Source of the DNA: Escherichia coli
Lineage (GTDB): Bacteria > Pseudomonadota > Gammaproteobacteria > Enterobacterales > Enterobacteriaceae
DNA: 64,000 nucleotides
NCBI RefSeq assembly: GCF_003018255.1
Contig: NZ_CP027440.1
Strand: one strand, 5' to 3'
The notes under the pieces: model-generated
The model's database searches: none
Told to the model about the DNA's origin: nothing
Seen by the model: only the letters and a program-made list of their open reading frames with translations
Part shown: one piece after another, positions 1 to 64,000 of the stretch
How positions within the stretch are numbered: the first letter of the stretch is position 1
Layout: each line of letters opens with the position of its first letter
Program-made: the position numbers and the translations under genes

Positions 1-800
1 TAACCGTCCCCATCGGCATGTCTTTACGTGAAGTCCTGGCGCTGGCGGGCGGCGCAACAGTAGATGCGCCTGGTTTTATCAATGGCGGGCCGATGATGGG
101 AAGTTTGATCACATCGCTCGACACCCCCGTCAGCAAAACCACTGGCGGCTTGCTGGTTTTACCCAACTCTCATTCACTGATCCAACTTCGAATGCAGAAT
201 GACCGCAGCGTACTTACCGTCGCGAAAACTGTTTGTGAGCAATGCCGCTTGTGTACCGATCTCTGCCCACGTCATTTAGTCGGTCACGAACTGGCCCCCC
301 ATTTATTAGTACGTGCGGTTAACTACCAACAGCTCGCTACGCCACAACTGTTACTGACGGCGCTCACCTGTTCGGAGTGCAACGTCTGCGCCAGCGTCGC
401 CTGTCCGGTAGGAATTTCACCAATGCGCATAAACCGCCTGCTTAAGCAGGAATTACGCGCACAAAATCTCCGCTACGAAGGTGCCTTAAATCCTGCTGAT
501 CCCATGGCAAATTATCGACTGATTCCCGTAAAACGGCTGGTAACCAGACTGGGCCTAATCCCGTGGTATCAGGATGCGCCATTGTCTGAACAGGTGCCTC
601 AGACCGAAAAAGTGACGTTATTGTTACGCCAGCACATCGGTGCCAGCGCAATTGCGTGTGTACAAAAAGGCGATCGCGTCGTTCATGGGCAATGTGTAGG
701 TCAAATTCCACACGGCACATTAGGTGCCCCGATTCATGCCAGTATTGATGGCATGGTCAGCGATGTGACAGAAAACGCAATTACGCTTGTGAGAGGTTAA
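1..800 (+). CDS. pduS: PduS-like cobalamin reductase, C-terminal part (gene runs off the 5' window edge)
   Basis: ORF 18..800 is open to the window edge; two ferredoxin-type cysteine clusters ([25 protein letters not shown]) typical of RnfC/PduS; followed directly by BMC shell genes. Family assignment from memory. Confidence 0.65.
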
Positions 801-802
801 CC

Positions 803-1357
803 ATGTCGAAAGCGGTAGGTATTTTAGAACTTAGCAGTATCGCGAAAGGGATGGAAACCGGCGACGCCATGCTGAAAAGCGCCAACGTTGAGTTACTGGT
901 CAGCAAAACGCTATGCCCCGGAAAATTTCTGCTGATGCTCGGTGGCGATGTGGGCGCGGTGCAACAGGCCATCAACAGCGGTGCTTCCGTTGCTGGTGAA
1001 ATGCTGGTCGACAGTCTTGTCCTGCCGAATATTCATCCCAGTCTCCTTTCTGCAATCAGCGGACTGAACCATGTTGAGCAGCACCGGGCTGTCGGCGTAG
1101 TCGAAACCTGGAGTGTCGCTGCCTGCATTGACGCTGCCGATTGTGCTGTCAAAGCTGCGAATGTCATTCTCGTTCGCGTACATATGGCTTTTGGCATTGG
1201 CGGAAAATGCTACATGGTGGTTGCTGGCGATATTTCAGATGTTAATAACGCGGTCTCTGTCGCCAGCGAGCGTGCGGGAGAAAAAGGTTTGTTGGTCTAT
1301 CGGTCGGTGATTGCCCGTCCACATGAAGCCATGTGGCGTCAGATGGTGGAGGGATAA
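803..1357 (+). CDS. pduT: Bacterial microcompartment shell protein, tandem-BMC type (PduT-like)
   Basis: 184 aa ORF with two BMC-like repeats; position between pduS-like and pduU-like genes; stop overlaps next start (TAATG). Confidence 0.7.
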
Positions 1358-1707
1358 TGACAACTCAGCACACAACTGAACGGATGATTCAGGAATATGT
1401 CCCTGGTAAGCAGGTCACGCTGGCACATGTCATCGCCAATCCAGGGAAGGATCTGTTTAAGAAATTGGGTTTACCAGACACCGTTTCTGCTATTGGCATT
1501 CTGACGATTACCCCCAGCGAAGCATCTATCATCGCATGCGATATCGCCACAAAATCAGGCGCTGTAGAGATCGGTTTTCTTGATCGTTTTACCGGTGCCG
1601 TAGTGCTGACTGGTGATGTTTCTGCTATTGAATATGCACTTAGCCAGGTTACCCGTACGCTGGGTGAAATGATGCGCTTTACCGCCTGCCCCATTACGCG
1701 GACCTGA
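1357..1707 (+). CDS. pduU: Microcompartment shell protein PduU/EutS family
   Basis: Translation from the internal ATG ([24 protein letters not shown]...) closely resembles remembered PduU; start chosen at the ATG overlapping the pduT stop. Confidence 0.75.
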
Positions 1708-1711
1708 CGTT

Positions 1712-2155
1712 ATGCAACGTATGATGCTTATCGGCCCCAGCCAGTGCGGAAAAACGTCACTCACGCAATGTCTGCGTGGCGAAAATATCCATTATCAGAA
1801 AACGCAGGCAATCGTCTGGTCCCCGACCACCATTGATACACCAGGCGAATACCTCGAAAACCGCAGCCTTTACAGTGCATTGTTGGTCAGTGCCTGCGAA
1901 GCAGACATTATCGCACTGGTACTTAATGCGGACGCACCGTGGTCACCTTTTTCGCCAGGCTTTACCTCGTCAATGAATCGCCCGGTCATTGGAGTAGTAA
2001 CCAAAGCAGATTTAGCCAGTATGGAACAAATATCTTTGGTGAAATGTTGGTTACGGGAAGCTGGAGCGCACAACGTGTTAGTAACCAGTGCGGTTAATAA
2101 CAATGGAGTTACAGAACTTTTTGCCTTGCTGCATACAGAAGAAGGCTGTCGCTAA
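1712..2155 (+). CDS. pduV: PduV/EutP-family small GTPase of microcompartment operons
   Basis: 147 aa ORF with P-loop (GPSQCGKTS) and EutP/PduV-like length and sequence; last gene before a convergent terminator. Confidence 0.7.
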
Positions 2156-2215
2156 TTTCGATAGGTTCTCAGATGAGAATGATGACGGTGATACACAGAT
2201 AAGAATCAATGAGCA

Positions 2216-2240
2216 ATGAGGGTTGCCGGGCAACCCTCAT
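2216..2240. terminator. Inverted-repeat hairpin between convergent pduV and yeeX
   Basis: Seen in sequence: atgagggttgcc ggg caaccctcat perfect palindrome in the 100-bp gap between two convergent stops. Confidence 0.4.
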
Positions 2241-2255
2241 TGAATAAAACAGGAA

Positions 2256-2585
2256 TTACTTCGCTTCGCCGTTTTTCATTTCGCCCATAGCTTTCAGCTT
2301 TTTGGAGATATCGCGGCGTTCTTTGGAGAGCTCGGCATTTTTGATGATGTAATCGTCAACGCGATCTTCATAGTCACCTTTCATGCTGGCGATGATGCCC
2401 TGGATTGCTTCAACGCTCATCCCTGGCTTGATGTAATCGCTCAGGTTGTCCAGCAGCAGGACGCGCTTCTGGTTGTCACGGATCTTTTTCTCAACGTCCT
2501 GAATTTCACGTTGCAGTTTGTTCTTACGACGGAACAGACGAACAAATTCCAGTACGTCCTGGAATGAAGGCTTGGTAGTTTCCAT
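2256..2585 (-). CDS. yeeX: UPF0265/DUF496 protein YeeX
   Basis: ORF 2256..2651; start placed at internal [14 protein letters not shown] to give the remembered ~109 aa YeeX. Confidence 0.85.
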
Positions 2586-2756
2586 TTTTATACCCCTGAT
2601 AATGTGAGAGTCGGATTCGTTTAAGCAACCGCTATTCGTTAGGGCCAACATTACTCATAGCTGCCGCAGATGACAATGCTTTTATCCCTTTTCACTATCA
2701 TACCCTTTATCCTTGCTGAATCGAAGCAGCAGCAAGATGATTCTGAAGTTCAGGAA

Positions 2757-3815
2757 TTATTTGCGCAAGGCCCGGCAAATCAGATTCGATAGCAACTCAA
2801 GCTGATGTGCCGTTTCCATGTTCAGCCACACATAACCATAGATTGGTGTTTCCACAACCTTCAGGTCATGGTGGTTATCGAGCAACTGACGCAGCTCTTC
2901 CACAGCATCGTTCAATTTTTCCGTATTGGCAAAAACCGGCTGCGGATTACCTTCGTACAGCGCATGAACAAGGCTCAGCAGTATTTGCTGCATCATGTGC
3001 TGGGTATCACGAAGTTTTTGCGCGTTCAATAACACGAAATGGCTGGGGCGCGTGGCCCAGTATGCATTGATTTGCAACTCCAGCATACAAACCAGATTGC
3101 GATTAATGGTCTGGATACCTTCATATATCGATTTGGGAATACGGGTTTCTTTGCTGGCGGGCGCAATCAGCCCACGCATTTTCACGGCATCGGTCAGGAG
3201 TTTTTGTAGATGGCTTTCCAGACGTGGGCGTTCGAGTAAGTTCGGTGAGAATGCAGATTGATAGACCCGATTATACTCGGTCAGACTTTTCGCCAGTTGA
3301 ATGCGCCAGTGGATGAACGCCCGTTGTGGCCAGATACCGGTAAACAACATTGCCAGTAAAGAGCCGAGGATCACATCGCCGCTTCGCCATAACGCCGTAT
3401 CAATTTCACCTGTCGGGGAACCCACAACAATTGCCAGCGTCACCCCAATCAATAATCCTTGATACGGTTTCTTGCCCAGCGCCAGCCAACCGCAAAGAAA
3501 CATCGCCGCCGCGCACCAGACTAACATCAGCGGTAACGAAATTAACTCCAGTTGCAGAGCGATAAGACCTAAAATCGACCCCAACACCGTACCGCCAATA
3601 CGTTCGAAGGCACGAGGGACAACGTTCCCCCAGAACGAGATTGGCCCCATAATCACCACCATGGTGACCAGCGGCCAGGTGCTTTCCGGGATAGTAAACA
3701 GGCGGATAATGAGAAAAGTGAGCAGGAATGCCAGCGCGACCCGAGTACCATGCACAATGCGATAATGGCGGTATACCCGGATTTCAAACGGGCTTAATGA
3801 CTTATCGGCACGCAC
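2757..3815 (-). CDS. yeeA: Inner membrane protein YeeA (fusaric-acid-resistance-like family)
   Basis: 352 aa hydrophobic ORF in the conserved position between yeeX and sbmC. Confidence 0.8.
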   Translation of the reverse strand: MRADKSLSPFEIRVYRHYRIVHGTRVALAFLLTFLIIRLFTIPESTWPLVTMVVIMGPISFWGNVVPRAFERIGGTVLGSILGLIALQLELISLPLMLVWCAAAMFLCGWLALGKKPYQGLLIGVTLAIVVGSPTGEIDTALWRSGDVILGSLLAMLFTGIWPQRAFIHWRIQLAKSLTEYNRVYQSAFSPNLLERPRLESHLQKLLTDAVKMRGLIAPASKETRIPKSIYEGIQTINRNLVCMLELQINAYWATRPSHFVLLNAQKLRDTQHMMQQILLSLVHALYEGNPQPVFANTEKLNDAVEELRQLLDNHHDLKVVETPIYGYVWLNMETAHQLELLSNLICRALRK

Positions 3816-4012
3816 GCAGAAACTCCGTAATGAAGATTAAAAGCGCTCATAACTCATCTGTCGGCCAGAAGGCGCGCCTCTGAATTATCCGACGGACAAA
3901 CCGGGAACAGTGTAATTTCCCGGCAGGAGCGAAAAAATTGAAAGGCGCATCTTACTCTTTTCGCTTTCAAAAAAAGAGTGGTCTTCGCGTCAACACACCG
4001 CCCTGAGATGAA

Positions 4013-4486
4013 TTAGTGATGTTTTGGCTGCACCGCAACATACATTTCGATATCCCAGTACCCATCTTCCGCGCCATTGTTCAAGTAAACCTCGAAGCAG
4101 GGCTTTGGTAACATTTCATAAGCACTGTCCTGCAAGAGGCTATTAAAGAACTGATACCAGGGTTTAGCAAAATCATCACCGACTACACGAGCCACCGCCA
4201 CCGCATACTGACCACCTGAAATTTCTGTCAGAATGACGCCCTCACTGTTTTCGGGGAGCGTAAAGTTATTCGGTACCGTCACGACGGTGTCGCAGCGTAA
4301 TTTTTCGGCGGGTGTTTCATCTGGATTGTCGTAATAGACAGCAACCCACTCCTTCGGCACAATATTTTTGCTATCTATCCACATCATCAACTGCTCAAAA
4401 CCTTTCTTTACCGTCTGCTCCCACGGGCCAACAAGATGGAAACCTGCAACGGTACGTTTCTCTTCCTGCTTAATCTCGTAGTTCAT
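4013..4486 (-). CDS. sbmC: DNA gyrase inhibitor SbmC (GyrI)
   Basis: 157 aa [27 protein letters not shown]...; matches remembered SbmC; conserved neighbour of dacD. Confidence 0.9.
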
Positions 4487-4502
4487 GACGCCTCCATTAA
4501 CA

Positions 4503-4518
4503 CTGTTTTTATATACAG
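4503..4518. promoter_or_regulatory. Candidate LexA (SOS) box upstream of sbmC
   Basis: Seen in sequence: CTGT-ttttatat-ACAG (CTGT-N8-ACAG) about 17 bp upstream of the sbmC start; sbmC is a known SOS gene (established knowledge). Confidence 0.5.
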
Positions 4519-4604
4519 TATAGTTGCAATATTAAAACCACAAGGAATGAGTGTTGATTATGCGAGCAGACTCGCACTCCTGCCAGTCTGCTGCAAAAGA
4601 AAGG

Positions 4605-5777
4605 TCAGGCCTTATGGTGGAAATAATCACTCAGGCGGGAAAACATGCCGCCTTCCCCGACAGATTCCAGGGTAACCAGCGGCCAGTGCGCCACCTGTTT
4701 ATCACGGTCGTAAAGTTCAATTTCCCCTACCCGCTGATGGGCGCTAATTGGCGCGGTGAGCTCTTTACCATCAAGGGTATATTTGGCTTTGATATGTGGA
4801 ATTTCGGCTTTCGGTAGCACCATCCAGAACTCTTGTTCCGTTCCCAGGTCGATATTTTCTTTATCGCCATACCAGATGCGTTCCGTTCCGACCTTTTTCC
4901 CACGGTGCAAAATTTGCACCGTAGTAAAGTTTTGTTGCCCCCAACGCAGTAATTTTCTTGCCTCTTCCTCACGACCTTTTGCACTGTCAGCCCCCATTAC
5001 CACTGCAATGAGACGACGCTGCCCATCTACAGCCGAAGCAATGAGATTAAACCCGGCACCAGAAGTATGACCCGTTTTCAGGCCGTCAACATTCATGGTT
5101 TTATCCCACAACAACCCGTTACGGTTTTGCTGGGTGATACCGTTCCAGGTGAGGCTTTTCTCACTGTACATATGATAAAACTCGGGCTCGCCGTGGATGA
5201 TAGCGCGAGAAAGCACAGCTAAATCATAAGCCGAGCTATGCTGGCCAGGTGCATCCAGACCATGCACTGTTTCAAAATGCGTATCCTTGAGATGCAGCTT
5301 CTCGGCATAGTTGTTCATCATTGCAACAAACTGCCGTTGCCCACCGGCAATATAGTCAGCCAGTGCAACACAAGCATCATTTCCGGAATCCACAATTAAA
5401 CCACGGCTTAAATCACGTACCGATACGCGATCGCCCTCTTTCAAAAACATCAGTGAAGAACCGACAAACACTGGATTATCTTTCGCCCACGCATCGCGCC
5501 CTACGGTGACAATATCGTCTGGCGTAATTCGATGACTATCGATAGCGCGATCCACGACATAACCCGTCATCAGCTTTGTCAGGCTGGCGGGATTGCGCTG
5601 TTGATGCTCATTACCCGCGGTGAGGATCTGTCCGGTGGTGTAATCCATCAATACCCAGGACCCGGCATGAATCTCTGGAGGCTGAGGTGAAAAAGGAATG
5701 TTTTCCGCCGCAAAACCAGACGATAAGTTAAAAACGAACAAAGAAGCAGCAATAATAAGACGGCGTTTCAACAGCAA
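4605..5777 (-). CDS. dacD: D-alanyl-D-alanine carboxypeptidase DacD (PBP6b)
   Basis: 390 aa ORF with signal peptide and SxxK active-site motif (ASLTKLMT), typical of class C low-molecular-weight PBPs; synteny. Confidence 0.9.
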   Translation of the reverse strand: MLLKRRLIIAASLFVFNLSSGFAAENIPFSPQPPEIHAGSWVLMDYTTGQILTAGNEHQQRNPASLTKLMTGYVVDRAIDSHRITPDDIVTVGRDAWAKDNPVFVGSSLMFLKEGDRVSVRDLSRGLIVDSGNDACVALADYIAGGQRQFVAMMNNYAEKLHLKDTHFETVHGLDAPGQHSSAYDLAVLSRAIIHGEPEFYHMYSEKSLTWNGITQQNRNGLLWDKTMNVDGLKTGHTSGAGFNLIASAVDGQRRLIAVVMGADSAKGREEEARKLLRWGQQNFTTVQILHRGKKVGTERIWYGDKENIDLGTEQEFWMVLPKAEIPHIKAKYTLDGKELTAPISAHQRVGEIELYDRDKQVAHWPLVTLESVGEGGMFSRLSDYFHHKA

Positions 5778-5979
5778 ACCCTCAGGAGTTTCAAATAGCT
5801 GTTCTTTTTACGGAAATACTTATGAACTGGCTGGAATAAAGTGCAAGAAAATGTGACTAACCTCTCATTTTTATCTGACATGATCTGTTGCCACTCGCTG
5901 CCAAATTGTGGCGCTAAAGCTGATTAGCACGGTGATATTTGATACTCTGGCAGACAGCAGAGATAACGGATTTAACCTA

Positions 5980-7407
5980 ATGATGAATGACGGTAAGCAA
6001 CAATCTACCTTTTTGTTTCACGATTACGAAACCTTTGGCACGCACCCCGCGTTAGATCGCCCTGCACAGTTCGCAGCCATTCGCACCGATAGCAAATTCA
6101 ATGTCATCGGCGAACCCGAAGTCTTTTACTGCAAGCCCGCGGATGACTATTTACCCCAGCCTGGAGCAGTATTAATTACCGGTATTACCCCGCAGGAGGC
6201 ACGGGCGAAAGGAGAAAACGAAGCCGCGTTTGCCGCCCGTATTCACTCGCTTTTTACCGTACCGAAGACCTGTATTCTGGGCTACAACAATGTGCGTTTC
6301 GACGACGAAGTCACACGCAACGTTTTTTATCGTAATTTCTACGATCCTTACGCCTGGAGCTGGCAGCATGATAACTCGCGCTGGGATTTACTGGATGTTA
6401 TGCGTGCCTGTTATGCCCTGCGCCCGGAAGGAATAAACTGGCCTGAAAATGATGACGGTCTACCGAGCTTTCGCCTTGAGCATTTAACCAAAGCGAATGG
6501 TATTGAACATAGCAACGCCCACGATGCGATGGCTGATGTGTACGCCACTATTGCGATGGCGAAACTGGTAAAAACGCGTCAGCCACGCCTGTTTGATTAT
6601 CTCTTTACCCATCGTAATAAACACAAACTGATGGCGTTGATTGATGTTCCGCAGATGAAACCCTTGGTTCACGTTTCCGGAATGTTTGGGGCATGGCGCG
6701 GCAATACCAGCTGGGTGGCACCGCTGGCGTGGCATCCTGAAAATCGCAATGCCGTAATTATGGTGGATTTGGCAGGAGACATTTCGCCATTACTGGAGCT
6801 GGATAGCGACACATTGCGCGAGCGTTTATATACCGCAAAAGCCGATCTTGGCGATAACGCCGCCGTTCCGGTTAAGCTGGTGCATATCAATAAATGTCCG
6901 GTACTGGCCCAGGCGAATACGCTACGCCCGGAAGATGCCGACCGACTGGGAATTAATCGTCAGCATTGCCTCGATAACCTAAAAATTCTGCGTGAAAATC
7001 CGCAAGTGCGTGAAAAAGTGGTGGCGATATTCGCGGAAGCCGAACCGTTTACGCCTTCAGATAACGTGGATGCACAGCTTTATAATGGCTTTTTCAGTGA
7101 CGCCGATCGTGCAGCAATGAAAATTGTGCTGGAAACCGAGCCGCGTAATTTACCGGCACTGGATATCACTTTTGTTGATAAACGAATTGAAAAACTGTTG
7201 TTCAATTATCGAGCGCGCAACTTCCCGGGGACGCTGGATTATGCCGAGCAGCAACGCTGGCTGGAGCACCGCCGCCAGGTCTTCACGCCAGAGTTTTTGC
7301 AGGGCTACGCTGATGAATTGCAGATGCTGGCACAACAGTATGCTGATGACAAAGAGAAAGTGGCGCTGTTAAAAGCGCTTTGGCAGTACGCGGAAGAGAT
7401 CGTCTGA
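5980..7407 (+). CDS. sbcB: Exodeoxyribonuclease I
   Basis: ORF 5908..7407; start placed at MMNDGKQQSTFLFHDYETFGTHPALDRPAQFAAIRTD (DEDDh exonuclease signature), giving the remembered ~475 aa. Confidence 0.95.
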   Translation: MMNDGKQQSTFLFHDYETFGTHPALDRPAQFAAIRTDSKFNVIGEPEVFYCKPADDYLPQPGAVLITGITPQEARAKGENEAAFAARIHSLFTVPKTCILGYNNVRFDDEVTRNVFYRNFYDPYAWSWQHDNSRWDLLDVMRACYALRPEGINWPENDDGLPSFRLEHLTKANGIEHSNAHDAMADVYATIAMAKLVKTRQPRLFDYLFTHRNKHKLMALIDVPQMKPLVHVSGMFGAWRGNTSWVAPLAWHPENRNAVIMVDLAGDISPLLELDSDTLRERLYTAKADLGDNAAVPVKLVHINKCPVLAQANTLRPEDADRLGINRQHCLDNLKILRENPQVREKVVAIFAEAEPFTPSDNVDAQLYNGFFSDADRAAMKIVLETEPRNLPALDITFVDKRIEKLLFNYRARNFPGTLDYAEQQRWLEHRRQVFTPEFLQGYADELQMLAQQYADDKEKVALLKALWQYAEEIV

Positions 7408-7410
7408 AAC

Positions 7411-7443
7411 AAAAAAGCCGGAGCGACAAACTCCGGCTTTTTG
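7411..7443. terminator. Bidirectional Rho-independent terminator between convergent sbcB and plaP
   Basis: Seen in sequence: aaaaaa-GCCGGAG-cgacaaa-CTCCGGC-ttttt; A-run before and T-run after a GC-rich stem. Confidence 0.65.
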
Positions 7444-7480
7444 AGATTTACCGGATGATTATGTCATCCGGTTTGTAAGA

Positions 7481-8839
7481 TTACGCTACGTCTTCGTACT
7501 GCGGAACCGGGTTACGGAAACTCTTGGTTACGCAAGCCAGGTAAATCAGACCGATAGCAGCCCAGATCAGACCCAGAACCATTGAGCTTTCTTCCAGGTT
7601 AACCCACAGCGCACCAACGGTCAGCGCACCACACATCGGCAGGAACAGATACTGGAAGTGATCTTTCAGCGTCTTGTTACGCTTCTCACGGATCCAGAAC
7701 TGCGAGATGACCGACAGGTTAACGAAGGTGAACGCCACCAACGCACCAAAGTTAATCAGCGCCGTAGCCATTACCAGGTCGAAGTTGATTGCCAGCAGGG
7801 CAATCGCGCCAACCAGGATGATGTTCATCGCCGGAGTACGCCATTTCGGGTGTACATAACCGAAGAAGCTTTTCGGGAACACGCCGTCACGACCCATTAC
7901 GTACATCAGACGCGCTACGCCTGCGTGCGCCGCCATACCGGACGCCAGTACGGTAATGGTGGAGAAGATCAGCGCGCCAACCTGGAACGCTTTACCCGCA
8001 ACGTACAGCATGATTTCAGGCTGTGACGCATCCGGATCTTTAAAGCGAGAGATATCCGGGAAGTACAGCTGCAGGAAGTAAGTTGCAAAGATGAAGATCA
8101 TGCCGCCGATCAGCGCGGTCAGGAAAATCGCACGCGGGATCACGCGCTCTGCATCTTTGGTTTCTTCCGACAGGTTGCTGATGCCGTCAAAACCGGTAAA
8201 GGAGAAGCACAGGATTGTCGCCCCGGTAATCATCGGGATAACATGCGCATCGCCAGACCAGAACGGACGAGTGCTCGCCAGCGTACCAGCGCCTTCACCT
8301 TCAAATACGCCATAAACAACCATGCCCAGAATCACCGCGATCAGCACTACCTGCAACACGACGATTACAGTGTTGAAGTTCGCTACGGATTTCAGACTAC
8401 GCAGGTTAAAGGCGGTCATAAAGGCCACCAGCGCCACCACAAACATCCACGATGGAATGGAAGGCACCAGAGCTTCAAAATAGATTTTCGCCAGCAGAAT
8501 GTTGATCATCGGCGCGAACAGATAGTCGAGCAGAGAAGACCAACCCACCATAAAGCCGACAGTCGGGCTAATGGATTTCTGGGCGTAAGTGTATGCAGAG
8601 CCAGCAGAAGGATAGCGGCGAACCAGCTTCCCGTAGCTCAGAGCCGTAAACAGGATCGCAATCAATGCGAACGCATAGGCTGTCGGCACATGACCATCCG
8701 TGAGGCCTGAAACGATACCAAAAGTATCAAACAGCGTCATCGGCTGCATATAGGCTAGACCCATCATTACAACCGGAACTAACGTAAGCGTTTTACGCAA
8801 TTCCACGCGAGAGGTGTTTGGAGTAACGTTATGCGACAT
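7481..8839 (-). CDS. plaP: Putrescine importer PlaP (APC superfamily permease, formerly YeeF)
   Basis: ORF 7481..8845, polytopic amino acid/polyamine permease-like; start placed at [16 protein letters not shown]. Confidence 0.9.
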
Positions 8840-9105
8840 GGTCATTCTCCTTTACGGTGATAACCGTCGCGTAAGCAAAAAATTGCCCCATTTTTTTGGA
8901 TTCCTCAGCGACAACAACTGTCGATTTTTAGTAAATATCTATCCGGTACGAAGCCCGGCCTCTTGGTATGAATGATTGGTTTGAAGCAAAAAATAACCGA
9001 CGCTAATTAAACGTCGGTTTTTAGTCATTTTTTGACAGCGGCGCATTGTGCCTAAATGGGGGGGAAATGACAAGAGAATGAGAGGCTTGTCATAATAATT
9101 TTTCT

Positions 9106-10035
9106 TTAAATGGCTGATTTTCCGTCATCAGATTTTGCATAAACACCGGCGATCGCACTATTTGCTAAAATTTCATCTCGCCACCAGCCGCTGGCAAGCC
9201 CTGCGGTCTGTTCGTTCCAGCCAATCCAGACGGGTTCAAAGAGAGTTTGGGCGACTACTTTCTTCTCGATTAACGCGCCACTATCGAGAAAACGTTGCGC
9301 CAGATAACGGGGTAAATAGCCGCAGCCAAGGCCGCTAATTTGCAGCTCCAGTTTGGTTTTAAAATCGAAAACGGTAATGGCTTCTTGTTCGTCGAGAAGT
9401 TGTGAGGCCGTAGAAGCGCCTGCCTGCGCAGTGTCCCCCACCACAATCGCCCGATATCGTTTAATGATACGACGGTTTAACGGTTCTTCTTCCTGGGCTA
9501 ACGGATGATGAGGCGCGACCGCAAAGACTTGTTCAAGATCGCCCAACCGCGAGAAACCAAACTCACTGGAAGATGGTGGCTCATGCATCGCGCCAACAAT
9601 AATATCCGCTCGCCCCTGAGTCAGTGCATCCCAGGAACCACCGAGTACGCCATTGATAAACTTCAGGCGCGTCACGCTATGATGTTGATAAAAAGCCTCA
9701 ATGAGAGGCGCAAGCAGAGAAAAAGGAAACGTGTCGTCCACGCCAATCACCAGCTCATTTTCCCAGCCTTCATGCAGTTTGATAGCCTGCTTTTCCAGTT
9801 CTCGCACGGTATGCAGAACTTCCCGCCCTTTCTCTAATAACATTTTTCCGGTGCGGGTGAATTTAGCGCGGTGACCGCTACGATCAAGCAATTGAATATT
9901 AAGGTCGCTTTCCAGCTTGTGAACGGTATAACTCAGAGCGGACGGCGTCTTGTAGAGTTTAGCCGACGCCGCCGCAAAACTGCCTTCTTTTTCTAAGGCA
10001 TCGAGGATCATCAACACATCCAGCAGTGGTTTCAT
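9106..10035 (-). CDS. yeeY: LysR-family transcriptional regulator YeeY
   Basis: 309 aa ORF with N-terminal HTH (MKPLLDVLMILDALEKEGSFAAASAKLYKTPSALSYTVHKLE) and LysR substrate-binding domain; synteny. Confidence 0.85.
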   Translation of the reverse strand: MKPLLDVLMILDALEKEGSFAAASAKLYKTPSALSYTVHKLESDLNIQLLDRSGHRAKFTRTGKMLLEKGREVLHTVRELEKQAIKLHEGWENELVIGVDDTFPFSLLAPLIEAFYQHHSVTRLKFINGVLGGSWDALTQGRADIIVGAMHEPPSSSEFGFSRLGDLEQVFAVAPHHPLAQEEEPLNRRIIKRYRAIVVGDTAQAGASTASQLLDEQEAITVFDFKTKLELQISGLGCGYLPRYLAQRFLDSGALIEKKVVAQTLFEPVWIGWNEQTAGLASGWWRDEILANSAIAGVYAKSDDGKSAI

Positions 10036-10080
10036 ACACGCCCCCTTGCAGTGTATGCGGCGTCCTGCTGGCGTGATCGT

Positions 10081-10905
10081 TTACTCCAGCGGCATTACCA
10101 GCGGATCGGGATACTGGTATTCAAATCCCAGTTCATTACAAATCCGACTGCCATCAATAATCTTACCTTTGCCGCTGTCCAGACTATTTCTGAACTGCGG
10201 AGGTTCCAGCCCCAGTAAACGGGCCATCTGCGGATAGAAAACATTACGCGCAGGGTGAGCTGGCGCACATATATTATAGATGTGTCCGCCTTTAGGTGCC
10301 TGTAACAACAGAGTGATAGCACCAATAACATCTTCTAAATGGACTAAATTAACACCATGTTCACCATCAGGGGCGGTTTTTCCGGCAAAGAAGCGTCCGG
10401 GATGACGTCCCGGTCCGACCAGCCCCGCAAGACGCAGAATATCGACCGAAGTACCGGGTAAATTGTGCAGCCAGTCTTCGAGTTCTTCTAATACTCGTCC
10501 ACTGTTGGTCACCGGATTACGCGGGGTGGTTTCTTTCACCGTGCCTTGCGCGTCGCCATAGACAGATGTTGAGCTGGTAAAAATAATTCGGGGAATACGA
10601 TGGGCCAGCGCGCTATCCACTAACTCTTGTACCGCTTGTAAATAGAACTCATCGCCGGGGCCGCTACGACGTGCCGGAAGCGTAATGACCAGCGCGTCGG
10701 CATCCATCAGGGCATCCAGATCGTCAGAATCGCAAACTAACTCAGGCTCCATGCGAAGCAGATAGCTATCAATGCCACTCATTCGGGCCGCTTCGACACC
10801 ATCTTGTGTGGTTTTACTCCCGGTGACTTGCCAGCCTCGCGCTGAAAGTGACATCGCCAGCGGCATGCCTAACCACCCTAACCCGACAATTGCGACCTTT
10901 TTCAT
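10081..10905 (-). CDS. yeeZ: NAD(P)-binding epimerase/dehydratase-like protein YeeZ
   Basis: 274 aa ORF, Rossmann motif VAIVGLGWLG; synteny upstream of hisL. Confidence 0.85.
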   Translation of the reverse strand: MKKVAIVGLGWLGMPLAMSLSARGWQVTGSKTTQDGVEAARMSGIDSYLLRMEPELVCDSDDLDALMDADALVITLPARRSGPGDEFYLQAVQELVDSALAHRIPRIIFTSSTSVYGDAQGTVKETTPRNPVTNSGRVLEELEDWLHNLPGTSVDILRLAGLVGPGRHPGRFFAGKTAPDGEHGVNLVHLEDVIGAITLLLQAPKGGHIYNICAPAHPARNVFYPQMARLLGLEPPQFRNSLDSGKGKIIDGSRICNELGFEYQYPDPLVMPLE

Positions 10906-11009
10906 CCGTTATCTCCTGATACACCTTAGATCTATAAGGCTACGCTAGCGTATCAAAACTGACAATTCATTCTATGAATGAAATCGAAACGGTTAGCAAA
11001 TATACCATT

Positions 11010-11109
11010 GCCTGATGCGCTCCGCTTATCAGCCCTACAAAAACATCAATATATTGAATTTAGGCAACATTTGTAGACCTGATAAGGCATTCACGCCGCA
11101 TCCGGCAGG
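11010..11109. repeat. REP pair (BIME-like) in the yeeZ-hisL intergenic region
   Basis: Seen in sequence: gcctgatgcgctccgcttatcagccctaca ... tgtagacctgataaggcattcacgccgcatccggcagg, the canonical E. coli REP palindromic units in inverted orientation. Confidence 0.6.
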
Positions 11110-11329
11110 AACAAAGCCCACTTTAGTTACAGAACACAATGTTCTTGAGGATTTAATGACATATTTTCACGATTACTTTTTTAACCTAGTCACTCTTAGC
11201 CCCTCCTTACCCCGCTCATTCATTAAACAAATCCATCGCCATAAAATATATAAAAAAGCCCTTGCTTTCTAACGTGAAAGTGGTTTAGGTTAAAAGACAT
11301 CAGTTGAATAAACATTCACAGAGACTTTT

Positions 11330-11380
11330 ATGACACGCGTTCAATTTAAACACCACCATCATCACCATCATCCTGACTAG
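11330..11380 (+). CDS. hisL: his operon leader peptide
   Basis: Seen in sequence: ATG ACA CGC GTT CAA TTT AAA followed by seven consecutive His codons, CCT GAC TAG (MTRVQFKHHHHHHHPD). Confidence 0.95.
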   Translation: MTRVQFKHHHHHHHPD

Positions 11381-11440
11381 TCTTTCAGGCGATGTGTGCT
11401 GGAAGACATTCAGATCTTCCAGTGGTGCATGAACGCATGA

Positions 11441-11480
11441 GAAAGCCCCCGGAAGATCACCTTCCGGGGGCTTTTTTATT
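11441..11480 (+). terminator. his attenuator terminator hairpin
   Basis: Seen in sequence: gaaaGCCCCCGGAAG-atcac-CTTCCGGGGGC-ttttttatt immediately upstream of hisG. Confidence 0.85.
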
Positions 11481-11525
11481 GCGCGATTGATAACGGTTCA
11501 GACAGGTTTAAAGAGGAATAAGAAA

Positions 11526-12425
11526 ATGACAGACAACACTCGTTTACGCATAGCTATGCAGAAATCCGGCCGTTTAAGTGATGACTCACGTGAATTGCTG
11601 GCGCGCTGTGGCATTAAAATCAATCTTCACACCCAGCGCCTGATCGCGATGGCAGAAAACATGCCGATTGATATTCTGCGCGTGCGTGACGACGACATTC
11701 CCGGTCTGGTAATGGATGGCGTGGTAGACCTTGGGATTATCGGCGAAAACGTGCTGGAAGAAGAGCTGCTTAACCGCCGCGCCCAGGGTGAAGATCCGCG
11801 CTACTTTACCTTGCGTCGTCTGGATTTCGGCGGCTGCCGCCTTTCGCTGGCAACGCCGGTTGATGAAGCCTGGGACGGCCCGCTCTCCTTAAACGGTAAA
11901 CGTATCGCCACCTCTTATCCTCACCTGCTCAAGCGTTATCTCGACCAGAAAGGCATCTCTTTTAAATCCTGCTTACTGAACGGTTCTGTTGAAGTCGCCC
12001 CGCGTGCCGGACTGGCGGATGCGATTTGCGATCTGGTTTCCACCGGTGCCACGCTGGAAGCAAACGGCCTGCGCGAAGTCGAAGTTATCTACCGCTCGAA
12101 AGCTTGCCTGATCCAACGCGATGGCGAAATGGAAGAATCCAAACAGCAGCTGATCGACAAACTGCTGACCCGTATTCAGGGCGTGATCCAGGCGCGCGAA
12201 TCAAAATACATCATGATGCACGCACCGACCCAACGTCTGGATGAAGTCATCGCCCTGCTGCCAGGTGCCGAACGCCCAACCATTCTGCCGCTGGCGGGTG
12301 ACCAACAACGCGTAGCGATGCACATGGTCAGTAGCGAAACCCTGTTCTGGGAAACGATGGAAAAACTGAAAGCGCTGGGTGCCAGTTCAATCCTGGTCCT
12401 GCCGATTGAGAAGATGATGGAGTGA
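11526..12425 (+). CDS. hisG: ATP phosphoribosyltransferase
   Basis: ORF 11487..12425; start placed at [18 protein letters not shown]; first gene after the attenuator. Confidence 0.95.
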
Positions 12426-12430
12426 TCGCC

Positions 12431-14801
<2,371 letters not shown>

Positions 14802-14802
<1 letters not shown>

Positions 14803-15868
14803 TGAGTCAGAAGTATCTTTTTATCGATCGCGATGGAACCCTGATTAGCGAACCGCCGAGTGATTTTCAGGTGGACCGTTTTGACAAACTCGCCTTTGAA
14901 CCTGGCGTGATCCCGGAGCTGCTGAAGCTGCAAAAAGCGGGATATAAGCTGGTGATGATCACTAATCAGGATGGTCTTGGAACACAAAGTTTCCCGCAGG
15001 CGGATTTCGATGGCCCGCACAACCTGATGATGCAGATCTTCACCTCGCAAGGCGTGCAGTTTGATGAAGTGCTGATTTGCCCACACCTGCCCGCCGATGA
15101 GTGCGACTGCCGTAAGCCGAAAGTAAAACTGGTGGAGCGTTATCTGGCAGAGCAAGCGATGGATCGCGCCAACAGTTATGTGATTGGCGATCGCGCGACC
15201 GACATTCAACTGGCGGAAAACATGGGCATTAATGGTTTACGCTACGACCGTGAAACCCTGAACTGGCCGATGATTGGCGAGCAACTCACGAAACGCGATC
15301 GTTATGCCCACGTGGTGCGCAACACCAAAGAGACGCAGATTGACGTTCAGGTGTGGCTGGATCGCGAGGGTGGCAGCAAGATTAATACCGGCGTTGGCTT
15401 CTTTGATCACATGCTGGATCAGATTGCCACTCACGGCGGTTTCCGTATGGAAATCAACGTTAAAGGCGACCTCTATATCGACGATCACCACACTGTCGAA
15501 GATACCGGTCTGGCGCTGGGCGAAGCGTTAAAAATAGCACTTGGCGACAAACGCGGTATTTGCCGCTTTGGTTTTGTGCTGCCGATGGACGAATGCCTTG
15601 CCCGCTGTGCACTGGATATCTCTGGTCGCCCGCACCTGGAATATAAAGCTGAATTTACCTACCAGCGCGTGGGCGATCTCAGCACTGAAATGATCGAGCA
15701 CTTCTTCCGTTCGCTCTCTTACACTATGGGTGTGACGCTCCACCTGAAAACCAAAGGTAAAAACGATCACCACCGTGTAGAGAGCCTGTTCAAAGCCTTT
15801 GGTCGCACCCTGCGCCAGGCCATCCGCGTGGAAGGCGATACCCTGCCCTCGTCGAAAGGAGTGCTGTA

Positions 15869-15869
<1 letters not shown>
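14802..15869 (+). CDS. hisB: Bifunctional histidinol-phosphatase / imidazoleglycerol-phosphate dehydratase
   Basis: ORF 14799..15869; start placed at [14 protein letters not shown] (HAD motif DxDGT), C-terminal IGPD domain. Confidence 0.95.
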
Positions 15870-17947
<2,078 letters not shown>

Positions 17948-17954
<7 letters not shown>

Positions 17955-18559
17955 CAGAACAACAACGTCGCGAACTGGACTGGGAAAAAACCGACGGACT
18001 GATGCCGGTGATTGTGCAACACGCGGTATCTGGCGAAGTGCTAATGCTGGGCTATATGAACCCGGAAGCCTTAGGCAAAACCCTCGAAAGCGGCAAAGTC
18101 ACCTTCTTCTCGCGCACTAAACAGCGACTGTGGACCAAAGGCGAAACGTCGGGCAATTTCCTCAATGTGGTGAGTATTGCCCCGGACTGCGACAACGACA
18201 CGTTACTGGTACTGGCGAATCCCATCGGGCCAACCTGCCACAAAGGCACCAGCAGCTGCTTCGGCGACACCGCTCACCAGTGGCTGTTCCTGTATCAACT
18301 GGAACAACTGCTCGCCGAGCGCAAATCTGCCGACCCGGAAACCTCCTATACCGCCAAACTGTATGCCAGCGGCACCAAGCGCATTGCGCAGAAAGTGGGC
18401 GAAGAAGGCGTGGAAACCGCACTGGCAGCAACGGTACATGACCGCTTTGAGCTGACCAACGAGGCATCTGACTTGATGTATCACCTGCTGGTATTGTTGC
18501 AGGATCAGGATCTGGATTTAACGACGGTAATTGAGAACCTGCGTAAACGGCATCAGTGA
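17948..18559 (+). CDS. hisI: Bifunctional phosphoribosyl-AMP cyclohydrolase / phosphoribosyl-ATP pyrophosphatase
   Basis: 203 aa ORF, last gene of the his operon. Confidence 0.95.
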
Positions 18560-18600
18560 GTTGCGGGTGATCAGATGCGATGTTGTTGTCGCATCCGGCA

Positions 18601-18641
18601 AAAAAAACGGGCAAGGTGTCACCACCCTGCCCGTTTTCTTT
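18601..18641. terminator. Bidirectional terminator between convergent his operon and wzzB
   Basis: Seen in sequence: aaaaaaa-CGGGCAAGG-tgtcaccac-CCTGCCCG-ttttcttt. Confidence 0.7.
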
Positions 18642-18653
18642 AAAACCAAAAGA

Positions 18654-19634
18654 TTACTTCGCGTTGTAATTACGCAGAGCGTTACGCCCCAGCACAATCC
18701 CCGCGCCAACCATGCCGCCCAGCAGCACTGCCAGAATCAAGGTAATTGCCTTTTTCGGGCTATCGCGACGAATAGGTAACGTCGGTTTCATCACATAACG
18801 GTAAGCATGAATATCAAGATCATCAACCTTTAAGCTTTCGATATCCAGCAGGTTTTGACGTGTCTGATAGTAGTTTGGTGAGAATACCAACGGACGGGTC
18901 GCCTCGTGCTTAATCATCGACTCCAGCGCTTCGCTCCCCAAAAGGAACAACGTATCTTGTGTCACATCTTCAGTCTGCTGAACCTGTGGCTTTGTCACCT
19001 GCGCCTGATTCGCATACTGCAACGCTTCCTGAATCTGACGGATACGCAGATCTTTCTGCTCCTGCGCGACTACTTCCTGAGTTTTCAGAGAATCCTGCAA
19101 GTTTTTCATACGCAGCGCGATGTTGTCTTTCAGGTCTTTTTCCAGTTCTTCGTTTACCTGGTCGTCAACTTGCTGGATATACTTCGCCAGCTGCTTCTGA
19201 GCACCTTCAGGTGTTTCACCAACATAAGACACCGCTAAAGGTAATGACTGATTTTTAACGGTAGGCTCAATGGTCAGCTTTTCTGCTTCTTCCTGATTAT
19301 CCAGCGTTTCCGCTAATGCTGAAAATGCAGTGCTGTAACGTCCGATAAGTGAAGCCTGAATGTCGGAGACTTTCGGTACAGCCGATCCGTAGATCACATT
19401 CATCGCGTTGGTATAACCAGCGATTTGCCCCACATCAGGTTGAGTAACGATAGCTGTGGAAGTCCACTTTTCTTTGGCAACGGCCAGATACCCTATAGCC
19501 AGGGCAATAGCCACAATGACAGAGATGATAATTGTCATCTTGCCACGCCACAACTGCACCAGTAAATCAATCAAATCAATCTGTTCCGGGTCATGGTTTT
19601 GCCCAGAAACATTATTATTTTCTACTCTCATCAT
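18654..19634 (-). CDS. wzzB: O-antigen chain-length determinant (polysaccharide co-polymerase class 1)
   Basis: ORF 18654..19688; start placed at MMRVENNNVSGQNHDPEQIDLIDLL (either adjacent ATG, 19634 or 19631); two TM segments flanking a large periplasmic domain; conserved position downstream of ugd. Confidence 0.9.
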   Translation of the reverse strand: MMRVENNNVSGQNHDPEQIDLIDLLVQLWRGKMTIIISVIVAIALAIGYLAVAKEKWTSTAIVTQPDVGQIAGYTNAMNVIYGSAVPKVSDIQASLIGRYSTAFSALAETLDNQEEAEKLTIEPTVKNQSLPLAVSYVGETPEGAQKQLAKYIQQVDDQVNEELEKDLKDNIALRMKNLQDSLKTQEVVAQEQKDLRIRQIQEALQYANQAQVTKPQVQQTEDVTQDTLFLLGSEALESMIKHEATRPLVFSPNYYQTRQNLLDIESLKVDDLDIHAYRYVMKPTLPIRRDSPKKAITLILAVLLGGMVGAGIVLGRNALRNYNAK

Positions 19635-19777
19635 TACCCTAACGGACGAAATAATTTTAAGTCGCCATAGTTTAGCGATAATCACCATGAATGCTATAGG
19701 ATAAATGATAAAAAGAATGAATTATTACAAAGGGAACATAAGAGAATCAGGGCGAAAATCGCCCTGATAACAGGATG

Positions 19778-20944
19778 TTAGTCACTGCCAAAGAGATCGC
19801 GGGTGTAGACCTTATCTGCCACATCCTTAAGCTCTTCTGCCATACGGTTGGAAATAATGACGTCGGCTTGTTGTTTGAAGGTGGCGAGATCACGTTCCAG
19901 ACGAGAGTTGAAGAATGAGTCTTCTTTCATCACCGGCTCGTAGATGATCACCTCAACGCCTTTAGCCTTAATACGTTTCATAATCCCCTGAATGGAAGAC
20001 GCGCGGAAGTTATCTGAACCGCTCTTCATAATCAGGCGATAAATACCCACCACTTGCGGTTTGCGTGACAAAATGGCATCGGCAATAAAATCTTTACGCG
20101 TGCGGTTTGCATCGACAATTGCCGAGATCAGGTTATTCGGCACAGACTGGTAGTTCGCCAGTAACTGCTTGGTATCTTTCGGTAGACAATAACCACCATA
20201 GCCAAACGACGGATTGTTGTAATGGTTGCCAATACGCGGATCGAGACAAACGCCTTCGATAATCTGGCGAGTATTCAGCCCTAAACTTTCTGCATAGCTA
20301 TCCAGTTCATTAAAGTATGCTACGCGCATCGCCAGATAGGTATTAGCGAAAAGTTTAATCGCTTCTGCTTCAGTGGAGTCGGTAAACAGGGTTGGGATAT
20401 TTTGCTTAATCGCGCCTTCCTGTAATAACGCCGCAAAACGTTCTGCGCGTTCCGAACGCTCACCGATGACAATACGTGACGGATGAAGGTTATCGTAAAG
20501 GGCTTTACCTTCGCGGAGGAATTCGGGGGAGAAAATAAGGTTATCGATACCCAGACGTTCTTTAATTGATTTGGTGAAACCTACCGGAATTGTAGATTTA
20601 ATCACCATTACCGCGTTGGGATTAATTTCTGTCACATCGCGAATGACCGCTTCCACGCTTGAGGTATTAAAATAATTTGTTTTTGGGTCATAATCGGTAG
20701 GCGTGGCAATAATAACGTAATCGGCATTTTTATACGCGTCATACTTATCTGTCGTAGCGCGGAAATTGAGATCTTTAGTCGCCAGATACTCTTCAATCTC
20801 CTTATCAACAATCGGTGACTGCTTCTTGTTAAGCATGTCCACTTTGGCCTGAACGATATCCAGTGCAACCACTTCGTGGTTTTGCGCAATCAGAATACCA
20901 TTTGAAAGACCAACATAACCTGTTCCTGAAATTGTTATTTTCAT
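19778..20944 (-). CDS. ugd: UDP-glucose 6-dehydrogenase
   Basis: ORF 19778..20971; start placed at [16 protein letters not shown] (Rossmann motif); synteny with gnd. Confidence 0.95.
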
Positions 20945-21142
20945 TAGCTCTGACTTCTTCCGGTTAAACATTTAGAGTGGTCATTAATCCACCACCACAG
21001 CTTCATCTACTGCGGGATTTTTAACGCTGATGTAGATGAACTGTCAAGGCAGCGATCCTGCTGTGCGGCTCTGTATTATATCGCTTTTTTAACCATAAAT
21101 TATAAAAAAAGGCCATAACCTGCCGCTTTGTATAATAAAAAA

Positions 21143-21172
21143 GCCCGGAGGGTTTCTCCGGGCCTTGCATTG
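21143..21172 (-). terminator. Putative gnd terminator
   Basis: Seen in sequence: gcccggagggtttctccgggc hairpin about 30 bp after the gnd stop, followed on the minus strand by a T-rich run. Confidence 0.55.
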
Positions 21173-21192
21173 ATTAATTGATTTAAATCAGA

Positions 21193-22599
21193 TTAATCCA
21201 GCCATTCGGTATGGAACACACCTTCTTTATCAATGCGCTTATAAGTATGCGCACCGAAATAGTCACGCTGTGCCTGGATCAGATTCGCAGGCAAAACAGC
21301 GGCGCGGTAGCTGTCATAATAGGCAACCGCAGCGGCGAATGTCGGAACCGGGATACCGTTCTGCACTGCATAAGCAACGACATCACGCAGCGCCTGCTGA
21401 TAGTCATCGGCGATTTGCTTAAAGTACGGAGCCAGCAGCAGGTTAGCGATCTGCGGATTTTCGGCGTATGCATCGGTGATTTTCTGCAGGAACTGCGCAC
21501 GGATGATGCAGCCAGCACGGAAAATCTTCGCGATTTCGCCGTAGTTCAGATCCCAGTTGTATTCTTCAGACGCAGCACGCAACTGAGAGAAGCCCTGAGC
21601 GTAAGAAACGATTTTGCCCAGATAAAGCGCACGACGAACTTTTTCGATAAACTCAGCCTTATCGCCTGCTGGCTGTGCTTGCGGGCCAGAGAGAACTTTA
21701 GATGCGGCAACACGCTGATCTTTCAGAGAAGAGATATAACGTGCAAACACAGACTCGGTAATCAGCGACAGCGGTTCGCCGAGATCAAGCGCACTCTGGC
21801 TGGTCCATTTGCCCGTACCTTTGTTTGCTGCTTCATCCAGAATCACATCAACCAGGTAGTTACCGTCTTCATCTTTTTTGGTGAAGATATCTTTGGTGAT
21901 GTCGATCAGGTAGCTGCTCAGTTCACCGTTATTCCACTCGGTAAACGTCTGCGCCAGTTCTTCGTTGGAAAGATTCAGGCCACCTTTAAGCAGAGAATAG
22001 GCTTCAGCAATCAGCTGCATATCGCCGTATTCAATACCGTTGTGAACCATCTTCACATAGTGACCTGCACCATCGGCACCGATATAGGTAACGCATGGCT
22101 CACCGTCTTCAGCTACTGCGGCGATTTTGGTCAGGATCGGCGCAACCAGTTCATAGGCTTCTTTCTGCCCACCAGGCATAATGGAAGGACCTTTCAGCGC
22201 GCCTTCTTCACCACCGGAGACACCGGTACCAATGAAGTTAAAGCCTTCGGCAGAAAGCTCACGGTTACGACGAATGGTGTCCTGGAAGAAGGTATTACCA
22301 CCATCAATGATGATGTCACCTTTATCGAGGTATGGCTTGAGGGAATCAATAGCAGCATCCGTGCCTGCACCTGCTTTCACCATTAACAGGATGCGACGAG
22401 GCGTTTCCAGAGATTCAACAAACTCTTTCACCGTATAGTAAGGAACCAGTTTCTTGCCTGGATTTTCGGCAATCACTTCTTCGGTCTTTTCACGGGAACG
22501 GTTGAAAATAGAGACGGTATAACCACGGCTTTCGATATTGAGCGCAAGGTTGCGCCCCATCACTGCCATACCGACGACACCGATCTGTTGCTTTGACAT
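21193..22599 (-). CDS. gnd: 6-phosphogluconate dehydrogenase (decarboxylating)
   Basis: 468 aa [30 protein letters not shown]...; highly conserved. Confidence 0.97.
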
Positions 22600-22706
22600 T
22601 GTTTACTCCTGTCAGGTGGAAAACTAAATACTTTTAGAGTTAGCGTTATATTAACTGATATCATTTGATGATAGTAGATAATATTATGATAAATACTGAC
22701 TCAGTA

Positions 22707-23723
22707 TCACTCAGAATATCCATTCGGATTTTTATTTTGCCATCTCCAAGCATCAGTAATCATATCCTCAAGTGTACGCTTTGCTTCCCAATGAAGCTCT
22801 TTAATAGCTAAATCTGGTTTTGACCAACATTCAGCGATATCTCCAAGCCTTCGCTCAGAAATAACATAAGGTATTTTTATTCCGGTTATTTTTTGAAAGG
22901 CATCAATAATCTCTTTTACTGAATATCCTTTACCTGTGCCTAGGTTATAATAACGTAACCCACCGTATATATTTTGTTTTTTTAGCGCTGCAATATGACC
23001 TTCCGCTAAGTCCATAACATGTATGTAATCTCTAACTCCGGTGCCATCAACCGTAGGATAATCCCCCCCATATATGGTCAACTTCTCAAGTTTCCCAACA
23101 GCAACCTGTGTTAAATAGGGAAAAAGGTTGCTTGGTACACCATTAGGATCCTCACCAATTAAACCAGAATAATGTGCGCCTACAGGATTAAAATATCTCA
23201 AGCAAGTTGCATTAAATTTAAATTCATAATTGGTTATATCTTCAAGCATTCTTTCAACAATATATTTTGTCGTCCCATATGGATTTGTTGTTCCTCCTGT
23301 ACTGCAATTTTCGTGCACCGGAATAGCTGTAGGATTGCCATATACTGTTGCGGATGAACTAAAAATAAAATTGTAAATTTTATTTTTTAACATCGAGTCA
23401 ATTAAATGCAAAGTTCCAATAACATTATTCTCATAATACTGAATGGGTTTTTTAATTGATTCCGAAACAGATTTTAGCGCAGCAAAATGAATAACAGCCT
23501 CGATATCATTATTTGCAAACACAGAATCAATCAAGTCAATGTTGCGTATATCTCCTTCATATATAATTATTTTCTTAGAAGTCAAATACTCCACTCTTTT
23601 TAAAGCAATCTTTGAAGAGTTACTAAAATTATCAATAACAATAACATCATAGTTATGATTTAAAAGTTGCAATACTGTATGTGAACCAATATATCCTGCC
23701 CCACCAGTCACGAGAACAGCCAT
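22707..23723 (-). CDS. gne: UDP-N-acetylglucosamine / UDP-glucose 4-epimerase (GalE/Gne family)
   Basis: 338 aa short-chain dehydrogenase/reductase ORF with GGAGYIGS and YxxxK catalytic motif (YGTTK); last gene of the AT-rich O-antigen cassette next to gnd. Confidence 0.8.
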   Translation of the reverse strand: MAVLVTGGAGYIGSHTVLQLLNHNYDVIVIDNFSNSSKIALKRVEYLTSKKIIIYEGDIRNIDLIDSVFANNDIEAVIHFAALKSVSESIKKPIQYYENNVIGTLHLIDSMLKNKIYNFIFSSSATVYGNPTAIPVHENCSTGGTTNPYGTTKYIVERMLEDITNYEFKFNATCLRYFNPVGAHYSGLIGEDPNGVPSNLFPYLTQVAVGKLEKLTIYGGDYPTVDGTGVRDYIHVMDLAEGHIAALKKQNIYGGLRYYNLGTGKGYSVKEIIDAFQKITGIKIPYVISERRLGDIAECWSKPDLAIKELHWEAKRTLEDMITDAWRWQNKNPNGYSE

Positions 23724-23756
23724 ACCCTCTCCTTTAAAAACATTTTTTATAAGAAA

Positions 23757-24734
23757 CTATCTGTTTTTTACTTGATACAAGAAATGATAAACTGGAAAGA
23801 ATTTTTTAATCAACAACAAGCGAAACGCATAATACATACCAAAAGCCTGTTCGCAATTCATTTTCTGCTCTATGTTTTTCGGCAAAACTATTTTATTTTT
23901 TTTACATAAAAGGAATATATAAATCAAAAAATCATTGTATCTTTTCTTAAGATAATACTTGACCAATCTATTCTTTGTTGTTTGTATAATACATCTATAG
24001 GTTTTTAATACTTCCAGATAACCAATTATATTGCGAGAGCTAATTTTACTTGTCATTATTGAGTTTTCCCTTACCCTTCGGTAAAAATAAATCTCATCGG
24101 TACAATAACACAACTTAGAATCTAAAATAATCCTAGGTAAGTACTCTTCATCCTCATGAACTATATTTTTAAAAAATGAATTTCGCATTAATAATTCAGT
24201 TCTAAATACATTAATGCAAACAGATGAAAAGTAAGAATTGGTTGAAAATAATCTTTCTAAAAAAACATCACCAGACTTACAAATTTGAAATTTAGTTCGT
24301 TTATATGAAGGAATTTTACCTGCCAAATTAGAAGGGAGCCCTAATATTGATCCTGAAAATGCTATAATGTCTAACTCTTTATAATTAGTCAATATTTCAT
24401 TAATATCCCTTATAAACATTGGACTCAAAGCATCATCAGAGTCAAAAAAATAGACGTATGGTGTGCTAACTTTTGTCAGACCATAATTCCTAGCACTGCT
24501 TAAACCACCATTTTCTTTAGAAAATATCTTATAATTATCCTTACCCTCTATTCTTTTTTTAAGGAGAGGTATCGAATCATCACTAGAACCATCATCCACG
24601 ATGATAACTGAATGTGGTTGCATAGACTGATTTATAATAGAATCTATAGCCTCAACAATATAATCTTGGACATTGTACACAGGCATAACAATTGATATTA
24701 ATTTGGAAATCTCATTTTCTTTTTGGCAAAGCAT
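23757..24734 (-). CDS. Glycosyltransferase family 2 (O-unit glycosyltransferase)
   Basis: 325 aa ORF; N-terminal GT-A signature (ISIVMPVYN ... IIVDDGSSD); AT-rich codon usage. Confidence 0.75.
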   Translation of the reverse strand: MLCQKENEISKLISIVMPVYNVQDYIVEAIDSIINQSMQPHSVIIVDDGSSDDSIPLLKKRIEGKDNYKIFSKENGGLSSARNYGLTKVSTPYVYFFDSDDALSPMFIRDINEILTNYKELDIIAFSGSILGLPSNLAGKIPSYKRTKFQICKSGDVFLERLFSTNSYFSSVCINVFRTELLMRNSFFKNIVHEDEEYLPRIILDSKLCYCTDEIYFYRRVRENSIMTSKISSRNIIGYLEVLKTYRCIIQTTKNRLVKYYLKKRYNDFLIYIFLLCKKNKIVLPKNIEQKMNCEQAFGMYYAFRLLLIKKFFPVYHFLYQVKNR

Positions 24735-26145
24735 TGTTTAATAATCCCACAATGGTATTTTTATCAATAATAAACATAAGACAAACATAACTCCCTGCAC
24801 CTATAACGATATAATAAATCAAAGATAATAATTCCATATTATTAGATTGAGTTATAAAATTATTTTTAGCAATCAGTATCAAAATTAGCATGCAAACACT
24901 ACAAAACAAAGGTTTACATGTTATACATAAAATGTTTTTTATGTTACCTTGGAGCAATCTCATGACGTAATAAAAGCAGATGTAAAATATTAATACATTC
25001 GCACAAAGATATAACTGGCAGAATATAACGATATTGAAGCATGCCCCAATAACAAATGACATAACTTGAATTATTGCACTCACACAACCAATCCTTGCCA
25101 GCAACTTAACGTTACCTAAAGATAAAAAAACTACTCCTGTAGTGCTCGTGAGTGCTTGGATAATCCCAACAGGTGCCAACCATTTTAAAAGAAGAGCAGC
25201 ATTATCCCAATTTTTACCAAACAGAAAAAAAACTAACTCGTTACTTAACGAAGCGAGCCCAATCATGGCAGGAATTGACAAAACTGCAATGAACTTTAGC
25301 GAGTCTAAATATATTCTTTTTTTTGTTATAATATCTTTTGAATGACTTAGCTTAGGCAATAAAGCTCTATTAAATATATAAGTTATATTTTGAACTGGAA
25401 ATAACATAAGTCTATATGCTAATGCATAATTACCTAAAACATACTGCCCAAAAATTTTTCCAACTATAATATTATCAGCGTTACGTGAGAAATAATTCAC
25501 CATATTAAATGACATTACATTAACACAATAGCCAAATATTAATTTTATATATTTCATCCGCCAAGAAAATTTATATTTTCTTCTATTTTTAAGGCTCAAT
25601 AAAAAAACAACAATAACTGCATACAAAAGGGCCTGTAGAGACACAGCATAAAGTCCAAAGCCCATGGCAATTACTATAAAAACAACAATGATTGAAATCG
25701 ATAATGATATCAACTCTATGAGAGCAGTAATATTGAACTGTTGGTTTCGTTCTAATAAAGCAAAATTAAAAGCAATAAAACTTTGTAAAGGAAATGAAAA
25801 AGAGATGATCAATATTAATAGAAACAACCTTGTGTCATTGTAAAAAAGGGATATTGGATAAGCTAATAATGTCATTACGATAAAAATAACGAGACCGCTT
25901 ATAAAGTTTAATGTGTATGTGGATTTAATAAAATTTTCACTTATTCTTCTCCGTTGAATTAATATTGATGACGTCCCCATATCTCTAAAGAGCATGGCAA
26001 ATGCAGCCACTACGCTTACAATGGAAATCAAACCATAGTCATAAGGCGTTAAATAACGAGCCAGTACAAAGATCAAAACTAATTGGCTCAGAGCTCTTGC
26101 AATTTGAGATAAAGCGACCCATTTTACTCCTGTTATCAAAAGCAT
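24712..26145 (-). CDS. wzx: O-antigen flippase
   Basis: 477 aa polytopic ORF with Wzx-like N-terminus (ALSQIARALSQLVLIFVLARYLTPYDYGLISIVSV); AT-rich. Confidence 0.75.
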   Translation of the reverse strand: MLLITGVKWVALSQIARALSQLVLIFVLARYLTPYDYGLISIVSVVAAFAMLFRDMGTSSILIQRRRISENFIKSTYTLNFISGLVIFIVMTLLAYPISLFYNDTRLFLLILIISFSFPLQSFIAFNFALLERNQQFNITALIELISLSISIIVVFIVIAMGFGLYAVSLQALLYAVIVVFLLSLKNRRKYKFSWRMKYIKLIFGYCVNVMSFNMVNYFSRNADNIIVGKIFGQYVLGNYALAYRLMLFPVQNITYIFNRALLPKLSHSKDIITKKRIYLDSLKFIAVLSIPAMIGLASLSNELVFFLFGKNWDNAALLLKWLAPVGIIQALTSTTGVVFLSLGNVKLLARIGCVSAIIQVMSFVIGACFNIVIFCQLYLCANVLIFYICFYYVMRLLQGNIKNILCITCKPLFCSVCMLILILIAKNNFITQSNNMELLSLIYYIVIGAGSYVCLMFIIDKNTIVGLLNNALPKRK

Positions 26146-26152
26146 TTTATTA

Positions 26153-27100
26153 TTATCTCACTCTTTTTTTAAAATGGTTTTCATAAACTTTTTGCTTCAA
26201 ATATATAATGCCAGGGAACGCTCTTTTGAGTAGCAACTTAGTTGCAAATAATGTCCAGTATTGTTTTTTTGCTATAAAAGAAAATATAATTTTAATTTTT
26301 AAACATCTTAACATCATTAACCTAAACAGGTTATAATTCTTTGTATCATTGTACATTATATTCTTATATTTAAAATAATACTTCCGATATGCCACATAAT
26401 CTTTAATATTCTTGGTTATTCTAACACCTTCATGAGAAATATCCATATAGTAAGTATTAGCGTTTAACCTCCTGGCACTCCCATAAACTTGAATAAGTTT
26501 AGTCCAAACATCTTGATCTTGTAACCGTTTAAAATCAATAGAAAATCCTCCAACTGATAACAAACGCTCTCGCTCAACTAAAATCTGGTTACCAGCTTCA
26601 TTTTCCTTGAGTATACTTTGTAAATCAATGATACATTCTCTTTGAAATCGTGCATGATTATTTGTTCCAGTCACTATTATATAGTTATCGCAGATAAAGG
26701 AAAATTCCTTGTTATAATGATTAACCAGAATCTGTAACCTATCTTCTTTGAAATAATCATCATCATCCAACCCTGTAATGAAGAAACCTTTTGCATGCTT
26801 TAATCCTCTATTTCTAGAAAAATTAGCCCCCATATTTCTTGGGTTTTTCTTATATATAAAATTCTTAATATTTGGTGTTGCTACTTCTTGCAATTCTTTT
26901 ACAATCAAGTCAACTTCATAACTAGAGTTATCATCGACTACGATTAATTCTATTTTTGAATAAGTTTGATTAAATACTGATAATATTGCTCTGCGCAACA
27001 GCAAAGGGCGATTATAAGATGTTATAAGAACGCTTACTAATTTTTCCATTTCTTTTTCAAAACCATCAACAAAGTAATTATAACCAAAGAATAGATCCAC
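26153..27100 (-). CDS. Glycosyltransferase family 2
   Basis: 315 aa ORF; GT-A signature (VSVLITSYNRP ... IVVDDNSS). The true start may be the internal ATG near 27049, reducing the overlap with wzy. Confidence 0.7.
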   Translation of the reverse strand: MDLFFGYNYFVDGFEKEMEKLVSVLITSYNRPLLLRRAILSVFNQTYSKIELIVVDDNSSYEVDLIVKELQEVATPNIKNFIYKKNPRNMGANFSRNRGLKHAKGFFITGLDDDDYFKEDRLQILVNHYNKEFSFICDNYIIVTGTNNHARFQRECIIDLQSILKENEAGNQILVERERLLSVGGFSIDFKRLQDQDVWTKLIQVYGSARRLNANTYYMDISHEGVRITKNIKDYVAYRKYYFKYKNIMYNDTKNYNLFRLMMLRCLKIKIIFSFIAKKQYWTLFATKLLLKRAFPGIIYLKQKVYENHFKKRVR

Positions 27101-37012: not shown

Positions 37013-37595
37013 GCCTGATGCGACGCTAACGCGTCTTATCAGACCTACAAGTCCCGAGCACAGAACCGTAGGCCGGATAAGGCGTTCACGCCGCATCCGG
37101 CATTCAGTGCCTGATGCGACGCTGACGCGTCTTATCAGGCCTACAAGATCCGAGCACAGAACCGTAGGACGGATAAGGCGTTCACGCCGCATCCGGCATT
37201 CAGTGCCTGATGCGACGCTGACGCGTCTTATCAGGCCTACAAGATCCGAGCACAGAACCGTAGGACGGATAAGGCGTTCACGCCGCATCCGGCATTCAGT
37301 GCCTGATGCGACGCTGACGCGTCTTATCAGGCCTACAAGACCCGAGCACAGAGCCGTAGGACGGATAAGGCGTTTTACGCCGCATCCGGCATTCAGTGCC
37401 TGATGCGACGCTGACGCGTCTTATCAGGCCTACAAGATCCGAGCACAGAACCGTAGGCCGGATAAGGCGTTCACGCCGCATCCGGCATTCAGTGCCTGAT
37501 GCGACGCTGGCGCGTCTTATCAGGCCTACAAGATCCAAGCCCAGCCCCCCAGGACGGATAAGGCGTTTTACGCCGCATCCGGCAACCGTTGCCGG
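37013..37595. repeat. Tandem array of about six 96-97 bp BIME units (inverted REP pairs) between wcaK and wzxC
   Basis: Seen in sequence: unit gcctgatgcgacgctgacgcgtcttatcaggcctacaagatccgagcacagaaccgtaggacggataaggcgttcacgccgcatccggcattcagt begins at about 37013, 37109, 37205, 37301, 37398 and 37494 with few substitutions. Confidence 0.85.
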
Positions 37596-37611
37596 AACCG
37601 AAAACAACCAT

Positions 37612-39090
37612 TCACCCCGCCCGTAAAAGCATTTTCATTTTTTCGCTGCGACAAAACTGACGCTTCACTTCCACCACCAGCGGATGGCGTGACAGCACAA
37701 TCATCACCACAAACGCCAGCACGCCTGCGGCTATTTGCACCGCCAGCAGCATCCCCAGCGCCAGTTGCCCTTTCAGCACAATGCCCAGCGCATAACTGAC
37801 CCCCAGTGTCGGCAACGAGAGATAAAACGGCAGCCACAAACTCAGGATGTACTGGCGATAACTGGAACCAAGAACCGGTTTAATCATCACGAAGTAACTC
37901 AGAATGGTGTTGATAATCTGCACCAGCAGGAAACCGAGCGTGACGCCGATTGCGCCCGCCATCTGCCCACCAATAACAATCGCCGGAATAAACAGAAATG
38001 TTTTGAATACGTTGAATTTAAAGCTGATATCGACCCGCGCTTTCGCCATCAGCAGCGAACCAATCGGGTTACCCACCGAACGCAGCAGTCCCACCACACA
38101 CAGCAATTGCAGCACCGGAATAATGCTGTTCCACTTCTCACCAAAGACCAGCGGTACAAAGTTATTCGACACCACCATCAGCCCCAGCAGCGCCGGAAAG
38201 TTGATAATCCCCACCACCGACAGCAGCTTGTAGAAGTTGACGCGCAGCTTTTCGGTGTCGTCCTGAATTTTGGCAAATGCCGGAAACAACACGCGGGTGA
38301 TGATTGGGTTCAGCTTCATCGGCGGCACAACGGCCACGTTGTACGCCAGGTTGTATCCCCCTGCCACGCCCGCGCCGAGAATACGCGCCAGCACCAGCGT
38401 TGAAAGGTTAGTGTTGAGATAGTTGATGATGCTGTCCGCCGTCAGCCAGGCACCAAAGCGTAAGTTCGGTGCCACCGACGCCAGCGAGAAATGCAGACCG
38501 GGGCGATAAATTTTGCGACCAAAGTAGCCAAACAGCAGCGTTCTCACCGCACTATTGACCAGATAACCGAGGATCGCAGTCATCGCCAGCGGCCAGAAAT
38601 GGGCGCTAACCACCGTAAAAGTGAAGCCCGCCAGCACCGCGCTGGTTTCGATCATGCCGATTTTGTTGAACTCCAGCTCCTTCTGCATCAACGCGCGGAA
38701 CTGTTGCCCGTGGGGGATTACCACAAACGCCAGCGACAATGTTTTAATCAACGGTGCCAGGTCCGGGTTGTTCAGCACGTCACCAATGAGATCACTCAAC
38801 AAAAACACCGCCACACACACCACAAGCCCCAGCCCGACGTTTAGCCAGTACAGCGTGGTGAGTTCAAGGTGGCTGATTTCTTTTCGCTGAATAATCGAGT
38901 TAGCGATACCGAAGTCAGAAAGCGTATCTGCCAGCGCGATAATCACCAGCGACACGGTAAGCAGGCCGAACTGGTGGTTGTCGATAATCCGCGCCAGCAC
39001 GGTCATCTGCACCAGCCCAAGGCCGATGATGATCACCGTGGCAATCGCCGACCACTTCGCGCCGCTGATGGTTTTTTCACGTAAGCTCAT
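37612..39090 (-). CDS. wzxC: Colanic acid repeat-unit flippase
   Basis: 492 aa polytopic ORF; synteny. Confidence 0.9.
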   Translation of the reverse strand: MSLREKTISGAKWSAIATVIIIGLGLVQMTVLARIIDNHQFGLLTVSLVIIALADTLSDFGIANSIIQRKEISHLELTTLYWLNVGLGLVVCVAVFLLSDLIGDVLNNPDLAPLIKTLSLAFVVIPHGQQFRALMQKELEFNKIGMIETSAVLAGFTFTVVSAHFWPLAMTAILGYLVNSAVRTLLFGYFGRKIYRPGLHFSLASVAPNLRFGAWLTADSIINYLNTNLSTLVLARILGAGVAGGYNLAYNVAVVPPMKLNPIITRVLFPAFAKIQDDTEKLRVNFYKLLSVVGIINFPALLGLMVVSNNFVPLVFGEKWNSIIPVLQLLCVVGLLRSVGNPIGSLLMAKARVDISFKFNVFKTFLFIPAIVIGGQMAGAIGVTLGFLLVQIINTILSYFVMIKPVLGSSYRQYILSLWLPFYLSLPTLGVSYALGIVLKGQLALGMLLAVQIAAGVLAFVVMIVLSRHPLVVEVKRQFCRSEKMKMLLRAG

Positions 39091-39091
39091 A

Positions 39092-40486
39092 TCAATATGC
39101 CGCTTTGTTAACGAAACCTTTGAATACCGTCAGGAAAACGATTTTGATATCGAACCAGACGCTCCATTCGCGGATGTACTCAAGGTCGAACTCGACGCGT
39201 TTTTCCATTTTCTCCAGTGTGTCGGTTTCGCCGCGCCAGCCGTTAATCTGCGCCCAGCCGGTAATGCCCGGTTTCACTTTATGGCGCAGCATGTAGCCTT
39301 CAATGAGCTGGCGATACTGTTCGTTATGCGCCACCGCGTGCGGACGTGGCCCGACAATCGACATCCCGCCAGTCAGCACATTGATAAACTGCGGCAATTC
39401 ATCCAGCGAGGTGCGGCGCAGAAAGTTCCCCACTTTGGTGACGCGCGGATCGTTCTGCGTCGCCTGGGTCACCACTTTGTCGTTCTCCATCACTTTCATG
39501 GAACGGAACTTCCACACTTTGATCGGCTTGCCGTCCATGCCGTAGCGAGTCTGGCGGAAAATAACCGGCCCCGGTGAGCTCAGTTTCACCGCCAGCGCAA
39601 TGCAGCACAGCACCGGGGAGATCAGCAGCAGGATAAGCGTCGCCAGCACAATATCTTCCGCACGTTTGAGCAGGCGGTTAACCCCGGAAAGCGGCGTGTC
39701 ATACAGCGGCACCACCGGAACGCCGTTCATCTCTTCGAGACGTGAATGGAGAATGTTGAAGGTAAAGACATCGGGGATCAGCAGCACCGAACAGGTGGTA
39801 TCCGCCAGTTGATGGACCAGTTTTTTCACTCGCGCGCCGTCGCACATTTGCATTGCGATATAGACGTTATGAATCTTGCCCGCTTTCGCATCCTCGACCA
39901 GCTGTTGCAGATTGCCCGCCCAGTCGTTAGAAACGCCGCCCGGTTTCGGGTCGTGGTAAACGCCCACCACTTCAAACCCTAACCACGGCTGATTACGGAA
40001 GCTCTCCATCAGCATTTGTCCGGCGGCTAAATCTCCCGCTACGGCGACCATGCGCTTGTTATAGCCATGATTACGCAGCCAGCCCGCCCCAATGCGAATA
40101 CACGAACGGCAAACCACCAGTCCGATGCTGGTCAGCCCATACCACGCCAGCCAGATTTTCAGTTGCGTGTCGAAATCATTGTTGAACGCCACCAGCCCGG
40201 CGCTGAAAATCACGCTTAACGTCCAGTTTTGTAGCAGCAGGGCAAATTCTGTCGCTGCCCGAACACCGCGCCATGAGCGATAAAAATCGGTGATGCCGCC
40301 CAGCATCTGGAACACCACCAGCGTAATCAGCGCCACCAACAGGTGCATGTAGAGGAATGACAGTCCGCTGACTTCGCAAACCAGCCATAGCCCGGCAAAC
40401 ATGATGGTGATATCTGAAAAGCGTTGCACCATAGAGATTAACGATGCATTGGTTTTCGCTCGCTCGCGCTTTTTTAGATTTGTCAT
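39092..40486 (-). CDS. wcaJ: Undecaprenyl-phosphate glucose phosphotransferase
   Basis: 464 aa ORF with N-terminal TM segments and C-terminal sugar-transferase domain (ELPQFINVLTGGMSIVGPRP); synteny. Confidence 0.92.
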   Translation of the reverse strand: MTNLKKRERAKTNASLISMVQRFSDITIMFAGLWLVCEVSGLSFLYMHLLVALITLVVFQMLGGITDFYRSWRGVRAATEFALLLQNWTLSVIFSAGLVAFNNDFDTQLKIWLAWYGLTSIGLVVCRSCIRIGAGWLRNHGYNKRMVAVAGDLAAGQMLMESFRNQPWLGFEVVGVYHDPKPGGVSNDWAGNLQQLVEDAKAGKIHNVYIAMQMCDGARVKKLVHQLADTTCSVLLIPDVFTFNILHSRLEEMNGVPVVPLYDTPLSGVNRLLKRAEDIVLATLILLLISPVLCCIALAVKLSSPGPVIFRQTRYGMDGKPIKVWKFRSMKVMENDKVVTQATQNDPRVTKVGNFLRRTSLDELPQFINVLTGGMSIVGPRPHAVAHNEQYRQLIEGYMLRHKVKPGITGWAQINGWRGETDTLEKMEKRVEFDLEYIREWSVWFDIKIVFLTVFKGFVNKAAY

Positions 40487-40540
40487 CGTTGTTCCTGTTA
40501 TTAGCCCCTTACCCGCAGTGGGGTAAGGGAAGATCCGACA

Positions 40541-41911
40541 TTACTCGTTCAGCAACGTCAGCAGAGTTCGCGTTCGCGCTTCCATCAGCGGCACGTCACC
40601 GCGCGATTCCACATTCAACCGCACCACCGGTTCGGTGTTGGAGGAGCGCAGATTAAAGCGCCAGTCGGCAAAGGTCATACTGATGCCATCGGTGCGATCC
40701 ACCGCCAGCGCCTCACGGCTAAAATGCTGTTCGACGCGGTTAATCGCCTCAACGGGTTGCGCCAGTTTGCTGTTGATCTCACCGCTTGCCGGAAACGCTG
40801 CCATCCGGTCGCGCACCAGTTCGCCCAGCGTTTTTCCTTTCAGGCACACCAGTTCGGCCACCAGCAGCCATGGGATCATGCCGCTGTCGCAGTAAGCAAA
40901 ATCACGGAAGTAATGGTGGGCGCTCATTTCGCCACCGTAGATGGCGTCTTCCTTGCGCATCCGTTCTTTAATAAAGGCGTGTCCGGTTTTCGACATTACC
41001 GGGGTGCCGCCTGCGGCAGTCACCACATCAACGGTGTTCCAGGAGAGACGCGGATCGTGGATGATCTTCGCGCCGGGATTATTTTCGAGGAACGCTTCTG
41101 CCAGCAGGCCGACAATGTAGTAGCCCTCGATAAACTGCCCTTTTTCGTCAAACAGAAAACAGCGGTCAAAATCGCCATCAAAGGCAATGCCCATATCCGC
41201 GCCGTGTTTGATGACCGCATTGCGGGTGTCGTCGCGGCATTCCGGCAGCAGCGGGTTAGGAATTCCGTTGGGGAAATTGCCGTCCGGCGTGTTGTGCACT
41301 TTGATCAATTCCACTGGTGCGCCGAGGGCTTTAAAGCGGGCTTCAATGGCGTCCACCACCGGACCCGCTGCGCCGTTCCCGGAGTTGATCACCAGCTTGA
41401 GCGGCGTGAGGTTTTTGACGTTGATATAACCGAACAGGTGATCAACGTAAGCGTCACGCAGATTGATTTGCTGATAGCGACCGCGTTTGGTTTCATCAAC
41501 GGGAGAGAAGTCGTTGGCTTCTGCCAGACGCTGGACATCGCGCAGTCCGGTATCACCGCTGATCGGGCGAGCCCCTTCGCGCACCAGCTTCATGCCGTTA
41601 TAATCCATCGGATTATGGCTGGCGGTAACTTCAATGCCGCCATCCACGCCGAGATGGAACGTGGCGAAATAGATCTCTTCGGTGCCGGACATACCAATAT
41701 CCAGCACATCGACGCCCGCATCCTGTAAACCTTTCGCCAGCGCCAGTTTTAAGGTTTCGCTGGTGAGGCGGGCATCACCACCTAACACAATGGTTTTCGG
41801 TTTGAGAAATTCGCCATAGGCGCGACCAATGCGCCAGGCGATATCTTCATTCAGTTCTTCGCCTAATTTTCCGCGAATATCATAGGCTTTAAAGCAGGTT
41901 AATTTTTTCAT
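40541..41911 (-). CDS. cpsG: Phosphomannomutase
   Basis: ORF 40541..41959; start placed at [17 protein letters not shown]; phosphohexomutase active-site region TASHNP. Confidence 0.93.
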
Positions 41912-42001
41912 ATCGTTACCCTTTTTCAGGCAATAGTTGGCCCTGACCGAAGCGGCCAATTTTGTTTTTGTCGTTATTTACATCGCGGTTTCGCATTCAT
42001 T

Positions 42002-42103
<102 letters not shown>

Positions 42104-43540
42104 TTACACCCGTCCGTAGCGATCCGCGAAGCGCACCACATCATCCTCTTCGAGATAAGAGCCGGAGCGCACTTCAATTAAATCGAGCGGAATTTTCCCC
42201 GGGTTTTCCAGGCAATGCGTCGCCCCCAGCGGAATATAAATGGACTCGTTTTCACCAAGGAGTTTGATATCACCGTCGATAGTGACTTTTGCCGTTCCCG
42301 CGACCACTACCCAGTGTTCCGCGCGGTGATGGTGCATCTGTACTGACAAGCCTTCGCCCGGTTTCACGGTGATGCGTTTCACCTGGTAGCGGTCGCCCGC
42401 GTCGATAGAGTCATATTTGCCCCACGGACGATACACTTCGCGATGCACCCGATGCTCATGGCGACCATCGGCTTTGATCTGCTCGACCACTTTTTTCACA
42501 TCCTGCACCGCGTTACGGTCGGCAATCAGCACCGCATCTTTGGTCTGCACCACCACCAGATCTTTCACCCCGACGGTGGTGACCAGGCCAGATTCGGCAT
42601 ACACATAGCTGTTTTCAGTTTTGTGATTAATCACATCGCCGTGGCAAACGTTGCCCTCGGCGGTGTGGGCGCTGATCTCCCATAAAGAGGACCAGGAACC
42701 GACATCGCTCCAGCCCGCATCCATCGGCACCACAACAGCATCTGCCGTACGTTCCATGACTGCGTAATCCACCGACTCTTCCGGGCAGGCGAGAAACGCT
42801 TCTTCATCCACACGAATAAAATCGAGATCCGGATCGATGGCGCTCATCGCTTTTTCACAGGCGTCGAGAATATCCGGGCGATATTTTTTCAGTTCTTCGA
42901 GATAGCGTCCGGCGCGGAACAGAAACATACCGCTGTTCCAGTAATATTCGCCGCTTGCCACATAGGCCTGCGCGGTTTCCAGATTCGGTTTTTCGACAAA
43001 CTGCGCCACTTCAAAGGCCACCGTATCCTGCTCACCCGCAGACACTTCACCGCGACGAATATAGCCATATCCGGTTTCAGGTAGATCCGGCACAATGCCG
43101 AAGGTCACCAGCTTGCCCGCTTCGGCATACGGCATGGCATTACGCACGGCGGTGCGAAAAGCGTCTTCATCGGCAATCACATGATCCGCCGCCAGCACCA
43201 GCATTAATGGGTCGCTCTCCGGGCTATGACGTTTTGCCGCCAGCGCCGCCAGCGCAATGGCAGGTGCAGTGTTACGCCCTGCCGGTTCGAGAATAATATT
43301 CTCGGTGAGTTTGTTCAGTTGACGCAGCTGTTCCGCGACAATAAAGCGGTGCTGCTCATTGCAAATCACCACCGGGCTTTCGCACTCCACGCCGTTCAGG
43401 CGGCAGATGGTGGTTTGCAGCATGGTGAGATCGCCTTTCAGGCATAAAAACTGCTTGGGGTAAAGTACGCGGGAAAGCGGCCATAAGCGGCTACCGGAGC
43501 CACCTGCCATCACAACTGGATAGAGTTTCGACTGCGCCAT
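42104..43540 (-). CDS. cpsB: Mannose-1-phosphate guanylyltransferase
   Basis: 478 aa [27 protein letters not shown] with C-terminal cupin domain; synteny. Confidence 0.93.
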
Positions 43541-43542
43541 AA

Positions 43543-44766
43543 TTATCCCCGAATATCATTTATAAATTGACGTAACACGTTCTCTTTATCGAGCGTGCGT
43601 TCGGCATATTCACGTGCCACCGTGTTGTGTTTGGGCAGCAGGAGCGCCTGACGAATCCCCGCCACCAGCGCCTCGACCGATTCCGGTTCCACGCAAACCG
43701 CAATGCCCGGAAAGGTTTCGCAAAGCTGTCCCAGTTCGGTGTGGGCTTCTGCGGTAATCACCGCGTTACCGCCTACCGCCAGAATATTGGTCAGTTTCGA
43801 CGGCAATACGGCATCTGCCGCGCCGCGTTTTTGCACCACCAGATGGCAATCGCCCATCTTCAGCAGTGCGGGTAAAGCGTCATACGATTGCAGCGGAAAA
43901 AATTGCATGTTGCGCAGTCCACGCTGCTGCGCCATTTTTTCCAGCCGCGCTTTGCCGCCGCCCTGCCCGACAATGGCAAAAATCAGCGGTTCATCGCGCA
44001 GGCGATCGGCAGCTTCAATAACGTTTTCCAGCCCCTGCTTTTCACCAATATTGCCGGAGTAAAGAATGATTTTTTTGTTATCCGGCAGGCCAAGCTGGTT
44101 ACGAAGGGCATCAACATCGGCATTTGCAACATGCTGAAAACGGGCGATTTCCGACCAGTTGGGGAAGAAGATGACGTTTTCCGCCGCCACGCCTTTTTCG
44201 ATAGCTTTATTCATCATCGAACGCGAAATCGTGGAGACGTTATCGACGTTATGCAGTCCGCTACGTTCGAACGCCGTTGCCAGCTGTGCCACTTTGCCGC
44301 CTTTACCTTTTCCGGCAAGGCCCAGCCCCAGCATGGCGTCCACTTCGTAATCCTGAATATGGAGCACCGTGCGCGCCCCAGAGAGTTTCGCCAGCAGGCG
44401 CATTCCCGGCGTGCAAAACAGCGTTGGCACCACGCCAATAATGCGATCCGGCTGCCAGCGACGTTGCGCCATCAACGGGAAAAAACTGCTGACGGCAAAA
44501 CTGCCGAGATGCAACAGGCGTTTCAGGGTGCTCGGCTGTTTTGGCACGTACAGCGGGCAGCGCCACACCGTGGCGGCCCCCTCTTCTCGTTTGTACCGCC
44601 AGGCGGAATAGTTCTCGCCCACCTGCCATTGCGGGTAGTAAGGCGGTGCGGTAATAACCCGCACCTCATGACCTTGCGCCGCAAGCCATTCCACCATCTC
44701 GCCGGTGTATTTGCCGATGCCGGTTAACTCCGGCGAGTAGTTAATGCCGTAGACCAGTATTTTCAT
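43543..44766 (-). CDS. wcaI: Colanic acid glycosyltransferase WcaI
   Basis: 407 aa GT-B-like ORF; synteny. Confidence 0.9.
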
Positions 44767-45242
44767 AATCCGGGTACTCCGGCACGCTTCTCAGCGAGAA
44801 AATAGGCGCGGCTGTTAGCGTGAACATTGTCACTGGCGAGCAGTGCGTCCGGCGTCAGCCAGCGGTAATCGTCATGCTGCTCATCCGGCAGTAACAGCTC
44901 TTCTTCCACTACTCTGAAGCGAAAACCGAGCACCACATAGTGAGTGGTGAAATCCGTGCCGGAGAAGTTATCGTCATAAAAGTGCTGCCAGACACCGTAA
45001 AACTGGCCTGCTGTTATCGGCAGACGCAGCCCCAGTTCCGCCATCGTCAGCCGCTCAAATGCGGCTTCCAGCGTTTCGTCTTTCTGCACGCGCCCTCCCG
45101 GCACAAACCAGTAACCCTGCGCCGGGCGGTTGGTTCTTTTGCCAAGCAGAAACTCGCCGCGACTGTTCTCGACAATAAAGTCGAGAGAGACAAGCGGTGT
45201 GGAGCGCACTACCGTGGCAAAGTCTTCCTGACGTAAAAACAT
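44763..45242 (-). CDS. gmm: GDP-mannose mannosyl hydrolase (Nudix)
   Basis: ORF 44763..45245; start at the second Met ([12 protein letters not shown]); Nudix-like. Confidence 0.9.
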
Positions 45243-45244
45243 CA

Positions 45245-46210
45245 TTACCCCCGAAAGCGGTCTTGATTCTCAAGGAACCACTGGTAAGTGCTGGCAAGCC
45301 CCGCTTCCAGTGAGATTTCGTGATACCAGCCAAGCTGATGCAGGCGCGTCACATCCAGCAGTTTGCGCGGTGTACCATCCGGTTTACTGGCATCAAAAAC
45401 CACCCGACCTTTGTAACCCACCACTTTGGCGATGGTTTGCGCCAGCTCGCGGATAGTGCAGTCAACGCCCGTGCCGACGTTAATGTGCGACAGCATCGGC
45501 TGGGTGTTTTCCAGCCAGACTTCGTGCGCCAGCTCCATGACATGAATGCTCGCCGCCGCCATATCATCGACGTGCAGGAATTCACGCATCGGTGTACCGC
45601 TGCCCCATACCACCACGTCCGGCGCATTCTGTGCCGTCGCCTCGTGGAAGCGACGCAGCAATGCAGGTATCACATGGGAGTTACTCGGGTGGAAGTTGTC
45701 ATGCGGCCCGTACAGGTTGGTCGGCATGACTGAGCGGTAATCGCGTCCGTACTGGCGATTGTAAGATTCGCACAGTTTGATCCCGGCGATTTTGGCAATA
45801 GCATAAGGCTCGTTAGTCGGCTCCAGCGTGCCCTGCAACAACTCGCTTTCTGCCATCGGCTGTTTTGCCAGTTTCGGGTAGATGCAGGACGATCCGAGAA
45901 ACAGCAGTTTGTTCACGTCGTTCTGATGCGCGGCGTGAATGATGTTGCTCTCAATCATCATGTTCTGGTAGATGAAATCCGCCGGATACGTGTTGTTGGC
46001 AACAATGCCGCCCACTTTCGCCGCCGCCAGATAGACCTGGTCAATGCTTTCGCTGGCAAAGAAATCATGCACCGCGCGGCTGTCCAGCAGGTTCAGCTCG
46101 TCGCGGGTGCGTAATACCAGCTCTACATCACCGCGCTGTTCGAGCTGCCGCCTGATGGCGGAACCGACCATCCCGCGATGGCCAGCAATAAAAATGCGTT
46201 GTTTACTCAT
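45245..46210 (-). CDS. fcl: GDP-L-fucose synthase
   Basis: 321 aa [25 protein letters not shown]; synteny with gmd. Confidence 0.95.
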
Positions 46211-46212
46211 GC

Positions 46213-47334
46213 TTATGACTCCAGCGCGATCGCCACGTCGTAGCCGTGAGATTTCAGCAGAGAGTGTTTTTTCGCCGCTTCGAGGTCATTAGCCACCATT
46301 TCAGACACCATCTCTCTGAGGGTGATTTCCGGTTTCCAGCCCAGTTTTTCGTGCGCTTTGGTCGGGTCGCCGAGCAGCGTTTCAACTTCCGCCGGACGGA
46401 AGTAACGCGGGTCAACGGCGATAATCACATCGCCCGGTTTAACGCCCGGCGCGTCATGCCCGGTGACGGAAACCACAATGCCCTTCTCTTCAACACCCGT
46501 GCCTTCAAAGCGCAGTTTGATGCCCAACTGTGCTGCCGCCATTTCCACGAACTGACGTACGGAGTACTGAACGCCGGTCGCGATAACGAAATCTTCCGGT
46601 TGTTCCTGTTGCAGCATCATCCACTGCATTTTTACGTAGTCTTTGGCGTGGCCCCAGTCACGCAGGGAATCCATATTGCCGAGATACAGGCACGACTCCA
46701 GCCCCTGGGCGATGTTGGCGATTGCGCGGGTGATTTTGCGGGTAACGAAAGTCTCGCCACGGCGCGGGGATTCATGGTTGAAGAGAATACCGTTACAGGC
46801 GTACATGTCGTAGGATTCGCGGTAGTTAACGGTGATCCAGTAGGCGTACAGTTTGGCGACCGCATACGGAGAGCGTGGGTAGAACGGCGTGGTCTCTTTC
46901 TGCGGAATTTCCTGCACCAGACCGTACAGTTCAGAAGTAGAAGCCTGATAGAAACGGGTTTTCTTTTCCAGACCGAGGAAGCGGATCGCCTCCAGCAGGC
47001 GCAGCGTACCCATCGCATCGACGTCTGCGGTATATTCCGGTGACTCAAAAGAAACCGCAACGTGGCTCATTGCGCCCAGGTTGTACACTTCATCCGGCTG
47101 CACTTCACGCAAAATACGCGTCAGGTTGGAGGTATCACTCAGGTCGCCATAATGCAGATGGAATTTCGGGTTGCAGGTGTGCGGATCCTGATAAATGTGA
47201 TCCACGCGCTCGGTGTTGAATGACGATGCACGACGCTTAATACCATGCACCTCGTAACCTTTTTCCAGCAGAAACTCTGCCAGGTAAGAACCGTCTTGTC
47301 CGGTTACACCGGTGATGAGAGCGACTTTTGACAT
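46213..47334 (-). CDS. gmd: GDP-mannose 4,6-dehydratase
   Basis: 373 aa [34 protein letters not shown]. Confidence 0.95.
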
Positions 47335-47360
47335 GTCTTATTCCTCTGTATTTTTTGAAT

Positions 47361-47909
47361 TTATTCAGTTTCAACGCGTTCGCGTATCACCACTGCGGGA
47401 TTCCCCCGGCAAACCACATTTGCCGGAAGCGATTTAAAAACACTGCTTCGTGCACCCACGACGGTGCCGTTGCCGATCGTGACGCCTGGGGCAACAAAGA
47501 CATCGGTTGCCAGCCAGCATTTCTCGCCAATCACAATAGGCGTGGCGTTAATGGTGAAATGTTGACTTGCATGGTCGTGGCTACCGGTGCATAAATAACT
47601 TTTTTGCGATATCACCGAATGTGCGCCAATGGTTATTTCACCGAGGGTATATAAATTGACGTCATCGCCGACCCACGCGTAATCACCTAAGGTTAATTTC
47701 CACGGATAGGTAATTTTTACTGACGGACGAATAACTACGTTTTTTCCTATTTTTGCGCCGAATAAACGTAATAAAAATGCCCGCCAGCGATACAATACTT
47801 GTGGCGACCAGGCAAATATTGTTGCCTGTACTGCCCACCACAATTGCACTTTAATAGCGTTGCCACCCCGGAACCCTTTCGGTACCGAGAAACCGCTTAA
47901 ATCTTGCAT
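47361..47909 (-). CDS. wcaF: Colanic acid acetyltransferase WcaF
   Basis: 182 aa ORF, left-handed beta-helix acetyltransferase-like; synteny. Confidence 0.9.
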   Translation of the reverse strand: MQDLSGFSVPKGFRGGNAIKVQLWWAVQATIFAWSPQVLYRWRAFLLRLFGAKIGKNVVIRPSVKITYPWKLTLGDYAWVGDDVNLYTLGEITIGAHSVISQKSYLCTGSHDHASQHFTINATPIVIGEKCWLATDVFVAPGVTIGNGTVVGARSSVFKSLPANVVCRGNPAVVIRERVETE

Positions 47910-47924
47910 CGTTTTCCCTTATAT

Positions 47925-48671
47925 TCAGCTTTTGTTATATAAGGCTTTCGTCTTTGAGGTAGTACGTTGGCGTAAATGCCAGGATAATTCTGCCCAGAAG
48001 CCAGGCACATGTAATATTTGCCGTTGGACTTTTTTGGCGTCAGCACACAATTCCATATTATTGGTGGTTGATACCCCACCCATAGAAAATTCAGACACCA
48101 GGCCATTGAGTTTTTTAAATGCATAACCGGCTTTATACATTTTGGCTACCAGCGCGTAGTCGGAAGAAACTTTATATTCCAGGTCATAACGCCATTTTTT
48201 CAAGCCGGACACCGGGAAAAATATCGCCTGATGACTGGCGGGCAGGCTGTGATAAATATACCAACCCGGTTTGGCGCTACGTTTAATTTTATGCCCGTCG
48301 CCAAAATCCAGCAGCGCATCGCCGGTGATCATCATGTTATCTTTTTGCACTTTTAACTTACGGACAAAATTTGCGGCATCCTGATGAAAAATATCGCCTG
48401 AGTTGAGAAACAACGCGAACTTGCCATGCGCCATCGCAATGCCTTTGTTCATGGCGTCGTAGATACCGTTATCTGGCTCGCTGACAAAGCGTAGGTTATA
48501 GATACCATTGAGATTTTCCAGATACTCACGGGTGCCGTCATTGGAACCGCCATCGACAACAATCCATTCGAAGCTGATATCGTCAGCCTGCGCCAGATGC
48601 GCCAACGAGGCATGTGTTTTGACTATCCCTGCGAGGTTACGAAACGCGACAGTGATTATGCTAAGCAACAT
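47925..48671 (-). CDS. wcaE: Colanic acid glycosyltransferase WcaE (GT2)
   Basis: 248 aa ORF with GT-A motif ([10 protein letters not shown]); synteny. Confidence 0.9.
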
Positions 48672-48681
48672 GTTCTTATTC

Positions 48682-49899
48682 TTACCTCGTAATATTTAAC
48701 GCTTTTCGCAAAATAAACGGACAGACGATTAAAAATGCATATTCCGGGCTAAATATCGAACCGGTAAAAAACAGCGATACCGGAGTAAAAAGATATAATT
48801 GCACGCGAAAATTGCGGTTATCACCAAAAGCGTTGATCATCATTTTTATCACTTTCCCCATGTACCACAGCGATAAAAACACTGCGAACCAGGAAAAATA
48901 AATAATCAGCAGATACAAACCATTGTCTATGGTTTTTCCGACATCCGCACCGTTAAATATTCCGAATGATGCGACATATTCATAAAGTGAGCCAAATCTG
49001 ACTACACCGTCAATATGGGTCAAAGAATAACCGACCATCACCAGCGGACCGACAATACGATAATACGATGACGATCCTTCCGTACCTAAATCGCCCAGAC
49101 GGGTGGAAATATAAGGAAACGCGATTACCACACCAACCAGGAATACAGCCAGAGAAATCAATGCTAACGGTAACTTTTTCTTAATCGCCTCTTTATTCAG
49201 ATATTGAAATGCCCACTCCAGCAAATAAAACAGGATAAAGGTCATAACCCCTGAAAACGATCCGGATAATATTATCCCTGCAAGAATCATAGCATCGGTT
49301 TTAGGCGTTTTGATACCAAACTGTTTGATGCTGAGCCAAATTGAGATTAATGCCAGAGCGAAAAATGCCGGTTCGAAATAAAGTGCTGTCGTGCGCTTGC
49401 CGCCGAATTTAATGAAATTCAGCACATAGCTGTTGCTGTAAATCAGATATTTCGAAATCGACTCCATAATACTGCTACCGCCGGTGAGGATAATTTGCGC
49501 CATCTCCACCGCCGCCAGCACCACCACCAACCCGACCACCAGATAAAAGAAACGTAATATCTTGCGGTGGTTGTGTGGCGAAATTGTTTTAAAGCGAATA
49601 CTCCACACCATGCCAATAATGATCACAATATAGACAAACAGCATGGTTGAAGTGACATATTTACTGGCATCCAGCGACTGACCAAACAGGTAGTTAAACG
49701 CCGTGAGCCCCGCGCCAATCCCCAAGGCAATCATCAATTTTTTAACGCTGATTCGCTCTAAAAACAGCAGTAACAAGACAGGTAAAAAAGTGACGATGGT
49801 GATGGGGAAACTTTCGCCAAGCTGGGCGATTTTGACATTAACCAGCAGGTAGATCAGCGGCAGCAGCAGGTAGCTACAGATTCTGATAGAAGTTGACAT
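48682..49899 (-). CDS. wcaD: Colanic acid polymerase
   Basis: ORF 48682..49971; start placed at internal [12 protein letters not shown] (about 405 aa); polytopic. Confidence 0.88.
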
Positions 49900-51091
49900 A
49901 CTCCTCCAGCATCTGTTGTCCACTGTAGGCGGCGCGGCTGCGCTGGCTGAACTCAGCCAGCGTGGTACCAAATATCGCTTGTGCGATTTCCGGTTTGCTT
50001 AACTGCACCAGTTGCAGCACATCTTCTTCGCTGACGGTTTTACCACCGGATTTTTGCAGCACTTCACGCGCCGCATCGCTATGGGTGGCAATCACCGGCA
50101 CGCCAATCGATAACGCCTCACACAAAATCAGCGGGTAGTTATCGACGCGAGAACTGAACACCAGCGCATCCATCTGGTTGAGCGCGCTCATCAGTTTACG
50201 TTTGTCAGTTTCAAAGCCGTGATTAACAACGTTACCAGCGGTGAACGGCGAGAACTTACCGAAAGTATGCAGTTCGATTTTGTCGCCCAGCGCCATCATC
50301 TCGCGTACCAGTTGCTGGTTAGTTTTGCCGTCGTAACGCAGGTCATGCGCCACCACCGCGATTTTCGGCTTGCCCTGGGTTTCGCGCACCGGAGGCAAGT
50401 CCGCCAGAATCGCTTCGGTTGCCATATCAATACCGTTATTGATAATCCGGCAACGCCCTGGACCGTACAGACTATTGAAAGCGTCTGCCACATGCTGGCT
50501 GGGGGAAATAAACTGACAGCCCAGCGCCAGCATCTCGCTGAATAACTGCCGTTTGCCCGCCACCAGTTGGTGTGCGCGATCAATCTTCACCGGCGGATAA
50601 TTATTTAAGGTCGGGCATTTCTGGCAGCCCGTTTTCCAGCCTTCGCAACCGTCGGTAAAGGCGCAGCGTCCGGTAACGCTCCAGTGATCGTGTAACGTCC
50701 AGACCAGAGTGACATCCGGTTTATGGTTTTTCACTTTTTCGCAAAAGCGCACCACGCTCTTAAGATTCAACCAGTAGCTGTGCAGCACATGAAAATGCAG
50801 GACCACCGGACCCGGTGTGCGAGTAATGGTGCGATATAACTCATTGAAATTGCCGAACAGATCGCGATTAAGCAGACGAAACAACGCAATGTTCGCCATC
50901 GCGGTCATCCGCGGCGTATGTTTGATGACCTGCGGATAGTTTTGATGGCTGACGCTCTCTTTGCCGCCTTTGCCGTAGCCGTAGACAAAATGTGACGCCA
51001 GCCCCTGTTGCAGCGCGCGCTGGTGGAGATCTAACGCCACACCTGCCGCCCCGCCTTCCGCCAGTCGCACATTGAATTGCAGAATATTCAT
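49874..51091 (-). CDS. wcaC: Colanic acid glycosyltransferase WcaC
   Basis: 405 aa GT-B-like ORF; synteny. Confidence 0.9.
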   Translation of the reverse strand: MNILQFNVRLAEGGAAGVALDLHQRALQQGLASHFVYGYGKGGKESVSHQNYPQVIKHTPRMTAMANIALFRLLNRDLFGNFNELYRTITRTPGPVVLHFHVLHSYWLNLKSVVRFCEKVKNHKPDVTLVWTLHDHWSVTGRCAFTDGCEGWKTGCQKCPTLNNYPPVKIDRAHQLVAGKRQLFSEMLALGCQFISPSQHVADAFNSLYGPGRCRIINNGIDMATEAILADLPPVRETQGKPKIAVVAHDLRYDGKTNQQLVREMMALGDKIELHTFGKFSPFTAGNVVNHGFETDKRKLMSALNQMDALVFSSRVDNYPLILCEALSIGVPVIATHSDAAREVLQKSGGKTVSEEDVLQLVQLSKPEIAQAIFGTTLAEFSQRSRAAYSGQQMLEEYVNFYQNL

Positions 51092-51576
51092 TTAATTACC
51101 TTCACTCGCGCTTTTTCTCCCACCACCAGCGCGTTGTCCGGGACAGAGTCGAGCACCACGCTGCCCGCGCCCACGGTGACGTTGTTACCAAGCGTGATAT
51201 CACCAAGAATAATGACGTTGGCACCGAGTTCGACGCCGTTGCCAATGTGTGGACATGCCATGTTATCGGCACCACGATTGCCGATAGTGACGCCGTGGCG
51301 AATGGTGAAATCATCCCCCGCTACCACGTTTTTATTGATCACTACGGCGTAACCGTGATGGATAGTGAAACGGCGGCCAATGGTCGCGGCGGCCTGGATT
51401 TCATAACCGAAAAAGCATTCGGTGATAATGCGATACAGCACCAGCAGCGGGGCCGCCCAAAGATTGTTGAGGACGTTCTTTTTGCGCCACACCGAACAAA
51501 AATGAGCGGCGCGATAGGCAAGAACCATGCAGCACGGGCGTAAACTCCAGCTGTTGGCGCGCAGATCTTCCAGCAT
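51088..51576 (-). CDS. wcaB: Colanic acid acetyltransferase WcaB
   Basis: 162 aa hexapeptide-repeat acetyltransferase-like ORF; synteny. Confidence 0.9.
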   Translation of the reverse strand: MLEDLRANSWSLRPCCMVLAYRAAHFCSVWRKKNVLNNLWAAPLLVLYRIITECFFGYEIQAAATIGRRFTIHHGYAVVINKNVVAGDDFTIRHGVTIGNRGADNMACPHIGNGVELGANVIILGDITLGNNVTVGAGSVVLDSVPDNALVVGEKARVKVIK

Positions 51577-51578
51577 CT

Positions 51579-52418
51579 TTAGCGCCCCCGAATACCATCA
51601 GCCAGACGTTTGCCGTTACGCACCGACAGCAGCGTCAACAAGGTGCGCCAGGTCATGCGTTTATTGCGGATCTGGTAGAGGGTAAACAGCTGATATTTTT
51701 TGCTGGCGCGGTCAAATTTGTCTTTGTGCTTACGGTAAAAGTGGAAGTATCCGGAGAATTTTTTCGGTGACGAGGTGATCTGCATTTCGCCGTGATTGAT
51801 ATGCAGGATCTGCGTCGCCTCTTCCACTTTCCACGGTTCGCCGTACTCCACCACCATCCGCAGGAAGATGTCGTAATCCTGTGCCGCTTTCAGTTCGGTA
51901 TCGAACAAGCACTCTTTGAAACGCCACGCCCAGGTAAAGACCTGATTGCCAATGATATTGCGTTTGTAGAACAGGCGGCGTGAATACGGCGATTTGGGAT
52001 ACAGCGGCAAGCTTGCCGGTTGGGAATAGACTTCGCCCTGGCAAACGTAGTCGTTAGCGTACAAAAAGGCGTGAGTGACCAGTTGCTGTTTATGGGCGAG
52101 GAAGACGCTCAGGCGGTTGGGTGTCCATTCATCATCATCATCGATCCCGGTGATGTATTCCCCTTGCGCCAGCATAATCGCCTGGTTACGTACCGCGCAC
52201 GCCCCGCTGTTAATGTCGTTGTGAATGTAAGTGATACGCGGATCGTTGAGGGCGGTGACGTACTGTTGTAGTTGTTCCCAGGAGGTGGAGCAATCATCCA
52301 CGATGATCATCTCCCAGTTACTGTAGTCCTGGCGCAGGACCGATTTTATCGCCCGAATCGCCAGTTGTTGACGGTTCCAGGTCGGCATATAGATTGAAAT
52401 CAGCGGATTGTCTTTCAT
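51579..52418 (-). CDS. wcaA: Colanic acid glycosyltransferase WcaA (GT2)
   Basis: 279 aa ORF with GT-A motif (ISIYMPTWN ... IIVDDCST); synteny. Confidence 0.9.
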   Translation of the reverse strand: MKDNPLISIYMPTWNRQQLAIRAIKSVLRQDYSNWEMIIVDDCSTSWEQLQQYVTALNDPRITYIHNDINSGACAVRNQAIMLAQGEYITGIDDDDEWTPNRLSVFLAHKQQLVTHAFLYANDYVCQGEVYSQPASLPLYPKSPYSRRLFYKRNIIGNQVFTWAWRFKECLFDTELKAAQDYDIFLRMVVEYGEPWKVEEATQILHINHGEMQITSSPKKFSGYFHFYRKHKDKFDRASKKYQLFTLYQIRNKRMTWRTLLTLLSVRNGKRLADGIRGR

Positions 52419-52481
52419 AGGTTGTTCTCCCGGAGTGTCGAGATGTTCTGCCGGTTTATAAGCTGGTTTACAGGTTCTGTT

Positions 52482-52590
<109 letters not shown>

Positions 52591-52595
52591 TTTCG

Positions 52596-54758
52596 TTATT
52601 TCGCGTCCGACTTATATTCGTATTCGTAATAGCCATAATCCTGATACGCGCTGGCGCGACGGAAGATGGAGTTCAGAATCACCCCTTTCACCGGAATACC
52701 GTTTTGCTCAAAGCGGCTCAGACTGGTTTCCACTTCTTTCAATGTGTTGACCGCATAACGCGCCACCATCAACGTGGTTCCGACATGACGACCAACAATT
52801 GCCGCATCGGTCACTGCCAGAATCGGCGGCGTGTCAATTAACACCAGGTCGTAGTTTTTACTCGCCCACTTCACCAGTTCGGCAAAGCGTTCGCTCATTA
52901 ACAGTTCTGAAGGATTTGGCGGCACCTGACCGCGCGGGATCAGGTCAAATTTGGCAATAGAGGTCGGTTTAGCAGCGGTAGTAATATCGCCCTGACCAAT
53001 CAGAATTTCCGACAGGCCATTAACGTTATTAGTGCCCAACAGCTCGTGGGTGTAGCCTTTGCGCATATCGCAGTCGATCAACAACACCCGTTTATTGGTC
53101 TGACTGATCACCGCCGCCAGGTTAGCGCAGACAAAGGTTTTACCGATTGACGGGCTAACCCCGGTCATCATCAACACATTGTTCTGCGCCTGCATCATCG
53201 CGAAGTGCAGACTGGTACGCAGACTGCGGATGGCTTCAATCGCCAGATCGGTTGGATTCCCCACCGCCAGTAGCTGGCTCTGTTTATAGCGTTTAACCCC
53301 TTTGATGGTTTTGACGCTATCGCGCGCTTTCTGCCATTCCGACAGCGGGATGCTGGCATAGACGCTAATACCGTGTTCTTCCAGCACCTGTGGGCTTTCG
53401 ATGCCGCGATTGAACAACGAGCGCAGCAGCACACCCACGATAGAGAGCATCAGGCCGAGGATAATTGCACCGAGGATAATCAACCCTTTCTTCGGTTTCA
53501 GCACACCAGGCTGAGTGATTGCCGGGTCAACAATGCGCACATCGCCGACGGTGCTGGCTTCGGTGATTTTCAGCTCCTGCTCTTTATTCAGCAGTTGCAT
53601 ATAGACCTGCTGACCAGACTCGACATCGCGGGTCAGGCGCACAATCTCCTGCTGGGTTTTCGGCATCGCCGTTACGCGACCATTAAGTTTGGCTTTTTCG
53701 TCTTCCAGCGCCTGCCGTTTCTCCAGCAGCGTGCGGTACGCCGGGTGAACTTTGGTGTACAGCTTGGAGATTTCCGCCTCTTTAAAGGTCAGTTCGTTCA
53801 ACTGCGCGTCGATGTTCACCATCGAATCGAGCACCGCTTTCGCTTCCAGCGGCAGATCAACTGAATCTTTATCCTGACGGAAGGCATTCAGTTTGTTTTC
53901 GGCAACATCGAGGCGGCTACGTACTTCCGGTAACTGTTGCGCGAGGAAAGCGAGGCTTTTCGACGCTTCCGCGGATTTGCGCTCAATATTTTGTTCCTGA
54001 TAGTTACGGGCGATACTGTTAAGAATGTCGCGGATCTGTTCGCGGTCTTCACCGGTATAAGTCAGGCTCAGTACGCCTGCGTCTTTGCCGTTCTCCATTA
54101 CCGTCAGGCTGTTTTGCAGTTGGTTGATCATCCCCAGCGTGGAGTATTTGGTGACGGTAAACTCACTGCCCGGGCTGGCGTGAATGGCTTCCACCATCAG
54201 TGTGACGCCTTCTTTTTTCAGCATCTGGCCCGCTTGCCCACGGGCGCTAAAGCCGCCATCACTGCTCAGGGTGTAGTTTTTGTCATCAAGCACATTAAGC
54301 GTAAACACCTGATCCGCCATCTCTTTCGGGCGGTTAAAGGTGGTCACTTTCACCGTCTCGTTCTGGCGACCCATCAAACGATCCCAGCCCGCACCGAAAA
54401 TCGGGAACGTGTTTTTGCTCACCGCAATATCGAGGTCGAGATCGTCCACCGTTTTACCAAGCACCAGGCGAGAACGAATCAACTGGATCTCGGCGTCCGA
54501 TGCTGGCGGTTTGTTGGCTAATGCCGATCCGATATCCTGCACTAACGAATTGCCGCTGCTTTGTTCGATTTGTACCAGTGCGTCGGCGCTGTATATCGGC
54601 GTGGCGAAGAAGGTGTAAACCACGGCACAGAGGGCGAATACGGCGGTGATGCCAATTACCCACCAGCGCGCTTCAATGACGGTGCCGACCAGGCGACCAA
54701 TATCGATTTCATCACTGCCCGTTACCGGAGCGGCATGTTGTTTTACTTTTTCTGTCAT
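52596..54758 (-). CDS. wzc: Tyrosine autokinase Wzc (polysaccharide co-polymerase 2a)
   Basis: ORF 52596..54794; start placed at MTEKVKQHAAPVTG; Walker A (SPSIGKT) and C-terminal Tyr-rich tail (YQDYGYYEYEYKSD). Confidence 0.95.
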   Translation of the reverse strand: MTEKVKQHAAPVTGSDEIDIGRLVGTVIEARWWVIGITAVFALCAVVYTFFATPIYSADALVQIEQSSGNSLVQDIGSALANKPPASDAEIQLIRSRLVLGKTVDDLDLDIAVSKNTFPIFGAGWDRLMGRQNETVKVTTFNRPKEMADQVFTLNVLDDKNYTLSSDGGFSARGQAGQMLKKEGVTLMVEAIHASPGSEFTVTKYSTLGMINQLQNSLTVMENGKDAGVLSLTYTGEDREQIRDILNSIARNYQEQNIERKSAEASKSLAFLAQQLPEVRSRLDVAENKLNAFRQDKDSVDLPLEAKAVLDSMVNIDAQLNELTFKEAEISKLYTKVHPAYRTLLEKRQALEDEKAKLNGRVTAMPKTQQEIVRLTRDVESGQQVYMQLLNKEQELKITEASTVGDVRIVDPAITQPGVLKPKKGLIILGAIILGLMLSIVGVLLRSLFNRGIESPQVLEEHGISVYASIPLSEWQKARDSVKTIKGVKRYKQSQLLAVGNPTDLAIEAIRSLRTSLHFAMMQAQNNVLMMTGVSPSIGKTFVCANLAAVISQTNKRVLLIDCDMRKGYTHELLGTNNVNGLSEILIGQGDITTAAKPTSIAKFDLIPRGQVPPNPSELLMSERFAELVKWASKNYDLVLIDTPPILAVTDAAIVGRHVGTTLMVARYAVNTLKEVETSLSRFEQNGIPVKGVILNSIFRRASAYQDYGYYEYEYKSDAK

Positions 54759-54760
54759 TC

Positions 54761-55204
54761 TTATACCTGCTCTGCGTTCAATGCCTGCGCCCACTGGCGG
54801 GCAGACCGTTCAAGTAATGTGTACACCGCTACAAACGTTTCCCGGCTTTTGCGATACGGATCGGGGATTTCACATTCGTTATCCCAGTGACCAAACAGCA
54901 TCACTTTGCCGCGCATCTCCGGTGCCATCTCGCATAAGCGTTCGATATGGCGCTTTTCCATGGTCAAAATCAGGTCGTAGTTGCGACACAGGCGACGGCT
55001 GATTTGCCGTGCACAGTGACCTTCCAGAGACAGTTGATGTTCTGCGGCGACGCTGATAGCAGTAGGGTCAGCGCCCTTACCGACCAGCGCGCCGAGTCCA
55101 GCGGACTCCACTTTCAGCTCCGGGTGATAACGTTGCAGTAAGCGTTCCGCCGTCGGGGAACGGCAAATATTGCCGACACAGACAACTAAGATGTTGTTAA
55201 ACAT
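54761..55204 (-). CDS. wzb: Low-molecular-weight protein-tyrosine phosphatase Wzb
   Basis: 147 aa ORF with CxxxxxR P-loop (VCVGNICRS). Confidence 0.95.
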   Translation of the reverse strand: MFNNILVVCVGNICRSPTAERLLQRYHPELKVESAGLGALVGKGADPTAISVAAEHQLSLEGHCARQISRRLCRNYDLILTMEKRHIERLCEMAPEMRGKVMLFGHWDNECEIPDPYRKSRETFVAVYTLLERSARQWAQALNAEQV

Positions 55205-55209
55205 GACGA

Positions 55210-56349
55210 TTACCAGTTATGAATGTCGCTGGCTGTATCCGTCATGTAACGGACACCGCTAATAGTTGGCAGCAACTGATTGATCAGACGGTTCCAGCGG
55301 GAAACCGGGGCGGTGGTGACATACACCACGTCATAAGGTTGCAGGCGGAATTCTGTCGCCATCACCAGCAACGTGGCATCGGACATATCCAGCTGGTAGA
55401 TATTGGCAATCTTGCCGTTACGCCCGCCCTCGCCTTTCAGCGGACGAATGACAAAGATGCCGCTGGCGTTGGAGGTGGTCATGTCGATGCCTTCAGCATT
55501 GCCCAGGGCTTCAGTCAGGGTCATGCCGCTAAAGTCCATTTTCAGGGTGCTCTGTTTCTTCACTTCACCCATCACAAACACTTTCAGATCATCATTACGC
55601 GGCACGTAGAGAATATCGCCGGGGTAAAGCAGTCGGTTCTGATTGAGGTCGCCGTTTTGCATCAGCGCCTGCAAAGAAATGCGTTCTTCACGACCATTGT
55701 GTGTTAGCACTACGTTGCGCCAGTCAGCGGTGTCGGTCAGGCCACCTGCGGCGTTGATGGCATCAAGAATGGTCAGTGGCACGTTGGTGATCGCCTGTTG
55801 ACCGGATTTATTCACCTGGCCGGAGATATAGGCTTTTTGCGAGCGGAAGGCGGCGATATTAACGTCCACCTGCGGGTCAGCGATGTACGTCGCTAAGCGA
55901 CCGGTAATATCACTGCGGATTTCAGCGAGCGTTTTCCCCACGACGTGAACCTTGCCGATATACGGGTAGAACATAGTGCCGTCAGGCTGTACCCAGTTGC
56001 CGGTGTCGCTGGAGCTGCGGTACTGACCGGCTGGCGTGGTGAGTTCCGGGTGATCCCAGACGGTGACATTAAGAACGTCCCCCGGCCCGACGCGATACTG
56101 ATAATTCGCGATCTCACTTTCCAGCGTCATATTGGGGCGCGCTACATTCGGGCGTGGGCGTAATTGGTCAATCAGGCGCGGGGTCAACGGATAAACATTC
56201 ACCATTTTGTCGAGATCGAAATCAGCGTCCTGCTGTTTGATGACGTCTTTACCCATCGTCGACATATTGCTGCCCGGAAGTACTGTGCAACCGCTTATCA
56301 AGGTTACTGACACCAATAATGGCATCAATTTCATTTTGGATTTCATCAT
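55210..56349 (-). CDS. wza: Outer-membrane polysaccharide export lipoprotein Wza
   Basis: 379 aa ORF with lipobox (LISGC); first gene of the colanic acid operon. Confidence 0.95.
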
Positions 56350-56527
56350 TGTTTATTTATCACTTTGGCAGAGTAATTATCCTGTGCACTATTAATAGCA
56401 ATGTCGCCATGCACATTTACCTTGCAGTTAATTGAATAAAAATTTAACTGGCATCAGTCCTAAAAAAATTGATTTCATCCGCAGGCTATTGACAGAATAA
56501 TTCAGACTGGTCTTTCAGGCATCCAGA

Positions 56528-56566
56528 CACGCTACCGCCCCTGGCTTTTTAGCTACCAATACACTG
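56528..56566 (-). promoter_or_regulatory. JUMPstart/ops element in the wza 5' leader
   Basis: Seen in sequence: minus strand reads cagtgtattggtagctaaaaagccaggGGCGGTAGCGTG, a 39-bp JUMPstart with exact ops 12-mer, about 180 bp upstream of wza. Confidence 0.8.
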
Positions 56567-57007
56567 ATTTAGCTTAATTTTTAAAACCCTCTCAACATAC
56601 AGTCGTTGATGAGAAAGGGTTATTGCGGAAATTAACTTCCGAATATAAGGTGACATTATGGTAATTGAATATTGGCTCTCCAATAATGCAGGAGGAAGTG
56701 TTACAGCTAACGGAATAGCAGGCAAGGTAACAATTCGGCAATTGGCTATTTTTAAGAATTATATTAAGTGTCATTCAATATGGTTTTTAGGAGTTTCTTT
56801 AGGTTGACAATATTTAATATAGTGTCTCCACATGCGATATTTCTTAAATAATGTTTTATTATTACCACTTTTAATTCAGGGATAATGTGAGGTTATAAAC
56901 CTCAAATAATATGAGATAAATAGTGCTGCAACATTGCATTTTTGCCCCGATTTATCCATGATCGAATTGTGACATTTGTCATACAACGAATAGGTTTTGT
57001 ACTTACT

Positions 57008-58591
57008 ATGGAATGGATTGCCGATCCGTCTATCTGGGCCGGGTTAATCACGCTGATTGTGATCGAACTGGTCCTCGGCATTGATAACCTGGTCTTTATT
57101 GCCATCCTCGCCGAAAAACTACCGCCGAAGCAGCGCGACCGCGCACGGGTTACCGGGCTGTTGCTGGCGATGTTAATGCGCCTGTTACTGCTGGCGTCAA
57201 TCTCCTGGCTGGTCACCCTGACTCAACCGCTGTTCAGCTTCCGCTCGTTTACCTTTAGCGCCCGCGACTTAATCATGCTGTTTGGTGGTTTCTTCCTGTT
57301 GTTCAAAGCCACGATGGAGCTGAACGAACGGCTGGAAGGGAAAGACAGCAATAACCCCACCCAACGCAAAGGTGCGAAGTTCTGGGGGGTGGTGACACAA
57401 ATTGTGGTACTGGACGCCATCTTCTCACTCGACTCGGTGATTACCGCCGTCGGGATGGTCGACCATTTACTGGTCATGATGGCCGCCGTGGTTATCGCTA
57501 TCAGCCTGATGTTGATGGCCAGCAAGCCATTAACGCAATTTGTTAACAGTCACCCGACCATCGTTATTCTCTGCCTAAGTTTCCTGTTGATGATTGGCTT
57601 TAGCCTGGTGGCGGAAGGTTTCGGCTTCGTCATTCCGAAAGGCTACCTGTACGCTGCCATTGGTTTCTCGGTGATGATCGAGGCGCTCAATCAGTTGGCT
57701 ATCTTTAACCGGCGACGTTTTCTTTCCGCTAATCAGACGCTGCGCCAGCGGACTACCGAAGCGGTAATGCGCCTGCTTAGCGGGCAAAAAGAAGATGCGG
57801 AACTGGACGCCGAAACCGCGTCCATGCTGGTGGATCATGGTAACCAGCAGATCTTTAATCCGCAGGAACGGCGGATGATTGAGCGGGTACTTAATCTTAA
57901 CCAGCGTACCGTCAGCAGCATTATGACGTCGCGCCACGATATTGAGCATATCGATCTCAACGCGCCGGAAGAAGAAATCCGCCAGTTACTGGAGCGAAAT
58001 CAGCATACGCGGCTTGTCGTTACTGATGGCGATGACGCAGAAGATTTGCTCGGTGTTGTTCACGTTATCGACCTGTTACAACAGTCTCTGCGCGGCGAAC
58101 CGCTCAACCTGCGGGTGTTGATTCGCCAGCCGCTGGTGTTCCCGGAAACCTTGCCGTTGTTACCTGCCCTGGAGCAGTTCCGTAATGCCCGCACACACTT
58201 TGCTTTTGTGGTGGATGAGTTTGGCTCGGTGGAAGGGATTGTGACATTAAGTGACGTCACTGAAACCATTGCCGGTAACTTACCGAACGAAGTGGAAGAG
58301 ATCGACGCCCGCCATGATATTCAGAAGAATGCGGACGGTTCCTGGACGGCGAATGGTCATATGCCGCTGGAAGATCTGGTGCAATATGTGCCGCTACCGC
58401 TGGATGAGAAACGCGAATATCACACCATTGCCGGGCTGTTGATGGAATATTTGCAACGTATTCCAAAACCTGGCGAAGAAGTTCAGGTGGGGGATTATTT
58501 GCTTAAAACGTTGCAGGTGGAAAGCCATCGCGTGCAGAAGGTGCAGATTATTCCGCTGCATAAGGATGGCGAGATGGAGTACGAGGTGTGA
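57008..58591 (+). CDS. yegH: TerC-family membrane protein with C-terminal CBS/CorC domains (YegH)
   Basis: ORF 56942..58591; start placed at [35 protein letters not shown] (TerC signature); synteny after wza. Confidence 0.88.
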
Positions 58592-58665
58592 TAAAACATC
58601 AAATGCGCAGGTTCAAACTGCGCATTTGATTTATACAAAATTTAGTATAATCTAAGGATGGAGTA

Positions 58666-59004
58666 ATGAGAAAAAAGCTGGCTTTTCTTGATACCAGTCT
58701 TGACGATTTACGCGCATTTCCAGAATCGTCTCGACAGGAAATTGGCTATCAACTCGACAGGATCCAACAAGGGTTAAACCCATACGACTGGAAACCTTTT
58801 TCAACTATCGGCCCTGGTGTGCGAGAGATTCGTACTCGCGATGCTGATGGGATCTATCGCGTCATGTATGTCGCAAAATTTGAAGAAGCGGTTTACGTAT
58901 TGCATTGTTTTCAAAAGAAAACACAGACTACCAGTCAATCGAATATTGATTTAGCCAAACGACGCTATAAAGAACTTGTTCAGGAGCGGAAAAATGAAAA
59001 TTGA
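58666..59004 (+). CDS. Type II toxin, HigB/Gp49-like (RelE/ParE superfamily)
   Basis: 112 aa ORF; C-terminal region YRVMYVAKFEEAVYVLHCFQKKTQTTSQSNIDLAKRRYKEL resembles the conserved Gp49/HigB-like core as I recall it; good SD (aaggatgga) before the ATG; overlaps a downstream HTH gene. Confidence 0.6.
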   Translation: MRKKLAFLDTSLDDLRAFPESSRQEIGYQLDRIQQGLNPYDWKPFSTIGPGVREIRTRDADGIYRVMYVAKFEEAVYVLHCFQKKTQTTSQSNIDLAKRRYKELVQERKNEN

Positions 59005-59284
59005 AACCTTTGATAGTGTGTGGGATGCGGTGAGTGACACCCCTGAACAAGCGGAAAATATGCGGATCCGTGCCGAACTTGTTACGATCATTAATAACTG
59101 GATTGAACAACAAGGGTTTAGCCAGGCTCAGGCAGCGTCTGCTTTAGGGGTCACTCAACCTCGCATATCTGAACTTGCCAGAGGTAAGATCCAGATCTTT
59201 AGTATCGATAAATTGATCACCATGATGGCTCATGCAGGATTGCATATTCAACGTATTGAAGTTCAATATCCACATGCTGCTTAG
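58994..59284 (+). CDS. HTH (XRE/Cro-type) antitoxin, HigA-like
   Basis: ORF 58976..59284; start placed at MKIETFDSVWDAVSD after an SD (caggagcgg); helix-turn-helix region QAQAASALGVTQPRISELARGK; 11-bp overlap with the toxin stop. Confidence 0.6.
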   Translation: MKIETFDSVWDAVSDTPEQAENMRIRAELVTIINNWIEQQGFSQAQAASALGVTQPRISELARGKIQIFSIDKLITMMAHAGLHIQRIEVQYPHAA

Positions 59285-59336
59285 TACTATAAATACAGAT
59301 GGCGACAAATTGACGCCGCCATCTGCATAACTTGTC

Positions 59337-61190
59337 TTACATCTTCTCCAGCAACTTCTTCACATCTTTGCCATTGCGGGAATCTTTATTCCGCTCGGCC
59401 CAGTCATTCAGGCGACGTTTCGCTTCGTCCTGTAGATGTTTGCGCAGTAACTGATCCACTTGCAGGCTGTAATTAAGTTGCTGCCAGTTGCCATAAACCC
59501 GCAGCGGTACTGGCGTTTCTTTGAGGAAATCAATCAGTTTGCTTTCCCCGTTCCAACCGCCAATCACACGAATGTCAAACTGGGTGTCGCAGGTTTGATC
59601 TGCCAGATTCAACATGCCTTCCCCTGTCAGCGCCAGCACAGGCGATTGACCTTGCATGTCGTTTAACGTCACGACGCCATCCTTCAACGTCAAATCGGTG
59701 GTAAAGCGGTCAAGACGCGTTACGTTATCGAAGTTTTCAGCGGCCTTCACATCACCACCATTACGTTCTACCGCTTGCTGAATCATCTGCTGGAAGTTCA
59801 TCCCTTCCATGCGCGTGTCGGTCATTTCGACATGTGCCTGTCCTTGCCAGTTATGGCGGAATGCGTCGGCATCTATGTCAGCACCGGAGAAATCACCAGC
59901 CAGTGACATCTTTCCGGTCAACGAAATCGGATAGTTAAACGCCTTCAGAATGGTGCCAATCTCAACGTTTTCCAGCCGTGGCTGGAAGTTTATTCGCGGA
60001 TTTATTGATGTCGCGTCCAGCGTGCCCGGCAGTGAAACCTGTCCACCGTTAAGTTTGCCCTGCAGTTGAGTAATTTCCAGCAGACCCGACTTGTTGGTCA
60101 TTTGCGTGGCAACATCTGTAAAATTCATTCCGCGCCAGCGCACGTTACTGGCCTGCAACAAAATATCAGCCGTAAAGCCTTGCAGTCCCTGATAGGCCGG
60201 TTCATCAATACGCGAAGAAATGACCGGGCGCGGCAACGTGGATTGGCTCTGCCCCTGCTGCGCGGCACCGTTTTCACCGTTCGCTGTTTCTTTAAGCGGG
60301 ATGAGGTTGTCAAGATTCAGTTGCGGGAATTGCAGCCTCAGCTGCCATTCCGGTTTCTCTGTCAGCGTGACCTGTGCTTGCCCGCTCAGCGTACTGTCAT
60401 TGGCGGTCAAGCTGATTTGGTTAAATGAAAGGCGTTTATGTGACTCCTGCCACTGGGCCTGGAAACTCCCCTGCCCCTGAATACCTTGTTTTGGTAAATC
60501 TGCACCCTGCAACTGCCAGTTAACTTGTTCAATAGCCGCCGTTAAATCATGCGGATAATCAGAAGCATCTACCGTACCGTTAAGGGATATCGTGAGATCG
60601 CGCTGATCGCGATTAACCCGCCCGGAGAACTCAAATGAACCACGATGTTGGGGATCTTGTTCCATTTGCAGGCGAATATTGCGGATTGTCACCTGCTCGT
60701 CATCTTCATGCTGGAACACCAGCACGCTGTCCGCCACCTTAAGACTGGATATATCAAACGACCATCCGCGATCGTCTGACAGATCCGGCAAGGTATTGTC
60801 GCGCGGTGCAACCGGAGCGTCTTCACTGCGCACCGCTTCCGTCTGCGGCGTCAGTTGGATCACTGCCCCTTTTAGCATCACCTGCTTAACGCTCAGTTGA
60901 TGACTCAGCAGTGGTAAAAGCGCCACGTCCAGACGCATGTTGTCTGCGCGAACCAGTGGCTGGCTCGCGCCCTGGGCAGTGAGAGACATTCGCCCGGAGA
61001 GGATACTAAGCTGCGGCCAGACGTGCCAACGCAGTGGCCCGTCGAGCTGCAATTGATAACCGCTACGTGCAGCAACTTGCTTGACCATATAGTCGCGGAA
61101 ATCATTCGGATTCACCAGCAACACTAACGCAGATAACCCGGCCACCAGCACGACCAGGAGTATCATCAGCGTCGTCAGAAATCGTCTCAT
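59337..61190 (-). CDS. asmA: Outer membrane assembly protein AsmA
   Basis: 617 aa ORF with N-terminal TM anchor (MRRFLTTLMILLVVLVAGLSALVLL); synteny with dcd and udk. Confidence 0.92.
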   Translation of the reverse strand: MRRFLTTLMILLVVLVAGLSALVLLVNPNDFRDYMVKQVAARSGYQLQLDGPLRWHVWPQLSILSGRMSLTAQGASQPLVRADNMRLDVALLPLLSHQLSVKQVMLKGAVIQLTPQTEAVRSEDAPVAPRDNTLPDLSDDRGWSFDISSLKVADSVLVFQHEDDEQVTIRNIRLQMEQDPQHRGSFEFSGRVNRDQRDLTISLNGTVDASDYPHDLTAAIEQVNWQLQGADLPKQGIQGQGSFQAQWQESHKRLSFNQISLTANDSTLSGQAQVTLTEKPEWQLRLQFPQLNLDNLIPLKETANGENGAAQQGQSQSTLPRPVISSRIDEPAYQGLQGFTADILLQASNVRWRGMNFTDVATQMTNKSGLLEITQLQGKLNGGQVSLPGTLDATSINPRINFQPRLENVEIGTILKAFNYPISLTGKMSLAGDFSGADIDADAFRHNWQGQAHVEMTDTRMEGMNFQQMIQQAVERNGGDVKAAENFDNVTRLDRFTTDLTLKDGVVTLNDMQGQSPVLALTGEGMLNLADQTCDTQFDIRVIGGWNGESKLIDFLKETPVPLRVYGNWQQLNYSLQVDQLLRKHLQDEAKRRLNDWAERNKDSRNGKDVKKLLEKM

Positions 61191-61211
61191 GGTATCCTCA
61201 ATGGGCCTGAA

Positions 61212-61793
61212 TTAGTCTTTATCGATTCGACTGGCTACCGCGCCCTGCTGGTTGCGATATTTCGCATCTTCACGGCGGTTGTAAGGTCGCGCCGCCGGGC
61301 CGGAAAGCGGCTCAAAGCTCAGCGCACCAATTAACATGCCCGGACGCAGCGCCAGCGGCAGCTTACCGGAGTTGTAGAACTCCAGCACAATACAGCCAGA
61401 CCAGCCCGGATCGATACGGTGCGCGGTGACGTGCACCATAAGCCCCAGACGCGCCAGTGAGGAACGACCGTCCAGCCATCCCACCAGATCGGCTGGCAGC
61501 GTCACCGACTCCAGCGTCACCGCCAGCGCCAGCTCTCCTGGGTGAAGATAAAACGCCTCGCTTTCATCGAGTACGATCTCATCGCTCATCACGCGGTCAA
61601 GCGCGGCGCTCACTTCATCTTTGGGACCGCTCAGATCGATAAACGCAGCCGTGTGACCACGGAAGGTACGAAATTTATTGCCCAGGCGCACATCCACCGT
61701 CGCGCCGTTAATACGCTCCACTGGCGGACGTGGGTTGATCGACAAACGGCCTTCATCAAGCCAGGCTTCAATATCTCGGTCACACAGACGCAT
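61212..61793 (-). CDS. dcd: dCTP deaminase
   Basis: 193 aa [26 protein letters not shown]. Confidence 0.95.
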
Positions 61794-61884
61794 GGCATTT
61801 TCTCCTTTCGCGCATCACTCCCTTAACGCCAATTACGTCAAGGGCATACCAGGTTATCACTGAACGGTACACAATTTATCAAGC

Positions 61885-62526
61885 TTATTCAAAGAACTGA
61901 CTTATTTTCGCTTTCAATATATCGATGGCGATGCGGTTTTTCCCGCCGCGCGGCACGATAATGTCCGCATATTGTTTAGAAGGCTCAATGAATTGCAGGA
62001 ACATCGGACGCACGGTTTTTTGATATTGCGCCATCACTGAATCCATTGAACGCCCACGCTCGTTAACGTCACGCTTGATGCGGCGCATCAGGCAGATATC
62101 CAGCGGGGTATCAACGAAAATGGAGAAGTTAAGTTCATCACGCAAACGCGCATCCGTCAGCAGCAAAATGCCTTCGAGAATGATGACTTTCTTCGGCTCA
62201 ACCGTCACCGTTTCTTTCATACGCGTATGTTCAACATAGCTGTAAACCGGCAGGTCAATGGCCGAGCCGCGTTTCAACGCTTGTAAATGCTCAAGCAACA
62301 GGCTGTGATCCATAGCGCTGGGATGGTCGTAGTTGGTCTTAACGCGTTCTTCCATCGACAGATGGCTTTGATCTTTGTAATAGCAGTCTTCGGGAATTAC
62401 GCCGATGTGTTCATCACCGACTTGCTCACGTAATTCACGATAAAGGGTACTGGCAATAAGACTCTTGCCGGAAGCCGATGCGCCAGCGATACCGATAATG
62501 ACGCACTGATGAGACTGATCAGTCAT
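61885..62526 (-). CDS. udk: Uridine/cytidine kinase
   Basis: ORF 61885..62589; start placed at [22 protein letters not shown] (P-loop). Confidence 0.95.
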
Positions 62527-62853
62527 ATATTTAGCGACCTGATTAACCTGGATGTTAGGAAGGGGGCGACGAAGCGCCAAACGCGGCAATTATAGGGATT
62601 TCATCCGCCTGATACCAGTCGAATAGCGTTGCCGCGCGCTCAGAGTTAATTGTTGACGAAGAATTCCCGGTGGCAAATTACGTTGATCAGTTTTATACAA
62701 GGTAAAAATTGTTATACGCAGTTGCGCAAATTATCCGCCTTTACGTCACTTTATGAGCAATTCGCATATAAAATGTAAAACTTTTGTACTAGCATAAACA
62801 CAGAAACGAATACTGGCGACCTGGTCTTGCGGATAAAGCGGTAATGAGCAAAC

Positions 62854-64000
62854 AATCACAGCATGTATTAATTGCCCTGCCCCACCCGCTGCTTCACCTG
62901 GTCAGTTTAGGTTTAGTCTCGTTTATCTTTACCCTTTTCTCGCTTGAGCTTTCGCAGTTTGGCACCCAACTCGCCCCACTGTGGTTCCCGACGTCCATCA
63001 TGATGGTGGCGTTTTATCGCCATGCCGGGCGCATGTGGCCGGGGATTGCGCTGAGCTGCTCGCTGGGAAATATCGCCGCATCCATCCTGCTTTTTTCCAC
63101 CAGCTCGCTGAACATGACCTGGACGACCATCAATATTGTTGAAGCCGTGGTCGGGGCAGTGCTACTGCGTAAATTGCTGCCGTGGTATAACCCATTGCAA
63201 AATCTGGCTGACTGGCTGCGTCTGGCACTCGGCAGCGCCATTGTTCCACCTCTGTTAGGGGGTGTTCTGGTTATCCTGCTGACGCCCGGAGACGATCCTC
63301 TCAGGGCATTTTTGATATGGGTACTGTCAGAATCCATCGGCGCACTGGCACTGGTGCCGCTGGGATTGTTATTTAAACCACACTATCTGCTGCGCCATCG
63401 CAACCCACGGTTGCTTTTTGAGTCGCTGCTCACGTTAGCCATCACACTGACGTTAAGCTGGCTTTCGATGCTGTATCTGCCGTGGCCTTTTACTTTCATT
63501 ATTGTGCTGTTGATGTGGAGCGCCGTGCGCCTGCCACGAATGGAAGCCTTTTTGATCTTCCTTACCACGGTGATGATGGTGTCACTGATGATGGCCGCGG
63601 ATCCCTCCCTGCTTGCTACGCCGCGTACATACCTGATGAGCCATATGCCGTGGCTACCGTTTTTGCTGATCCTGCTGCCCGCCAACATCATGACCATGGT
63701 GATGTATGCCTTTCGTGCGGAACGCAAACACATTTCCGAAAGCGAAACCCGCTTTCGGAACGCGATGGAATATTCCGCCATCGGCATGGCATTAGTGGGC
63801 ACCGAGGGACAATGGCTGCAATCCAACAAAGCGCTCTGCCAGTTTCTCGGTTACAGTCAGGAAGAGCTGCGCGGACTCACCTTTCAGCAACTGACCTGGC
63901 CGGAGGATCTCAATAAAGATCTGCAACAGGTTGAAAAGCTGATCAGCGGTGAAATAAACACCTATTCAATGGAAAAACGCTACTACAACCGCAATGGCGA
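62854..64000 (+). CDS. dgcE: Diguanylate cyclase DgcE (YegE), N-terminal membrane (MASE1-like) region; gene continues past the window end
   Basis: ATG at 62854 (MSKQSQHVLIALPHP...) opens a frame with no stop before the window end; it is missing from the ORF track only because it is unterminated; hydrophobic N-terminus then PAS-like region; synteny after udk. Confidence 0.85.

Follow-up and report, generated by a model that had tools for sequence, protein, structure and literature searches.

The distal end of a pdu microcompartment operon of Escherichia coli, very probably native, that stops at pduV beside tmaR

In the Pdu microcompartment system of Salmonella and Citrobacter, B12, in the form of cob(II)alamin, is recycled within the compartment by the flavin/Fe-S cobalamin reductase PduS. 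Two minor tiles of the shell are PduT, a trimeric tandem-BMC protein with a 4Fe-4S cluster at its pore that is liganded by Cys38, and PduU, a permuted BMC hexamer; PduV is a small P-loop protein on the outer side of the shell. In the operon of these genera (pduA-X), pduV is separated from tmaR by pduW (404 aa) and pduX (300 aa), and a cbi/cob operon for de novo B12 synthesis lies adjacent; the Escherichia locus has neither the two genes nor this neighbouring operon. PduW is the propionate kinase of the degradation pathway and PduX an L-threonine kinase for B12 synthesis (PMC9132943).

The Escherichia locus itself is already known. A 2010 study described the pdu cluster of E. coli LF82 and E2348/69 (PMC2941450); in 2017, pdu was found to be enriched among Crohn's-associated strains, homologues of the LF82-type operon were noted in E. 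albertii and Shigella, and a separate Citrobacter/Klebsiella-like pdu operon was reported (PMC5517970). Adherent-invasive and enteropathogenic strains, as well as colonisation of the gut, have repeatedly been associated with the 1,2-propanediol trait (PMC2941450, PMC5517970, PMC6379400). An expression table for LF82 lists pduB to pduV, with no entries for pduW or pduX, and gives lengths of 554, 350 and 443 bp for pduT, pduU and pduV (PMC6379400). An explicit statement that E. coli lacks pduW and pduX was not found in the literature, the LF82 gene table being indirect evidence.

Here, we analyse the start of a 64,000-nucleotide stretch of E. coli DNA (contig NZ_CP027440.1), referred to as the window, and propose that it opens in the distal end of a native chromosomal pdu operon, a minority accessory locus from which pduW and pduX were lost and the rest of which most strains later deleted, a reading that we consider very probable. 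The LF82/E2348/69-type operon (pocR-pduF, pduABCDEGHJKLMNOPQSTUV) agrees with the locus described here in its genes, their order, the chromosomal site and the end at pduV by tmaR/yeeX, and its pduT, pduU and pduV lengths match those of the genes in the window; the differences are allelic only, and the upstream part of the operon lies outside the window.

Genes and proteins at the operon end

The window starts within pduS (1..800, + strand), whose C-terminal 265 codons are read from base 3 to a stop at 798-800, so that 265 of about 447 residues are visible and the N-terminal NADH/FMN part lies outside. Downstream on the same strand follow pduT (803..1357), encoding a tandem-BMC-domain shell protein of 184 aa, pduU (1357..1707), encoding a circularly permuted BMC shell protein of 116 aa, and pduV (1712..2155), encoding an EutP/PduV-family small GTPase-like protein of 147 aa and forming the last gene of the operon. 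As judged from the ORFs and their translations, all four frames are uninterrupted and pduT, pduU and pduV are intact. ORFs, alignments and motifs all agree with the first-pass annotation of this DNA, which had the window starting inside a PduS-like gene and continuing through apparently intact PduT, PduU and PduV genes. The overlapping stops and starts that it had also described apply to pduT/pduU, which share one base in TAATG (-1 nt), but not to pduS/pduT or pduU/pduV, which lie +2 and +4 nt apart, respectively. The gene packing from pduS to pduV is operon-like throughout.

The PduS fragment contains a partial SLBB domain, Fer4_17 and an RnfC_N barrel (Pfam), as well as two intact 4Fe-4S motifs of the CxxCxxCxxxCP type. 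Over all of its 265 aa, it matches the C-terminal part of an annotated 447-aa protein of NZ_CP027452 at 100% identity and PduS of Salmonella and Citrobacter at 75-81%. Residues 1-184 of PduT align to the solved PduT structures PDB 3PAC and 3N79 (E ~1e-96) and Cys38 is retained; against NCBIfam TIGR02526 the protein scores 156 bits, under the cut-off of 250.3, and its predicted membership of the PduT family is based on the PDB alignment together with the RefSeq annotation of the closest genome. PduU aligns over residues 2-116 to the Salmonella PduU structure PDB 3CGI (E 5.5e-64) and scores 134.7 bits against the EutS/PduU subfamily model NF012012 (cut-off 123). PduV reaches 186.7 bits against the curated EutP/PduV model TIGR02528 (cut-off 138.35), covering profile positions 1-141 of 142, and its P-loop (Walker A), DTPG and TKAD motifs are all intact; a PDB sequence search with PduV found no close solved relative.

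These family assignments bring in the related eut microcompartment, as PduU belongs to the EutS subfamily and PduV to the EutP/PduV family. In contrast to this kinship, Eut equivalog models score far under their cut-offs (e.g. EutP, 45.7 versus 258), the strongest matches are to Pdu proteins, and the genes lie in a pdu context. By tblastn, PduS, PduT, PduU and PduV are 67-92% identical at the amino acid level to their counterparts in Salmonella, Citrobacter, Klebsiella and others over essentially the whole length. The earlier reading of the ORFs had hung on their aligning full-length to PduT, PduU and PduV, and they do so both in the PDB alignments and by tblastn. By analogy, the products of the four genes should act as their Salmonella counterparts do, as enzyme and as shell proteins. 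PADLOC defence models had no matches among the four proteins, an Rfam scan of window 1-2700 returned none, and a consensus promoter scan of 1-2800 found no promoter on the + strand.

Downstream of pduV, a 100-nt spacer (2156..2255) that is homologous across Escherichia species separates the operon from the convergent core gene tmaR (formerly yeeX, DUF496; 2256..2585, - strand). The identity of tmaR is supported by its profile matches, above the cut-offs of both NF003844 (197 bits) and NF040881 (TmaR, 187 bits), and by RefSeq annotation, tmaR being annotated in every matching genome; beyond it lie yeeA, sbmC, dacD and sbcB. Within the spacer, a perfect 13-bp hairpin spans 2214..2242, lying beyond the stop codons of both tmaR (by 14 nt) and pduV (by 59 nt). 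The first-pass annotation had described just this sequence of elements, an operon stopping at pduV followed by a hairpin and a convergent yeeX. The predicted folding energies of the hairpin on the + and - strands are -21.8 kcal/mol (z = -4.4) and -21.0 kcal/mol (z = -4.9), respectively, and a single compensatory substitution, from G-C to A-U, is seen in E. whittamii. Neither strand shows a canonical U-tract, and a terminator scan of 1-2800 did not call the hairpin. We regard it as a common 3' stem-loop of the convergent pduV and tmaR, more plausibly belonging to tmaR, and as a putative terminator.

Published RNA-seq data from LF82 touch on the same end of the operon. There, bile salts induced pduB-pduT but neither pduU nor pduV (fold change 1.1 and -1.2), and the basal read count of pduV was high (PMC6379400). 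This pattern hints at separate or antisense transcription at the operon end, possibly by read-through from tmaR.

The pduV-tmaR junction across genera

How unusual is a pdu operon in which pduV is followed directly by tmaR? The absence of pduW and pduX after pduV, noted in the first pass, is borne out by tblastn with Salmonella PduW and PduX, which gave no match in window 1-8000 and hence none between pduV and tmaR. For comparison, a PduU-motif scan of one genome per species in 100,044 species yielded 38 loci, in each of which PduS, T, U, V, W and X as well as TmaR, YeeA and SbmC were located by tblastn. In Citrobacter, Salmonella, Klebsiella, Raoultella, Pseudocitrobacter and an Enterobacter-labelled contig, every locus that reaches past pduV continues with pduW, and then with pduX if it is long enough. 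Where loci of Citrobacter, Salmonella, Raoultella and Pseudocitrobacter reach further, tmaR-yeeA-sbmC follows pduX; four Klebsiella loci extend past pduX, with no tmaR in the fetched stretch. In the native-type Escherichia loci, however, pduV is followed directly by tmaR, namely in two E. coli-labelled species representatives (L005, L011), in E. albertii (L003) and in E. whittamii (L031), and the pduV-tmaR spacers of these three species have a mean column identity of 90%.

The end at pduV is thus the genus-wide state of the native Escherichia loci recovered. What had been flagged as an unusual 3' end turns out to be the normal Escherichia arrangement, seen in these loci and in the 643 E. coli genomes described below. 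The comparison with the Salmonella and Citrobacter operons proposed in the first-pass annotation has a double outcome: PduS to PduV are orthologous and align full-length at the 67-92% identity given above, and tmaR-yeeA-sbmC lies downstream in both cases, but those genera add pduW-pduX in between. To the question of whether pduW and pduX exist elsewhere in the genome, the answer is negative at DNA-detectable similarity: among 5,426 complete E. coli genomes, only a single one gave a sensitive blastn match to Citrobacter pduW-pduX DNA, and this match lay at a different locus. That genome belongs to strain 48, a deer isolate with a second, IS-flanked pdu operon of foreign type that includes pduW but no pduX.

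Were pduW and pduX lost from the Escherichia operon, or were they never part of it and added in the other genera? The spacer speaks little to this choice. No recognisable remnant of pduW or pduX was found in 2156-2255; Smith-Waterman alignment of the spacer with six outgroup pduW-pduX regions scored no better than shuffles, and an nhmmer profile of outgroup pduX 3' ends left the window unmatched, with a match in E. albertii at shuffle level only. A remnant sought by global alignment with one big gap was rejected, the alignment being fragmented. A MAFFT alignment places the stop codon of outgroup pduX in the left arm of the hairpin next to tmaR, where E. coli has retained a string resembling it (GCAATGAGGGTTGCC versus GCAATAAGGGTCGCC; also given as ...CAATGAGGGTTGCC), a resemblance that is suggestive only.

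A 100-nt spacer in which no remnant can be statistically supported is what one would expect if the genes had never been there, and the case for loss therefore rests on parsimony across genera. Because the order pduV-pduW-pduX occurs in several genera, including Klebsiella and Raoultella besides Citrobacter, Salmonella, Pseudocitrobacter and the Enterobacter-labelled contig, an operon that never held the two genes in Escherichia would need several independent gains elsewhere, or one gain followed by transfers, against a single loss; the string in the hairpin arm suggestively points the same way. We therefore judge later addition in the other genera to be very improbable, and loss of pduW and pduX in the Escherichia stem is the favoured reading.

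One entry of the scan deserves separate mention. Two loci (L013 and L014) come from one metagenome-assembled genome, 'Citrobacter sp.' HRGM_Genome_0066, in which the pdu proteins of one contig are 98-100% identical to those of the E. coli window and the other contig has a Citrobacter-type pduV-W-X order; this assembly looks like a mixture of E. coli and Citrobacter contigs.

Distribution in E. coli and the region upstream

Nearly all complete E. coli genomes match some part of window 1-2700 (5,417 of 5,426), but only 643 (11.9%) match at least 80% of it, at 97.7-99.6% identity. In all 643 carriers the segment is chromosomal and adjoins tmaR. In nearly all other genomes the match starts at 1973, keeping the last 183 nt of pduV, the spacer and tmaR. 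The stub segment (1973..2155, + strand), the final 61 codons of pduV, is the scar that survives in K-12, O157, O55 and most other E. coli. On K-12-type chromosomes the match is limited to 1973-2700, consistent with the statement in the first-pass annotation that K-12 has no intact pdu operon here. From the final 183 nt of pduV through the spacer and hairpin to tmaR, the K-12 remnant is 98.6% identical to the window, while the sequence upstream of 1973 is replaced by a transposase fragment and genes of a CP4-44-type island. In a K-12 derivative and in O55:H7, the stub comes directly after this transposase fragment at the end of the island, which carries yeeR, yeeS, yeeT, cbeA, cbtA and yeeW.

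In a few E. coli genomes the match starts not at 1973 but at 1857, or as late as 2230, and in one genome a PduV fragment directly adjoins the cbi remnant. The locus therefore has at least two deletion alleles.

The window begins inside pduS, and the state of the operon upstream has to be judged from relatives. The closest genome, E. coli 2014C-3338 (NZ_CP027452; 99.6% identity), has an uninterrupted pduABCDEGHJKLMNOPQSTUV with divergent pduF and pocR, in which the genes for the diol dehydratase PduCDE, the reactivase PduGH and the shell proteins PduABJKN are present and intact. On the far side of pocR are a cobalamin riboswitch, a small hypothetical gene and cobU-S-T; no cbi genes, which serve de novo B12 synthesis, lie between the riboswitch and cobUST. 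We used as query the 15.8-kb upstream region of this genome, which extends from pduS through pduA, pduF and pocR to the cobalamin riboswitch and the cbi remnant; of the 5,426 complete E. coli genomes, 636 contain at least 80% of it. Put differently, 636 of the 643 carriers of the segment also hold at least 80% of pocR-pduF-pduA..pduS, and seven fall short.

Could the present genome nonetheless have kept only the tail of a decaying operon, with the upstream genes deleted or pseudogenised? The deletion scars at this locus in most E. coli, with further breakpoints such as 1857 and 2230, show that such losses do happen, and the upstream sequence lies outside the window. Against this, the four frames and every checked motif are intact, nearly all segment carriers hold the upstream operon and the nearest relative is complete. 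We consider such a remnant very improbable and a complete pdu operon upstream very likely, as the first-pass annotation had suggested for the locus. The genome would then very probably be one of the roughly 12% of E. coli that can assemble Pdu microcompartments and grow on or otherwise use 1,2-propanediol.

The native origin of the operon has likewise to be weighed against the possibility that the locus arrived recently by horizontal transfer from Salmonella, Citrobacter or Klebsiella, its part beyond pduV being cut off during insertion. Transfers of this kind have precedents, as foreign-type pdu operons occur in Escherichia, both in Escherichia sp. MOD1-EC7003 (L036) and in the IS-flanked island of E. 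coli strain 48, and a Citrobacter/Klebsiella-like operon has been reported from one Crohn's isolate (PMC5517970). The proteins encoded in the window, however, are just 67-92% identical to those of the three candidate donors, compared with 88-99% to those of other Escherichia species, in which the junction and spacer are also the same. Furthermore, the divergence within E. coli (97.7-99.6% identity) is like that of the core genome, the G+C content of the locus (51-53%) is the same as that of its flanks, with no anomaly in composition, and no mobile-element genes adjoin the locus in NZ_CP027452. Recent acquisition is therefore extremely improbable, and a native operon is the reading with which we continue.

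The foreign-type operon of MOD1-EC7003 includes pduW and is Klebsiella/Citrobacter-like, with a PduV 69% identical to that of the window, and that of strain 48 (L042; NZ_CP166879 5244959-5274131) ends at IS66/IS21/IS4 fragments near a cdi locus.

A proposed history and other features of the window

How might a native operon have come to end at pduV? In the account that we propose, the pdu locus lies between the cob region and tmaR/yeeX, a chromosomal position that it shares with its Salmonella and Citrobacter counterparts, and the Escherichia lineage would have lost pduW and pduX before its species diverged, leaving an operon that ends at pduV. The PduW propionate kinase would be redundant with the housekeeping enzymes AckA and TdcD, E. 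coli's own acetate/propionate kinases, which may plausibly replace it. The PduX L-threonine kinase would be needed only for de novo B12 synthesis, and the same lineage, having lost cbi as well, would have been left with just cobUST for salvage; because of this, PduX would have no role in the Escherichia locus, and the loss of pduW and pduX fits a locus that also lost cbi. Most E. coli, including K-12, would later have deleted the rest of the operon, so that a 183-nt pduV stub remains beside the CP4-44-type island.

A more specific version of this history is possible, although we hold it to be doubtful: the loss of pduW/pduX and of cbi would be a single ancestral event common to E. coli, E. albertii and E. 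whittamii, and the stub would stem from one later deletion linked to the CP4-44-type island. If true, the Escherichia-type pdu locus would depend on B12 salvage and on AckA/TdcD, and a single ancestral loss of pduW/pduX and cbi may never have been stated explicitly in the literature. Beyond correct annotation the finding matters little, and its comparative point is one of evolutionary bookkeeping.

Several further features of the window were observed outside the pdu locus. Rfam matches include an STnc240 sRNA (8986-9060, - strand), a His leader (11356-11479, + strand), JUMPstart elements ahead of the O-antigen operon (30597-30635, - strand) and ahead of the colanic-acid operon (41916-41965, - strand), and an algC RNA motif (56528-56566, - strand). 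The yefM-yoeB toxin-antitoxin genes are absent at 10983-11190, where about 210 nt of REP-like palindromic sequence stand in their place; in the closest pdu-matching genome, yefM-yoeB lies between yeeZ and the his leader (L001, 30987-31489). The O-antigen cluster (22600-30700) has wzx/wzy of the O185 family and matches six of the 5,426 complete E. coli genomes, at 98.5-98.8% identity, and the source strain would therefore be of a rare serogroup and itself outside the 5,426. Finally, five tandem units of about 96 nt that match Rfam naRNA4, a REP-derived nucleoid-associated RNA, are located at 37071-37526 on the + strand, between wcaK (35671-36951) and the colanic-acid flippase gene (37612-39090).

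What the first reader, a model, noticed from the sequence alone, without database searches (positions are those of the whole stretch)
4503..4518. Candidate LexA box just upstream of sbmC
A CTGT-N8-ACAG palindrome with an AT-rich spacer lies about 17 bp upstream of the sbmC start codon, consistent with known SOS control of the gyrase inhibitor. It serves as a positional check on the sbmC annotation.
Basis: partly seen in the sequence, partly recalled or inferred. Interest (0 to 1): 0.2.

Follow-up and report, generated by a model that had tools for sequence, protein, structure and literature searches.

The report
Known LexA operator of sbmC
The palindrome is the well-known binding site through which the DNA-damage repressor LexA keeps the E. 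coli gyrase-inhibitor gene sbmC switched off; it is real, strongly conserved, and ordinary.

Summary
Confirmed and already known. CTGTTTTTATATACAG is at window 4503..4518. The full 20-mer is 4501..4520, and its core edge lies 17 nt from the sbmC ATG. sbmC runs on the minus strand (4013..4486). The window is E. coli. The 20-mer, read on the sbmC strand as TACTGTATATAAAAACAGTG, matches the K-12 sbmC/umuDC box at 19 of 20 positions; the difference is A20G, outside the core.

A weight matrix built from 16 other published E. coli boxes scores it 24.9 bits, the best hit in the window. The highest score in 100 simulated windows was 17.8. A LexA-like box sits 14-24 nt upstream of the sbmC ATG in 65 of 69 related loci retrieved from other species. 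Published K-12 data show lexA-dependent induction and a heterology index of 2.8.

A second conserved block 58 bp upstream (4561..4576, TGCGA-N6-TCGCA) is the published CRP-S (CRP plus Sxy, class I) site of sbmC. Class I geometry puts the transcription start inside the LexA box. LexA therefore most likely occludes the -10 element and the start site. The start site is inferred here, not mapped. Interest is low.

The parts
4501..4520 (.). LexA operator (SOS box), 20-mer. On the sbmC (minus) strand it reads TACTGTATATAAAAACAGTG. The CTGT-N8-ACAG core is 4503..4518.
   Evidence: It matches the published K-12 box at 19 of 20 positions (PMC3009722).
4013..4486 (-). sbmC (gyrI) coding sequence, 157 aa, the regulated gene.
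   Evidence: RefSeq annotation; Pfam GyrI-like; PDB 1JYH.
4491..4495 (-). Shine-Dalgarno sequence GGAGG, 4 nt before the ATG.
   Evidence: Read directly from the sequence. Invariant or nearly so across genera.
4515..4522 (-). Inferred -10 region of the proximal sbmC promoter. Two readings: TATACT at 4522..4517 (15-nt spacer) or TACTGT at 4520..4515 (17-nt spacer). Either overlaps the upstream LexA half-site.
   Evidence: Inference from the sequence, from conservation, and from class I CRP geometry. Not mapped here.
4538..4543 (-). Inferred weak -35 element TTGTGG; the TTG is conserved.
   Evidence: T68 and G70 are invariant in alignment A2; conservation profile. Inference.
4507..4510 (-). Inferred transcription start, a run of A residues inside the LexA box.
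   Evidence: A CRP-S centre at 4568.5 placed near -61.5 (class I, PMC1635313) gives 4507. The -10 readings give 4508-4510. The 5' boundary of the UV-induced transcript on a tiling array falls inside the box. Not mapped at nucleotide resolution here.
4561..4576 (.). CRP-S site core TGCGA-N6-TCGCA (CRP plus Sxy dependent activator site). Its centre is 58 bp from the centre of the LexA box.
   Evidence: conservation and spacing. PMC1635313: sbmC requires CRP and Sxy and works by a class I mechanism.

Best explanation
Window 4501..4520 is the LexA operator of sbmC. In undamaged cells a LexA dimer binds the two CTGT/ACAG half-sites. The site covers the -10 region and the start point of a weak, activator-dependent promoter (-35 TTGTGG, -10 TACTGT or TATACT, start near 4507-4510 on the minus strand). 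Bound LexA therefore keeps RNA polymerase from forming an open complex. After DNA damage, RecA-stimulated self-cleavage of LexA frees the site. sbmC is then transcribed with a leader of about 21 nt, helped by CRP (with Sxy) bound at the CRP-S site centred about 60 bp upstream. SbmC/GyrI then protects gyrase and DNA from poisons.

Shown here: the sequence, its score, its identity with the K-12 operator, and its conservation and spacing across species.

Taken from the literature: LexA dependence, UV, AZT and nalidixic acid induction, CRP and Sxy dependence, and the class I mechanism.

Inferred: the exact -10 element and start site, and therefore occlusion as the mechanism.
For: Sequence and position.

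Match to the operator: the only consensus match in 64 kb. It scores 24.9-25.7 bits, the top hit in the window, with the next best at 16 bits. No simulated window out of 100 reached it; their maximum was 17.8.

Comparison within E. coli: the window is E. coli, with sbmC and dacD annotated at the match. The alignment to K-12 has no gaps, the core is identical, and only A20G differs. The core was identical in all 9 further E. coli genomes, drawn from three searches, where the site is intact.

Other species: a LexA-like box of 10-26 bits lies 14-24 nt before the sbmC ATG in 65 of 69 related loci. Nothing above 8.5 bits occurs elsewhere in those loci of about 3.4 kb.

Literature: the published K-12 box sequence and UV induction (PMC3009722). 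Heterology index 2.8, 5.7-fold AZT induction and 9.5-fold lexA dependence (PMC11228462). Salmonella sbmC has a box 21 bp from the ATG and is induced 3.55-fold by nalidixic acid (PMC8072944). sbmC was one of the promoters in an SOS reporter set (PMC5999292).

Geometry: the CRP-S site is published as class I. The CRP-to-LexA spacing is held at 58-61 bp in one group of genera. This puts the start site inside the box. The tiling-array 5' boundary also falls inside the box.
Against: No nucleotide-resolution start site could be obtained here; the papers that mapped the promoter are not held.

The simple sigma-70 scan does not call the proximal promoter on the sbmC strand. Its only minus-strand hit is CTGGCA-18-CATAAT at 4586..4557, about 40 bp upstream of the box.

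PMC5999292 notes that a prediction tool does not assign sigma-70 to sbmC, and the authors suspect an alternative sigma factor.

The bare CTGT-N8-ACAG pattern is not statistically unusual.

Position 20 is G, not the consensus A. This costs 2-3 bits, or 1.5-2 heterology-index units on my matrices.

LexA binding in this strain was not and cannot be tested here.
Confidence: 0.93

Rival explanations
1. Same operator, different mechanism. Transcription starts about 7 nt downstream of the distal CATAAT (near 4550), and LexA bound at about +30 to +50 acts as a roadblock to elongation instead of occluding the promoter.
For: CTGGCA-18-CATAAT is the only sigma-70-like hit on the sbmC strand in the intergenic region. 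Its -35 TGGCA and its CATAMT are highly conserved, with invariant A and T at the positions that would be -11 and -7.
Against: The conserved core of that block is the palindrome TGYGA-N6-KCRCA, published as the sbmC CRP-S site acting by a class I mechanism (PMC1635313). An activator site centred at about -18 of the promoter it activates is incompatible with class I. The UV-induced transcript boundary lies inside the LexA box, not 40 nt upstream. In Klebsiella and Raoultella the TGGCA element is missing while the palindrome remains.
Confidence: 0.1
2. The palindrome is only an AT-rich promoter element or a chance palindrome, with no LexA function in this strain.
For: CTGT-N8-ACAG alone occurs about as often as chance allows. 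The sequence overlaps -10-like hexamers on both strands.
Against: It scores 24.9 bits against a simulated maximum of 17.8. The core is identical to the experimentally LexA-dependent K-12 site. Conservation peaks on the half-sites TGTAT and ACAGT, while the 8-bp spacer sequence varies between genera.
Confidence: 0.02
3. In addition to sbmC, the box gates a plus-strand promoter. TTAACA (4497..4502), a 16-bp spacer that is exactly the LexA core, and TATAGT (4519..4524) would drive a LexA-controlled transcript antisense to the 3' end of dacD.
For: This is the best promoter-like hit in the region, 10 of 12. K-12 has TTGATA-16-TATAGT, read from the alignment. The operator-in-spacer layout resembles recA as described in PMC5999292.
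Against: The plus-strand -35 lies in the poorly conserved stretch between the box and the Shine-Dalgarno sequence (conservation digits 1-3 of 9) and is weak in other genera. The plus-strand -10 is the complement of sequence already constrained by the minus-strand promoter and the box flank. No transcript evidence was found. Rfam finds nothing there.
Confidence: 0.1

Closest known systems
E. coli K-12 sbmC (gyrI) LexA box, TACTGTATATAAAAACAGTA (K-12 coordinates 2081277..2081296 by my mapping)
   Same: Same locus and synteny (yeeA-sbmC-dacD-sbcB). Same distance to the ATG. The 16-bp core is identical, 19 of 20 positions match overall, and the flanking intergenic region differs at only 3 positions in 181 nt.
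   Different: Position 20 is G, not A, which makes the outer flank of the promoter-distal half-site non-consensus. In the 11 E. coli genomes read at this position (10 with an intact box, plus the right half of the IS-disrupted one), position 20 was G in 5 (window, GTDB E. coli representative, three others) and A in 6.
umuDC LexA box
   Same: The K-12 umuD box is the same 20-mer as the K-12 sbmC box (PMC3009722 Table 4). It is one of the closest-to-consensus operators, with a heterology index of 2.1-2.8 in PMC11228462.
   Different: Different gene and promoter context. The window site carries A20G.
LexA plus cAMP-CRP co-regulated promoters (for example colicin E1, cited in PMC5999292)
   Same: A LexA operator at the promoter is combined with an upstream CRP site, so expression needs both DNA damage and a nutritional signal.
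   Different: Here the CRP site is of the CRP-S type (TGCGA core) that also needs Sxy. There is a single LexA box, not the paired boxes that colicin promoters have (the latter from my own knowledge).

Membership tests
Gammaproteobacterial (E. coli-type) LexA operator / SOS box | Two CTG / CAG motifs exactly 10 bp apart (CTGT-N8-ACAG palindrome). | tested here: met
   CTGTTTTTATATACAG at 4503..4518. The requirement is stated in PMC5999292.
Gammaproteobacterial (E. coli-type) LexA operator / SOS box | A/T-rich (TA)n-like spacer and TA flanks; a weight-matrix score or heterology index within the range of verified operators. | tested here: met
   The spacer is 8 of 8 A/T. Score 24.9-25.7 bits against a training range of 13.3-28.8. 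Heterology-index analogue 2.6-3.8 against 0.6-11.9. One flank base (position 20) is not consensus.
Gammaproteobacterial (E. coli-type) LexA operator / SOS box | Located at or near the promoter of the regulated gene. | tested here: inconclusive
   The box is 14 nt from the ATG in a 118-bp intergenic region. Overlap with the -10 element and start site is inferred from CRP class I geometry and the tiling-array boundary. No nucleotide-resolution start site was available.
Gammaproteobacterial (E. coli-type) LexA operator / SOS box | Orthologous to an experimentally LexA-dependent site, and conserved across species. | tested here: met
   Matches the K-12 site at 19 of 20 positions. K-12 sbmC shows 9.5-fold lexA dependence. 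A box is present in 65 of 69 related loci.
Gammaproteobacterial (E. coli-type) LexA operator / SOS box | Physical binding by LexA and derepression on RecA-mediated cleavage, in this strain. | not testable with these tools
   Needs EMSA, footprinting, ChIP or reporter assays. lexA and recA lie outside the window.
SbmC/GyrI (GyrI-like domain) gene | Full-length GyrI-like domain protein orthologous to E. coli SbmC. | tested here: met
   Pfam PF06445 at E 5e-33 over residues 1-152. PDB 1JYH at E 7e-107 over residues 1-157. RefSeq annotation of identical DNA.
CRP-S site (Sxy-dependent CRP site) | A 22-bp CRP-type palindrome with the core half-site TGCGA in place of TGTGA. | tested here: met
   TGCGAGTCTGCTCGCA on the sbmC strand at 4576..4561, with both halves of the C6/G17 type. 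The motif is defined in PMC1635313.
CRP-S site (Sxy-dependent CRP site) | Class I position (near -62, -72 and so on) and dependence on CRP, cAMP and Sxy. | not testable with these tools
   Reported for K-12 sbmC in PMC1635313. Here only the spacing to the LexA box (58 bp) and its conservation (58-61 bp) could be measured.

The most novel reading that the evidence does not exclude
The natural A/G polymorphism at position 20 of the box (G in this window and in 5 of the 11 sampled E. coli sequences) could measurably weaken LexA binding. That would change the size of the spontaneously sbmC-ON subpopulation between strains, as a single SOS-box SNP does for yebG in Salmonella (PMC8072944). Separately, the exact fit of the LexA core as the 16-bp spacer of a near-consensus plus-strand promoter leaves open a LexA-controlled transcript antisense to dacD.
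Probability: 0.2. Interest if true: 0.3.

Novelty: already known. Interest (0 to 1): 0.08.

Why it matters
It matters only as a quality check. It anchors the sbmC start codon and strand, and it shows that the first-stage reader can recognise a genuine SOS operator from raw sequence. The biology is textbook or published: LexA control of sbmC, and its CRP and Sxy co-control. The modest added value is comparative. The box, the CRP(-S) site and their spacing are retained across more than 60 enterobacterial species. Two spacing classes appear: 58-61 bp with a TGCGA core, and 45-47 bp with a TGTGA core.

Tried and rejected
1. Looked for a mapped sbmC transcription start. Baquero 1995, Oh 2001, Zheng 2004 and Sinha 2009 are not held. 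The identifier I recalled for the Thomason dRNA-seq paper was not held, and no text supplements were held for Cappable-seq, Conway 2014 or Cameron 2006. The tiling-array supplements do not list sbmC. Full-text searches for sbmC with TSS or primer extension gave nothing useful. The start site therefore remains inferred.

2. Rfam on 4350..4750 at E up to 1 gave no match. No known RNA element explains the conserved blocks.

3. Alternative readings of the distal conserved block, considered and dropped by inspecting the sequence and the alignments:
- A dacD terminator or hairpin (GCAGACT-N12-AGTCTGC). There is no T-run, and the left arm is not conserved in Salmonella, Citrobacter or Kluyvera.
- A sigma-54 promoter. 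The GG-to-GC spacing is wrong.
- A marbox or a MerR-type operator. There is no fit.
The CRP-S reading fits the sequence and the literature.

4. The second CTGT-N8-ACAG, at 33113 (CTGTCGATATCGACAG), lies inside the 33049..34443 ORF, has a G/C-containing spacer, and is not among the top weight-matrix hits. It was rejected as a LexA site.

5. My first simulation script timed out. It was rewritten and completed.

Full report
**Observation.**
The plus strand at 4503..4518 reads CTGTTTTTATATACAG: CTGT, an 8-bp all-A/T spacer, then ACAG. The neighbouring gene is the minus-strand ORF 4013..4486 (157 aa, [11 protein letters not shown]...). It is SbmC/GyrI by three tests:
- Pfam GyrI-like, E 5e-33.
- Full-length match to PDB 1JYH 'DNA gyrase inhibitory protein', E 7e-107.
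- RefSeq annotation 'DNA gyrase inhibitor SbmC' on 100%-identical E. coli DNA.

'Upstream' here means higher coordinates, because sbmC is on the minus strand. A GGAGG Shine-Dalgarno sequence sits at 4491..4495.

**Is it more than chance?**
The bare CTGT-N8-ACAG pattern is not. It has 2 matches in the window against 0.77 expected, and 18 of 100 shuffles give at least 2. The second match (33113, CTGTCGATATCGACAG) is inside a gene and scores poorly.

The full 20-mer is a different matter. On the sbmC strand it reads TACTGTATATAAAAACAGTG.
- It is the only match in 64 kb to TACTGTATATATATACAGTA with up to 3 mismatches, against 0.00 expected.
- I built weight matrices from the published E. coli boxes in Table 4 of PMC3009722. 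I left out sbmC itself, and in a second version also umuD, whose box is identical to that of K-12 sbmC.
- The site scores 25.7 and 24.9 bits. That is the top hit in the window on both strands. The next hits are 16 bits (28135, a half-site only) and 14 bits (20288, inside a gene).
- In 100 first-order-Markov sequences of the same length, the best score averaged 11.6 and never exceeded 17.8.

**Comparison with K-12 and other E. coli.**
The window is E. coli chromosome: 5,417 of 5,426 complete genomes match this segment. Aligned to MG1655, the 181 nt around the site have no gaps and differ at three positions. The 16-bp core is identical and the 20-mer differs only at position 20 (A in K-12, G here). 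The K-12 20-mer TACTGTATATAAAAACAGTA is the published sbmC box and is the same sequence as the umuD box.

In the 9 further E. coli genomes with an intact site, drawn from three searches, the core never varies. Across the 11 sequences readable at position 20 (those 9, the window, and the right half of the IS-disrupted strain), G occurs in 5 and A in 6. On my matrices the G costs 2-3 bits, or 1.5-2 heterology-index units. The site remains among the stronger operators.

**Conservation across species.**
One scan of species-representative genomes with the SbmC protein returned 69 loci, from Escherichia, Citrobacter, Salmonella, Enterobacter, Lelliottia, Kluyvera, Leclercia, Raoultella, Klebsiella and others. 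In 65 of them the best LexA-matrix hit in the 250 nt upstream region lies 14-24 nt before the sbmC ATG and scores 10-26 bits. Nothing elsewhere in those loci of about 3.4 kb exceeds 8.5 bits. Conservation peaks on the half-sites (TGTAT and ACAGT) and on GGAGG-ATG, while the spacer sequence varies. This is the footprint expected of a protein-binding palindrome.

**Experimental basis, from the literature.**
- K-12 sbmC is listed among the classic SOS genes. It has a heterology index of 2.8, 5.7-fold induction by AZT and 9.5-fold dependence on LexA cleavage (PMC11228462).
- It is UV-induced, and its box was the top MEME hit among induced genes (PMC3009722).
- Salmonella sbmC has one box 21 bp from the ATG, is induced 3.55-fold by nalidixic acid, and was studied as a gfp fusion in wild-type and lexA(Ind-) backgrounds (PMC8072944).
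- PMC5999292 included the sbmC promoter in its SOS reporter set and noted a biphasic response. The authors suspected an alternative sigma factor, consistent with the gene's known stationary-phase induction.

**How it works.**
The alignment shows a second block about 58 bp upstream that is at least as conserved as the box. In E. coli it reads CTGGCAGGAGTGCGAGTCTGCTCGCATAAT. The promoter scan calls it a sigma-70-like promoter, CTGGCA-18-CATAAT. Its invariant core, however, is the palindrome TGYGA-N6-KCRCA. In E. coli this is TGCGA-N6-TCGCA, at window 4561..4576.

That is the CRP-S motif of Cameron and Redfield (PMC1635313). They report the following:
- sbmC is CRP-regulated through a site resembling CRP-S.
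- It is induced 6-fold by Sxy.
- It absolutely requires CRP, cAMP and Sxy.
[quoted passage not shown] 2004).

A class I site is centred near -61.5. With the palindrome centre at 4568.5, the start falls at about 4507. That lies in the run of A residues inside the LexA box.

Two -10 readings are consistent with this:
- TACTGT (4520..4515), 17 nt after a conserved TTG (TTGTGG, 4543..4538).
- TATACT (4522..4517), 15 nt after the same TTG.

The tiling-array study places the 5' boundary of the UV-induced sbmC transcript exactly 100 nt downstream of AGGCCTGACC. That point is inside the box, and the array resolves down to about 7 nt in intergenic regions.

I therefore favour the classical mechanism. 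LexA covers about -13 to +7 and excludes RNA polymerase from a weak promoter that also needs CRP and Sxy. The leader would be about 21 nt.

This step is inferred. The primary promoter-mapping papers are not in the held library. The alternative, in which the distal CATAAT is the real -10 and LexA acts as a roadblock at about +30 to +50, keeps about 0.1 probability.

**Comparative aside.**
The centre-to-centre distance between the CRP-type palindrome and the LexA box falls into two classes.
- 58-61 bp in 51 loci, all with a TGCGA left half. These are Escherichia, Citrobacter, Salmonella, Enterobacter, Kluyvera and Leclercia.
- 45-47 bp in 11 loci, 10 of them with TGTGA-N6-GCACA and one with a TGCGA left half. 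These include Raoultella, Klebsiella and Pluralibacter. Most have a degenerate left LexA half-site (ATGT), and the box lies 20-24 nt from the ATG.

This would fit a shift from class I to roughly class II positioning. I did not test that further.

**Verdict.**
The feature is the already known sbmC SOS box in its known regulatory context. Novelty: already known. Interest: low (0.08).

The least ordinary readings still open are:
- A functional effect of the A20G polymorphism.
- A LexA-gated antisense promoter on the plus strand (TTAACA, the 16-bp LexA core as spacer, TATAGT).

Neither has supporting evidence beyond the sequence.

Noticed in passing
window 4557..4590 (core 4561..4576): A block upstream of the LexA box is as conserved as the box itself across more than 60 species: TGYGA-N6-KCRCA followed by TAMT. 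In E. coli it is the perfect CRP-S palindrome TGCGA-N6-TCGCA, published as the Sxy- and CRP-dependent class I site of sbmC (PMC1635313). The simple promoter scan misreads it as CTGGCA-18-CATAAT.
   Followed up: yes
loci L042, L043, L048, L053-L055, L057, L060-L063 compared with the rest (upstream of position 1501): There are two architectures of the sbmC control region. In one, a TGCGA-type site lies 58-61 bp from the LexA box. In the other, the site lies 45-47 bp away: TGTGA-N6-GCACA in 10 of these 11 loci, TGCGA-N6-TCACA in L063. Most of the second group has a degenerate left LexA half-site (ATGT) and a longer distance from box to ATG. This may be a repositioning from class I to class II.
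   Followed up: partly
L075 (E. coli fS149a, NZ_CM176575.1), L079 (strain 44), L076 (strain 14EC001): Natural disruptions of the locus. An ISKox3 (ISL3-like) element is inserted inside the LexA box spacer, removing the left half-site and the promoter. One strain has unrelated sequence starting right after the box and no sbmC annotated. One strain has sbmC annotated as a pseudogene with an internal stop.
   Followed up: partly
window 4497..4524, plus strand: Best promoter-like hit in the region (10 of 12): TTAACA, a 16-bp spacer that is exactly the LexA core, then TATAGT. It points away from sbmC and antisense into the 3' end of dacD. K-12 has TTGATA-16-TATAGT. The -35 is not conserved in other genera.
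   Followed up: partly
window 1..2155: pdu (propanediol utilisation) genes pduU and pduV lie directly next to tmaR/yeeX, according to the RefSeq annotation of the 100%-identical strain JNE23-011. My recollection is that K-12 does not have pdu genes at this position; I did not check this here.
   Followed up: partly
window 20288..20307 and 28135..28154: Weak LexA-matrix hits. TTCTGCATAGCTATCCAGTT (13-14 bits, CTG-N10-CAG intact) lies inside the 19778..20971 ORF. TACTGTATAGTAATCCATTT (16 bits, right half lacks CAG) lies inside an ORF of the 28%-GC cluster. 21 of 100 simulated windows reach 13.3 bits or more, so these are probably chance.
   Followed up: partly
window 33113..33128: A perfect 16-bp palindrome, CTGTCGATATCGACAG, inside the 33049..34443 minus-strand ORF. 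It fits CTGT-N8-ACAG but has a G/C-containing spacer and a low LexA score.
   Followed up: partly
window 37071..37526: Five tandem copies of the naRNA4 (CssrE, REP-type) element at a period of about 96 bp, in the gap between two large minus-strand ORFs (35671..36951 and 37612..39090).
   Followed up: no
window 8986..9060, 11356..11479, 30597..30635, 41916..41965, 56528..56566: Other Rfam matches: STnc240 sRNA (minus), His operon leader (plus), two JUMPstart elements (minus), and an algC RNA motif (minus).
   Followed up: no
window about 22000..30600: A low-GC block (28-37% against about 50% elsewhere) of minus-strand ORFs with a JUMPstart element at its upstream end. This is the composition expected of a horizontally exchanged O-antigen gene cluster.
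   Followed up: no

What the first reader, a model, noticed from the sequence alone, without database searches (positions are those of the whole stretch)
7408..7480. yeeD/yeeE (thiosulfate uptake genes) absent between sbcB and plaP
In K-12, as I recall, the yeeE-yeeD pair lies between sbcB and plaP. Here the two genes converge with only about 73 bp between them, occupied by a terminator hairpin and a second small palindrome (ccggatga...tcatccgg). This suggests a clean absence or deletion of that pair in this lineage.
Basis: partly seen in the sequence, partly recalled or inferred. Interest (0 to 1): 0.3.

Follow-up and report, generated by a model that had tools for sequence, protein, structure and literature searches.

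The report
Common tsuBA-less sbcB–plaP junction allele
The thiosulfate-uptake genes yeeD/yeeE (tsuB/tsuA) are indeed missing between sbcB and plaP here, but this is an old, common and already reported gene-content variant found in about a fifth of E. coli genomes, not a deletion specific to this strain.

Summary
sbcB (5980-7407, +) and plaP (7481-8839, -) converge on a 73-bp spacer (7408-7480). The spacer holds an A-run/GC-stem/T-run hairpin and a second 9-bp-arm palindrome.

The "deletion in this lineage" reading is not supported.
- The same spacer occurs in 1210 of 5426 complete E. coli genomes. These include the uropathogenic or reference strains NU14, ATCC 25922 and EC958/ST131.
- tsuBA DNA occurs in 4209 genomes, so the two sets are almost exactly complementary.
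- Escherichia whittamii carries the same spacer with 5 differences, although its sbcB is about 10% diverged. The empty allele is therefore older than E. coli.
- The spacer is not a sub-sequence of the K-12 interval. Only the plaP-proximal terminator corresponds.
- Across 80 Enterobacteriaceae species, tsuBA sits at this exact site in 21. About 45 have direct adjacency and some carry other cargo.

Iguchi et al. 2011 already reported O157 strains lacking yeeD/yeeE. The expected consequence is loss of the TsuAB thiosulfate route, which is redundant with CysPUWA. This is an ordinary finding of low interest.

The parts
5980..7407 (+). sbcB (exodeoxyribonuclease I), 475 aa. The mechanical ORF starts at a GTG at 5908.
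   Evidence: NF008746 at E 6e-245. 99% identical to K-12 SbcB. The coordinates match the sbcB annotation of NZ_CP051001.1, which is 100% identical to the window over 6900-8000.
7408..7480 (.). 73-bp convergent intergenic spacer. This is the 'empty' allele of the tsuBA (yeeDE) presence/absence polymorphism.
   Evidence: Found in 1210 E. coli genomes and in E. whittamii.
7411..7442 (.). Hairpin with the form of a bidirectional intrinsic terminator. It has an A6 run (7411-7416), a GC stem at 7417-7423/7431-7437, a 7-nt loop and a T5 run (7438-7442). It can serve sbcB on the + strand and plaP on the - strand.
   Evidence: Folding on both strands. The same ATAAAAAAACCGGAG-loop-CTCCGGTTTTT element sits next to plaP in nearly all Enterobacteriaceae loci, with or without tsuBA. 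The simple terminator scan did not list it.
7450..7472 (.). Second palindrome, ACCGGATGA-ttatg-TCATCCGGT. It lies just 3' of the plaP stop codon on the - strand. It is probably a 3' stabilising or backup hairpin.
   Evidence: Conserved, with occasional stem mismatches, in E. coli empty-allele variants and in E. whittamii. Its arms resemble the CCGGAT...ATCCGG arms of REP (repetitive extragenic palindrome) elements, but the interior does not.
7481..8839 (-). plaP (yeeF), putrescine/proton symporter, 452 aa.
   Evidence: 100% identical to K-12 PlaP. The coordinates match the plaP annotation of NZ_CP051001.1, which is 100% identical to the window over 6900-8000.
7407..7408 (.). Site where IS200C is inserted in ST131-type genomes that carry the same empty spacer. 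The element is not present in this window.
   Evidence: In about one third of empty-allele genomes the match starts at query base 9, which is window 7408 (21 of 60 evenly spaced rows).

Best explanation
The window carries the tsuBA-less ("empty") allele of an old presence/absence polymorphism at the convergent sbcB/plaP junction.

Structure. In this allele the two genes share one 73-bp spacer. Its first hairpin (A-run, 7-bp GC stem, T-run) has the form of a bidirectional rho-independent terminator, so it can end the sbcB transcript on the + strand and the plaP transcript on the - strand. It is the counterpart of the plaP terminator conserved across Enterobacteriaceae. The second small hairpin lies just after the plaP stop codon and most likely acts as a 3' stabiliser or backup terminator.

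The alternative allele (K-12 and about 78% of E. coli) has a 1.45-kb module between the sbcB stop codon and that same terminator. The module consists of a GC-rich hairpin, tsuB, tsuA and their AT-rich promoter region.

Origin. The empty allele was not made by a deletion in this strain's lineage. It predates the E. coli / E. whittamii split and is passed on vertically and by homologous recombination through the flanking genes. My preferred direction, held at only moderate confidence, is that tsuBA at this site is ancestral in the family and the empty alleles are old losses.

Consequence (inferred). The cell lacks TsuA/TsuB-mediated thiosulfate uptake and depends on the CysPUWA ABC system for thiosulfate. 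It therefore shows no sulfur auxotrophy.
For: Shown by tool results:
- The anatomy and the strength of folding.
- K-12 has tsuB-tsuA at this position.
- 1212 genomes match contiguously across the junction, 1210 carry the spacer itself, and 4209 carry tsuBA DNA. The sum is 5419 of 5426, so the two states are essentially mutually exclusive.
- E. whittamii has the same 73-bp spacer with 5 differences, while its sbcB differs at about 50 sites per 500 bp.
- Several empty-allele haplotypes exist within E. coli, each 3-5 SNPs apart.
- The spacer cannot be aligned to the K-12 interval except at the terminator.
- Divergence between window and K-12 rises next to the indel: 5-6 differences per 100 bp in the last 230 bp of sbcB, against roughly 0-4 (mostly 1-2) per 100 bp further away.
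- A recent decay looks different: strain HH45 retains tsuB and tsuA remnants.

For ancestral tsuBA:
- The pair has the same position and orientation in 21 species of at least 9 genera.
- TsuA distances track SbcB distances (Pearson 0.75). E. coli TsuA is closest to Citrobacter TsuA, as SbcB is to Citrobacter SbcB.
- tsuBA GC content (50.4%) equals that of its flanks.

Function and redundancy: a ΔcysPUWA ΔyeeE strain cannot use thiosulfate, and yeeE-yeeD restores growth (PMC11073785).

Prior report: O157 strains lacking yeeD/yeeE, and an IS200-like insertion between sbcB and yeeF (PMC3158064).
Against: - The direction of the event is unresolved. E. whittamii and B2-type E. coli both carry the empty allele, which would equally fit an empty ancestor of Escherichia.
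- The site repeatedly accepts insertions: IS200C, an IS256-like element, and an EF-G-like/ArsR cargo in Raoultella.
- Terminator function is inferred from sequence and folding only. The simple terminator scan did not list the hairpin.
- The rest of the source genome could not be searched for a second tsuBA copy or for cysPUWA.
Confidence: 0.85

Rival explanations
1. The empty state is ancestral in Escherichia. On this view tsuBA was brought, or brought back, into the non-B2 E. coli lineages by homologous recombination from a related enterobacterium, so the window simply never had the pair.
For: - E. whittamii shares the empty spacer at outgroup-level divergence.
- Strains such as NU14, ATCC 25922 and ST131 carry it. 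That these are phylogroup B2 and branch early is from my own knowledge.
- The site is a recurrent insertion point.
- Transfer between genera does happen at this locus. E. coli CUWW06 carries a Kluyvera-like sbcB-tsuBA-plaP segment next to an integrase, and PlaP identity is bimodal and unrelated to SbcB distance.
- From memory only: Salmonella LT2 has sbcB directly next to yeeF.
Against: - tsuBA occupies the identical slot and orientation in 21 species of at least 9 genera.
- E. coli TsuA is about as far from Citrobacter TsuA (8-10%) as SbcB is from Citrobacter SbcB (7-8%).
- tsuBA shows no compositional anomaly.
- No mobile-element hallmarks flank the module.
Confidence: 0.3
2. One reading: a recent, clean deletion of yeeD-yeeE from a K-12-like ancestor in this particular lineage.
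For: The pair is absent without remnants. The flanking genes are 98-99% identical to K-12.
Against: - The spacer is shared by 1210 genomes and by E. whittamii.
- Its sequence is not contained in the K-12 interval.
- The terminator loop and the distal part differ strongly from K-12: a 7-nt loop against 16 nt, plus an extra palindrome.
- A recently decayed tsuBA copy, in HH45, keeps gene fragments.
Confidence: 0.03
3. An assembly or collapse artefact removed the two genes from the window.
For: None.
Against: The same junction is present in 1210 independently finished genomes and was reported from Sanger-sequenced O157 strains (PMC3158064).
Confidence: 0.01

Closest known systems
E. coli K-12 sbcB-tsuB(yeeD)-tsuA(yeeE)-plaP locus
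   Same: The flanking genes are the same in order and orientation: dacD, sbcB, plaP, yoeI, yeeY, yeeZ, yoeB-yefM, his. They are 98-99% identical at the nucleotide level, and PlaP is 100% identical as protein. The A-run/CCGGAG...CTCCGG/T-run terminator next to plaP is the same element.
   Different: K-12 has 1520 bp between the stop codons, holding a GC-rich hairpin, tsuB, tsuA and a 178-bp AT-rich promoter region. The window has 73 bp, with a shorter terminator loop and an extra palindrome.
O157 strains with 'PV01-185-type rfbE' that lack yeeD and yeeE (Iguchi et al. 2011, PLoS One 6:e23250, PMC3158064)
   Same: The reported gene content is the same: yeeD and yeeE are missing between sbcB and yeeF/plaP, in the flank of the O-antigen/his region. 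The junction of O157:H16 strain 98-3133 is 100% identical to the window over 1.1 kb.
   Different: The window carries an O185-like O-antigen cluster, not O157. It is not the same strain: 98.0-99.3% identity to the best complete genomes.
ST131 / EC958-type junction with IS200C
   Same: The empty spacer is identical from window 7408 onward, and plaP and sbcB are 99.5% identical.
   Different: A 712-bp IS200C is inserted directly after the sbcB stop codon in those genomes. The window has no IS there.
Escherichia whittamii sbcB-plaP spacer (L005)
   Same: It is 73 bp long with both hairpins in the same places, and differs at 5 positions.
   Different: The flanks are diverged at species level, about 10% in sbcB. 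One arm of the second palindrome carries a mismatch.

Membership tests
TsuA/TsuB (YeeE/YeeD) thiosulfate-uptake locus | A YeeE/YedE-family membrane protein gene (tsuA, about 352 aa) between sbcB and plaP | tested here: not met
   No ORF can fit in the 73-bp spacer. tblastn of K-12 TsuA against the whole window gives a best E of 2.6.
TsuA/TsuB (YeeE/YeeD) thiosulfate-uptake locus | A TusA-like sulfurtransferase gene (tsuB, 75 aa) downstream of tsuA | tested here: not met
   tblastn of K-12 TsuB against the window gives a best E of 0.26 over 13 residues.
TsuA/TsuB (YeeE/YeeD) thiosulfate-uptake locus | A copy elsewhere in the same genome | not testable with these tools
   Only 64 kb of the source genome is available. 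Indirect evidence: in 5426 E. coli genomes the empty spacer (1210) and tsuBA DNA (4209) are almost perfectly complementary.
Bidirectional intrinsic (rho-independent) terminator | A GC-rich stem-loop | tested here: met
   A 7-bp GC stem at 7417-7423/7431-7437, extended to 12 bp by A-U pairs. Both strands fold at about -33 kcal/mol for the spacer, z -7.5 and -8.5.
Bidirectional intrinsic (rho-independent) terminator | A U-run directly 3' of the stem on both transcribed strands | tested here: met
   T5 at 7438-7442 on the + strand. A6 at 7411-7416 gives U6 on the - strand.
Bidirectional intrinsic (rho-independent) terminator | Detected by a consensus terminator scan | tested here: not met
   The simple scan of 7300-7600 did not list this hairpin. 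A likely reason is that the A/T runs pair with each other and absorb the tail.
Bidirectional intrinsic (rho-independent) terminator | Transcripts actually end there | not testable with these tools
   This needs Term-seq or 3' RACE.
REP / BIME element (for the second palindrome, 7450-7472) | An imperfect palindrome of about 35 nt with a conserved REP interior, present in many copies per genome | tested here: not met
   Only the outer CCGGAT...ATCCGG arms resemble REPs. The canonical REPs in the window (for example 37073-37100) have a 28-nt form with a GGCGTTCACGCC interior. The 21-nt form occurs once in the window.
Mobile-element excision or insertion scar | Terminal inverted repeats, target-site duplication, or IS or integrase remnants at the junction | tested here: not met
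   Nothing of this kind is visible in the spacer or at the K-12 module boundaries. GC content of tsuBA equals that of the flanks.

The most novel reading that the evidence does not exclude
The sbcB/plaP junction may hold a polymorphism that spans species and even genera. On this reading the tsuBA-containing and empty alleles have both persisted since before the E. coli / E. whittamii split, and both occur within Citrobacter, Kosakonia, Lelliottia and Enterobacter. They would be maintained by selection that alternates with thiosulfate availability, for example in the inflamed versus the healthy gut, and moved between species by recombination through the conserved flanking genes. The bimodal plaP alleles would be a footprint of the same exchange.
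Probability: 0.15. Interest if true: 0.4.

Novelty: already known. Interest (0 to 1): 0.1.

Why it matters
It matters little for this window. The strain is predicted to lack the TsuA/TsuB thiosulfate importer, a route that is redundant with CysPUWA in E. coli (PMC11073785). The variant is common and has been published (PMC3158064).

The useful by-products are practical.
- tsuBA should be treated as an accessory pair in E. coli, absent from about 22% of complete genomes, including ST131 and ATCC 25922.
- The sbcB-plaP spacer is a recurrent insertion and replacement site.
- The patchy distribution at one fixed site across genera could serve as a small test case for how accessory operons are lost and regained by recombination in their flanks.

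Tried and rejected
1. I first assumed the window was O157:H16 strain 98-3133, because the 1.1-kb junction matched at 100%. This was wrong. The window differs elsewhere, carries an O185-like cluster, and matches no complete genome above 98.0-99.3%.
2. The consensus promoter/terminator scan of 7300-7600 found no terminator in the spacer. I rely instead on folding and on conservation across genera.
3. The Rfam scan of 6800-9300 found nothing in the spacer.
It returned no E. coli, Salmonella, E. albertii, E. fergusonii or E. marmotae, so the ancestral state in Escherichia could not be resolved.
5. The divergent 'E. coli' CUWW06 was examined as a possible outgroup. Its region turned out to be a Kluyvera-like import: sbcB is 82% identical to K-12, and its tsuA-plaP spacer is almost identical to that of K. 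georgiana. It was rejected as an outgroup.
6. I looked by eye for microhomology or direct repeats at the module boundaries in K-12 and C. youngae that would predict the observed empty junctions. None fitted.
7. I considered a short duplication (GATGATTATG) as the origin of the second palindrome. The match to the K-12 plaP end is only 10-11 bases, so I treat it as chance.
8. I considered a REP origin for the second palindrome. Only the arms match.

Full report
**Observation.** The window has sbcB on the + strand (annotated start 5980, stop codon TGA at 7405-7407). plaP lies on the - strand (7481-8839, stop codon read as TTA at 7481-7483). The interval 7408-7480 between them is 73 bp. SbcB matches NCBIfam NF008746 at E 6e-245. 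By tblastn, the window proteins are 99% (SbcB) and 100% (PlaP) identical to K-12.

The spacer reads aacAAAAAAGCCGGAGcgacaaaCTCCGGCTTTTTgagatttACCGGATGAttatgTCATCCGGTttgtaaga. Folded as RNA it gives the same two hairpins on both strands: -33.1 and -33.7 kcal/mol, z -7.5 and -8.5, with none of 200 shuffles as stable.

**The K-12 comparison.** In K-12 the order is sbcB, tsuB (yeeD), tsuA (yeeE), plaP, with 1520 bp between the sbcB and plaP stop codons. No TsuA- or TsuB-like coding capacity exists anywhere in the 64-kb window.

**How common the variant is.**
- A 1.1-kb query across the junction matches contiguously in 1212 of 5424 complete E. coli genomes.
- The spacer alone matches 1210 genomes, 996 of them at 99% identity or better.
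- K-12 tsuB-tsuA DNA matches 4209 of 5426 genomes, almost always once and on the chromosome.
- The two sets sum to 5419, so the states are essentially mutually exclusive. About 22% of finished E. coli genomes lack the pair.
- Carriers of the empty spacer include NU14, ATCC 25922/Seattle 1946, PMV-1 and EC958/ST131. They also include bovine and porcine isolates such as ECC-1470.
- In roughly a third of carriers (21 of 60 evenly spaced rows) the match starts at window base 7408. In these genomes a 712-bp IS200C sits directly after the sbcB stop codon.

**Not a deletion from a K-12-like sequence.**
- Alignment of the two alleles shows that homology ends at the sbcB stop codon and resumes at the plaP stop codon.
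- The only corresponding element is the terminator next to plaP. In K-12 it reads ATAAAAAAACCGGAG-ccaaatgttcattcga-CTCCGGTTT. In the window it reads AAAAAAGCCGGAG-cgacaaa-CTCCGGCTTTTT.
- The loop, the distal sequence and the extra palindrome all differ, although the flanking genes are 98-99% identical.
- Divergence between window and K-12 rises next to the indel. It is 5-6 differences per 100 bp in the last 230 bp of sbcB and 4 in the first 100 bp of plaP, against roughly 0-4 (mostly 1-2) per 100 bp further away.
- Strain HH45 shows what a decayed tsuBA locus looks like: a 1073-bp interval that still holds a truncated tsuB and a tsuA fragment. The window has nothing of that kind.

**Age of the empty allele.** Escherichia whittamii (L005) has a 73-bp spacer with both hairpins and only 5 differences from the window. 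Its sbcB differs from the window at about 50 sites per 500 bp. Within E. coli several empty-allele haplotypes exist, each 3-5 substitutions apart. The empty allele is therefore older than E. coli as a species.

**Wider distribution.** A scan of one genome per species with SbcB returned 80 loci. I mapped them with tblastn.
- In 21 species of at least nine genera, tsuB-tsuA lies between sbcB and plaP in the K-12 orientation. These include Citrobacter amalonaticus, C. youngae, Kluyvera, Kosakonia, Superficieibacter, Pseudocitrobacter, Lelliottia, Trabulsiella and Huaxiibacter.
- About 45 species have direct adjacency, with spacers of 58-166 bp.
- Seven species (Raoultella and relatives) hold a different 2.8-3.0-kb cargo. 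In Raoultella terrigena, the one examined, it is an EF-G-like protein plus an ArsR-type regulator.
- Both states occur within single genera: Citrobacter, Kosakonia, Lelliottia and Enterobacter.
- Nearly all loci, full or empty, keep the ATAAAAAAACCGGAG-loop-CTCCGGTTTTT terminator next to plaP.
- Within the C. freundii complex, full (C. youngae) and empty (C. braakii) alleles share the same terminator loop (aacatgt). The change there is therefore independent of the one in Escherichia.

**Direction of the change.**
- In favour of ancestral tsuBA: the slot and orientation are identical across genera. TsuA distances follow SbcB distances (Pearson 0.75), with E. coli closest to Citrobacter for both proteins. 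GC content (50.4%) and GC3 equal those of the flanks.
- In favour of an empty ancestor in Escherichia: E. whittamii and the B2-type strains are empty, and the site clearly accepts insertions. These include IS200C, an IS256-like element abutting the sbcB stop codon in Escherichia sp. MOD1-EC7003, and the Raoultella cargo.
- Exchange between genera at this locus is real. E. coli CUWW06 carries a Kluyvera-like sbcB-tsuBA-plaP segment beside a tyrosine recombinase. PlaP identity to E. coli is bimodal (96-100% or 85-90%) and unrelated to SbcB distance (Pearson 0.12).
- I favour old loss (about 0.55) over gain (about 0.3). The scan did not return E. albertii, E. fergusonii, E. marmotae or Salmonella, so this remains inference.

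**How it works.**
- Shown: two convergent genes share a spacer whose first hairpin has a GC stem flanked by an A-run and a T-run. On either strand it therefore has the form of an intrinsic terminator. This element is conserved across the family.
- Inferred: it terminates both sbcB and plaP. The second hairpin, just 3' of the plaP stop codon, protects the plaP 3' end or backs up sbcB termination (it is followed by TTTGT on the + strand). The simple terminator scan did not list either hairpin, and no Rfam family matches the spacer.
- Consequence: TsuA (YeeE) with TsuB (YeeD) is a thiosulfate uptake route. E. coli lacking both cysPUWA and yeeE cannot grow on thiosulfate, and yeeE-yeeD restores growth (PMC11073785). 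An empty-allele strain should therefore depend on CysPUWA for thiosulfate and show no auxotrophy. cysPUWA lies outside the window and could not be checked.

**Comparison with what is known.** Iguchi et al. 2011 (PMC3158064) sequenced the flanks of O157-antigen clusters. They reported that three strains lacked yeeD and yeeE, and that another had an IS200-like element between sbcB and yeeF. This is the same polymorphism and the same insertion site. The window itself carries an O185-like O-antigen cluster (97.4% identity). It matches no complete E. coli genome above 98.0% (bases 1-24000) or 99.3% (bases 40000-64000).

**Verdict.** The variant is already known and of low interest (0.1). The confidence of 0.85 applies to the description of the empty allele as old, common and not lineage-specific; the direction of the change is held at about 0.55. 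The least ordinary reading still open is a long-maintained polymorphism spanning species at a recombination and insertion hotspot (probability about 0.15).

Noticed in passing
L006-L083 (plaP next to sbcB in 80 species loci); window 7481-8839: PlaP identity to the E. coli protein is bimodal across Enterobacteriaceae, at 96-100% or 85-90%. Both classes occur inside single genera: E. cloacae 97% against E. asburiae 88%, and C. werkmanii 97% against C. gillenii 88%. PlaP distance is uncorrelated with SbcB distance (Pearson 0.12). This suggests two deep plaP allele classes exchanged between genera.
   Followed up: partly
L089 (E. coli CUWW06, NZ_CP182139.1 2898353-2907871): A genome labelled E. 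coli carries an sbcB-tsuB-tsuA-plaP-yeeZ-his segment that is only 74-87% identical to K-12. Its tsuA-plaP spacer is almost identical to that of Kluyvera georgiana. A tyrosine recombinase sits where dacD should be. This looks like a chromosomal replacement from another genus.
   Followed up: partly
L090 (E. coli HH45, NZ_CP116411.1), locus 3959-5031: A decayed tsuBA locus. The interval is 1073 bp instead of 1520 bp, with a truncated tsuB (177 bp) and a 111-bp tsuA fragment. Only 5 of the 4209 tsuBA-positive genomes cover less than 80% of the pair.
   Followed up: partly
L031 7472-10129 (Raoultella terrigena); similar-sized inserts in L027, L032, L053, L055, L066, L068: The same sbcB/plaP slot holds a different cargo in Raoultella and relatives. 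In L031 it is a 700-aa EF-G-like GTPase and a 105-aa ArsR-type regulator.
   Followed up: partly
L004 7426-7709 (Escherichia sp. MOD1-EC7003); L003 2009-2720 (ST131): Two unrelated IS elements abut the sbcB stop codon: an IS256-like transposase end in MOD1-EC7003 and IS200C in ST131. The first bases after the stop codon seem to be a favoured insertion point.
   Followed up: partly
L001 3825-3950 and the tsuA upstream regions of 20 other loci: A motif upstream of tsuA is conserved across genera: CCAATAACCAAA, about 20 nt, then GGTTATTA. This is an inverted AATAACC/GGTTATT pair. It is a likely regulator binding site for the tsuAB promoter.
   Followed up: no
window 8986-9060 (-): Rfam match to the enterobacterial sRNA STnc240 (69.3 bits, gathering score 55, E 3e-10). 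It lies in the plaP/yoeI leader region between yeeY and plaP.
   Followed up: no
window 18-2155 (+): ORFs that look like the tail of a bacterial-microcompartment operon. The last is a full-length 147-aa EutP/PduV-like GTPase. In this stretch K-12, ST131 and O157:H16 strain 98-3133 have CP4-44-type genes (yeeT, cbeA, cbtA, yeeW), followed by a 60-aa EutP/PduV-family ORF. Window 1-1970 does not align to K-12 or ST131 but does align to E. whittamii.
   Followed up: partly
window about 37000-37600: An array of REP/BIME copies with a period of about 96 bp. It probably lies in the wcaK-wzxC intergenic region. Six CATCCGGC and six GCCTGATG sites alternate regularly.
   Followed up: no
window about 22600-31000: The O-antigen cluster is O185-like but only about 97% identical to the six E. 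coli genomes that carry it. The adjacent his-wzzB-ugd-gnd region is unusually diverged from K-12 and ST131, at 2.5-17% per kb. This is typical of recombination flanks around the O-antigen locus.
   Followed up: partly

Follow-up and report, generated by a model that had tools for sequence, protein, structure and literature searches.

The interval between yeeZ and hisL raises a question about the direction of change at a bacterial locus. In Escherichia coli K-12 MG1655 the two genes are 867 bp apart, and the toxin-antitoxin (TA) genes yoeB (b4539) and yefM (b2017) sit between them. A preliminary description of the 64,000-nucleotide stretch of E. coli DNA analysed here (the window) had named this K-12 arrangement and reported that the module is absent from the window, with REP elements in its place. 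The reference does carry the pair at yeeZ-hisL, the module is indeed missing from the window, and the REPs are present. The direction implied by "in its place" did not survive comparison with outgroups, in which the REP-bearing spacer is ancestral and the TA pair derived. It is highly probable that the locus has two alleles in E. coli and that the window carries the one with a BIME-1 and without the TA pair, that this allele represents the ancestral Escherichia arrangement and not the product of a deletion, and that a history of three states accounts for what is seen today.

The spacer measures 424 bp (10906-11329, G+C 38%), close to the 420 bp first described, and the REP pair reported for it is found at the positions given in Table 1. 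The description had also placed the his promoter and leader in this interval. The promoter does lie inside it; the leader peptide and the attenuator lie just outside. At the yeeZ end, the motifs ACTGACAATTCAT and ATAAGGCTACGC are kept in Salmonella, Citrobacter, Enterobacter and Kluyvera, and from the promoter hexamers and their conservation we infer that the yeeZ-proximal 77 bp hold a minus-strand promoter. At the other end, the his promoter region is conserved in seven genera and identical to that of K-12. Its hexamers, TTGCTT and TAGGTT, are presumably those of the his promoter, an assignment made from established knowledge of that promoter together with direct reading. The leader peptide, which contains seven consecutive histidine residues, precedes a covariance-model match that spans the full His_leader model (1-126). 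The promoter, hisL and attenuator of the window are intact and essentially identical to those of K-12, and the predicted divergent yeeZ promoter is likewise intact. A generic scan of 10850-11560 for sigma-70 promoters and terminators was uninformative, flagging neither the known his promoter nor the attenuator; the two promoter-like sites that it did return both fall inside the BIME and, with 1.9 expected, are at chance level.

Table 1. Features of the yeeZ-hisG region of the window. Positions count from the first letter of the window.
Feature	Position	Strand	Description and basis
yeeZ	10081..10905	-	SDR-family oxidoreductase/epimerase, 274 aa; ORF list and annotation in matching E. coli genomes and K-12
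yeeZ-proximal spacer, common to both alleles	10906..10982		equals K-12 spacer positions 1-77 at 100% identity
Predicted yeeZ promoter	10937-10965	-	-35 TTGTCA (TGACAA 10960-10965), 17-nt spacer, -10 TAGCCT (AGGCTA 10937-10942)
Allele-specific 205-bp segment	10983..11187		K-12-type genomes carry the 648-bp yoeB-yefM cassette instead; breakpoints by blastn and MAFFT against K-12
z1-type REP GCCTGATGCGCTCCGCTTATCAGCCCTAC, left arm of the BIME-1	11010..11038	+	29 nt; aligns with the z1 REP of the torZ-cmoB BIME
Mechanical ORF	11015..11272	+	85 aa; not a gene; starts inside the z1 REP, crosses both REPs and runs through the his -35
Long (L-type) linker	11039..11072		34 nt; IHF-like core ATCAATATATTG at 11045-11056
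y-type REP TGCCGGATGCGGCGTGAATGCCTTATCAGGTCTAC, right arm of the BIME-1	11073..11107	-	35 nt
Escherichia-specific spacer sequence, both alleles	11188..11247		within the 97% match to K-12 spacer 726-867
his promoter region	11248..11329	+	A/T-rich tract, -35 TTGCTT 11262-11267, 18-nt spacer, -10 TAGGTT 11286-11291, 5' UTR
hisL leader peptide MTRVQFKHHHHHHHPD	11330..11380	+	ATG at 11330; annotated hisL in matching genomes
His operon leader / attenuator RNA	11356..11479	+	Rfam RF00514, 131.6 bits against a gathering score of 49, E 1.7e-23
hisG (ATP phosphoribosyltransferase)	11526..12425	+	ORF; annotation in matching genomes

Neither YefM nor YoeB can be encoded here. When the K-12 proteins were compared with the whole 64-kb window by tblastn, as the preliminary description had proposed, the best E value was ~0.3 (0.34) at an unrelated site, and the locus itself gave no meaningful match. 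Searches for a remnant were permissive, combining tblastn at word size 2 and E <= 100, blastn at word size 7, Smith-Waterman alignment with shuffled controls and Pfam in six frames. In six-frame Smith-Waterman alignments with the spacer, YefM and YoeB each scored at most 24, against shuffle means of ~29. No Pfam family matched the six frames of 10906-11330 at E <= 10, neither PF06769 nor PF02604, while the K-12 proteins used as positive controls were recovered (YoeB as YoeB_toxin PF06769, E 2.8e-43; YefM as PhdYeFM_antitox PF02604, E 6.1e-28). At the DNA level, the 205-bp segment of the window and the 648-bp segment of K-12 reach a local score of 11 against a shuffle mean of 11.1. The TGTACA core of the yefM operator, which in K-12 is repeated within TGTACAGTTCATTGTACA just upstream of yefM, does not occur in the 424-bp spacer. 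A degraded yefM or yoeB remnant in the spacer, the finding that might have overturned the earlier claim, is ruled out, all DNA and protein searches being at or below chance. Toxin domain, antitoxin domain and TGTACA operator, the three marks of a type II YefM-YoeB module, are all absent from the window locus, which encodes no YoeB mRNA interferase and no YefM repressor. This statement covers the 64-kb window, and a copy may lie elsewhere in the genome.

The only open reading frame predicted in the spacer had been described as spanning the REPs and resembling neither protein, and this holds, with no Pfam family found and alignment scores at or below those of shuffled sequence. It is uninterrupted, opens with an ATG and is near TA proteins in size, and might on these grounds be taken for a real small protein, such as another toxin or antitoxin standing in for YefM and YoeB. 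We attach practically no probability to such a role for a frame that starts within one REP, crosses the second and overruns the his -35 region. Stops or frameshifts interrupt the frame in each of the four Escherichia relatives compared (E69, E1V33, MOD1-EC7003 and E. albertii); it finds no Pfam family even at E <= 10, and no gene is annotated over it in the sampled RefSeq genomes that match the 205-bp segment. The ORF is spurious and should not be called a gene.

Alignment with K-12 resolves the locus into shared flanks and an exchanged middle. The first 77 bp of the window spacer (10906-10982) are 100% identical to K-12 and the last 142 bp (11188-11329) are 97% identical, so that the two strains have the same chromosomal slot with the same flanking sequences. 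Within this slot K-12 has 648 bp, starting 5 bp past the yoeB stop codon and ending 140 bp upstream of the yefM ATG, which carry YoeB, YefM and the TGTACA operator; the window, in contrast, has 205 unrelated bp without TGTACA. What separates the alleles is the replacement of one stretch by another, and neither a plain insertion nor a plain deletion.

The 205 bp contain the REP pair, which fits BIME-1 as defined in the literature, namely a z1 and a y REP present in a single copy and separated by a long, conserved L linker that often contains an IHF site (PMC3333891). The typing of the two arms as z1 and y is based on their length, their resemblance to other copies and known consensus sequences. 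Both align with further REP sequences of the window (27 nt at 96%, E 1e-7). The stretch that holds them is predicted to fold better than 200 of 200 shuffled sequences (z = -3.2). The linker core ATCAATATATTG agrees with WATCAANNNNTTR at 12 of 13 positions, deviating from the consensus at the first (C for W); this is one match where 0.07 are expected per shuffled spacer. The linker is also partly conserved, sharing CAATAnATTGAA-TTAG with the linker of the torZ-cmoB BIME. The element resembles BIME-1, or RIB/RIP, as described by Gilson, Bachellier, Boccard & Prentki (PMC3333891), with inverted z1 and y repeats whose CTAC ends face each other, a single copy and a 34-nt linker with an IHF-like core, and the torZ-cmoB BIME of other E. 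coli genomes has the same architecture. It differs in its setting: RIBs have been described at the 3' ends of transcription units (PMC3333891), whereas the BIME-1 of the window lies between two divergent promoters. In that position it would probably have at most a structural role, as a binding site for IHF or gyrase. A permissive Rfam search over the spacer returned nothing besides His_leader and a sub-threshold match to naRNA4 on the y REP (11076-11112; 18.7 bits against a gathering score of 59.5). As naRNA4 comes from a REP cluster, such a match is to be expected, and it is no evidence of an sRNA.

Other REP sequences of the window are arranged differently. Against the single pair in the spacer stands a tandem array of 5.9 copies with a 96-bp period at 37012-37584, between the minus-strand colanic-acid-region ORFs 35671-36951 and 37612-39090. 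Its unit, a long z2-type REP with an inverted y REP, makes it a BIME-2 array. It is probably the wcaK-wzxC REP cluster, whose copy number differs among strains (Iguchi et al. 2011, PMC3158064). Further REP pairs occupy intergenic gaps of the colanic-acid cluster at 41998-42115 and 52478-52588, positions that agree with the cpsG-cpsB and wcaA-wzc REP sites (PMC3158064).

The order in which the two alleles arose can be read from related species. A scan with the hisL coding sequence over one genome per bacterial species yielded 54 loci. In ~45 enterobacterial species, including members of Salmonella, Citrobacter, Enterobacter, Kluyvera, Kosakonia, Leclercia and others, yeeZ and hisL are 158-175 bp apart, and neither the TA pair nor the 205-bp segment was found in these compact spacers. 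An expanded spacer appeared in four Escherichia genomes, three of them non-coli; the 54 loci included none from E. fergusonii, Shigella or the GTDB E. coli type genome. All four, namely E. albertii, Escherichia sp. E1V33, Escherichia sp. MOD1-EC7003 and E. coli E69, have a REP-bearing spacer of 422-423 bp that is collinear with that of the window over its whole length, at 93% mean column identity overall and 88-97% identity in the 205-bp segment; the TA pair is absent from each of these spacers. Since the outgroups have a REP-bearing spacer without the TA pair, the window allele is read as ancestral in Escherichia and the K-12 cassette as a later replacement. Alignment with the compact genera puts the Escherichia gain at ~265 bp (window ~10983-11247). 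The last 60 bp of this gain, 11188-11247, are gapped in all the non-Escherichia genera aligned (Salmonella, Citrobacter, Enterobacter and Kluyvera) and are retained in K-12 beside the cassette, which argues that the cassette entered an already expanded spacer.

A secondary loss, in which this lineage once had yefM-yoeB at the locus, deleted it, and had the gap colonised later by a REP pair, would suit the frequent loss of TA modules and the mobility of REP/BIME elements, and the presence of the pair in 78% of E. coli makes its absence look like a minority state. Such a loss is nevertheless very improbable. The whole 205 bp, including ~80 bp that are not REP, have collinear orthologues in E. 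albertii and in two further non-coli Escherichia species without the TA pair; no DNA or protein remnant can be detected in the spacer; and a deletion followed by regain of this very sequence at unchanged breakpoints would be a much less parsimonious course.

We therefore favour ancestry over loss, in a succession of three states. The first would be the compact spacer of 158-175 bp still found in most Enterobacteriaceae, with the yeeZ promoter region directly next to the his promoter. In the second, an ancestor of Escherichia would have acquired ~265 bp including the BIME-1. In the third, within one E. coli lineage, 205 bp (10983-11187) would have been swapped for the 648-bp cassette, probably once.

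In the soil E. coli strain MEI4BO-21 (NZ_CM149565.1 1833986-1842420) the yeeZ-his region is Kluyvera-like, not E. coli-like: relative to the window, YeeZ is 82% and hisG DNA 85% identical, and the compact 175-bp spacer hardly differs from the one in Kluyvera georgiana. Its yeeY is missing, and plaP and tsuA are annotated as usual. The region is probably a replacement from another genus beside the O-antigen locus.

Absence of the module is not unusual in E. coli. When a match over at least 80% of its length was counted, the 205-bp segment was present in 1,196 of the 5,426 complete genomes (22%) at 95-99% identity, with O157:H7, BL21 and ETEC O6:H16 among the carriers. The K-12 TA cassette occurs in 4,212 of them (78%) at 95-100% identity, and always on the chromosome. 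The two counts sum to 5,408, so the alleles are essentially mutually exclusive, with ~18 genomes having another arrangement or nothing. The variant of the 205 bp found in the window is rarer, being 99% identical to that of one genome (DETEC-S792) and 95-97% identical to all others. In a separate observation, E. coli HH97 (NZ_CP116409.1 2161582-2161829) gives a partial match to the cassette, over 43% of the query at 76.8% identity and with no annotated feature beneath, which may be a diverged or decayed yefM-yoeB-like copy.

The cassette itself appears to have a single origin. The TA alleles of K-12, AVS0465 and O111:H8, which are up to ~4.6% diverged, have identical left and right junctions, and the sampled TA-bearing loci all span 1,543-1,545 bp. 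Because diverged alleles share both junctions and span lengths, a single insertion with later spread by recombination is suggested; three aligned junctions and the span lengths, read without a phylogeny, indicate that the cassette probably arose once. From this one event the cassette allele would then have spread through homologous recombination to reach ~78% of complete genomes.

A plasmid is the most likely source. Sequences with 83-86% nucleotide identity to the yefM-yoeB of K-12 are found on large plasmids (130-170 kb) of Salmonella Milwaukee, Citrobacter sp. TSA-1 and Escherichia marmotae (NZ_CP030176.1, NZ_CP030177.1, NZ_CP053574.1 and NZ_CP025980.1), and this level of identity points to a related pool and not to the donor. 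The plasmid matches run from the yoeB stop codon to 64 bp upstream of the yefM ATG, that is, over the promoter/operator and the two ORFs. These limits fit the published minimal transferable TA unit, TA modules being transferred as cassettes of promoter and ORFs without a terminator (PMC5120126). No plasmid match extends beyond position 572 of the K-12 cassette into its promoter-distal 76 bp, which are also the most variable part of the cassette among TA-bearing alleles. The unit that entered would accordingly be made up of yoeB, yefM, the yefM promoter/operator and 76 bp without a plasmid counterpart. Three further records labelled as plasmids, at 96-99% identity and 0.39-4.8 Mb in length, look like mislabelled chromosomal sequence.

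The junctions offer some hints as to how the cassette entered. At the right junction in K-12 (4845-4865 of the K-12 locus, L001) a perfect 10-nt inverted repeat, CTAAGAGGAC-A-GTCCTCTTAG, lies across the breakpoint. Its right arm belongs to the ancestral spacer (AGTCACTCTTAG in the window, 11188-11199) and its left arm to the cassette, and in diverged TA alleles the perfectly conserved core is 7 nt long (AGAGGAC / GTCCTCT). The repeat could be insertion microhomology, or chance. On the left, the BIME-1 insert of Escherichia and the TA cassette have a common breakpoint at ~10982/10983, 17 bp from the predicted yeeZ -35. The spacer might accordingly be imagined as a recurrent, promoter-bounded integration slot in which capture of the TA pair was mediated by REP/BIME sequences, for instance by way of breakage tied to a REP-associated transposase, to gyrase or to IHF, and was not a random illegitimate event, with the 7-10 nt inverted repeat as its trace. 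We regard this reading as quite improbable.

How both alleles have persisted is a related matter. Selection may keep both, for instance if the TA pair serves in anti-addiction or phage defence in some niches. The alternative is neutral hitch-hiking with exchange of the O-antigen cluster. For selection it can be said that both alleles are old, the TA segment being 95-100% and the REP segment 95-99% identical across genomes, and that both occur in unrelated lineages. K-12 and BL21, which both belong to phylogroup A, differ at the locus. The related cassettes on large plasmids would also fit an anti-addiction role. Several points weigh on the other side. The locus lies ~11 kb from the O-antigen cluster, the flanks of which are known recombination junctions (PMC3158064); the one other genome of the O185 family that was checked has the REP allele, which fits linkage; and published work cited in PMC7167474 found that yefM-yoeB had no influence on fitness at 42 degrees C. 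Maintenance of both alleles by selection is, on balance, unlikely.

The O-antigen cluster of the window (22650-30700) is of the O185 family, its wzx and wzy being annotated as O185, and such a cluster was found in six of the 5,426 complete E. coli genomes at 98.5-98.8% identity. The only one of these checked, MB06172, has a TA-free yeeZ-hisL spacer of 426 bp. Within window positions 1-25000, the closest complete E. coli genomes share only 97.3-98.1% identity with the window over ~23 kb, and the collection contains no near-identical genome. Several matches, including those to O185 genomes, begin only at ~1860-1980, an indication that the window has a variable segment at its left end.

For the strain, the ancestral, TA-free allele has modest consequences. 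YoeB-dependent mRNA cleavage is not to be expected from the window locus, and this matters little beyond correct annotation. In K-12, yeeZ is likely to be co-transcribed with yefM-yoeB (PMC5120126); in the window allele it would receive no read-through from the yefM promoter, to judge from the sequence. The wider value of the locus is as a clean and datable case in which a plasmid-type TA cassette, comprising a promoter and two ORFs without a terminator, was caught between divergent core promoters and then spread by recombination beside the O-antigen hot spot. Chromosomal TA modules have been regarded in the literature as accessory, horizontally acquired DNA, and the locus fits this view; reviews describe the TA modules of E. 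coli as accessory genes that differ between phylogroups (PMC7167474).

The TA-free, REP-bearing junction is already known and is a common strain difference. Iguchi et al. (2011, PLoS One) found no yoeB/yefM between yeeZ and hisL in O157:H7 Sakai, listed yeeZ-hisL among the intergenic regions that contain REPs, and compared the region across strains in a figure panel (PMC3158064). A 2023 survey likewise reported that, among the major sequence types studied, the YoeB toxin is absent specifically from ST11 (PMC10790755). The junction of the window resembles that of Sakai in lacking yoeB/yefM and in having REPs in the spacer, and O157:H7 genomes match the 205 bp over 100% of their length at 96.6% identity; it differs in that the window variant is diverged and lies beside an O-antigen cluster of the O185 family, not of O157. 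What we add to this picture, namely a direction based on outgroups, a three-state history and frequencies in 5,426 genomes, refines it and is not a discovery. A further point of comparison is ccdO157, which Mine et al. are said to have placed in 2009 between folA and apaH as a chromosomal type II TA system of some E. coli only (cited in PMC7167474). It represents another TA family at another locus, and decay has been documented there, whereas no decayed copy was seen at the window locus. What the two loci share is the intergenic insertion of a TA pair and its polymorphism, as presence or absence, within a single species.

What the first reader, a model, noticed from the sequence alone, without database searches (positions are those of the whole stretch)
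37013..37595. Six-copy tandem BIME array that generates spurious repetitive ORFs
Between wcaK and wzxC a unit of about 96 bp made of two inverted REP sequences is repeated roughly six times, head to tail, with very few substitutions. The ORF track reports four overlapping ORFs here with internally repeated peptides (for example RRERLIRPTVLCSDLVGLIRRVSVASGTECRM); these are artefacts of the repeat. An array of this size inside an operon could act as an mRNA stability or Rho-dependent polarity element, and it is a potential site of copy-number variation.
Basis: seen in the sequence. Interest (0 to 1): 0.35.

Follow-up and report, generated by a model that had tools for sequence, protein, structure and literature searches.

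The report
Known REP repeat array, expanded allele
This is an ordinary, already described kind of E. coli repeat (a BIME-2 array of twelve REP hairpins) lying between two colanic-acid capsule genes; its copy number ranges from 0 to 7 units between strains, and the open reading frames inside it are almost certainly artefacts.

Summary
Window 37012-37584 holds 5.9 head-to-tail copies of a 96-bp unit (one unit is 97 bp). Each unit is a Z2 REP, a 19-nt linker, an inverted Y REP and a 5-6-nt linker, giving 12 REP hairpins. This is a textbook BIME-2 array.

It lies in the 660-bp untranslated spacer of the colanic-acid (wca) operon. The operon runs on the minus strand, so wzxC is upstream and wcaK downstream.

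It is the expanded allele of K-12's REP144, which has 2 units. In 118 sampled complete E. coli genomes the spacer held 0, 1, 2, 3, 4, 5, 6 or 7 units (16/20/35/8/11/13/3/1 rows). CFT073, Nissle 1917 and ATCC 25922 carry 6 units. REP indels at this spacer were published in 2011.

The four repeat-derived ORFs match no Pfam family above its cut-off, and RefSeq does not call them.

The most likely function is a modest RNA-decay barrier and read-through attenuator, by analogy with REP325. It is dispensable: empty alleles are common and most other Enterobacteriaceae have a 14-32-nt junction. Strong Rho-dependent polarity is doubtful, because the operon has an ops/RfaH leader and the sense RNA is G-rich.

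Verdict: already known, low interest.

The parts
37012..37584 (-). BIME-2 array: six units (12 REP hairpins, 6 Y + 6 Z2), transcribed as part of the wca operon on the minus strand
   Evidence: TRF period 96, 5.9 copies; 12 hairpins of -14.8 to -20.5 kcal/mol
37012..37107 (.). Unit 1 (type s), 96 bp, nearest wcaK; 5 differences from units 2 and 3
37108..37203 (.). Unit 2 (type g), 96 bp, identical to unit 3
37204..37299 (.). Unit 3 (type g), 96 bp, identical to unit 2, which points to a recent in-register duplication
37300..37396 (.). Unit 4 (type h), 97 bp: the Y loop reads TTTTAC instead of TTCAC; the extra base breaks the reading frames of the repeat ORFs
37397..37492 (.). Unit 5 (type r), 96 bp, shared with CFT073
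37493..37584 (.). Unit 6 (type p*), terminal unit next to wzxC, with a diverged linker (CCAAGCCCAGCCCCCCAGG) and a weaker Y hairpin; shared with CFT073 and R12
37585..37611 (-). Spacer between the wzxC stop codon and the first REP stem (27 nt); it can form a small competing hairpin (CCGGCAA/UUGCCGG) and can pair with the far flank
36952..37011 (-). wcaK leader, about 60 nt between the last REP and the wcaK AUG, containing the GAGG Shine-Dalgarno sequence
37612..39090 (-). wzxC (colanic-acid flippase), the gene upstream of the array
35671..36951 (-). wcaK (pyruvyl transferase), the gene downstream of the array
56528..56566 (-). JUMPstart/ops element (GGCGGTAGCGTG) in the leader of the wca operon, about 19 kb upstream of the array
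   Evidence: RfaH ChIP on wza-wcaM in CFT073 (PMC9765446)
36959..37288 (-). Spurious repeat ORF, 109 aa
37011..37403 (+). Spurious repeat ORF, 130 aa
37296..37607 (-). Spurious repeat ORF, 103 aa
37396..37626 (+). Spurious repeat ORF, 76 aa

Best explanation
The feature is a BIME-2 array of six units, each a Z2 REP and an inverted Y REP, giving 12 hairpins. It occupies the untranslated wzxC-wcaK spacer of the colanic-acid operon and is the expanded allele of the element catalogued in K-12 as REP144. Shown here: it is a lineage-specific insertion in Escherichia, it is absent from some E. coli and from most other Enterobacteriaceae, and it changes size in whole 96-bp units. Inferred: the size changes come from unequal recombination or slippage between units, possibly helped by the REP-associated transposase. 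Inferred from position: it is transcribed within the wca polycistronic RNA, which would carry 12 stable stem-loops without U-tracts. Inferred by analogy with REP325 and classic REP work: these stem-loops block 3'-to-5' exonucleases, which stabilises the wza...wzxC part of the message, and they modestly reduce read-through into wcaK-wcaL-wcaM, probably more so with more units. The effect is modulatory, not essential. My confidence is about 0.97 in the identity and about 0.45 in the RNA-level mechanism; the single figure given is a compromise between the two.
For: Identity. Exact or near-exact Y and Z2 REPs alternate in orientation, with constant short linkers. This matches the published BIME-2 definition of z2 plus y in multiple tandem copies, with copy number variable between strains (PMC3333891). 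Rfam naRNA4, a model of a Y-Z2 pair, scores 69-82 bits on five units.
Insertion and unit-wise change. A clean 71-bp empty allele exists, together with alleles of 0.5 to 7 units. Alleles are mosaics of shared unit types: the window is s-g-g-h-r-p* and CFT073 is q-h-g-h-r-p*. Adjacent identical units occur in the window and in the 7-unit allele. In 48 of 77 species the junction is 40 nt or shorter.
RNA structure. There are 12 hairpins of -14.8 to -20.5 kcal/mol, and the fold has z = -16.4. No intrinsic terminator or sigma-70 promoter is detected.
Precedent. REP325 is also a 12-hairpin Y/Z2 array between two co-directional genes. Deleting it drops the upstream/downstream RNA ratio from 35 to 1. 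It gives about 8-fold attenuation on plasmids, stabilises the upstream mRNA, and shows Rho-dependence only at full array length (10.64898/2026.03.23.713779).
Against: Nothing here measures RNA from a 6-unit strain. In K-12 (2 units), the RNA-seq table of the REP preprint gives baseMean wzxC 36 and wcaK 91, so there is no upstream bias at basal expression; counts are low and the operon is essentially off. The array lies in the opposite orientation to transcription compared with REP325. Its linkers differ (period 96 against 100). Its sense RNA is G-rich (C/G 0.89 against 1.27 for REP325), which is unfavourable for Rho. The operon has an ops/JUMPstart leader and RfaH binds wza-wcaM in CFT073, which should suppress Rho-dependent termination and pausing. 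About 14% of sampled E. coli lack the array, and most related species have a 14-32-nt junction, so colanic-acid synthesis does not need it.
Confidence: 0.6

Rival explanations
1. Functionally neutral selfish or junk repeat. The array persists and drifts in size because this is the one uncoupled, insertion-tolerant junction at this end of the operon, and it has no selected effect on expression.
For: Copy number is spread broadly from 0 to 7, and empty alleles are common. An unrelated 161-bp spacer allele is present in about 275 genomes. An IS element sits in the array in the closest relative. A REP-to-REP deletion is seen in another Escherichia. Neighbouring junctions overlap or are about 10 nt long and so cannot accept inserts. 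K-12 RNA-seq shows no upstream bias.
Against: A 12-hairpin array in an mRNA is unlikely to have no effect on decay, given REP325 and the classic REP data. Different palindromic repeats have colonised this one junction in many genera: 29 of 77 species against 0 of 80, 5 of 75 and 7 of 74 at neighbouring junctions. That is also compatible with selection for a stem-loop there.
Confidence: 0.35
2. DNA-level role. The array is a strong, transcription-independent DNA gyrase site in the middle of a roughly 23-kb operon, where it manages supercoiling or defines a topological boundary. This does not exclude the RNA-level role.
For: Gyrase cleavage sites are significantly over-represented in BIME-2 elements in vivo, preferentially in Y REPs, and their signal rises when transcription is blocked (PMC6379681). 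This array has six Y REPs.
Against: Only a subset of BIME-2 elements are cleaved. There are no data for this locus. The array is dispensable in many strains.
Confidence: 0.25
3. The array encodes naRNA4-like small RNAs that bind HU and condense the nucleoid.
For: Five Rfam naRNA4 hits lie above the gathering score. The original naRNA4/HU model is in PMC4550694.
Against: The passing hits are on the plus strand, antisense to the operon. On the transcribed strand the scores (48-55 bits) fall below the gathering score of 59.5. No promoter is detected. The 2026 re-examination found that REP325/naRNA4 has no measurable effect on nucleoid compaction or REP-REP contacts (abstract).
Confidence: 0.03
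4. One or more of the four ORFs encodes a real repeat protein.
For: ORFs of 76-130 aa with ATG, GTG or TTG starts exist.
Against: They occur on both strands and overlap one another. Their length follows unit count and is broken by the single 97-bp unit. No Pfam family is matched above its cut-off. RefSeq does not call them in 6- and 7-unit genomes. They vanish in the 0-unit alleles.
Confidence: 0.01
5. Assembly artefact that inflates the repeat number.
For: Tandem repeats of about 600 bp can be mis-assembled from short reads, and the reads behind this window cannot be inspected.
Against: Sixty listed complete genomes show the same 6-unit span, including repeated independent assemblies of Nissle 1917, CFT073 and ATCC 25922. 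The window shares its last four unit types in order with CFT073.
Confidence: 0.01

Closest known systems
REP144 of E. coli K-12 (the BIME-2 in the wzxC-wcaK spacer) and its strain variants
   Same: Same locus, same flanks, same Y/Z2 units and linkers. REP indels of 2 and 4 REPs at this spacer, and a recombination junction there, were reported by Iguchi et al. 2011 (PMC3158064).
   Different: K-12 has 2 units in a 275-bp spacer. This window has 6 units in a 660-bp spacer, which puts it in the top ~3% of the sampled distribution; one 7-unit allele was found.
REP325 of E. coli K-12 (yjdM-yjdN), source of naRNA4 / Rfam RF02564
   Same: Six tandem units, each one Y and one Z2 REP (12 hairpins), lying between two co-directional genes of one operon. 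It is shown experimentally to attenuate read-through and stabilise the upstream mRNA.
   Different: The period is 100 bp rather than 96, with a long head-to-head linker and a different tail-to-tail linker. Its orientation relative to transcription is the opposite. Its sense RNA has C/G 1.27 against 0.89 here. The yjdMN operon is not reported to have an ops/RfaH leader, whereas wca has one.
Classic intercistronic REPs (malE-malF, hisJ-hisQ)
   Same: REP stem-loops between cistrons that protect upstream mRNA from 3' exonucleases and create differential expression within an operon. This rests on my knowledge of Newbury 1987 and Stern 1988, which are cited in PMC3158064.
   Different: Those elements hold 2-3 REPs, not 12. 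No expression data exist for the wca junction in a 6-unit strain.

Membership tests
BIME-2 | Built from Y and Z2 REPs (not Z1) | tested here: met
   Six Y and six Z2 REPs are present. Several match the Y and Z2 consensus exactly, and there is no Z1 match. The consensus sequences came from memory and were cross-checked against REP325, which the literature describes as Y + Z2, and against the Rfam naRNA4 hits.
BIME-2 | REP and inverted REP alternate in orientation | tested here: met
   Z2 reads on the plus strand and Y on the minus strand in every unit.
BIME-2 | Multiple tandem copies, with copy number variable between strains | tested here: met
   5.9 copies here and 0-7 among E. coli genomes. 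Definition in PMC3333891.
BIME-2 | Short S linker between the two REPs, and s, l or r flanking motifs (no long L linker with an IHF site) | tested here: inconclusive
   The linkers are short and constant: 19 nt tail-to-tail and 5-6 nt head-to-head. I had no published S or s consensus to compare them with, so the linker type is not formally assigned.
BIME-2 | Bound and cleaved by DNA gyrase | not testable with these tools
   Known for a subset of BIME-2 elements (PMC6379681). There are no data for this locus.
Rfam RF02564 naRNA4 | Covariance-model score at or above the gathering score on the transcribed strand | tested here: not met
   The plus strand (antisense to the operon) scores 69-82 bits against a gathering score of 59.5. 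The minus strand (operon sense) scores 48-55 bits, below it.
Rfam RF02564 naRNA4 | Discrete ~77-nt RNA that binds HU | not testable with these tools
   No expression or binding data are available here. The family's proposed function was itself questioned in 2026.
REP325-type dual attenuator and stabiliser | Multi-hairpin BIME-2 array between co-directional genes of one operon | tested here: met
   wzxC and wcaK are both on the minus strand within the wca operon, with 12 hairpins between them.
REP325-type dual attenuator and stabiliser | Upstream gene RNA exceeds downstream gene RNA, and the difference depends on the array | tested here: inconclusive
   The only data are for K-12 (2 units) at basal expression: baseMean wzxC 36 and wcaK 91, so no upstream bias. 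There are no data for 6 units or for the induced operon.
REP325-type dual attenuator and stabiliser | Partial Rho-dependence (a C-rich, G-poor transcript would favour it) | tested here: not met
   C/G of the sense RNA is 0.89 here against 1.27 for REP325. The ops/RfaH leader also argues against it. This is a compositional proxy only, not an assay.
Intrinsic (Rho-independent) terminator | GC-rich hairpin followed by a U-tract | tested here: not met
   No terminator-like sites in 36500-38100 on either strand.
REP-mediated translation down-regulation (REP within about 15 nt of a stop codon; criterion recalled from Liang, Rudd and Deutscher 2015, paper not retrievable here) | REP stem begins within about 15 nt of the upstream stop codon | tested here: not met
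   The first REP stem starts 27 nt or more after the wzxC TGA. A small alternative hairpin starts at about 17 nt.
CRISPR array | Identical repeats separated by unique spacers | tested here: not met
   The segments between the palindromes are themselves constant linkers, and the whole 96-bp unit repeats.

The most novel reading that the evidence does not exclude
The wzxC-to-wcaK junction may be a selected 'insulator' position in the colanic-acid operon. Unrelated palindromic repeats (REP/BIME, a GGGAGAGGG-type palindrome, an ERIC-like element) appear to have been recruited there independently in many Enterobacteriaceae. In E. coli the number of BIME-2 units (0-7) would then act as a heritable dial, setting the ratio of early genes (wza...wzxC) to late genes (wcaK-L-M) and so the amount or pyruvylation of colanic acid.
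Probability: 0.12. Interest if true: 0.45.

Novelty: already known. Interest (0 to 1): 0.12.

Why it matters
It matters little as a discovery. BIME-2 arrays, their strain-to-strain copy-number variation, this particular locus (REP144) and its REP indels are all published. Three practical points follow. First, annotation pipelines should mask the array, because it generates four spurious ORFs and five Rfam naRNA4 hits on the non-transcribed strand. Second, the locus is a natural allelic series of 0 to 7 units, including in tractable strains: K-12 has 2, O157:H7 has 1, and Nissle 1917 and CFT073 have 6. That series could be used to test whether REP array length tunes operon polarity in an RfaH-controlled operon. 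Third, the array is a hotspot for rearrangement in the region flanking the O-antigen cluster: an IS insertion, a REP-to-REP deletion and recombination junctions were all seen or reported there.

Tried and rejected
(1) My first regex annotation of REPs in the allele set missed many copies because of non-overlapping fuzzy matching. I replaced it by splitting the spacers at unit heads and by a separate hairpin search.
(2) A script failed because loci are stored in multi-record files. This was fixed.
(3) The NC_000913.3 feature table returned no REP features for this spacer. The name REP144 came from a paper supplement instead.
(4) The full-array query against E. coli genomes is confounded, because BLAST covers all query units with only a few subject units, and the 40-piece limit was reached. 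I switched to flank-only queries.
(5) I could not retrieve Espeli 2001 (BIME attenuation) or Liang 2015 (REP and translation) from the library. Statements that depend on them are marked as coming from memory.
(6) I tested whether the GC-rich palindrome in the alternative 161-bp spacer is a dispersed repeat. Megablast found only 1-2 places per genome, so I do not claim it is 'boxC'.
(7) Considered and rejected: CRISPR, intrinsic terminator, internal promoter, coding ORFs and assembly artefact (see the rivals and membership tests).
(8) I did not use the large protein searches or structure prediction, because no credible protein is involved.

Full report
**1. What is in the sequence**

Tandem Repeats Finder reports one array at 37012-37584: period 96, 5.9 copies, 94% matches, score 1009. 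It is the only tandem array of score 60 or more in the whole window.

Cutting the array in register shows the following:
- Units 2 and 3 are identical.
- Unit 1 differs from them at 5 positions.
- Unit 4 has one extra base (TTTTAC for TTCAC in a hairpin loop) and is 97 bp.
- The unit next to wzxC has a diverged linker.

Each unit reads, on the plus strand: a Z2 REP, a constant 19-nt tail-to-tail linker (AAGATCCGAGCACAGAACC), an inverted Y REP, and a 5-6-nt head-to-head linker (TTCAG). I supplied the Y and Z2 consensus sequences from memory. Several copies match them exactly. I cross-checked the assignment against REP325 of K-12, which the literature describes as Y + Z2, and against the Rfam model built on it.

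In total there are 12 REP hairpins, six Y and six Z2, each of -14.8 to -20.5 kcal/mol as RNA on either strand. The REP head motif occurs 21 times in the window against 0.47 expected, and 12 of those are in the array.

**2. Context**

All neighbouring genes are on the minus strand: wcaJ 39092-40486, wzxC 37612-39090, wcaK 35671-36951 and wcaL 34454-35674. RefSeq names under BLAST matches confirm them. Transcription therefore runs wzxC, then the array, then wcaK.

The operon begins about 19 kb upstream with a JUMPstart/ops element at 56528-56566(-). The first REP stem starts 27 nt after the wzxC stop codon. The last REP ends about 60 nt before the wcaK AUG, which leaves its GAGG Shine-Dalgarno sequence free. 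No sigma-70-like promoter or intrinsic terminator is predicted in 36500-38100. The 686-nt sense RNA folds at -356.8 kcal/mol, z = -16.4.

**3. The ORFs**

Several lines of evidence mark them as artefacts:
- They lie on both strands and overlap one another.
- They are open only because 96 bp equals 32 codons.
- On each strand the single 97-bp unit splits the frame into two ORFs.
- None matches a Pfam family above its cut-off.
- RefSeq annotation of genomes with 6 or 7 units calls no CDS between wcaK and wzxC.

**4. Comparison across E. coli**

K-12 MG1655 has a 275-bp spacer against 660 bp here, that is 2 units against 6.

Searching with the array itself is confounded by the repeat. I therefore searched with concatenated flanks only and read the spacer length from the span of each hit, using evenly spaced rows down the ranking.

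| Units in spacer | Rows (of 118) |
|---|---|
| 0 (clean ~71-bp empty site) | 16 |
| 1 | 20 |
| 2 | 35 |
| 3 | 8 |
| 4 | 11 |
| 5 | 13 |
| 6 | 3 |
| 7 | 1 |
| Odd alleles | 11 |

The 7-unit allele was checked directly and has seven in-register units. The odd alleles include a half unit left by an internal deletion. They also include an unrelated 161-bp spacer with a GC-rich palindrome, which occurs in about 275 genomes including ATCC 11775 and E. coli C.

Copy number is stable within clones:
- All listed K-12 derivatives have 2 units.
- All listed O157:H7 strains have 1 unit.
- Many independent assemblies of Nissle 1917, CFT073 and ATCC 25922 have 6 units.

So the variation is real and population-level. 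It is not hypermutable on laboratory timescales, and it is not an assembly artefact.

Unit typing shows that the alleles are mosaics of shared units: the window is s-g-g-h-r-p*, CFT073 is q-h-g-h-r-p* and R12 is l-m-g-n-o-p*. Together with the adjacent identical units, this fits unequal recombination or slippage in 96-bp register. The REP-associated transposase model for BIME amplification (PMC3333891) cannot be excluded.

**5. Source of the window**

The wca genes are at most about 98% identical to any complete E. coli genome. The adjacent 57-64 kb segment, however, is 99.9% identical to strain JNE112863, and only 9 records reach 99%. The window is therefore from a rare E. coli lineage whose wca region is recombinant.

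In JNE112863 the same spacer holds five units, with an IS3-family element (ISEc31) inserted in the tail-to-tail linker of the fourth unit.

**6. Other species**

A scan with WcaK of one genome per species gave 80 loci.

| Junction | Median spacer (nt) | Species with spacer over 40 nt |
|---|---|---|
| wcaJ-wzxC | 9 | 5 of 75 |
| wzxC-wcaK | 30 | 29 of 77 (17 over 100 nt) |
| wcaK-wcaL | -4 (overlap) | 0 of 80 |
| wcaL-wcaM | 11 | 7 of 74 |

At the wzxC-wcaK junction, 48 of 77 species have a spacer of 40 nt or less.

The longer wzxC-wcaK spacers contain different palindromic elements:
- REP-like sequences in Escherichia, Citrobacter and Salmonella arizonae (9 loci).
- A GGGAGAGGG-type palindrome in 10 loci from several genera.
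- An ERIC-like element in 1 locus.
- No recognisable repeat in the other 9.

The array is thus a derived feature of Escherichia and not a conserved part of the operon. The junction is either unusually tolerant of insertions or favours a stem-loop. My data do not separate these two readings.

**7. What is known**

- Ton-Hoang et al. define BIME-2 as z2 + y REPs in multiple tandem copies with short linkers. They state that the number of tandem copies at a locus varies between strains (PMC3333891).
- Iguchi et al. 2011 reported REP indels of 2 and 4 REPs in exactly this wcaK-wzxC spacer, and a recombination junction there (PMC3158064).
- The K-12 element is catalogued as REP144.
- REP325, between yjdM and yjdN, is the best-studied six-unit Y/Z2 array. 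It was first proposed to yield HU-binding naRNA4 (PMC4550694). A 2026 preprint found no nucleoid effect but a local dual role. Deleting it changed the yjdM/yjdN RNA ratio from 35 to 1. It attenuated read-through about 8-fold on plasmids, stabilised the upstream mRNA, produced a ladder of truncated RNAs, and showed partial Rho-dependence only with the full 12-hairpin array (10.64898/2026.03.23.713779).
- Gyrase cleavage is enriched in BIME-2 elements, mainly in Y REPs (PMC6379681).

**8. How this array compares with REP325**

The architecture is the same (12 hairpins between co-directional genes), but there are differences:
- REP325 has a 100-bp period with other linkers.
- REP325 lies in the opposite orientation to transcription. 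This explains why the Rfam naRNA4 hits pass the gathering score only on the plus strand here (69-82 bits), while the operon-sense strand scores 48-55 bits against 59.5.
- The sense RNA here has C/G 0.89, against 1.27 for REP325.
- RfaH occupies wza-wcaM in CFT073, a 6-unit strain (PMC9765446).

The last two points argue against strong Rho-dependent polarity here.

In K-12 the RNA-seq table of the REP preprint lists baseMean 36 for wzxC and 91 for wcaK. With two units and at basal expression there is therefore no upstream bias, although the counts are low.

**9. Conclusion**

- Identity is secure: this is a BIME-2 array, the 6-unit allele of REP144.
- The most likely activity is a modest, copy-number-graded RNA-decay barrier and attenuator between wzxC and wcaK. 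This is inferred by analogy, it is dispensable, and it is untested here.
- A purely neutral repeat and a gyrase-site role remain live alternatives.
- Everything about the kind of element, the locus and its polymorphism is already described, so novelty is nil and interest is low.

Noticed in passing
L092 4295-5508 (E. coli JNE112863, NZ_AP045072.1); corresponds to window ~37350-37445: In the closest complete relative of the window's strain, an IS3-family element (ISEc31) is inserted inside the same BIME array. It sits in the tail-to-tail linker of the fourth unit and has an apparent 3-bp target duplication (ACA). It presumably has a polar effect on wcaK-L-M.
   Followed up: partly
L091 ~2670-2690 (Escherichia sp. 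MOD1-EC7003); window ~52543 joined to ~37273: The REP cluster after wzc is joined directly to the wcaK-proximal BIME units, so wcaA...wzxC (about 15 kb) is missing. This looks like a REP-to-REP deletion. A second gap corresponding to window 55400 to 53036 is also present.
   Followed up: partly
L012-L090, spacer just upstream of the WcaK match (about 2700-3000 in each locus): Across Enterobacteriaceae the wzxC-wcaK junction is usually 14-32 nt. In 29 of 77 species it is longer than 40 nt and often holds palindromic repeats: REP-like, GGGAGAGGG-type or ERIC-like. Neighbouring junctions rarely or never do (0 of 80, 5 of 75, 7 of 74).
   Followed up: partly
L004 801-961 (E. coli APEC 16-1068); replaces window 36952-37611: An unrelated 161-bp wcaK-wzxC spacer allele carries a GC-rich palindrome (CCCCTCGCCCCCTGGGGAGAGGGTTAGGGTGAGGGGG) and a different wcaK leader. 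It is present in about 275 complete E. coli genomes, including ATCC 11775 and E. coli C.
   Followed up: partly
window 28000-52000 versus 57000-64000: The wca cluster is at most about 97-98% identical to any complete E. coli genome, while the adjacent yegH-asmA-dcd-udk segment is 99.9% identical to JNE112863. This is a recombination mosaic next to the O-antigen locus, as described by Iguchi 2011.
   Followed up: partly
window 42002-42102 and 41916-41965(-): A second small BIME (Z2, Y, Z2) lies in the cpsB-cpsG spacer, directly upstream of an Rfam 'algC RNA' motif hit (77 bits) at the 5' end of cpsG.
   Followed up: no
window 52482-52543; 11094-11106; 18587-18599: Further REPs lie in the wzc-wcaA spacer, upstream of the his leader and after hisI. 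These are the same intergenic sites listed by Iguchi 2011.
   Followed up: no
window 30597-30635(-) and 30716-30727(-): A JUMPstart/ops element heads the O-antigen cluster (Rfam 56 bits). A second ops-like GGCGGTAGTATG lies 119 bp upstream of it.
   Followed up: no
window 11356-11479(+); 8986-9060(-): Rfam hits to the histidine operon leader (131.6 bits) and to the enterobacterial sRNA STnc240 (69.3 bits).
   Followed up: no
K-12 NC_000913.3 2118651-2118749(+), equivalent to window ~37585-37680(+): A supplement table of the 2026 REP preprint lists an in-vitro Rho-binding peak on the strand antisense to wzxC, at its 3' end. It overlaps REP144 by 1 nt.
   Followed up: no
L003 801-871 (empty allele) and window 37585-37611 with 36990-37011: The empty-site spacer folds into a weak hairpin (GUUGUUUU/AAAACAAC) just after the wzxC stop codon, and the BIME sits in its loop. 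In the window the same flanks can still pair around the whole array (duplex -14.8 kcal/mol).
   Followed up: partly

Follow-up and report, generated by a model that had tools for sequence, protein, structure and literature searches.

Base-level layout of the divergent wza/yegH control region of the Escherichia coli colanic acid operon, with a JUMPstart/ops element and a predicted wza promoter

The spacer between the divergent wza and yegH genes, in the 64-kb stretch of DNA analyzed here (the window), is the known control region of the colanic acid (slime capsule) operon, which extends from wza to wcaM and stands back to back with yegH. The region does not just resemble an already known system but is that system, and the interpretation offered in a preliminary description of the sequence contained nothing new. 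The best explanation of the region, and very probably the right one, is the canonical sequence of events at this locus: H-NS silencing, Rcs-activated initiation, and then RfaH/ops-dependent elongation. Phylogenetic footprinting places a predicted wza promoter and several candidate Rcs boxes at base level, and these coordinates could guide promoter design aimed at colanic acid production or a footprinting study.

The window is a part of the E. coli chromosome extending from the his leader to asmA and including the O-antigen and colanic acid clusters. The first gene of the colanic acid (cps/wca) operon, wza (55210..56349, minus strand), is an open reading frame with the Pfam domains Poly_export, SLBB and Wza_C, and its divergent neighbor yegH (57008..58591, plus strand) encodes a TerC/CBS/CorC_HlyC membrane protein; both calls combine Pfam domains with the RefSeq annotation of an identical genome. 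The wza start codon lies at 56349 on the minus strand and the yegH ATG at 57008 on the plus strand, leaving a spacer of 658 bp (56350..57007) where the preliminary description had estimated about 650 bp. The spacer was also correctly described as AT-rich: its G+C fraction is 0.343, as compared with 0.487 for the window, and reaches a minimum of 0.295 in 200-bp windows. This value is well under the background, as expected for an AT-rich region silenced by H-NS. The spacer is found nearly full-length, with 95–100% identity, in 4818 of 5426 complete E. coli genomes, and the K-12 MG1655 spacer is 98.3% identical over all 659 bases queried, which identifies the region as the classical cps/wza control region. 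Behind wza follow annotated colanic acid genes, co-directional to about position 33049. The colanic acid operon proposed to lie behind ops is thus present, but it spans about 23 kb rather than the 20 kb first stated. Two other features were observed in this part of the window: five tandem REP/BIME-type repeats (Rfam naRNA4; 37071..37526, plus strand) in the colanic acid cluster region, and an algC RNA motif (41916..41965, minus strand) preceding the phosphomannomutase gene within the operon.

For the comparative analysis, species-representative genomes were scanned for YegH, which yielded 80 loci. In 67 of the 80, from many genera, wza is divergent from yegH at a distance of 475–935 bp (mostly 640–720 bp), and the same wza/yegH layout recurs in 68 Enterobacteriaceae loci. 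The spacer alignment comprised 43 sequences (the window and 42 loci), and the identities given below are means relative to the window. Over the 43 sequences, the mean identity of the spacer is 61%, but its distribution is very uneven. The conserved islands upstream of the predicted wza start, described below, are separated by start-to-start distances of 36–38, 16, 24–26, 40–41 and 17 bp in essentially all of the 68 loci, with unconserved linkers between them, and the spacing from the most distal of these islands (Box C) to the −10 block is constant within 1–2 bp over 150 bp (68 loci). The least conserved part is the stretch of 120–190 bp leading up to the JUMPstart from the predicted start, with 38% identity and indels in most genera, and the distance between the −10 block and ops ranges from 156 to 194 bp across the loci; the outlier, L070, has 79 bp and a truncated JUMPstart. 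The promoter architecture is thus held at constant spacing across the Enterobacteriaceae, while the stretch from the start to the JUMPstart is free to vary.

The JUMPstart in the wza leader (56528..56566, minus strand; 39 bp) is a full-length match to Rfam RF01707, a covariance model of 38 positions, with a score of 57.3 bits against a gathering score of 35 and E = 1.6e-10 for the whole 64-kb window. The arms of its small hairpin are at 56559..56555 and 56545..56541 (minus strand), and the outer stem pair varies between U:G, U:A and C:G among the loci. The last twelve bases, at the 3′ end of the JUMPstart, are the ops site GGCGGTAGCGTG (56528..56539, minus strand), which meets the 12-nt ops consensus GGCGGTAGnnTG exactly. 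The preliminary description had reported both the 39-bp element and the exact ops, and the covariance score and the consensus match bear it out. The ops site reads 5′ to 3′ in the sense of wza and therefore lies on the non-template strand, as RfaH recruitment requires, at 190 nt 5′ of the wza ATG in the untranslated leader. Mean identity is 84% for the JUMPstart and 94% for ops in the alignment. The 64 kb contain only three exact matches to GGCGGTAGNNTG, all in the leaders of polysaccharide operons, and two of them are in the O-antigen leader. The JUMPstart is reportedly the subject of work by Hobbs and Reeves in 1994, and ops is said to have been treated by Bailey et al. in 1997.

A second JUMPstart (30597..30635, minus strand; 56.1 bits) is located in the gap that separates a galF-like ORF from the first gene of the O-antigen cluster. 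This leader contains another exact match to the ops consensus, GGCGGTAGTATG (30716..30727, minus strand), some 80 nt upstream of the JUMPstart, so that the O-antigen leader has two potential RfaH loading sites in tandem.

Among the 67 related loci with an adjacent wza, 63 have an ops match, and in all except two of these the match is 188–199 nt away from the wza ATG. In L036, L040 and L072, which belong to Pseudescherichia vulneris and its relatives, the JUMPstart/ops is cleanly deleted, and the spacer of 475–476 bp retains all of the wza promoter boxes as well as the conserved leader. Citrobacter sp. FP75 (L014) carries the ops variant GGCGGTAGCGTA. These four loci are natural test cases for a colanic acid operon that lacks RfaH loading.

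Published work provides the functional evidence at this locus. Hustmyer et al. (2022; PMC9765446) showed that GGCGGTAGCGTG at −190 from wza is bound by RfaH in a Δhns ΔstpA strain of uropathogenic E. coli CFT073, as one of eight leader ops sites in CFT073 with an RfaH ChIP signal. The signal at wza appears after the deletion of hns and stpA and is gone in ΔrfaH. In wild-type CFT073, H-NS covers the wza promoter and the RNA polymerase signal is at background, and a sigma-70 peak at wza is present solely in the hns/stpA double mutant (PMC9765446). The dependence of distal gene expression on RfaH has been attributed to Navasa et al. (2014), as cited by Hustmyer et al. (2022; PMC9765446), and papers citing Stout (1996) credit that study with a single promoter upstream of wza, including its −10 and −35 sites, and with JUMPstart-RfaH antitermination. 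The RfaH-type antitermination that had been deduced from the JUMPstart agrees with this binding at the CFT073 ops, 190 nt before wza.

The wza promoter itself was placed by conservation. The −35 block CCTTGCCTG (56727..56719, minus strand; 94% mean identity) and the −10 block TTAGCTGTAACACTTC (TTAGCTGyAACAmTTC; 56710..56695, minus strand; 88% mean identity) have a start-to-start distance of exactly 17 bp in every one of the 68 loci. The predicted core promoter within them (56697..56725, minus strand) consists of the −35 element TTGCCT (56725..56720), a 17-bp spacer and an extended −10 element (56705..56697), in which TGn directly precedes a hexamer with A at position 2 and T at position 6. The extended −10 reads TGT-AACACT in the window and TGC-AACAAT in most genera. 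Its variation is almost solely at the n of TGn and at −8, the least critical positions of an extended −10, while TG, A-11 and T-7 are invariant or nearly so across the genera. From the position of the −10 alone, transcription is predicted to start at 56687..56690 (near 56689, minus strand), which would give a wza leader of about 340 nt with ops at approximately +151..+162. As read from the sequence, the poor −35 combined with an extended −10 fits a weak, activator-dependent sigma-70 promoter. An Rcs-dependent promoter in the remainder of the spacer, as the preliminary description had expected, agrees with the published accounts, and footprinting now supplies its inferred position.

This position also argues against a wza start downstream of ops, because the sole promoter-like element that is conserved precedes ops by 150 bp, and such a start would be difficult to reconcile with the published RfaH ChIP signal, because that signal requires a transcribed ops.

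Upstream of the core promoter lie the candidate Rcs boxes. According to papers citing Wehland and Bernhard (2000), an RcsAB box is present at the wza promoter, where it is reportedly bound by the RcsA-RcsB heterodimer and needed for activation. For the comparison, we used the RcsAB box consensus TaAGaatatTCcta (Wehland and Bernhard 2000) and the RcsB motif TN(G/A)GAN4TC(T/C)NA, both in the form quoted in secondary sources. The best RcsAB-box candidate is Box C, TAAGAAATATCGCA (56846..56833, minus strand), with all five invariant positions of TaAGaatatTCcta, 9 of 14 positions overall, and its center at about −150.5 from the predicted start. Box C is found in 47 of the 68 loci, at 36–38 bp from the TGTCAAy box and with 75% mean identity; about 20 of the 68 are without it, and L041 has only a weaker match, 46 bp from TGTCAAy. 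The TGTCAAy box (TGTCAAC; 56809..56803, minus strand) is conserved in all 68 loci and is always located 16 bp before the ATCCTAAAA box, the right half of Box A. Box A, TAAAGAAACTCCTA (56801..56788, minus strand; center at about −105.5), is RcsAB-like, with a perfect right half-site (TCCTA), 10 of the 14 consensus positions and four of the five invariant ones, and ATCCTAAAA is conserved in the 68 loci with 89% mean identity. Box B (56753..56766; TAAGAATTATATTA on the plus strand, TAATATAATTCTTA on the minus strand; center at about −70.5) is likewise RcsAB-like: it has 8 of the 9 specified positions of the RcsB motif, 10 of 14 positions of TaAGaatatTCcta including four of the five invariant ones, and one perfect half-site. 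The 19-mer around Box B shows 91% mean identity in the 43 sequences and constant spacing in the 68 loci, and its TTTAAGAA half pairs with Box C as an inverted repeat. Both Box A and Box B occur in 68 of 68 loci.

The motif scan for RcsAB that the preliminary description had proposed succeeded in part: Box C has five of five invariant bases, but the degenerate RcsB motif TNRGANNNNTCYNA is not above chance, with 45 matches in the window versus 61 expected, and is uninformative alone. Because motif matches are no commoner than chance, the assignment of the Rcs boxes rests on conservation and spacing. A full-text literature search with the box sequences returned irrelevant matches only.

A simple activator would be expected closer to the core promoter than Box C, which is at −150. 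We tentatively raise the possibility, although the chances are against it, that the wza promoter is a rigid multi-site assembly of about 150 bp, perhaps beyond the single RcsAB box of the secondary sources. As laid out in the sequence, such an assembly would consist of Box C, TGTCAAy about 37 bp further on, ATCCTAAAA after 16 bp, CTTAATATTAATCTTAAAA after 24–25 bp and the −35 block after 40–41 bp, all counted from start to start. These distances are retained in dozens of enterobacterial genera, in which the linkers have diverged freely. If true, the model implies several RcsB/RcsA dimers or an additional factor at TGTCAAy, and an activation complex of fixed geometry, which might wrap the DNA and would displace H-NS, beyond one activator touching the polymerase. 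The rigidly spaced extra boxes might be under-described, and some or all of them may already be in the literature.

The distance of Box C would be explained more conventionally if the wza promoter were TTGTCA (56810..56805) and TAAAAA (56789..56784), with a 15-bp spacer and a start near 56777. Box C would then occupy the class I position −62.5, a more conventional geometry than an activator at −150, and the leader would take in Box B and the TTGCCT/TGTAACACT block as elements of its own. TTGTCA matches five of the six bases of the −35 consensus, is conserved in all 68 loci, and stands at a constant 36–38 bp from Box C in the 47 loci with a clear Box C. However, in about 20 loci TTGTCA is kept and Box C is missing, the spacer is just 15 bp, and the sixth base of TAAAAA varies among A, C, G and T between species, although T at −7 is nearly indispensable. 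The downstream block, and not TAAAAA, varies as expected of a real extended −10. We consider a start near 56777 unlikely.

A much less probable promoter is TGGAGA with CATAAT (56682..56655; 16-bp spacer), which would start near 56648. The pair agrees with the sigma-70 hexamers at 9 of 12 positions and is located upstream of ops, but it falls in the least conserved part of the spacer, where identity is 38% and most genera have indels. A consensus promoter and terminator scan of the spacer detected no terminator and one promoter match, against 3.8 expected in shuffles, and this match is TGGAGA/CATAAT. The sigma-70 scan suggested in the preliminary description thus returned one weak, unconserved match and missed the predicted promoter, which conservation located instead.

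Least credible of all, to the point of being nearly negligible, is that the conservation is partly coding, through a 49-aa PGAP ‘hypothetical protein’ (56658..56807, plus strand): its frame is open and carries an annotation in many E. coli genomes, strain 2014C-3075 among them, but it has no Pfam match, is absent from the K-12 annotation and overlaps the wza promoter boxes on the opposite strand, and the conserved stretches are short boxes between unconserved, indel-bearing sequence with no codon-periodic pattern, so that we rejected it as a gene and regard it as a probably spurious call.

With the core promoter predicted at 56697..56725, the leader includes further conserved sequence between ops and wza. 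The block at 56440..56505 is 81% conserved (43 sequences), and a conserved hairpin (56425..56450, minus strand), in which CAGTTAA and TTAACTG enclose a variable 12-nt loop, is part of the minimum-energy fold. The 45 nt before the wza ATG (56350..56395, minus strand) have 87% mean identity. The fold of the whole 351-nt leader is not unusually structured (z = −0.95). No Shine-Dalgarno sequence was found within 15 nt of the wza ATG. Genes whose ribosome-binding sites are weak are believed to recruit ribosomes with the help of RfaH, a role that would fit wza. Directly ahead of the JUMPstart, the leader carries a hairpin restricted to Escherichia, AACCCTTTCTCA ... TGAGAGGGTT (56585..56621, minus strand), with TTAAAAATT after it. 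We rejected this hairpin (56621..56585) as an attenuator, as it has no adequate U-tract, is unconserved outside Escherichia and was not called by the scan.

On the yegH side, the proximal block (56935..57007, plus strand) has a mean identity of 70%, compared with 39% for 56850..56930, and presumably holds the yegH promoter and leader. A permissive Rfam scan of the spacer detected the JUMPstart alone, with no riboswitch ahead of the TerC-family gene yegH. The yegH ATG is preceded at 25 bp by a CRP-like palindrome, TGTGAcatttgTCATA (56968..56983, plus strand), which belongs to a moderately conserved block (about 73%). It has 9 of 10 core positions of the CRP consensus, and could be a small leader hairpin instead. 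A near-perfect inverted repeat of 13 nt, ATAATGTGAGGTT / AACCTCAAATAAT, its arms 3 bp apart (56882..56910), falls in the central, unconserved part of the spacer and was observed in Escherichia only. The palindrome AGGTT-TAT-AACCT (56890..56902) was considered as an MqsA-type site and rejected: its half-sites are arranged oppositely to those of the MqsA motif, and it is Escherichia-specific.

Taken together with the literature, the canonical control scheme would operate on these elements as follows. In unstressed cells, H-NS, whose occupancy is known from the published ChIP data, would cover the AT-rich spacer and keep the weak wza promoter silent. Upon activation of the Rcs phosphorelay, RcsB, with RcsA, would bind the upstream RcsAB-type boxes, for which the elements above are candidates, the Rcs dependence itself coming from the literature. 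Initiation would then occur near 56689 from the predicted sigma-70 promoter with its poor −35 and extended −10 (56725..56697). About 150 nt into the leader of some 340 nt, ops (56539..56528) would become accessible on the non-template strand within the transcription bubble, where it would pause RNA polymerase and recruit RfaH, consistent with the published occupancy. RfaH would remain on the elongation complex and suppress pausing, Rho termination and H-NS roadblocks over the operon of about 23 kb, and it probably also aids ribosome loading on wza, which lacks a Shine-Dalgarno sequence.

We compared the region with the known systems that it resembles most. The K-12 cps (wza) promoter region is the same locus, with the same flanking genes, 39-bp element and ops, and the spacer differs by strain-level substitutions. 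This strain has a toxin-antitoxin pair after yegH, whereas K-12 does not. The pair, a RelE/ParE-type (Pfam Gp49) toxin gene and an overlapping HTH_37 antitoxin gene (58666..59284, plus strand), lies between yegH and asmA, and its presence in 2014C-3075 and absence from K-12 mark it as a strain-variable insertion. The wza ops of CFT073 (PMC9765446) is the identical GGCGGTAGCGTG, at the same −190 in the leader and on the non-template strand; its occupancy was measured by ChIP in Δhns ΔstpA (PMC9765446), while the site in this strain is known from sequence alone. As compared with the RcsAB box consensus TaAGaatatTCcta, Box C has the five invariant bases, and Boxes A and B have four each plus a perfect half-site. 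The secondary sources, as far as they describe the promoter, give one RcsAB box, whereas three box-like elements and TGTCAAy are found here at fixed spacing. Finally, the leaders of the O-antigen (rfb), LPS core (rfaQ), hly, kps and tra operons contain the same 39-bp JUMPstart element. Those operons are constitutive or respond to other signals, whereas the wza copy is located behind an Rcs-dependent, H-NS-silenced promoter, so that RfaH acts there only after induction.

Follow-up and report, generated by a model that had tools for sequence, protein, structure and literature searches.

A Tad-Ata type toxin-antitoxin pair as an alternative allele of the yegH-asmA intergenic region of Escherichia coli

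The gap between yegH and asmA in a 64-kb stretch of Escherichia coli DNA (contig NZ_CP027440.1; this whole stretch is called the window) is filled by two overlapping genes which, judged by their sequences, are a type II toxin-antitoxin (TA) pair of the Tad-Ata type (COG4679-COG5606; Gp49/HTH_37). The observation goes back to an earlier note made from the letters of the DNA; it was confirmed, and its interpretation was supported, with refinements. The cassette is already known, as both proteins are named in RefSeq and the family is well described. From sequence comparisons and structure models it appears likely, with a probability of roughly four in five, that the pair is a chromosomal Tad-Ata operon of foreign origin, which works as outlined in the following and is kept by an asymmetric cost of loss.

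A bicistronic mRNA would be transcribed from a promoter whose -10 box sits within a 20-bp palindrome. Its first product, a RelE-fold toxin, would act as a ribosome-dependent mRNA endonuclease which cuts A-site codons and stops translation; the 11-bp overlap of the genes would couple translation of the antitoxin to that of the toxin. The conserved N-terminal strand and short helix of the antitoxin would bind and neutralise the toxin, and its C-terminal XRE HTH domain, as a dimer, would bind the palindrome and repress the operon. The cassette, once foreign, would now occupy the yegH-asmA intergenic region as an accessory allele of fixed position, and would persist mainly because loss of the antitoxin is harmful and loss of the toxin is not.

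Between yegH (57008-58591, plus strand) and asmA (59337-61190, minus strand), both of which match the identical RefSeq record, the plus strand carries the toxin gene (58666-59004, ATG start, 112 aa, WP_001563602.1; Tad or Gp49-type HigB) and the antitoxin gene (58994-59284, 96 aa, WP_000687872.1; XRE/HTH_37). Toxin-first order and an overlap of 11 bp (58994-59004), both described in the earlier note, were borne out by the ORF list and the sequence. The antitoxin ORF was listed from a TTG at 58976, and the ATG at 58994 was taken as its start, as in RefSeq; the length of 97 aa given originally has to be corrected to 96 aa, 97 codons being reached only when the stop is counted. Read from the sequence, AAGGA is located 7 nt 5' of the toxin ATG and GGAG 7 nt 5' of the antitoxin ATG.

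The yegH-asmA spacer of K-12 MG1655 is 273 bp long, non-coding and without similarity to the cassette, and K-12-type strains have REP or non-coding DNA in its place. The cassette had also been called inserted. The difference from K-12 holds, but an insertion as such is not established: the two alleles diverge from just past the yegH stop up to the asmA stop, the intergenic region as a whole being an alternative allele, and flanking direct repeats, target duplications or mobility genes were sought around the cassette and not found. An Rfam scan covering positions 58300-59600 was empty even with the threshold relaxed to E<=1. TA cassettes alternating with REP or non-coding DNA are likewise known from ccdO157 at folA-apaH and yefM-yoeB at yeeZ-hisL (PMC7167474), although their toxins belong to families unrelated to the Gp49 toxin. 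The absence of yefM-yoeB upstream of hisL, which had been pointed out for the window, could be verified: the gap of about 425 bp between yeeZ (10081-10905, minus strand) and hisL (about 11331-11381) contains REP-like sequence and neither yefM nor yoeB, both of which are found at this position in many other E. coli genomes.

For assignment to a family the Tad-Ata framework (COG4679-COG5606; PMC2701414, PMC7157771, PMC11980606) was used. Toxin residues 13-102 cover positions 1-90 of the 90 positions of Pfam Gp49 (PF05973) with an i-Evalue of 3e-30, which places the first ORF in a toxin family, and PHROG 2523 was matched at 2e-36; all homologues, which number in the thousands, bear PF05973. The second protein matches HTH_37 at 5e-22 and HTH_3 at 5e-7, in agreement with the XRE-type HTH partner proposed before. 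As in Tad-Ata systems, the toxin gene comes first and the HTH_37 antitoxin gene second, both partners belong to the same Pfam families, gap or overlap is tiny, and the antitoxin is an XRE-type HTH protein of about 96-98 aa. The archetype is that of Paracoccus aminophilus plasmid pAMI2; this system and its homologues from SXT (s045-s044) and N15 (gp49-gp48) are cited as validated stabilising TA systems (PMC2701414, PMC3606827, PMC4489591). Plasmids, ICEs, prophages and Tn3-family transposons often carry members of the family; unlike these, the cassette lies on the chromosome, where its position in the core genome is fixed and genes of mobile elements are missing around it.

The designation HigB/HigA-like is appropriate insofar as a RelE-fold toxin precedes an HTH protein. 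Classical HigBA systems (Proteus Rts1, K-12 ygjN-ygjM, V. cholerae) also show the reverse order, a RelE-superfamily toxin and an XRE HTH antitoxin, but their Pfam families (PF09907, PF05015 and PF06296) were not matched by the cassette, and the name "HigBA" fits only loosely. No match of the toxin to Pfam HigB_toxin, HigB-like_toxin or ParE_toxin was obtained even at E<=10. Two NCBIfam profiles scored below their cut-offs, namely TIGR02683 (upstrm_HI1419, RelE/ParE family toxin) with 24 bits versus 62.85 for the toxin, and HigA TIGR02607 with 16.3 bits versus 47.7 for the antitoxin. V. cholerae HigB2 was considered as a Gp49 comparator and dropped, since a 2025 review of RelE/ParE placed it in PF06296 (PMC11980606).

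The AF2 model of the toxin (pLDDT 92.6) contains short strands at residues 4-7 and 42-44, longer ones at 52-58, 64-71 and 75-84, and helices at 11-16, 20-34 and 91-111, the last forming a long C-terminal helix. This RelE-type fold and the Foldseek results agree with the membership in the RelE/ParE superfamily that had been suggested: the best matches were M. tuberculosis HigB1 (7nbu/7awk) and S. pneumoniae HigB (6af4), followed by RelE, HigB2, YafQ and ParE, with probabilities of about 1.0. HigB1 (Rv1955), a TAC toxin whose matched structure is bound to the ribosome, ranked highest (E 4e-4, TM 0.67) and shares both the RelE fold and the long C-terminal helix, but sequence identity is about 20%, and it was found by fold comparison only. 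When the PDB was searched with the toxin sequence or the family profile, only S. pneumoniae HigB was returned, the similarity being weak (E 0.0014 with the family profile) and restricted to the C-terminal half; the two proteins share the motif LHxFxK(K/R)TQKT.

Invariant across the toxin homologues are E54, R56, R65, F82, K84 and Q87. HMMER aligned R65, F82 and K84 with R73, F90 and K92 of S. pneumoniae HigB, which have been equated with R77, F93 and K95 of M. tuberculosis HigB1 and with R61 and R81 of RelE (PMC9098466); E54, R56 and Q87 fit the HigB1 residues E66, R68 and Q98 by spacing, and for the N-terminal half all equivalences are based on spacing and not on an alignment. K58 and N73 of HigB1 could not be aligned with confidence to positions of the toxin. 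The RelE/ParE review assigns ribosome-dependent mRNA degradation and the gene order T/A to the Gp49 family (PMC11980606), and the toxin is predicted to be such a ribosome-dependent mRNA endonuclease. Unlike the mycobacterial TAC system, the locus lacks a gene for a SecB-like chaperone, and its antitoxin of 96 aa has no chaperone-addiction extension. A Gp49-type toxin followed by an HTH antitoxin is also present in S. pneumoniae HigBA (6af3/6af4) and in HigBA2 of an A. baumannii plasmid, which is autorepressed by the antitoxin and by the complex.

In the antitoxin, residues 1-26 are conserved (F-x-S-V-W-D-A-x-x-D-T-P...A-E-N-M) and are followed by the XRE/HTH_37 DNA-binding domain, whose recognition-helix motif V-T-Q-P-R-x-S-x-L is invariant or nearly so among the homologues. 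The protein matched PDB 2a6c at 3e-14; a match to S. pneumoniae 6af3_B was insignificant (E 0.29). When toxin, linker and antitoxin were modelled by AF2 as one fused chain, a pTM of 0.82 was obtained, with pLDDT values of >90 for the N-terminus of the antitoxin. Between the antitoxin gene and that of Sakai there are 6 synonymous differences and no non-synonymous one.

Upstream of the toxin gene, a putative sigma-70 promoter was read from the sequence on the plus strand at 58626-58651, consisting of a -35-like TTGATT (58626-58631) and a perfect -10 box TATAAT (58646-58651), with a short spacer of 14-15 nt. A scan for consensus promoters and terminators reported no plus-strand promoter for the cassette, because its rule demands a spacer of 16-18 nt; it did report one minus-strand promoter-like site, which is within chance expectation, and the hairpin near yegH on the minus strand. 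At homologous loci the promoter consensus is TTGcc-N17-TATAnT, arranged around the same palindrome. An internal promoter for the antitoxin was sought in the window and in the allele of E. coli 042 and not found. The 20-bp palindrome itself (TTATACAAAA/TTTAGTATAA, 58631-58650) overlaps the -10 box and is probably the operator for the HTH antitoxin. Its consensus among related loci is TATACAAAATTTTGTATA. TATAC-N8-GTATA occurs once in the 64-kb window, at the palindrome, versus 0.06 sites expected; 72 of the 81 related loci with enough upstream sequence have the palindrome with at most one mismatch 5' of the toxin gene (0.015 expected per upstream window), and exact ATAC-N8-GTAT was present in 51/79 loci versus 2 sites elsewhere in 559 kb. 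In the literature searched, no description of a family-wide conserved operator was found.

Two stem-loops flank the operon. The first, at 58598-58630 on the plus strand, directly after the yegH stop (16-nt arms, 94% complementary; -20.6 kcal/mol, z = -8.6), is specific to the cassette allele, being absent from the K-12 allele, and is probably a yegH terminator or an insulator. The second, at 59293-59328 between the convergent stops of antitoxin and asmA genes, also belongs to the cassette allele and is retained in E. coli 042; with folding energies of -24.7 kcal/mol (minus strand, z = -6.4) and -15.5 kcal/mol (plus strand, z = -3.9), it is probably a shared terminator which is stronger on the asmA strand.

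Comparison of the yegH-asmA junction across 5426 complete E. coli genomes, which the earlier note had suggested, showed that 792, or about one in seven, have the promoter together with the 5' half of the toxin gene at this site. Orthologues are present in O157:H7 Sakai (ECs_2869/ECs_2870), UTI89, derivatives of E. coli W and ATCC 11775; RefSeq has the toxin annotated as type II TA in some 800 genomes. The searchable literature contained no mention of ECs2868, ECs2869, ECs2870, Z3229 or Z3230, nor did it yield an experiment with the orthologue. In 61 of the 792 genomes, which form a band of 80-90% identity with matches of 198 bp rather than 221 bp, the toxin gene is frameshifted by a 23-bp deletion. 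A pair of direct repeats (ATCGTCTCGACAGGA and ATCAACTCGACAGGA, 23 bp apart) lies inside the toxin gene at 58725-58762, and in strain Ec-050-T20-MAC, where the gene is annotated "frameshifted", the deletion runs exactly between them; deletion between these repeats gives the frameshifted allele. A 5'-truncated toxin gene was found in a further 116 genomes. Full-length antitoxin is kept in 908 genomes, among them all 177 with a degenerate toxin allele (61 + 116), and the pair seems to be intact in about 731. E. coli 042 carries a hybrid yegH-asmA allele, which makes both gain and loss of the cassette at this site possible. A scan of species-representative genomes returned no other Escherichia species, the best match being Pantoea at 70%.

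In 80 of 80 related loci examined, from other species and many phyla, an antitoxin homologue lies directly 3' of the toxin homologue; homologues are present in 640 plasmid records and in prophages, and gp49 of phage N15 has 33% identity to the toxin (1e-8). The closest relatives outside E. coli, with toxin identities of 79-81%, are on Salmonella conjugative or IncFII-type contigs, and two Salmonella plasmid homologues have the identical palindrome 20-mer. The GC content of the cassette is 0.42, versus 0.53 in the flanking genes. From GC content, Salmonella relatives and plasmid homologues we infer a foreign, plasmid-like origin as part of the best explanation. Matches of at least 95% identity in E. 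coli "plasmid" records were considered as evidence for mobility and rejected; two of three were checked, and both had the chromosomal context yegH/asmA/dcd/udk.

The shared operator sequence and the homologues in prophages could also fit immunity, and not selfish maintenance, as the main role. Related plasmid Tad-Ata systems with the same operator would then be neutralised or repressed by the antitoxin from the chromosome, in the manner of the anti-addiction known from chromosomal TAs of other kinds (PMC7167474), or phage infection would set off the toxin; intact or antitoxin-only alleles would be kept for this reason. Persistence of the latter in 177 genomes is in accordance with such a role, but recent neutral decay predicts retention of the antitoxin equally well; PADLOC gave nothing significant (NsnC at 1.6e-3 for the toxin and PDC-M64C at 6e-5 for the antitoxin, candidate families only), and no defence genes adjoin the cassette. 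We regard anti-plasmid or anti-phage immunity as the main role as rather unlikely.

Slightly less probable still would be a domesticated or attenuated remnant, in which the Gp49 protein has lost any harmful RNase activity and a self-regulated HTH protein is accompanied by an inconsequential small partner. Non-toxic Gp49 members exist, namely M. tuberculosis HigB2 and HigB3 (PMC9098466); the toxin of the window has N93 instead of an aspartate that is near-invariant in the family and present in O157, and T88 where HigB1 has K99; moreover, the toxin was lost repeatedly in E. coli at no obvious cost. However, all six residues proposed for catalysis or positioning are invariant, conservation of the toxin across phylogroups amounts to 98-100%, and decay is one-sided, as the antitoxin survives in every toxin-defective allele. 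The sole antitoxin-frameshift allele seen also carries a toxin W42C exchange at an invariant residue; it stems from an odd "plasmid" record with chromosomal genes, which may be of low quality.

That the toxin poisons gyrase like ParE and is not an mRNase seems very improbable. Both activities share one fold, and ParE2 chains appeared at Foldseek rank 4 (E 8.6e-4), but the top matches were Gp49-type HigB toxins, Pfam ParE_toxin was not matched, the RelE/HigB-type catalytic positions are conserved, and the long basic C-terminal helix resembles that of M. tuberculosis HigB1, which contacts P-site tRNA. That the two ORFs are open by chance in non-coding DNA, for which only their small size could be adduced, is refuted by the Gp49 and HTH_37 profile matches, the thousands of homologues and the invariable pairing of both genes.

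The Tad-Ata operon at yegH-asmA on its own is of little weight, being an annotated family member at a spacer polymorphic for TA genes and REP sequences. Strains in common use carry the orthologue, for which a small annotation gap exists. The natural allelic series (about 731 apparently intact, 61 frameshifted, 116 5'-truncated and one antitoxin-frameshifted) would be of use for studies on the decay of chromosomal TA systems. The putative operator conserved throughout the family is easily testable; if the cassette were indeed kept for immunity, which is rather unlikely, a near-universal TATACAAAATTTTGTATA operator together with an invariant recognition helix would amount to a cross-reacting regulatory network spanning phyla.

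Two overlapping genes occupy the spacer between yegH and asmA, and by their domain content the cassette is a member of the Tad-Ata family, i.e., a Gp49 toxin with an HTH_37 antitoxin. As the earlier note had claimed, a first ORF of 112 aa is present in the ORF list (58666–59004, plus strand) and precedes the antitoxin ORF (58994–59284, plus strand), with an overlap of 11 bp. The second product had been given as 97 aa; the ORF exists, and the length was off by one, because the 97 codons include the stop (96 aa; the ATG was read from the sequence, and RefSeq has the same start). The toxin ATG is preceded by AAGGA at 7 nt and the antitoxin ATG by GGAG at 7 nt, which, with the overlap, would be compatible with translational coupling. 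A mini-ORF of three codons, ATG GAG TAA (58659–58668), whose stop overlaps the toxin start (TAATG), is probably incidental, since it is not kept in Salmonella or Pantoea homologues. An identical stretch was found in E. coli JNE112863, with the RefSeq gene order yegH, toxin, antitoxin, convergent asmA. The cassette is already known: RefSeq names precisely these two proteins, WP_001563602.1 ("type II toxin-antitoxin system RelE/ParE family toxin") and WP_000687872.1 ("helix-turn-helix domain-containing protein"), and descriptions of the family go back to 2007.

In the literature, Tad-Ata, found on the Paracoccus plasmid pAMI2, consists of a Gp49/COG4679 toxin and a COG5606/HTH_37 antitoxin, with the toxin gene first; homologues from SXT and phage N15 were validated (PMC2701414, PMC3606827, PMC4489591). 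The gp49 protein of phage N15 and the window's toxin are 33% identical (E 1e-8). The same pair type is borne by Tn3-family transposons (PMC7157771), and in a 2025 survey the Gp49 family is listed with ribosome-dependent mRNA degradation and T/A gene order (PMC11980606). The label "HigBA" holds in the loose sense applied to M. tuberculosis, S. pneumoniae and A. baumannii, and only loosely, because the pairing is that of Tad-Ata; in the profile search neither protein matched the classical HigB and HigA profiles. A protein search yielded 7683 relatives, about 60% identical across alpha-, beta- and gamma-proteobacteria, Acidobacteria and one Actinobacterium, and 57% in M. abscessus prophages; 640 plasmid records contain relatives. 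The nearest beyond E. coli/Shigella (79–81%) come from Salmonella contigs that also carry Tra genes or an IncFII RepA, and a scan of species representatives gave no close homologue in other Escherichia species. When one genome per species was scanned, 418 loci were found; in all 80 retrieved, the toxin homologue is directly followed by the antitoxin homologue.

The claimed difference from K-12 was confirmed: the MG1655 spacer consists of 273 bp of unrelated non-coding DNA, and the two alleles part straight after the yegH stop and reunite exactly at the asmA stop. Comparison of this junction across E. coli showed either the cassette or alleles built of a non-coding element and a REP unit, with spacers of 67 bp in M-17, 292 bp in O145 and 451 bp in HS. 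The word "inserted" is not borne out: the cassette fills the yegH-asmA gap, which may reflect either gain or loss. In a spacer comparison and a repeat search of the window, neither a target duplication nor an integrase or IS element was found at the cassette, and the whole spacer is an alternative allele. The pattern is like that of ccdO157 at folA-apaH, where a TA cassette alternates with REP sequences (PMC7167474). The GC content of the cassette (42% vs 53% in yegH and asmA), together with the plasmid relatives, points to a foreign origin. In the HS/042-type spacer a sub-threshold match to Rfam TwoAYGGAY was noted (positions 913–1056 of L008, the E. coli 042 locus; same sequence in HS), at 31.5 bits (gathering score 43; E 0.004 for 461 bp searched), with two AUGGAY hairpin loops; most of this segment is missing from K-12, and the REP unit beside it gave a weak naRNA4 match.

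The absence of yefM-yoeB upstream of hisL was likewise borne out, REP-like sequence being found instead between yeeZ and hisL (10905–11330), e.g., gcctgatgcgctccgcttatcagccctaca at about 11011–11040 and gtagacctgataaggcattcacgccgcatccggcagg at about 11075–11111. This allele is common to O157:H7 strains; many other E. coli have yoeB and yefM here. Elsewhere in the window, a low-GC stretch (32–38%) was seen between wza and yegH (56500–57100), upstream of divergently oriented genes.

The antitoxin matched HTH_37 (PF13744, 5e-22), HTH_3 and HTH_31, in agreement with the proposed XRE-type partner; among solved structures, the nearest to it is 2a6c, an HTH protein from structural genomics (3e-14). 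In the family alignment a putative recognition helix, V-T-Q-P-R-x-S-x-L (residues 53–61), is invariant or nearly so, and an N-terminal motif is conserved (F6, D11, A12, A20, N22, R26). A toxin-(GGGGS)6-antitoxin fusion was modelled with a paired alignment (pTM 0.82). The first 18 antitoxin residues form a strand and a short helix (pLDDT >90), and the model would be compatible with the N-terminus as the neutralising segment.

A palindrome with the consensus TATACAAAATTTTGTATA precedes the toxin gene and is directly seen to be conserved in Gp49-HTH_37 loci of several phyla (comparison loci L003, L006, with a Salmonella homologue, and L012–L091). Exact ATAC-N8-GTAT occurs at most 100 nt upstream of the toxin in 51 of 79 loci, and in 2 other places in the 559 kb of these loci; with at most one mismatch allowed, 72 of 81 loci have the palindrome, vs 0.015 expected per upstream window. 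Its right half runs into a TATAnT -10 box in the consensus, with a TTGcc -35 at 17 nt upstream. An inverted-repeat search located the window's copy, TTATACAAAATTTAGTATAA, at 58631–58650, where it is unique in 64 kb (0.06 sites expected) and is overlapped by a perfect -10 box, TATAAT (58646–58651). A consensus promoter scan missed this candidate promoter because the -35-like TTGATT is just 14 nt from the -10. The identical 20-mer was found in both Salmonella plasmid homologues. Considered with the (near-)invariant recognition helix, the palindrome is a candidate operator; binding, repression and the promoter itself we infer.

Among 5426 complete E. coli genomes, 908 have the full-length antitoxin gene (at least 95% identity), and 792 the promoter and toxin 5' half; in one genome the match is confined to the final 52 bp of the antitoxin gene. 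An orthologue is present in about 13–17%. Since 61 of the 792 carry a 23-bp deletion in the toxin, about 731 genomes look intact. All copies are sited at yegH-asmA, with which the two matches listed as on plasmids are consistent; PLSDB held three high-identity E. coli plasmid records, and both of those inspected contain chromosomal yegH/asmA/dcd/udk segments. Among the carriers are O157:H7 Sakai, where the genes are annotated "toxin RelE" (ECs_2869) and "transcriptional regulator" (ECs_2870), as well as UTI89, LY180, KO11FL and ATCC 11775; these strains span several phylogroups. The toxin differs from that of Sakai solely by N93D, and the antitoxin gene by 6 synonymous and 0 non-synonymous codons. 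The cassette looks like a mosaic, which suggests recombination within it: over 58620–58840, where the promoter and the 5' half of the toxin gene lie, the window matches O157:H7 strains at 100%, whereas its antitoxin gene matches that of E. coli 042 at 100% and that of O157:H7 at only 97.6%.

The 23-bp deletion lies between direct repeats (58725–58739 and 58748–58762) and shifts the toxin frame at about codon 22 (427–742 of L092, the Ec-050-T20-MAC locus, matching window 58725–58762); the single example has D15A and T16P within the conserved N-terminal motif of the antitoxin. In the 042 type (116 of 5426 genomes), the promoter and toxin 5' part are replaced by the non-coding element of the HS and K-12 spacers, so that the toxin is truncated near codon 57 (L008, 1203–1370). 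This hybrid could stem from decay of an ancestral cassette or, equally, two alleles present side by side in the species could have undergone illegitimate recombination. The 23-bp deletion and the 042-type truncation are independent toxin-killing alleles, and the decay is directly seen to be one-sided, the antitoxin being kept in 177 of 177 toxin-defective alleles. A broken antitoxin was seen in one allele only, that of NDM2 (L094, NZ_CP083887.1, 2335–3010; a 43-kb "plasmid unnamed3" of chromosomal genes, of uncertain quality). There, a 5-bp ACTCA duplication shifts the frame inside the HTH, and a toxin tryptophan that is invariant in the family is changed (W42C); anecdotally, this is what an active toxin would predict. 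Retention of the antitoxin and an operator shared with plasmid homologues would also fit phage defence or anti-addiction as the primary role, a reading that appears unlikely and would be compatible with the toxin-antitoxin operon as the main explanation.

The toxin matched Pfam Gp49 (PF05973) over the whole model (positions 1–90 of 90, 3e-30) and PHROG 2523 at 2e-36; the Pfam profiles HigB_toxin, HigB-like_toxin and ParE_toxin gave no match even at E ≤ 10. Its AlphaFold model (26 homologues, confident at pLDDT 92.6) has N-terminal helices, a beta-sheet and a long C-terminal helix, and the RelE/ParE-superfamily, Gp49-like assignment of the earlier note thus stands. The top Foldseek PDB match was the M. 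tuberculosis TAC toxin HigB1 (7nbu/7awk, including a ribosome-bound structure; E 4e-4, TM 0.67), followed by S. pneumoniae HigB and then ParE2, RelE, V. cholerae HigB2 and YafQ. By HMMER, residues 65–106 align to S. pneumoniae HigB via R-x16-F-x-K-(K/R)-T-Q-x-T, so that R65, F82 and K84 equal its R73, F90 and K92 (corrected for the 20-residue offset of the chain), which in turn correspond to R77, F93 and K95 of M. tuberculosis HigB1 and R61/R81 of RelE (PMC9098466). By spacing, E54 and R56 (11 and 9 residues before R65) were equated with E66 and R68 before R77, and Q87 (K84 + 3) with Q98 (K95 + 3). All six residues are invariant in the toxin family alignments; their conservation, like family and fold, is seen directly, whereas toxicity and cleavage we infer. 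The equivalent of K99 is T88, with K in many homologues; those of K58 and N73 had no confident assignment. Codon 93 (58942–58944) is AAT (N93) in the window, at the start of the C-terminal helix; Sakai, 042 and Ec-050 have D (GAT), as do at least 90% of the family. Since some Gp49 proteins are non-toxic and the window's allele has N93 and T88, it may be an attenuated, non-toxic remnant, a reading that appears unlikely. A ParE-like gyrase poison, the ParE2 fold match notwithstanding, is very improbable. That both are chance ORFs is refuted, the conserved pairing being seen directly.

What is left are small gaps and no surprises: the searchable literature yielded no experimental paper on the window's orthologue, and the literature searched no description of a family-wide operator. 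With a probability of about 0.8, the cassette is an autoregulated bicistronic operon from which both proteins would be produced; the toxin would act as a ribosome-dependent mRNase, and the antitoxin would neutralise it by its N-terminus and repress the operon promoter through the palindrome.
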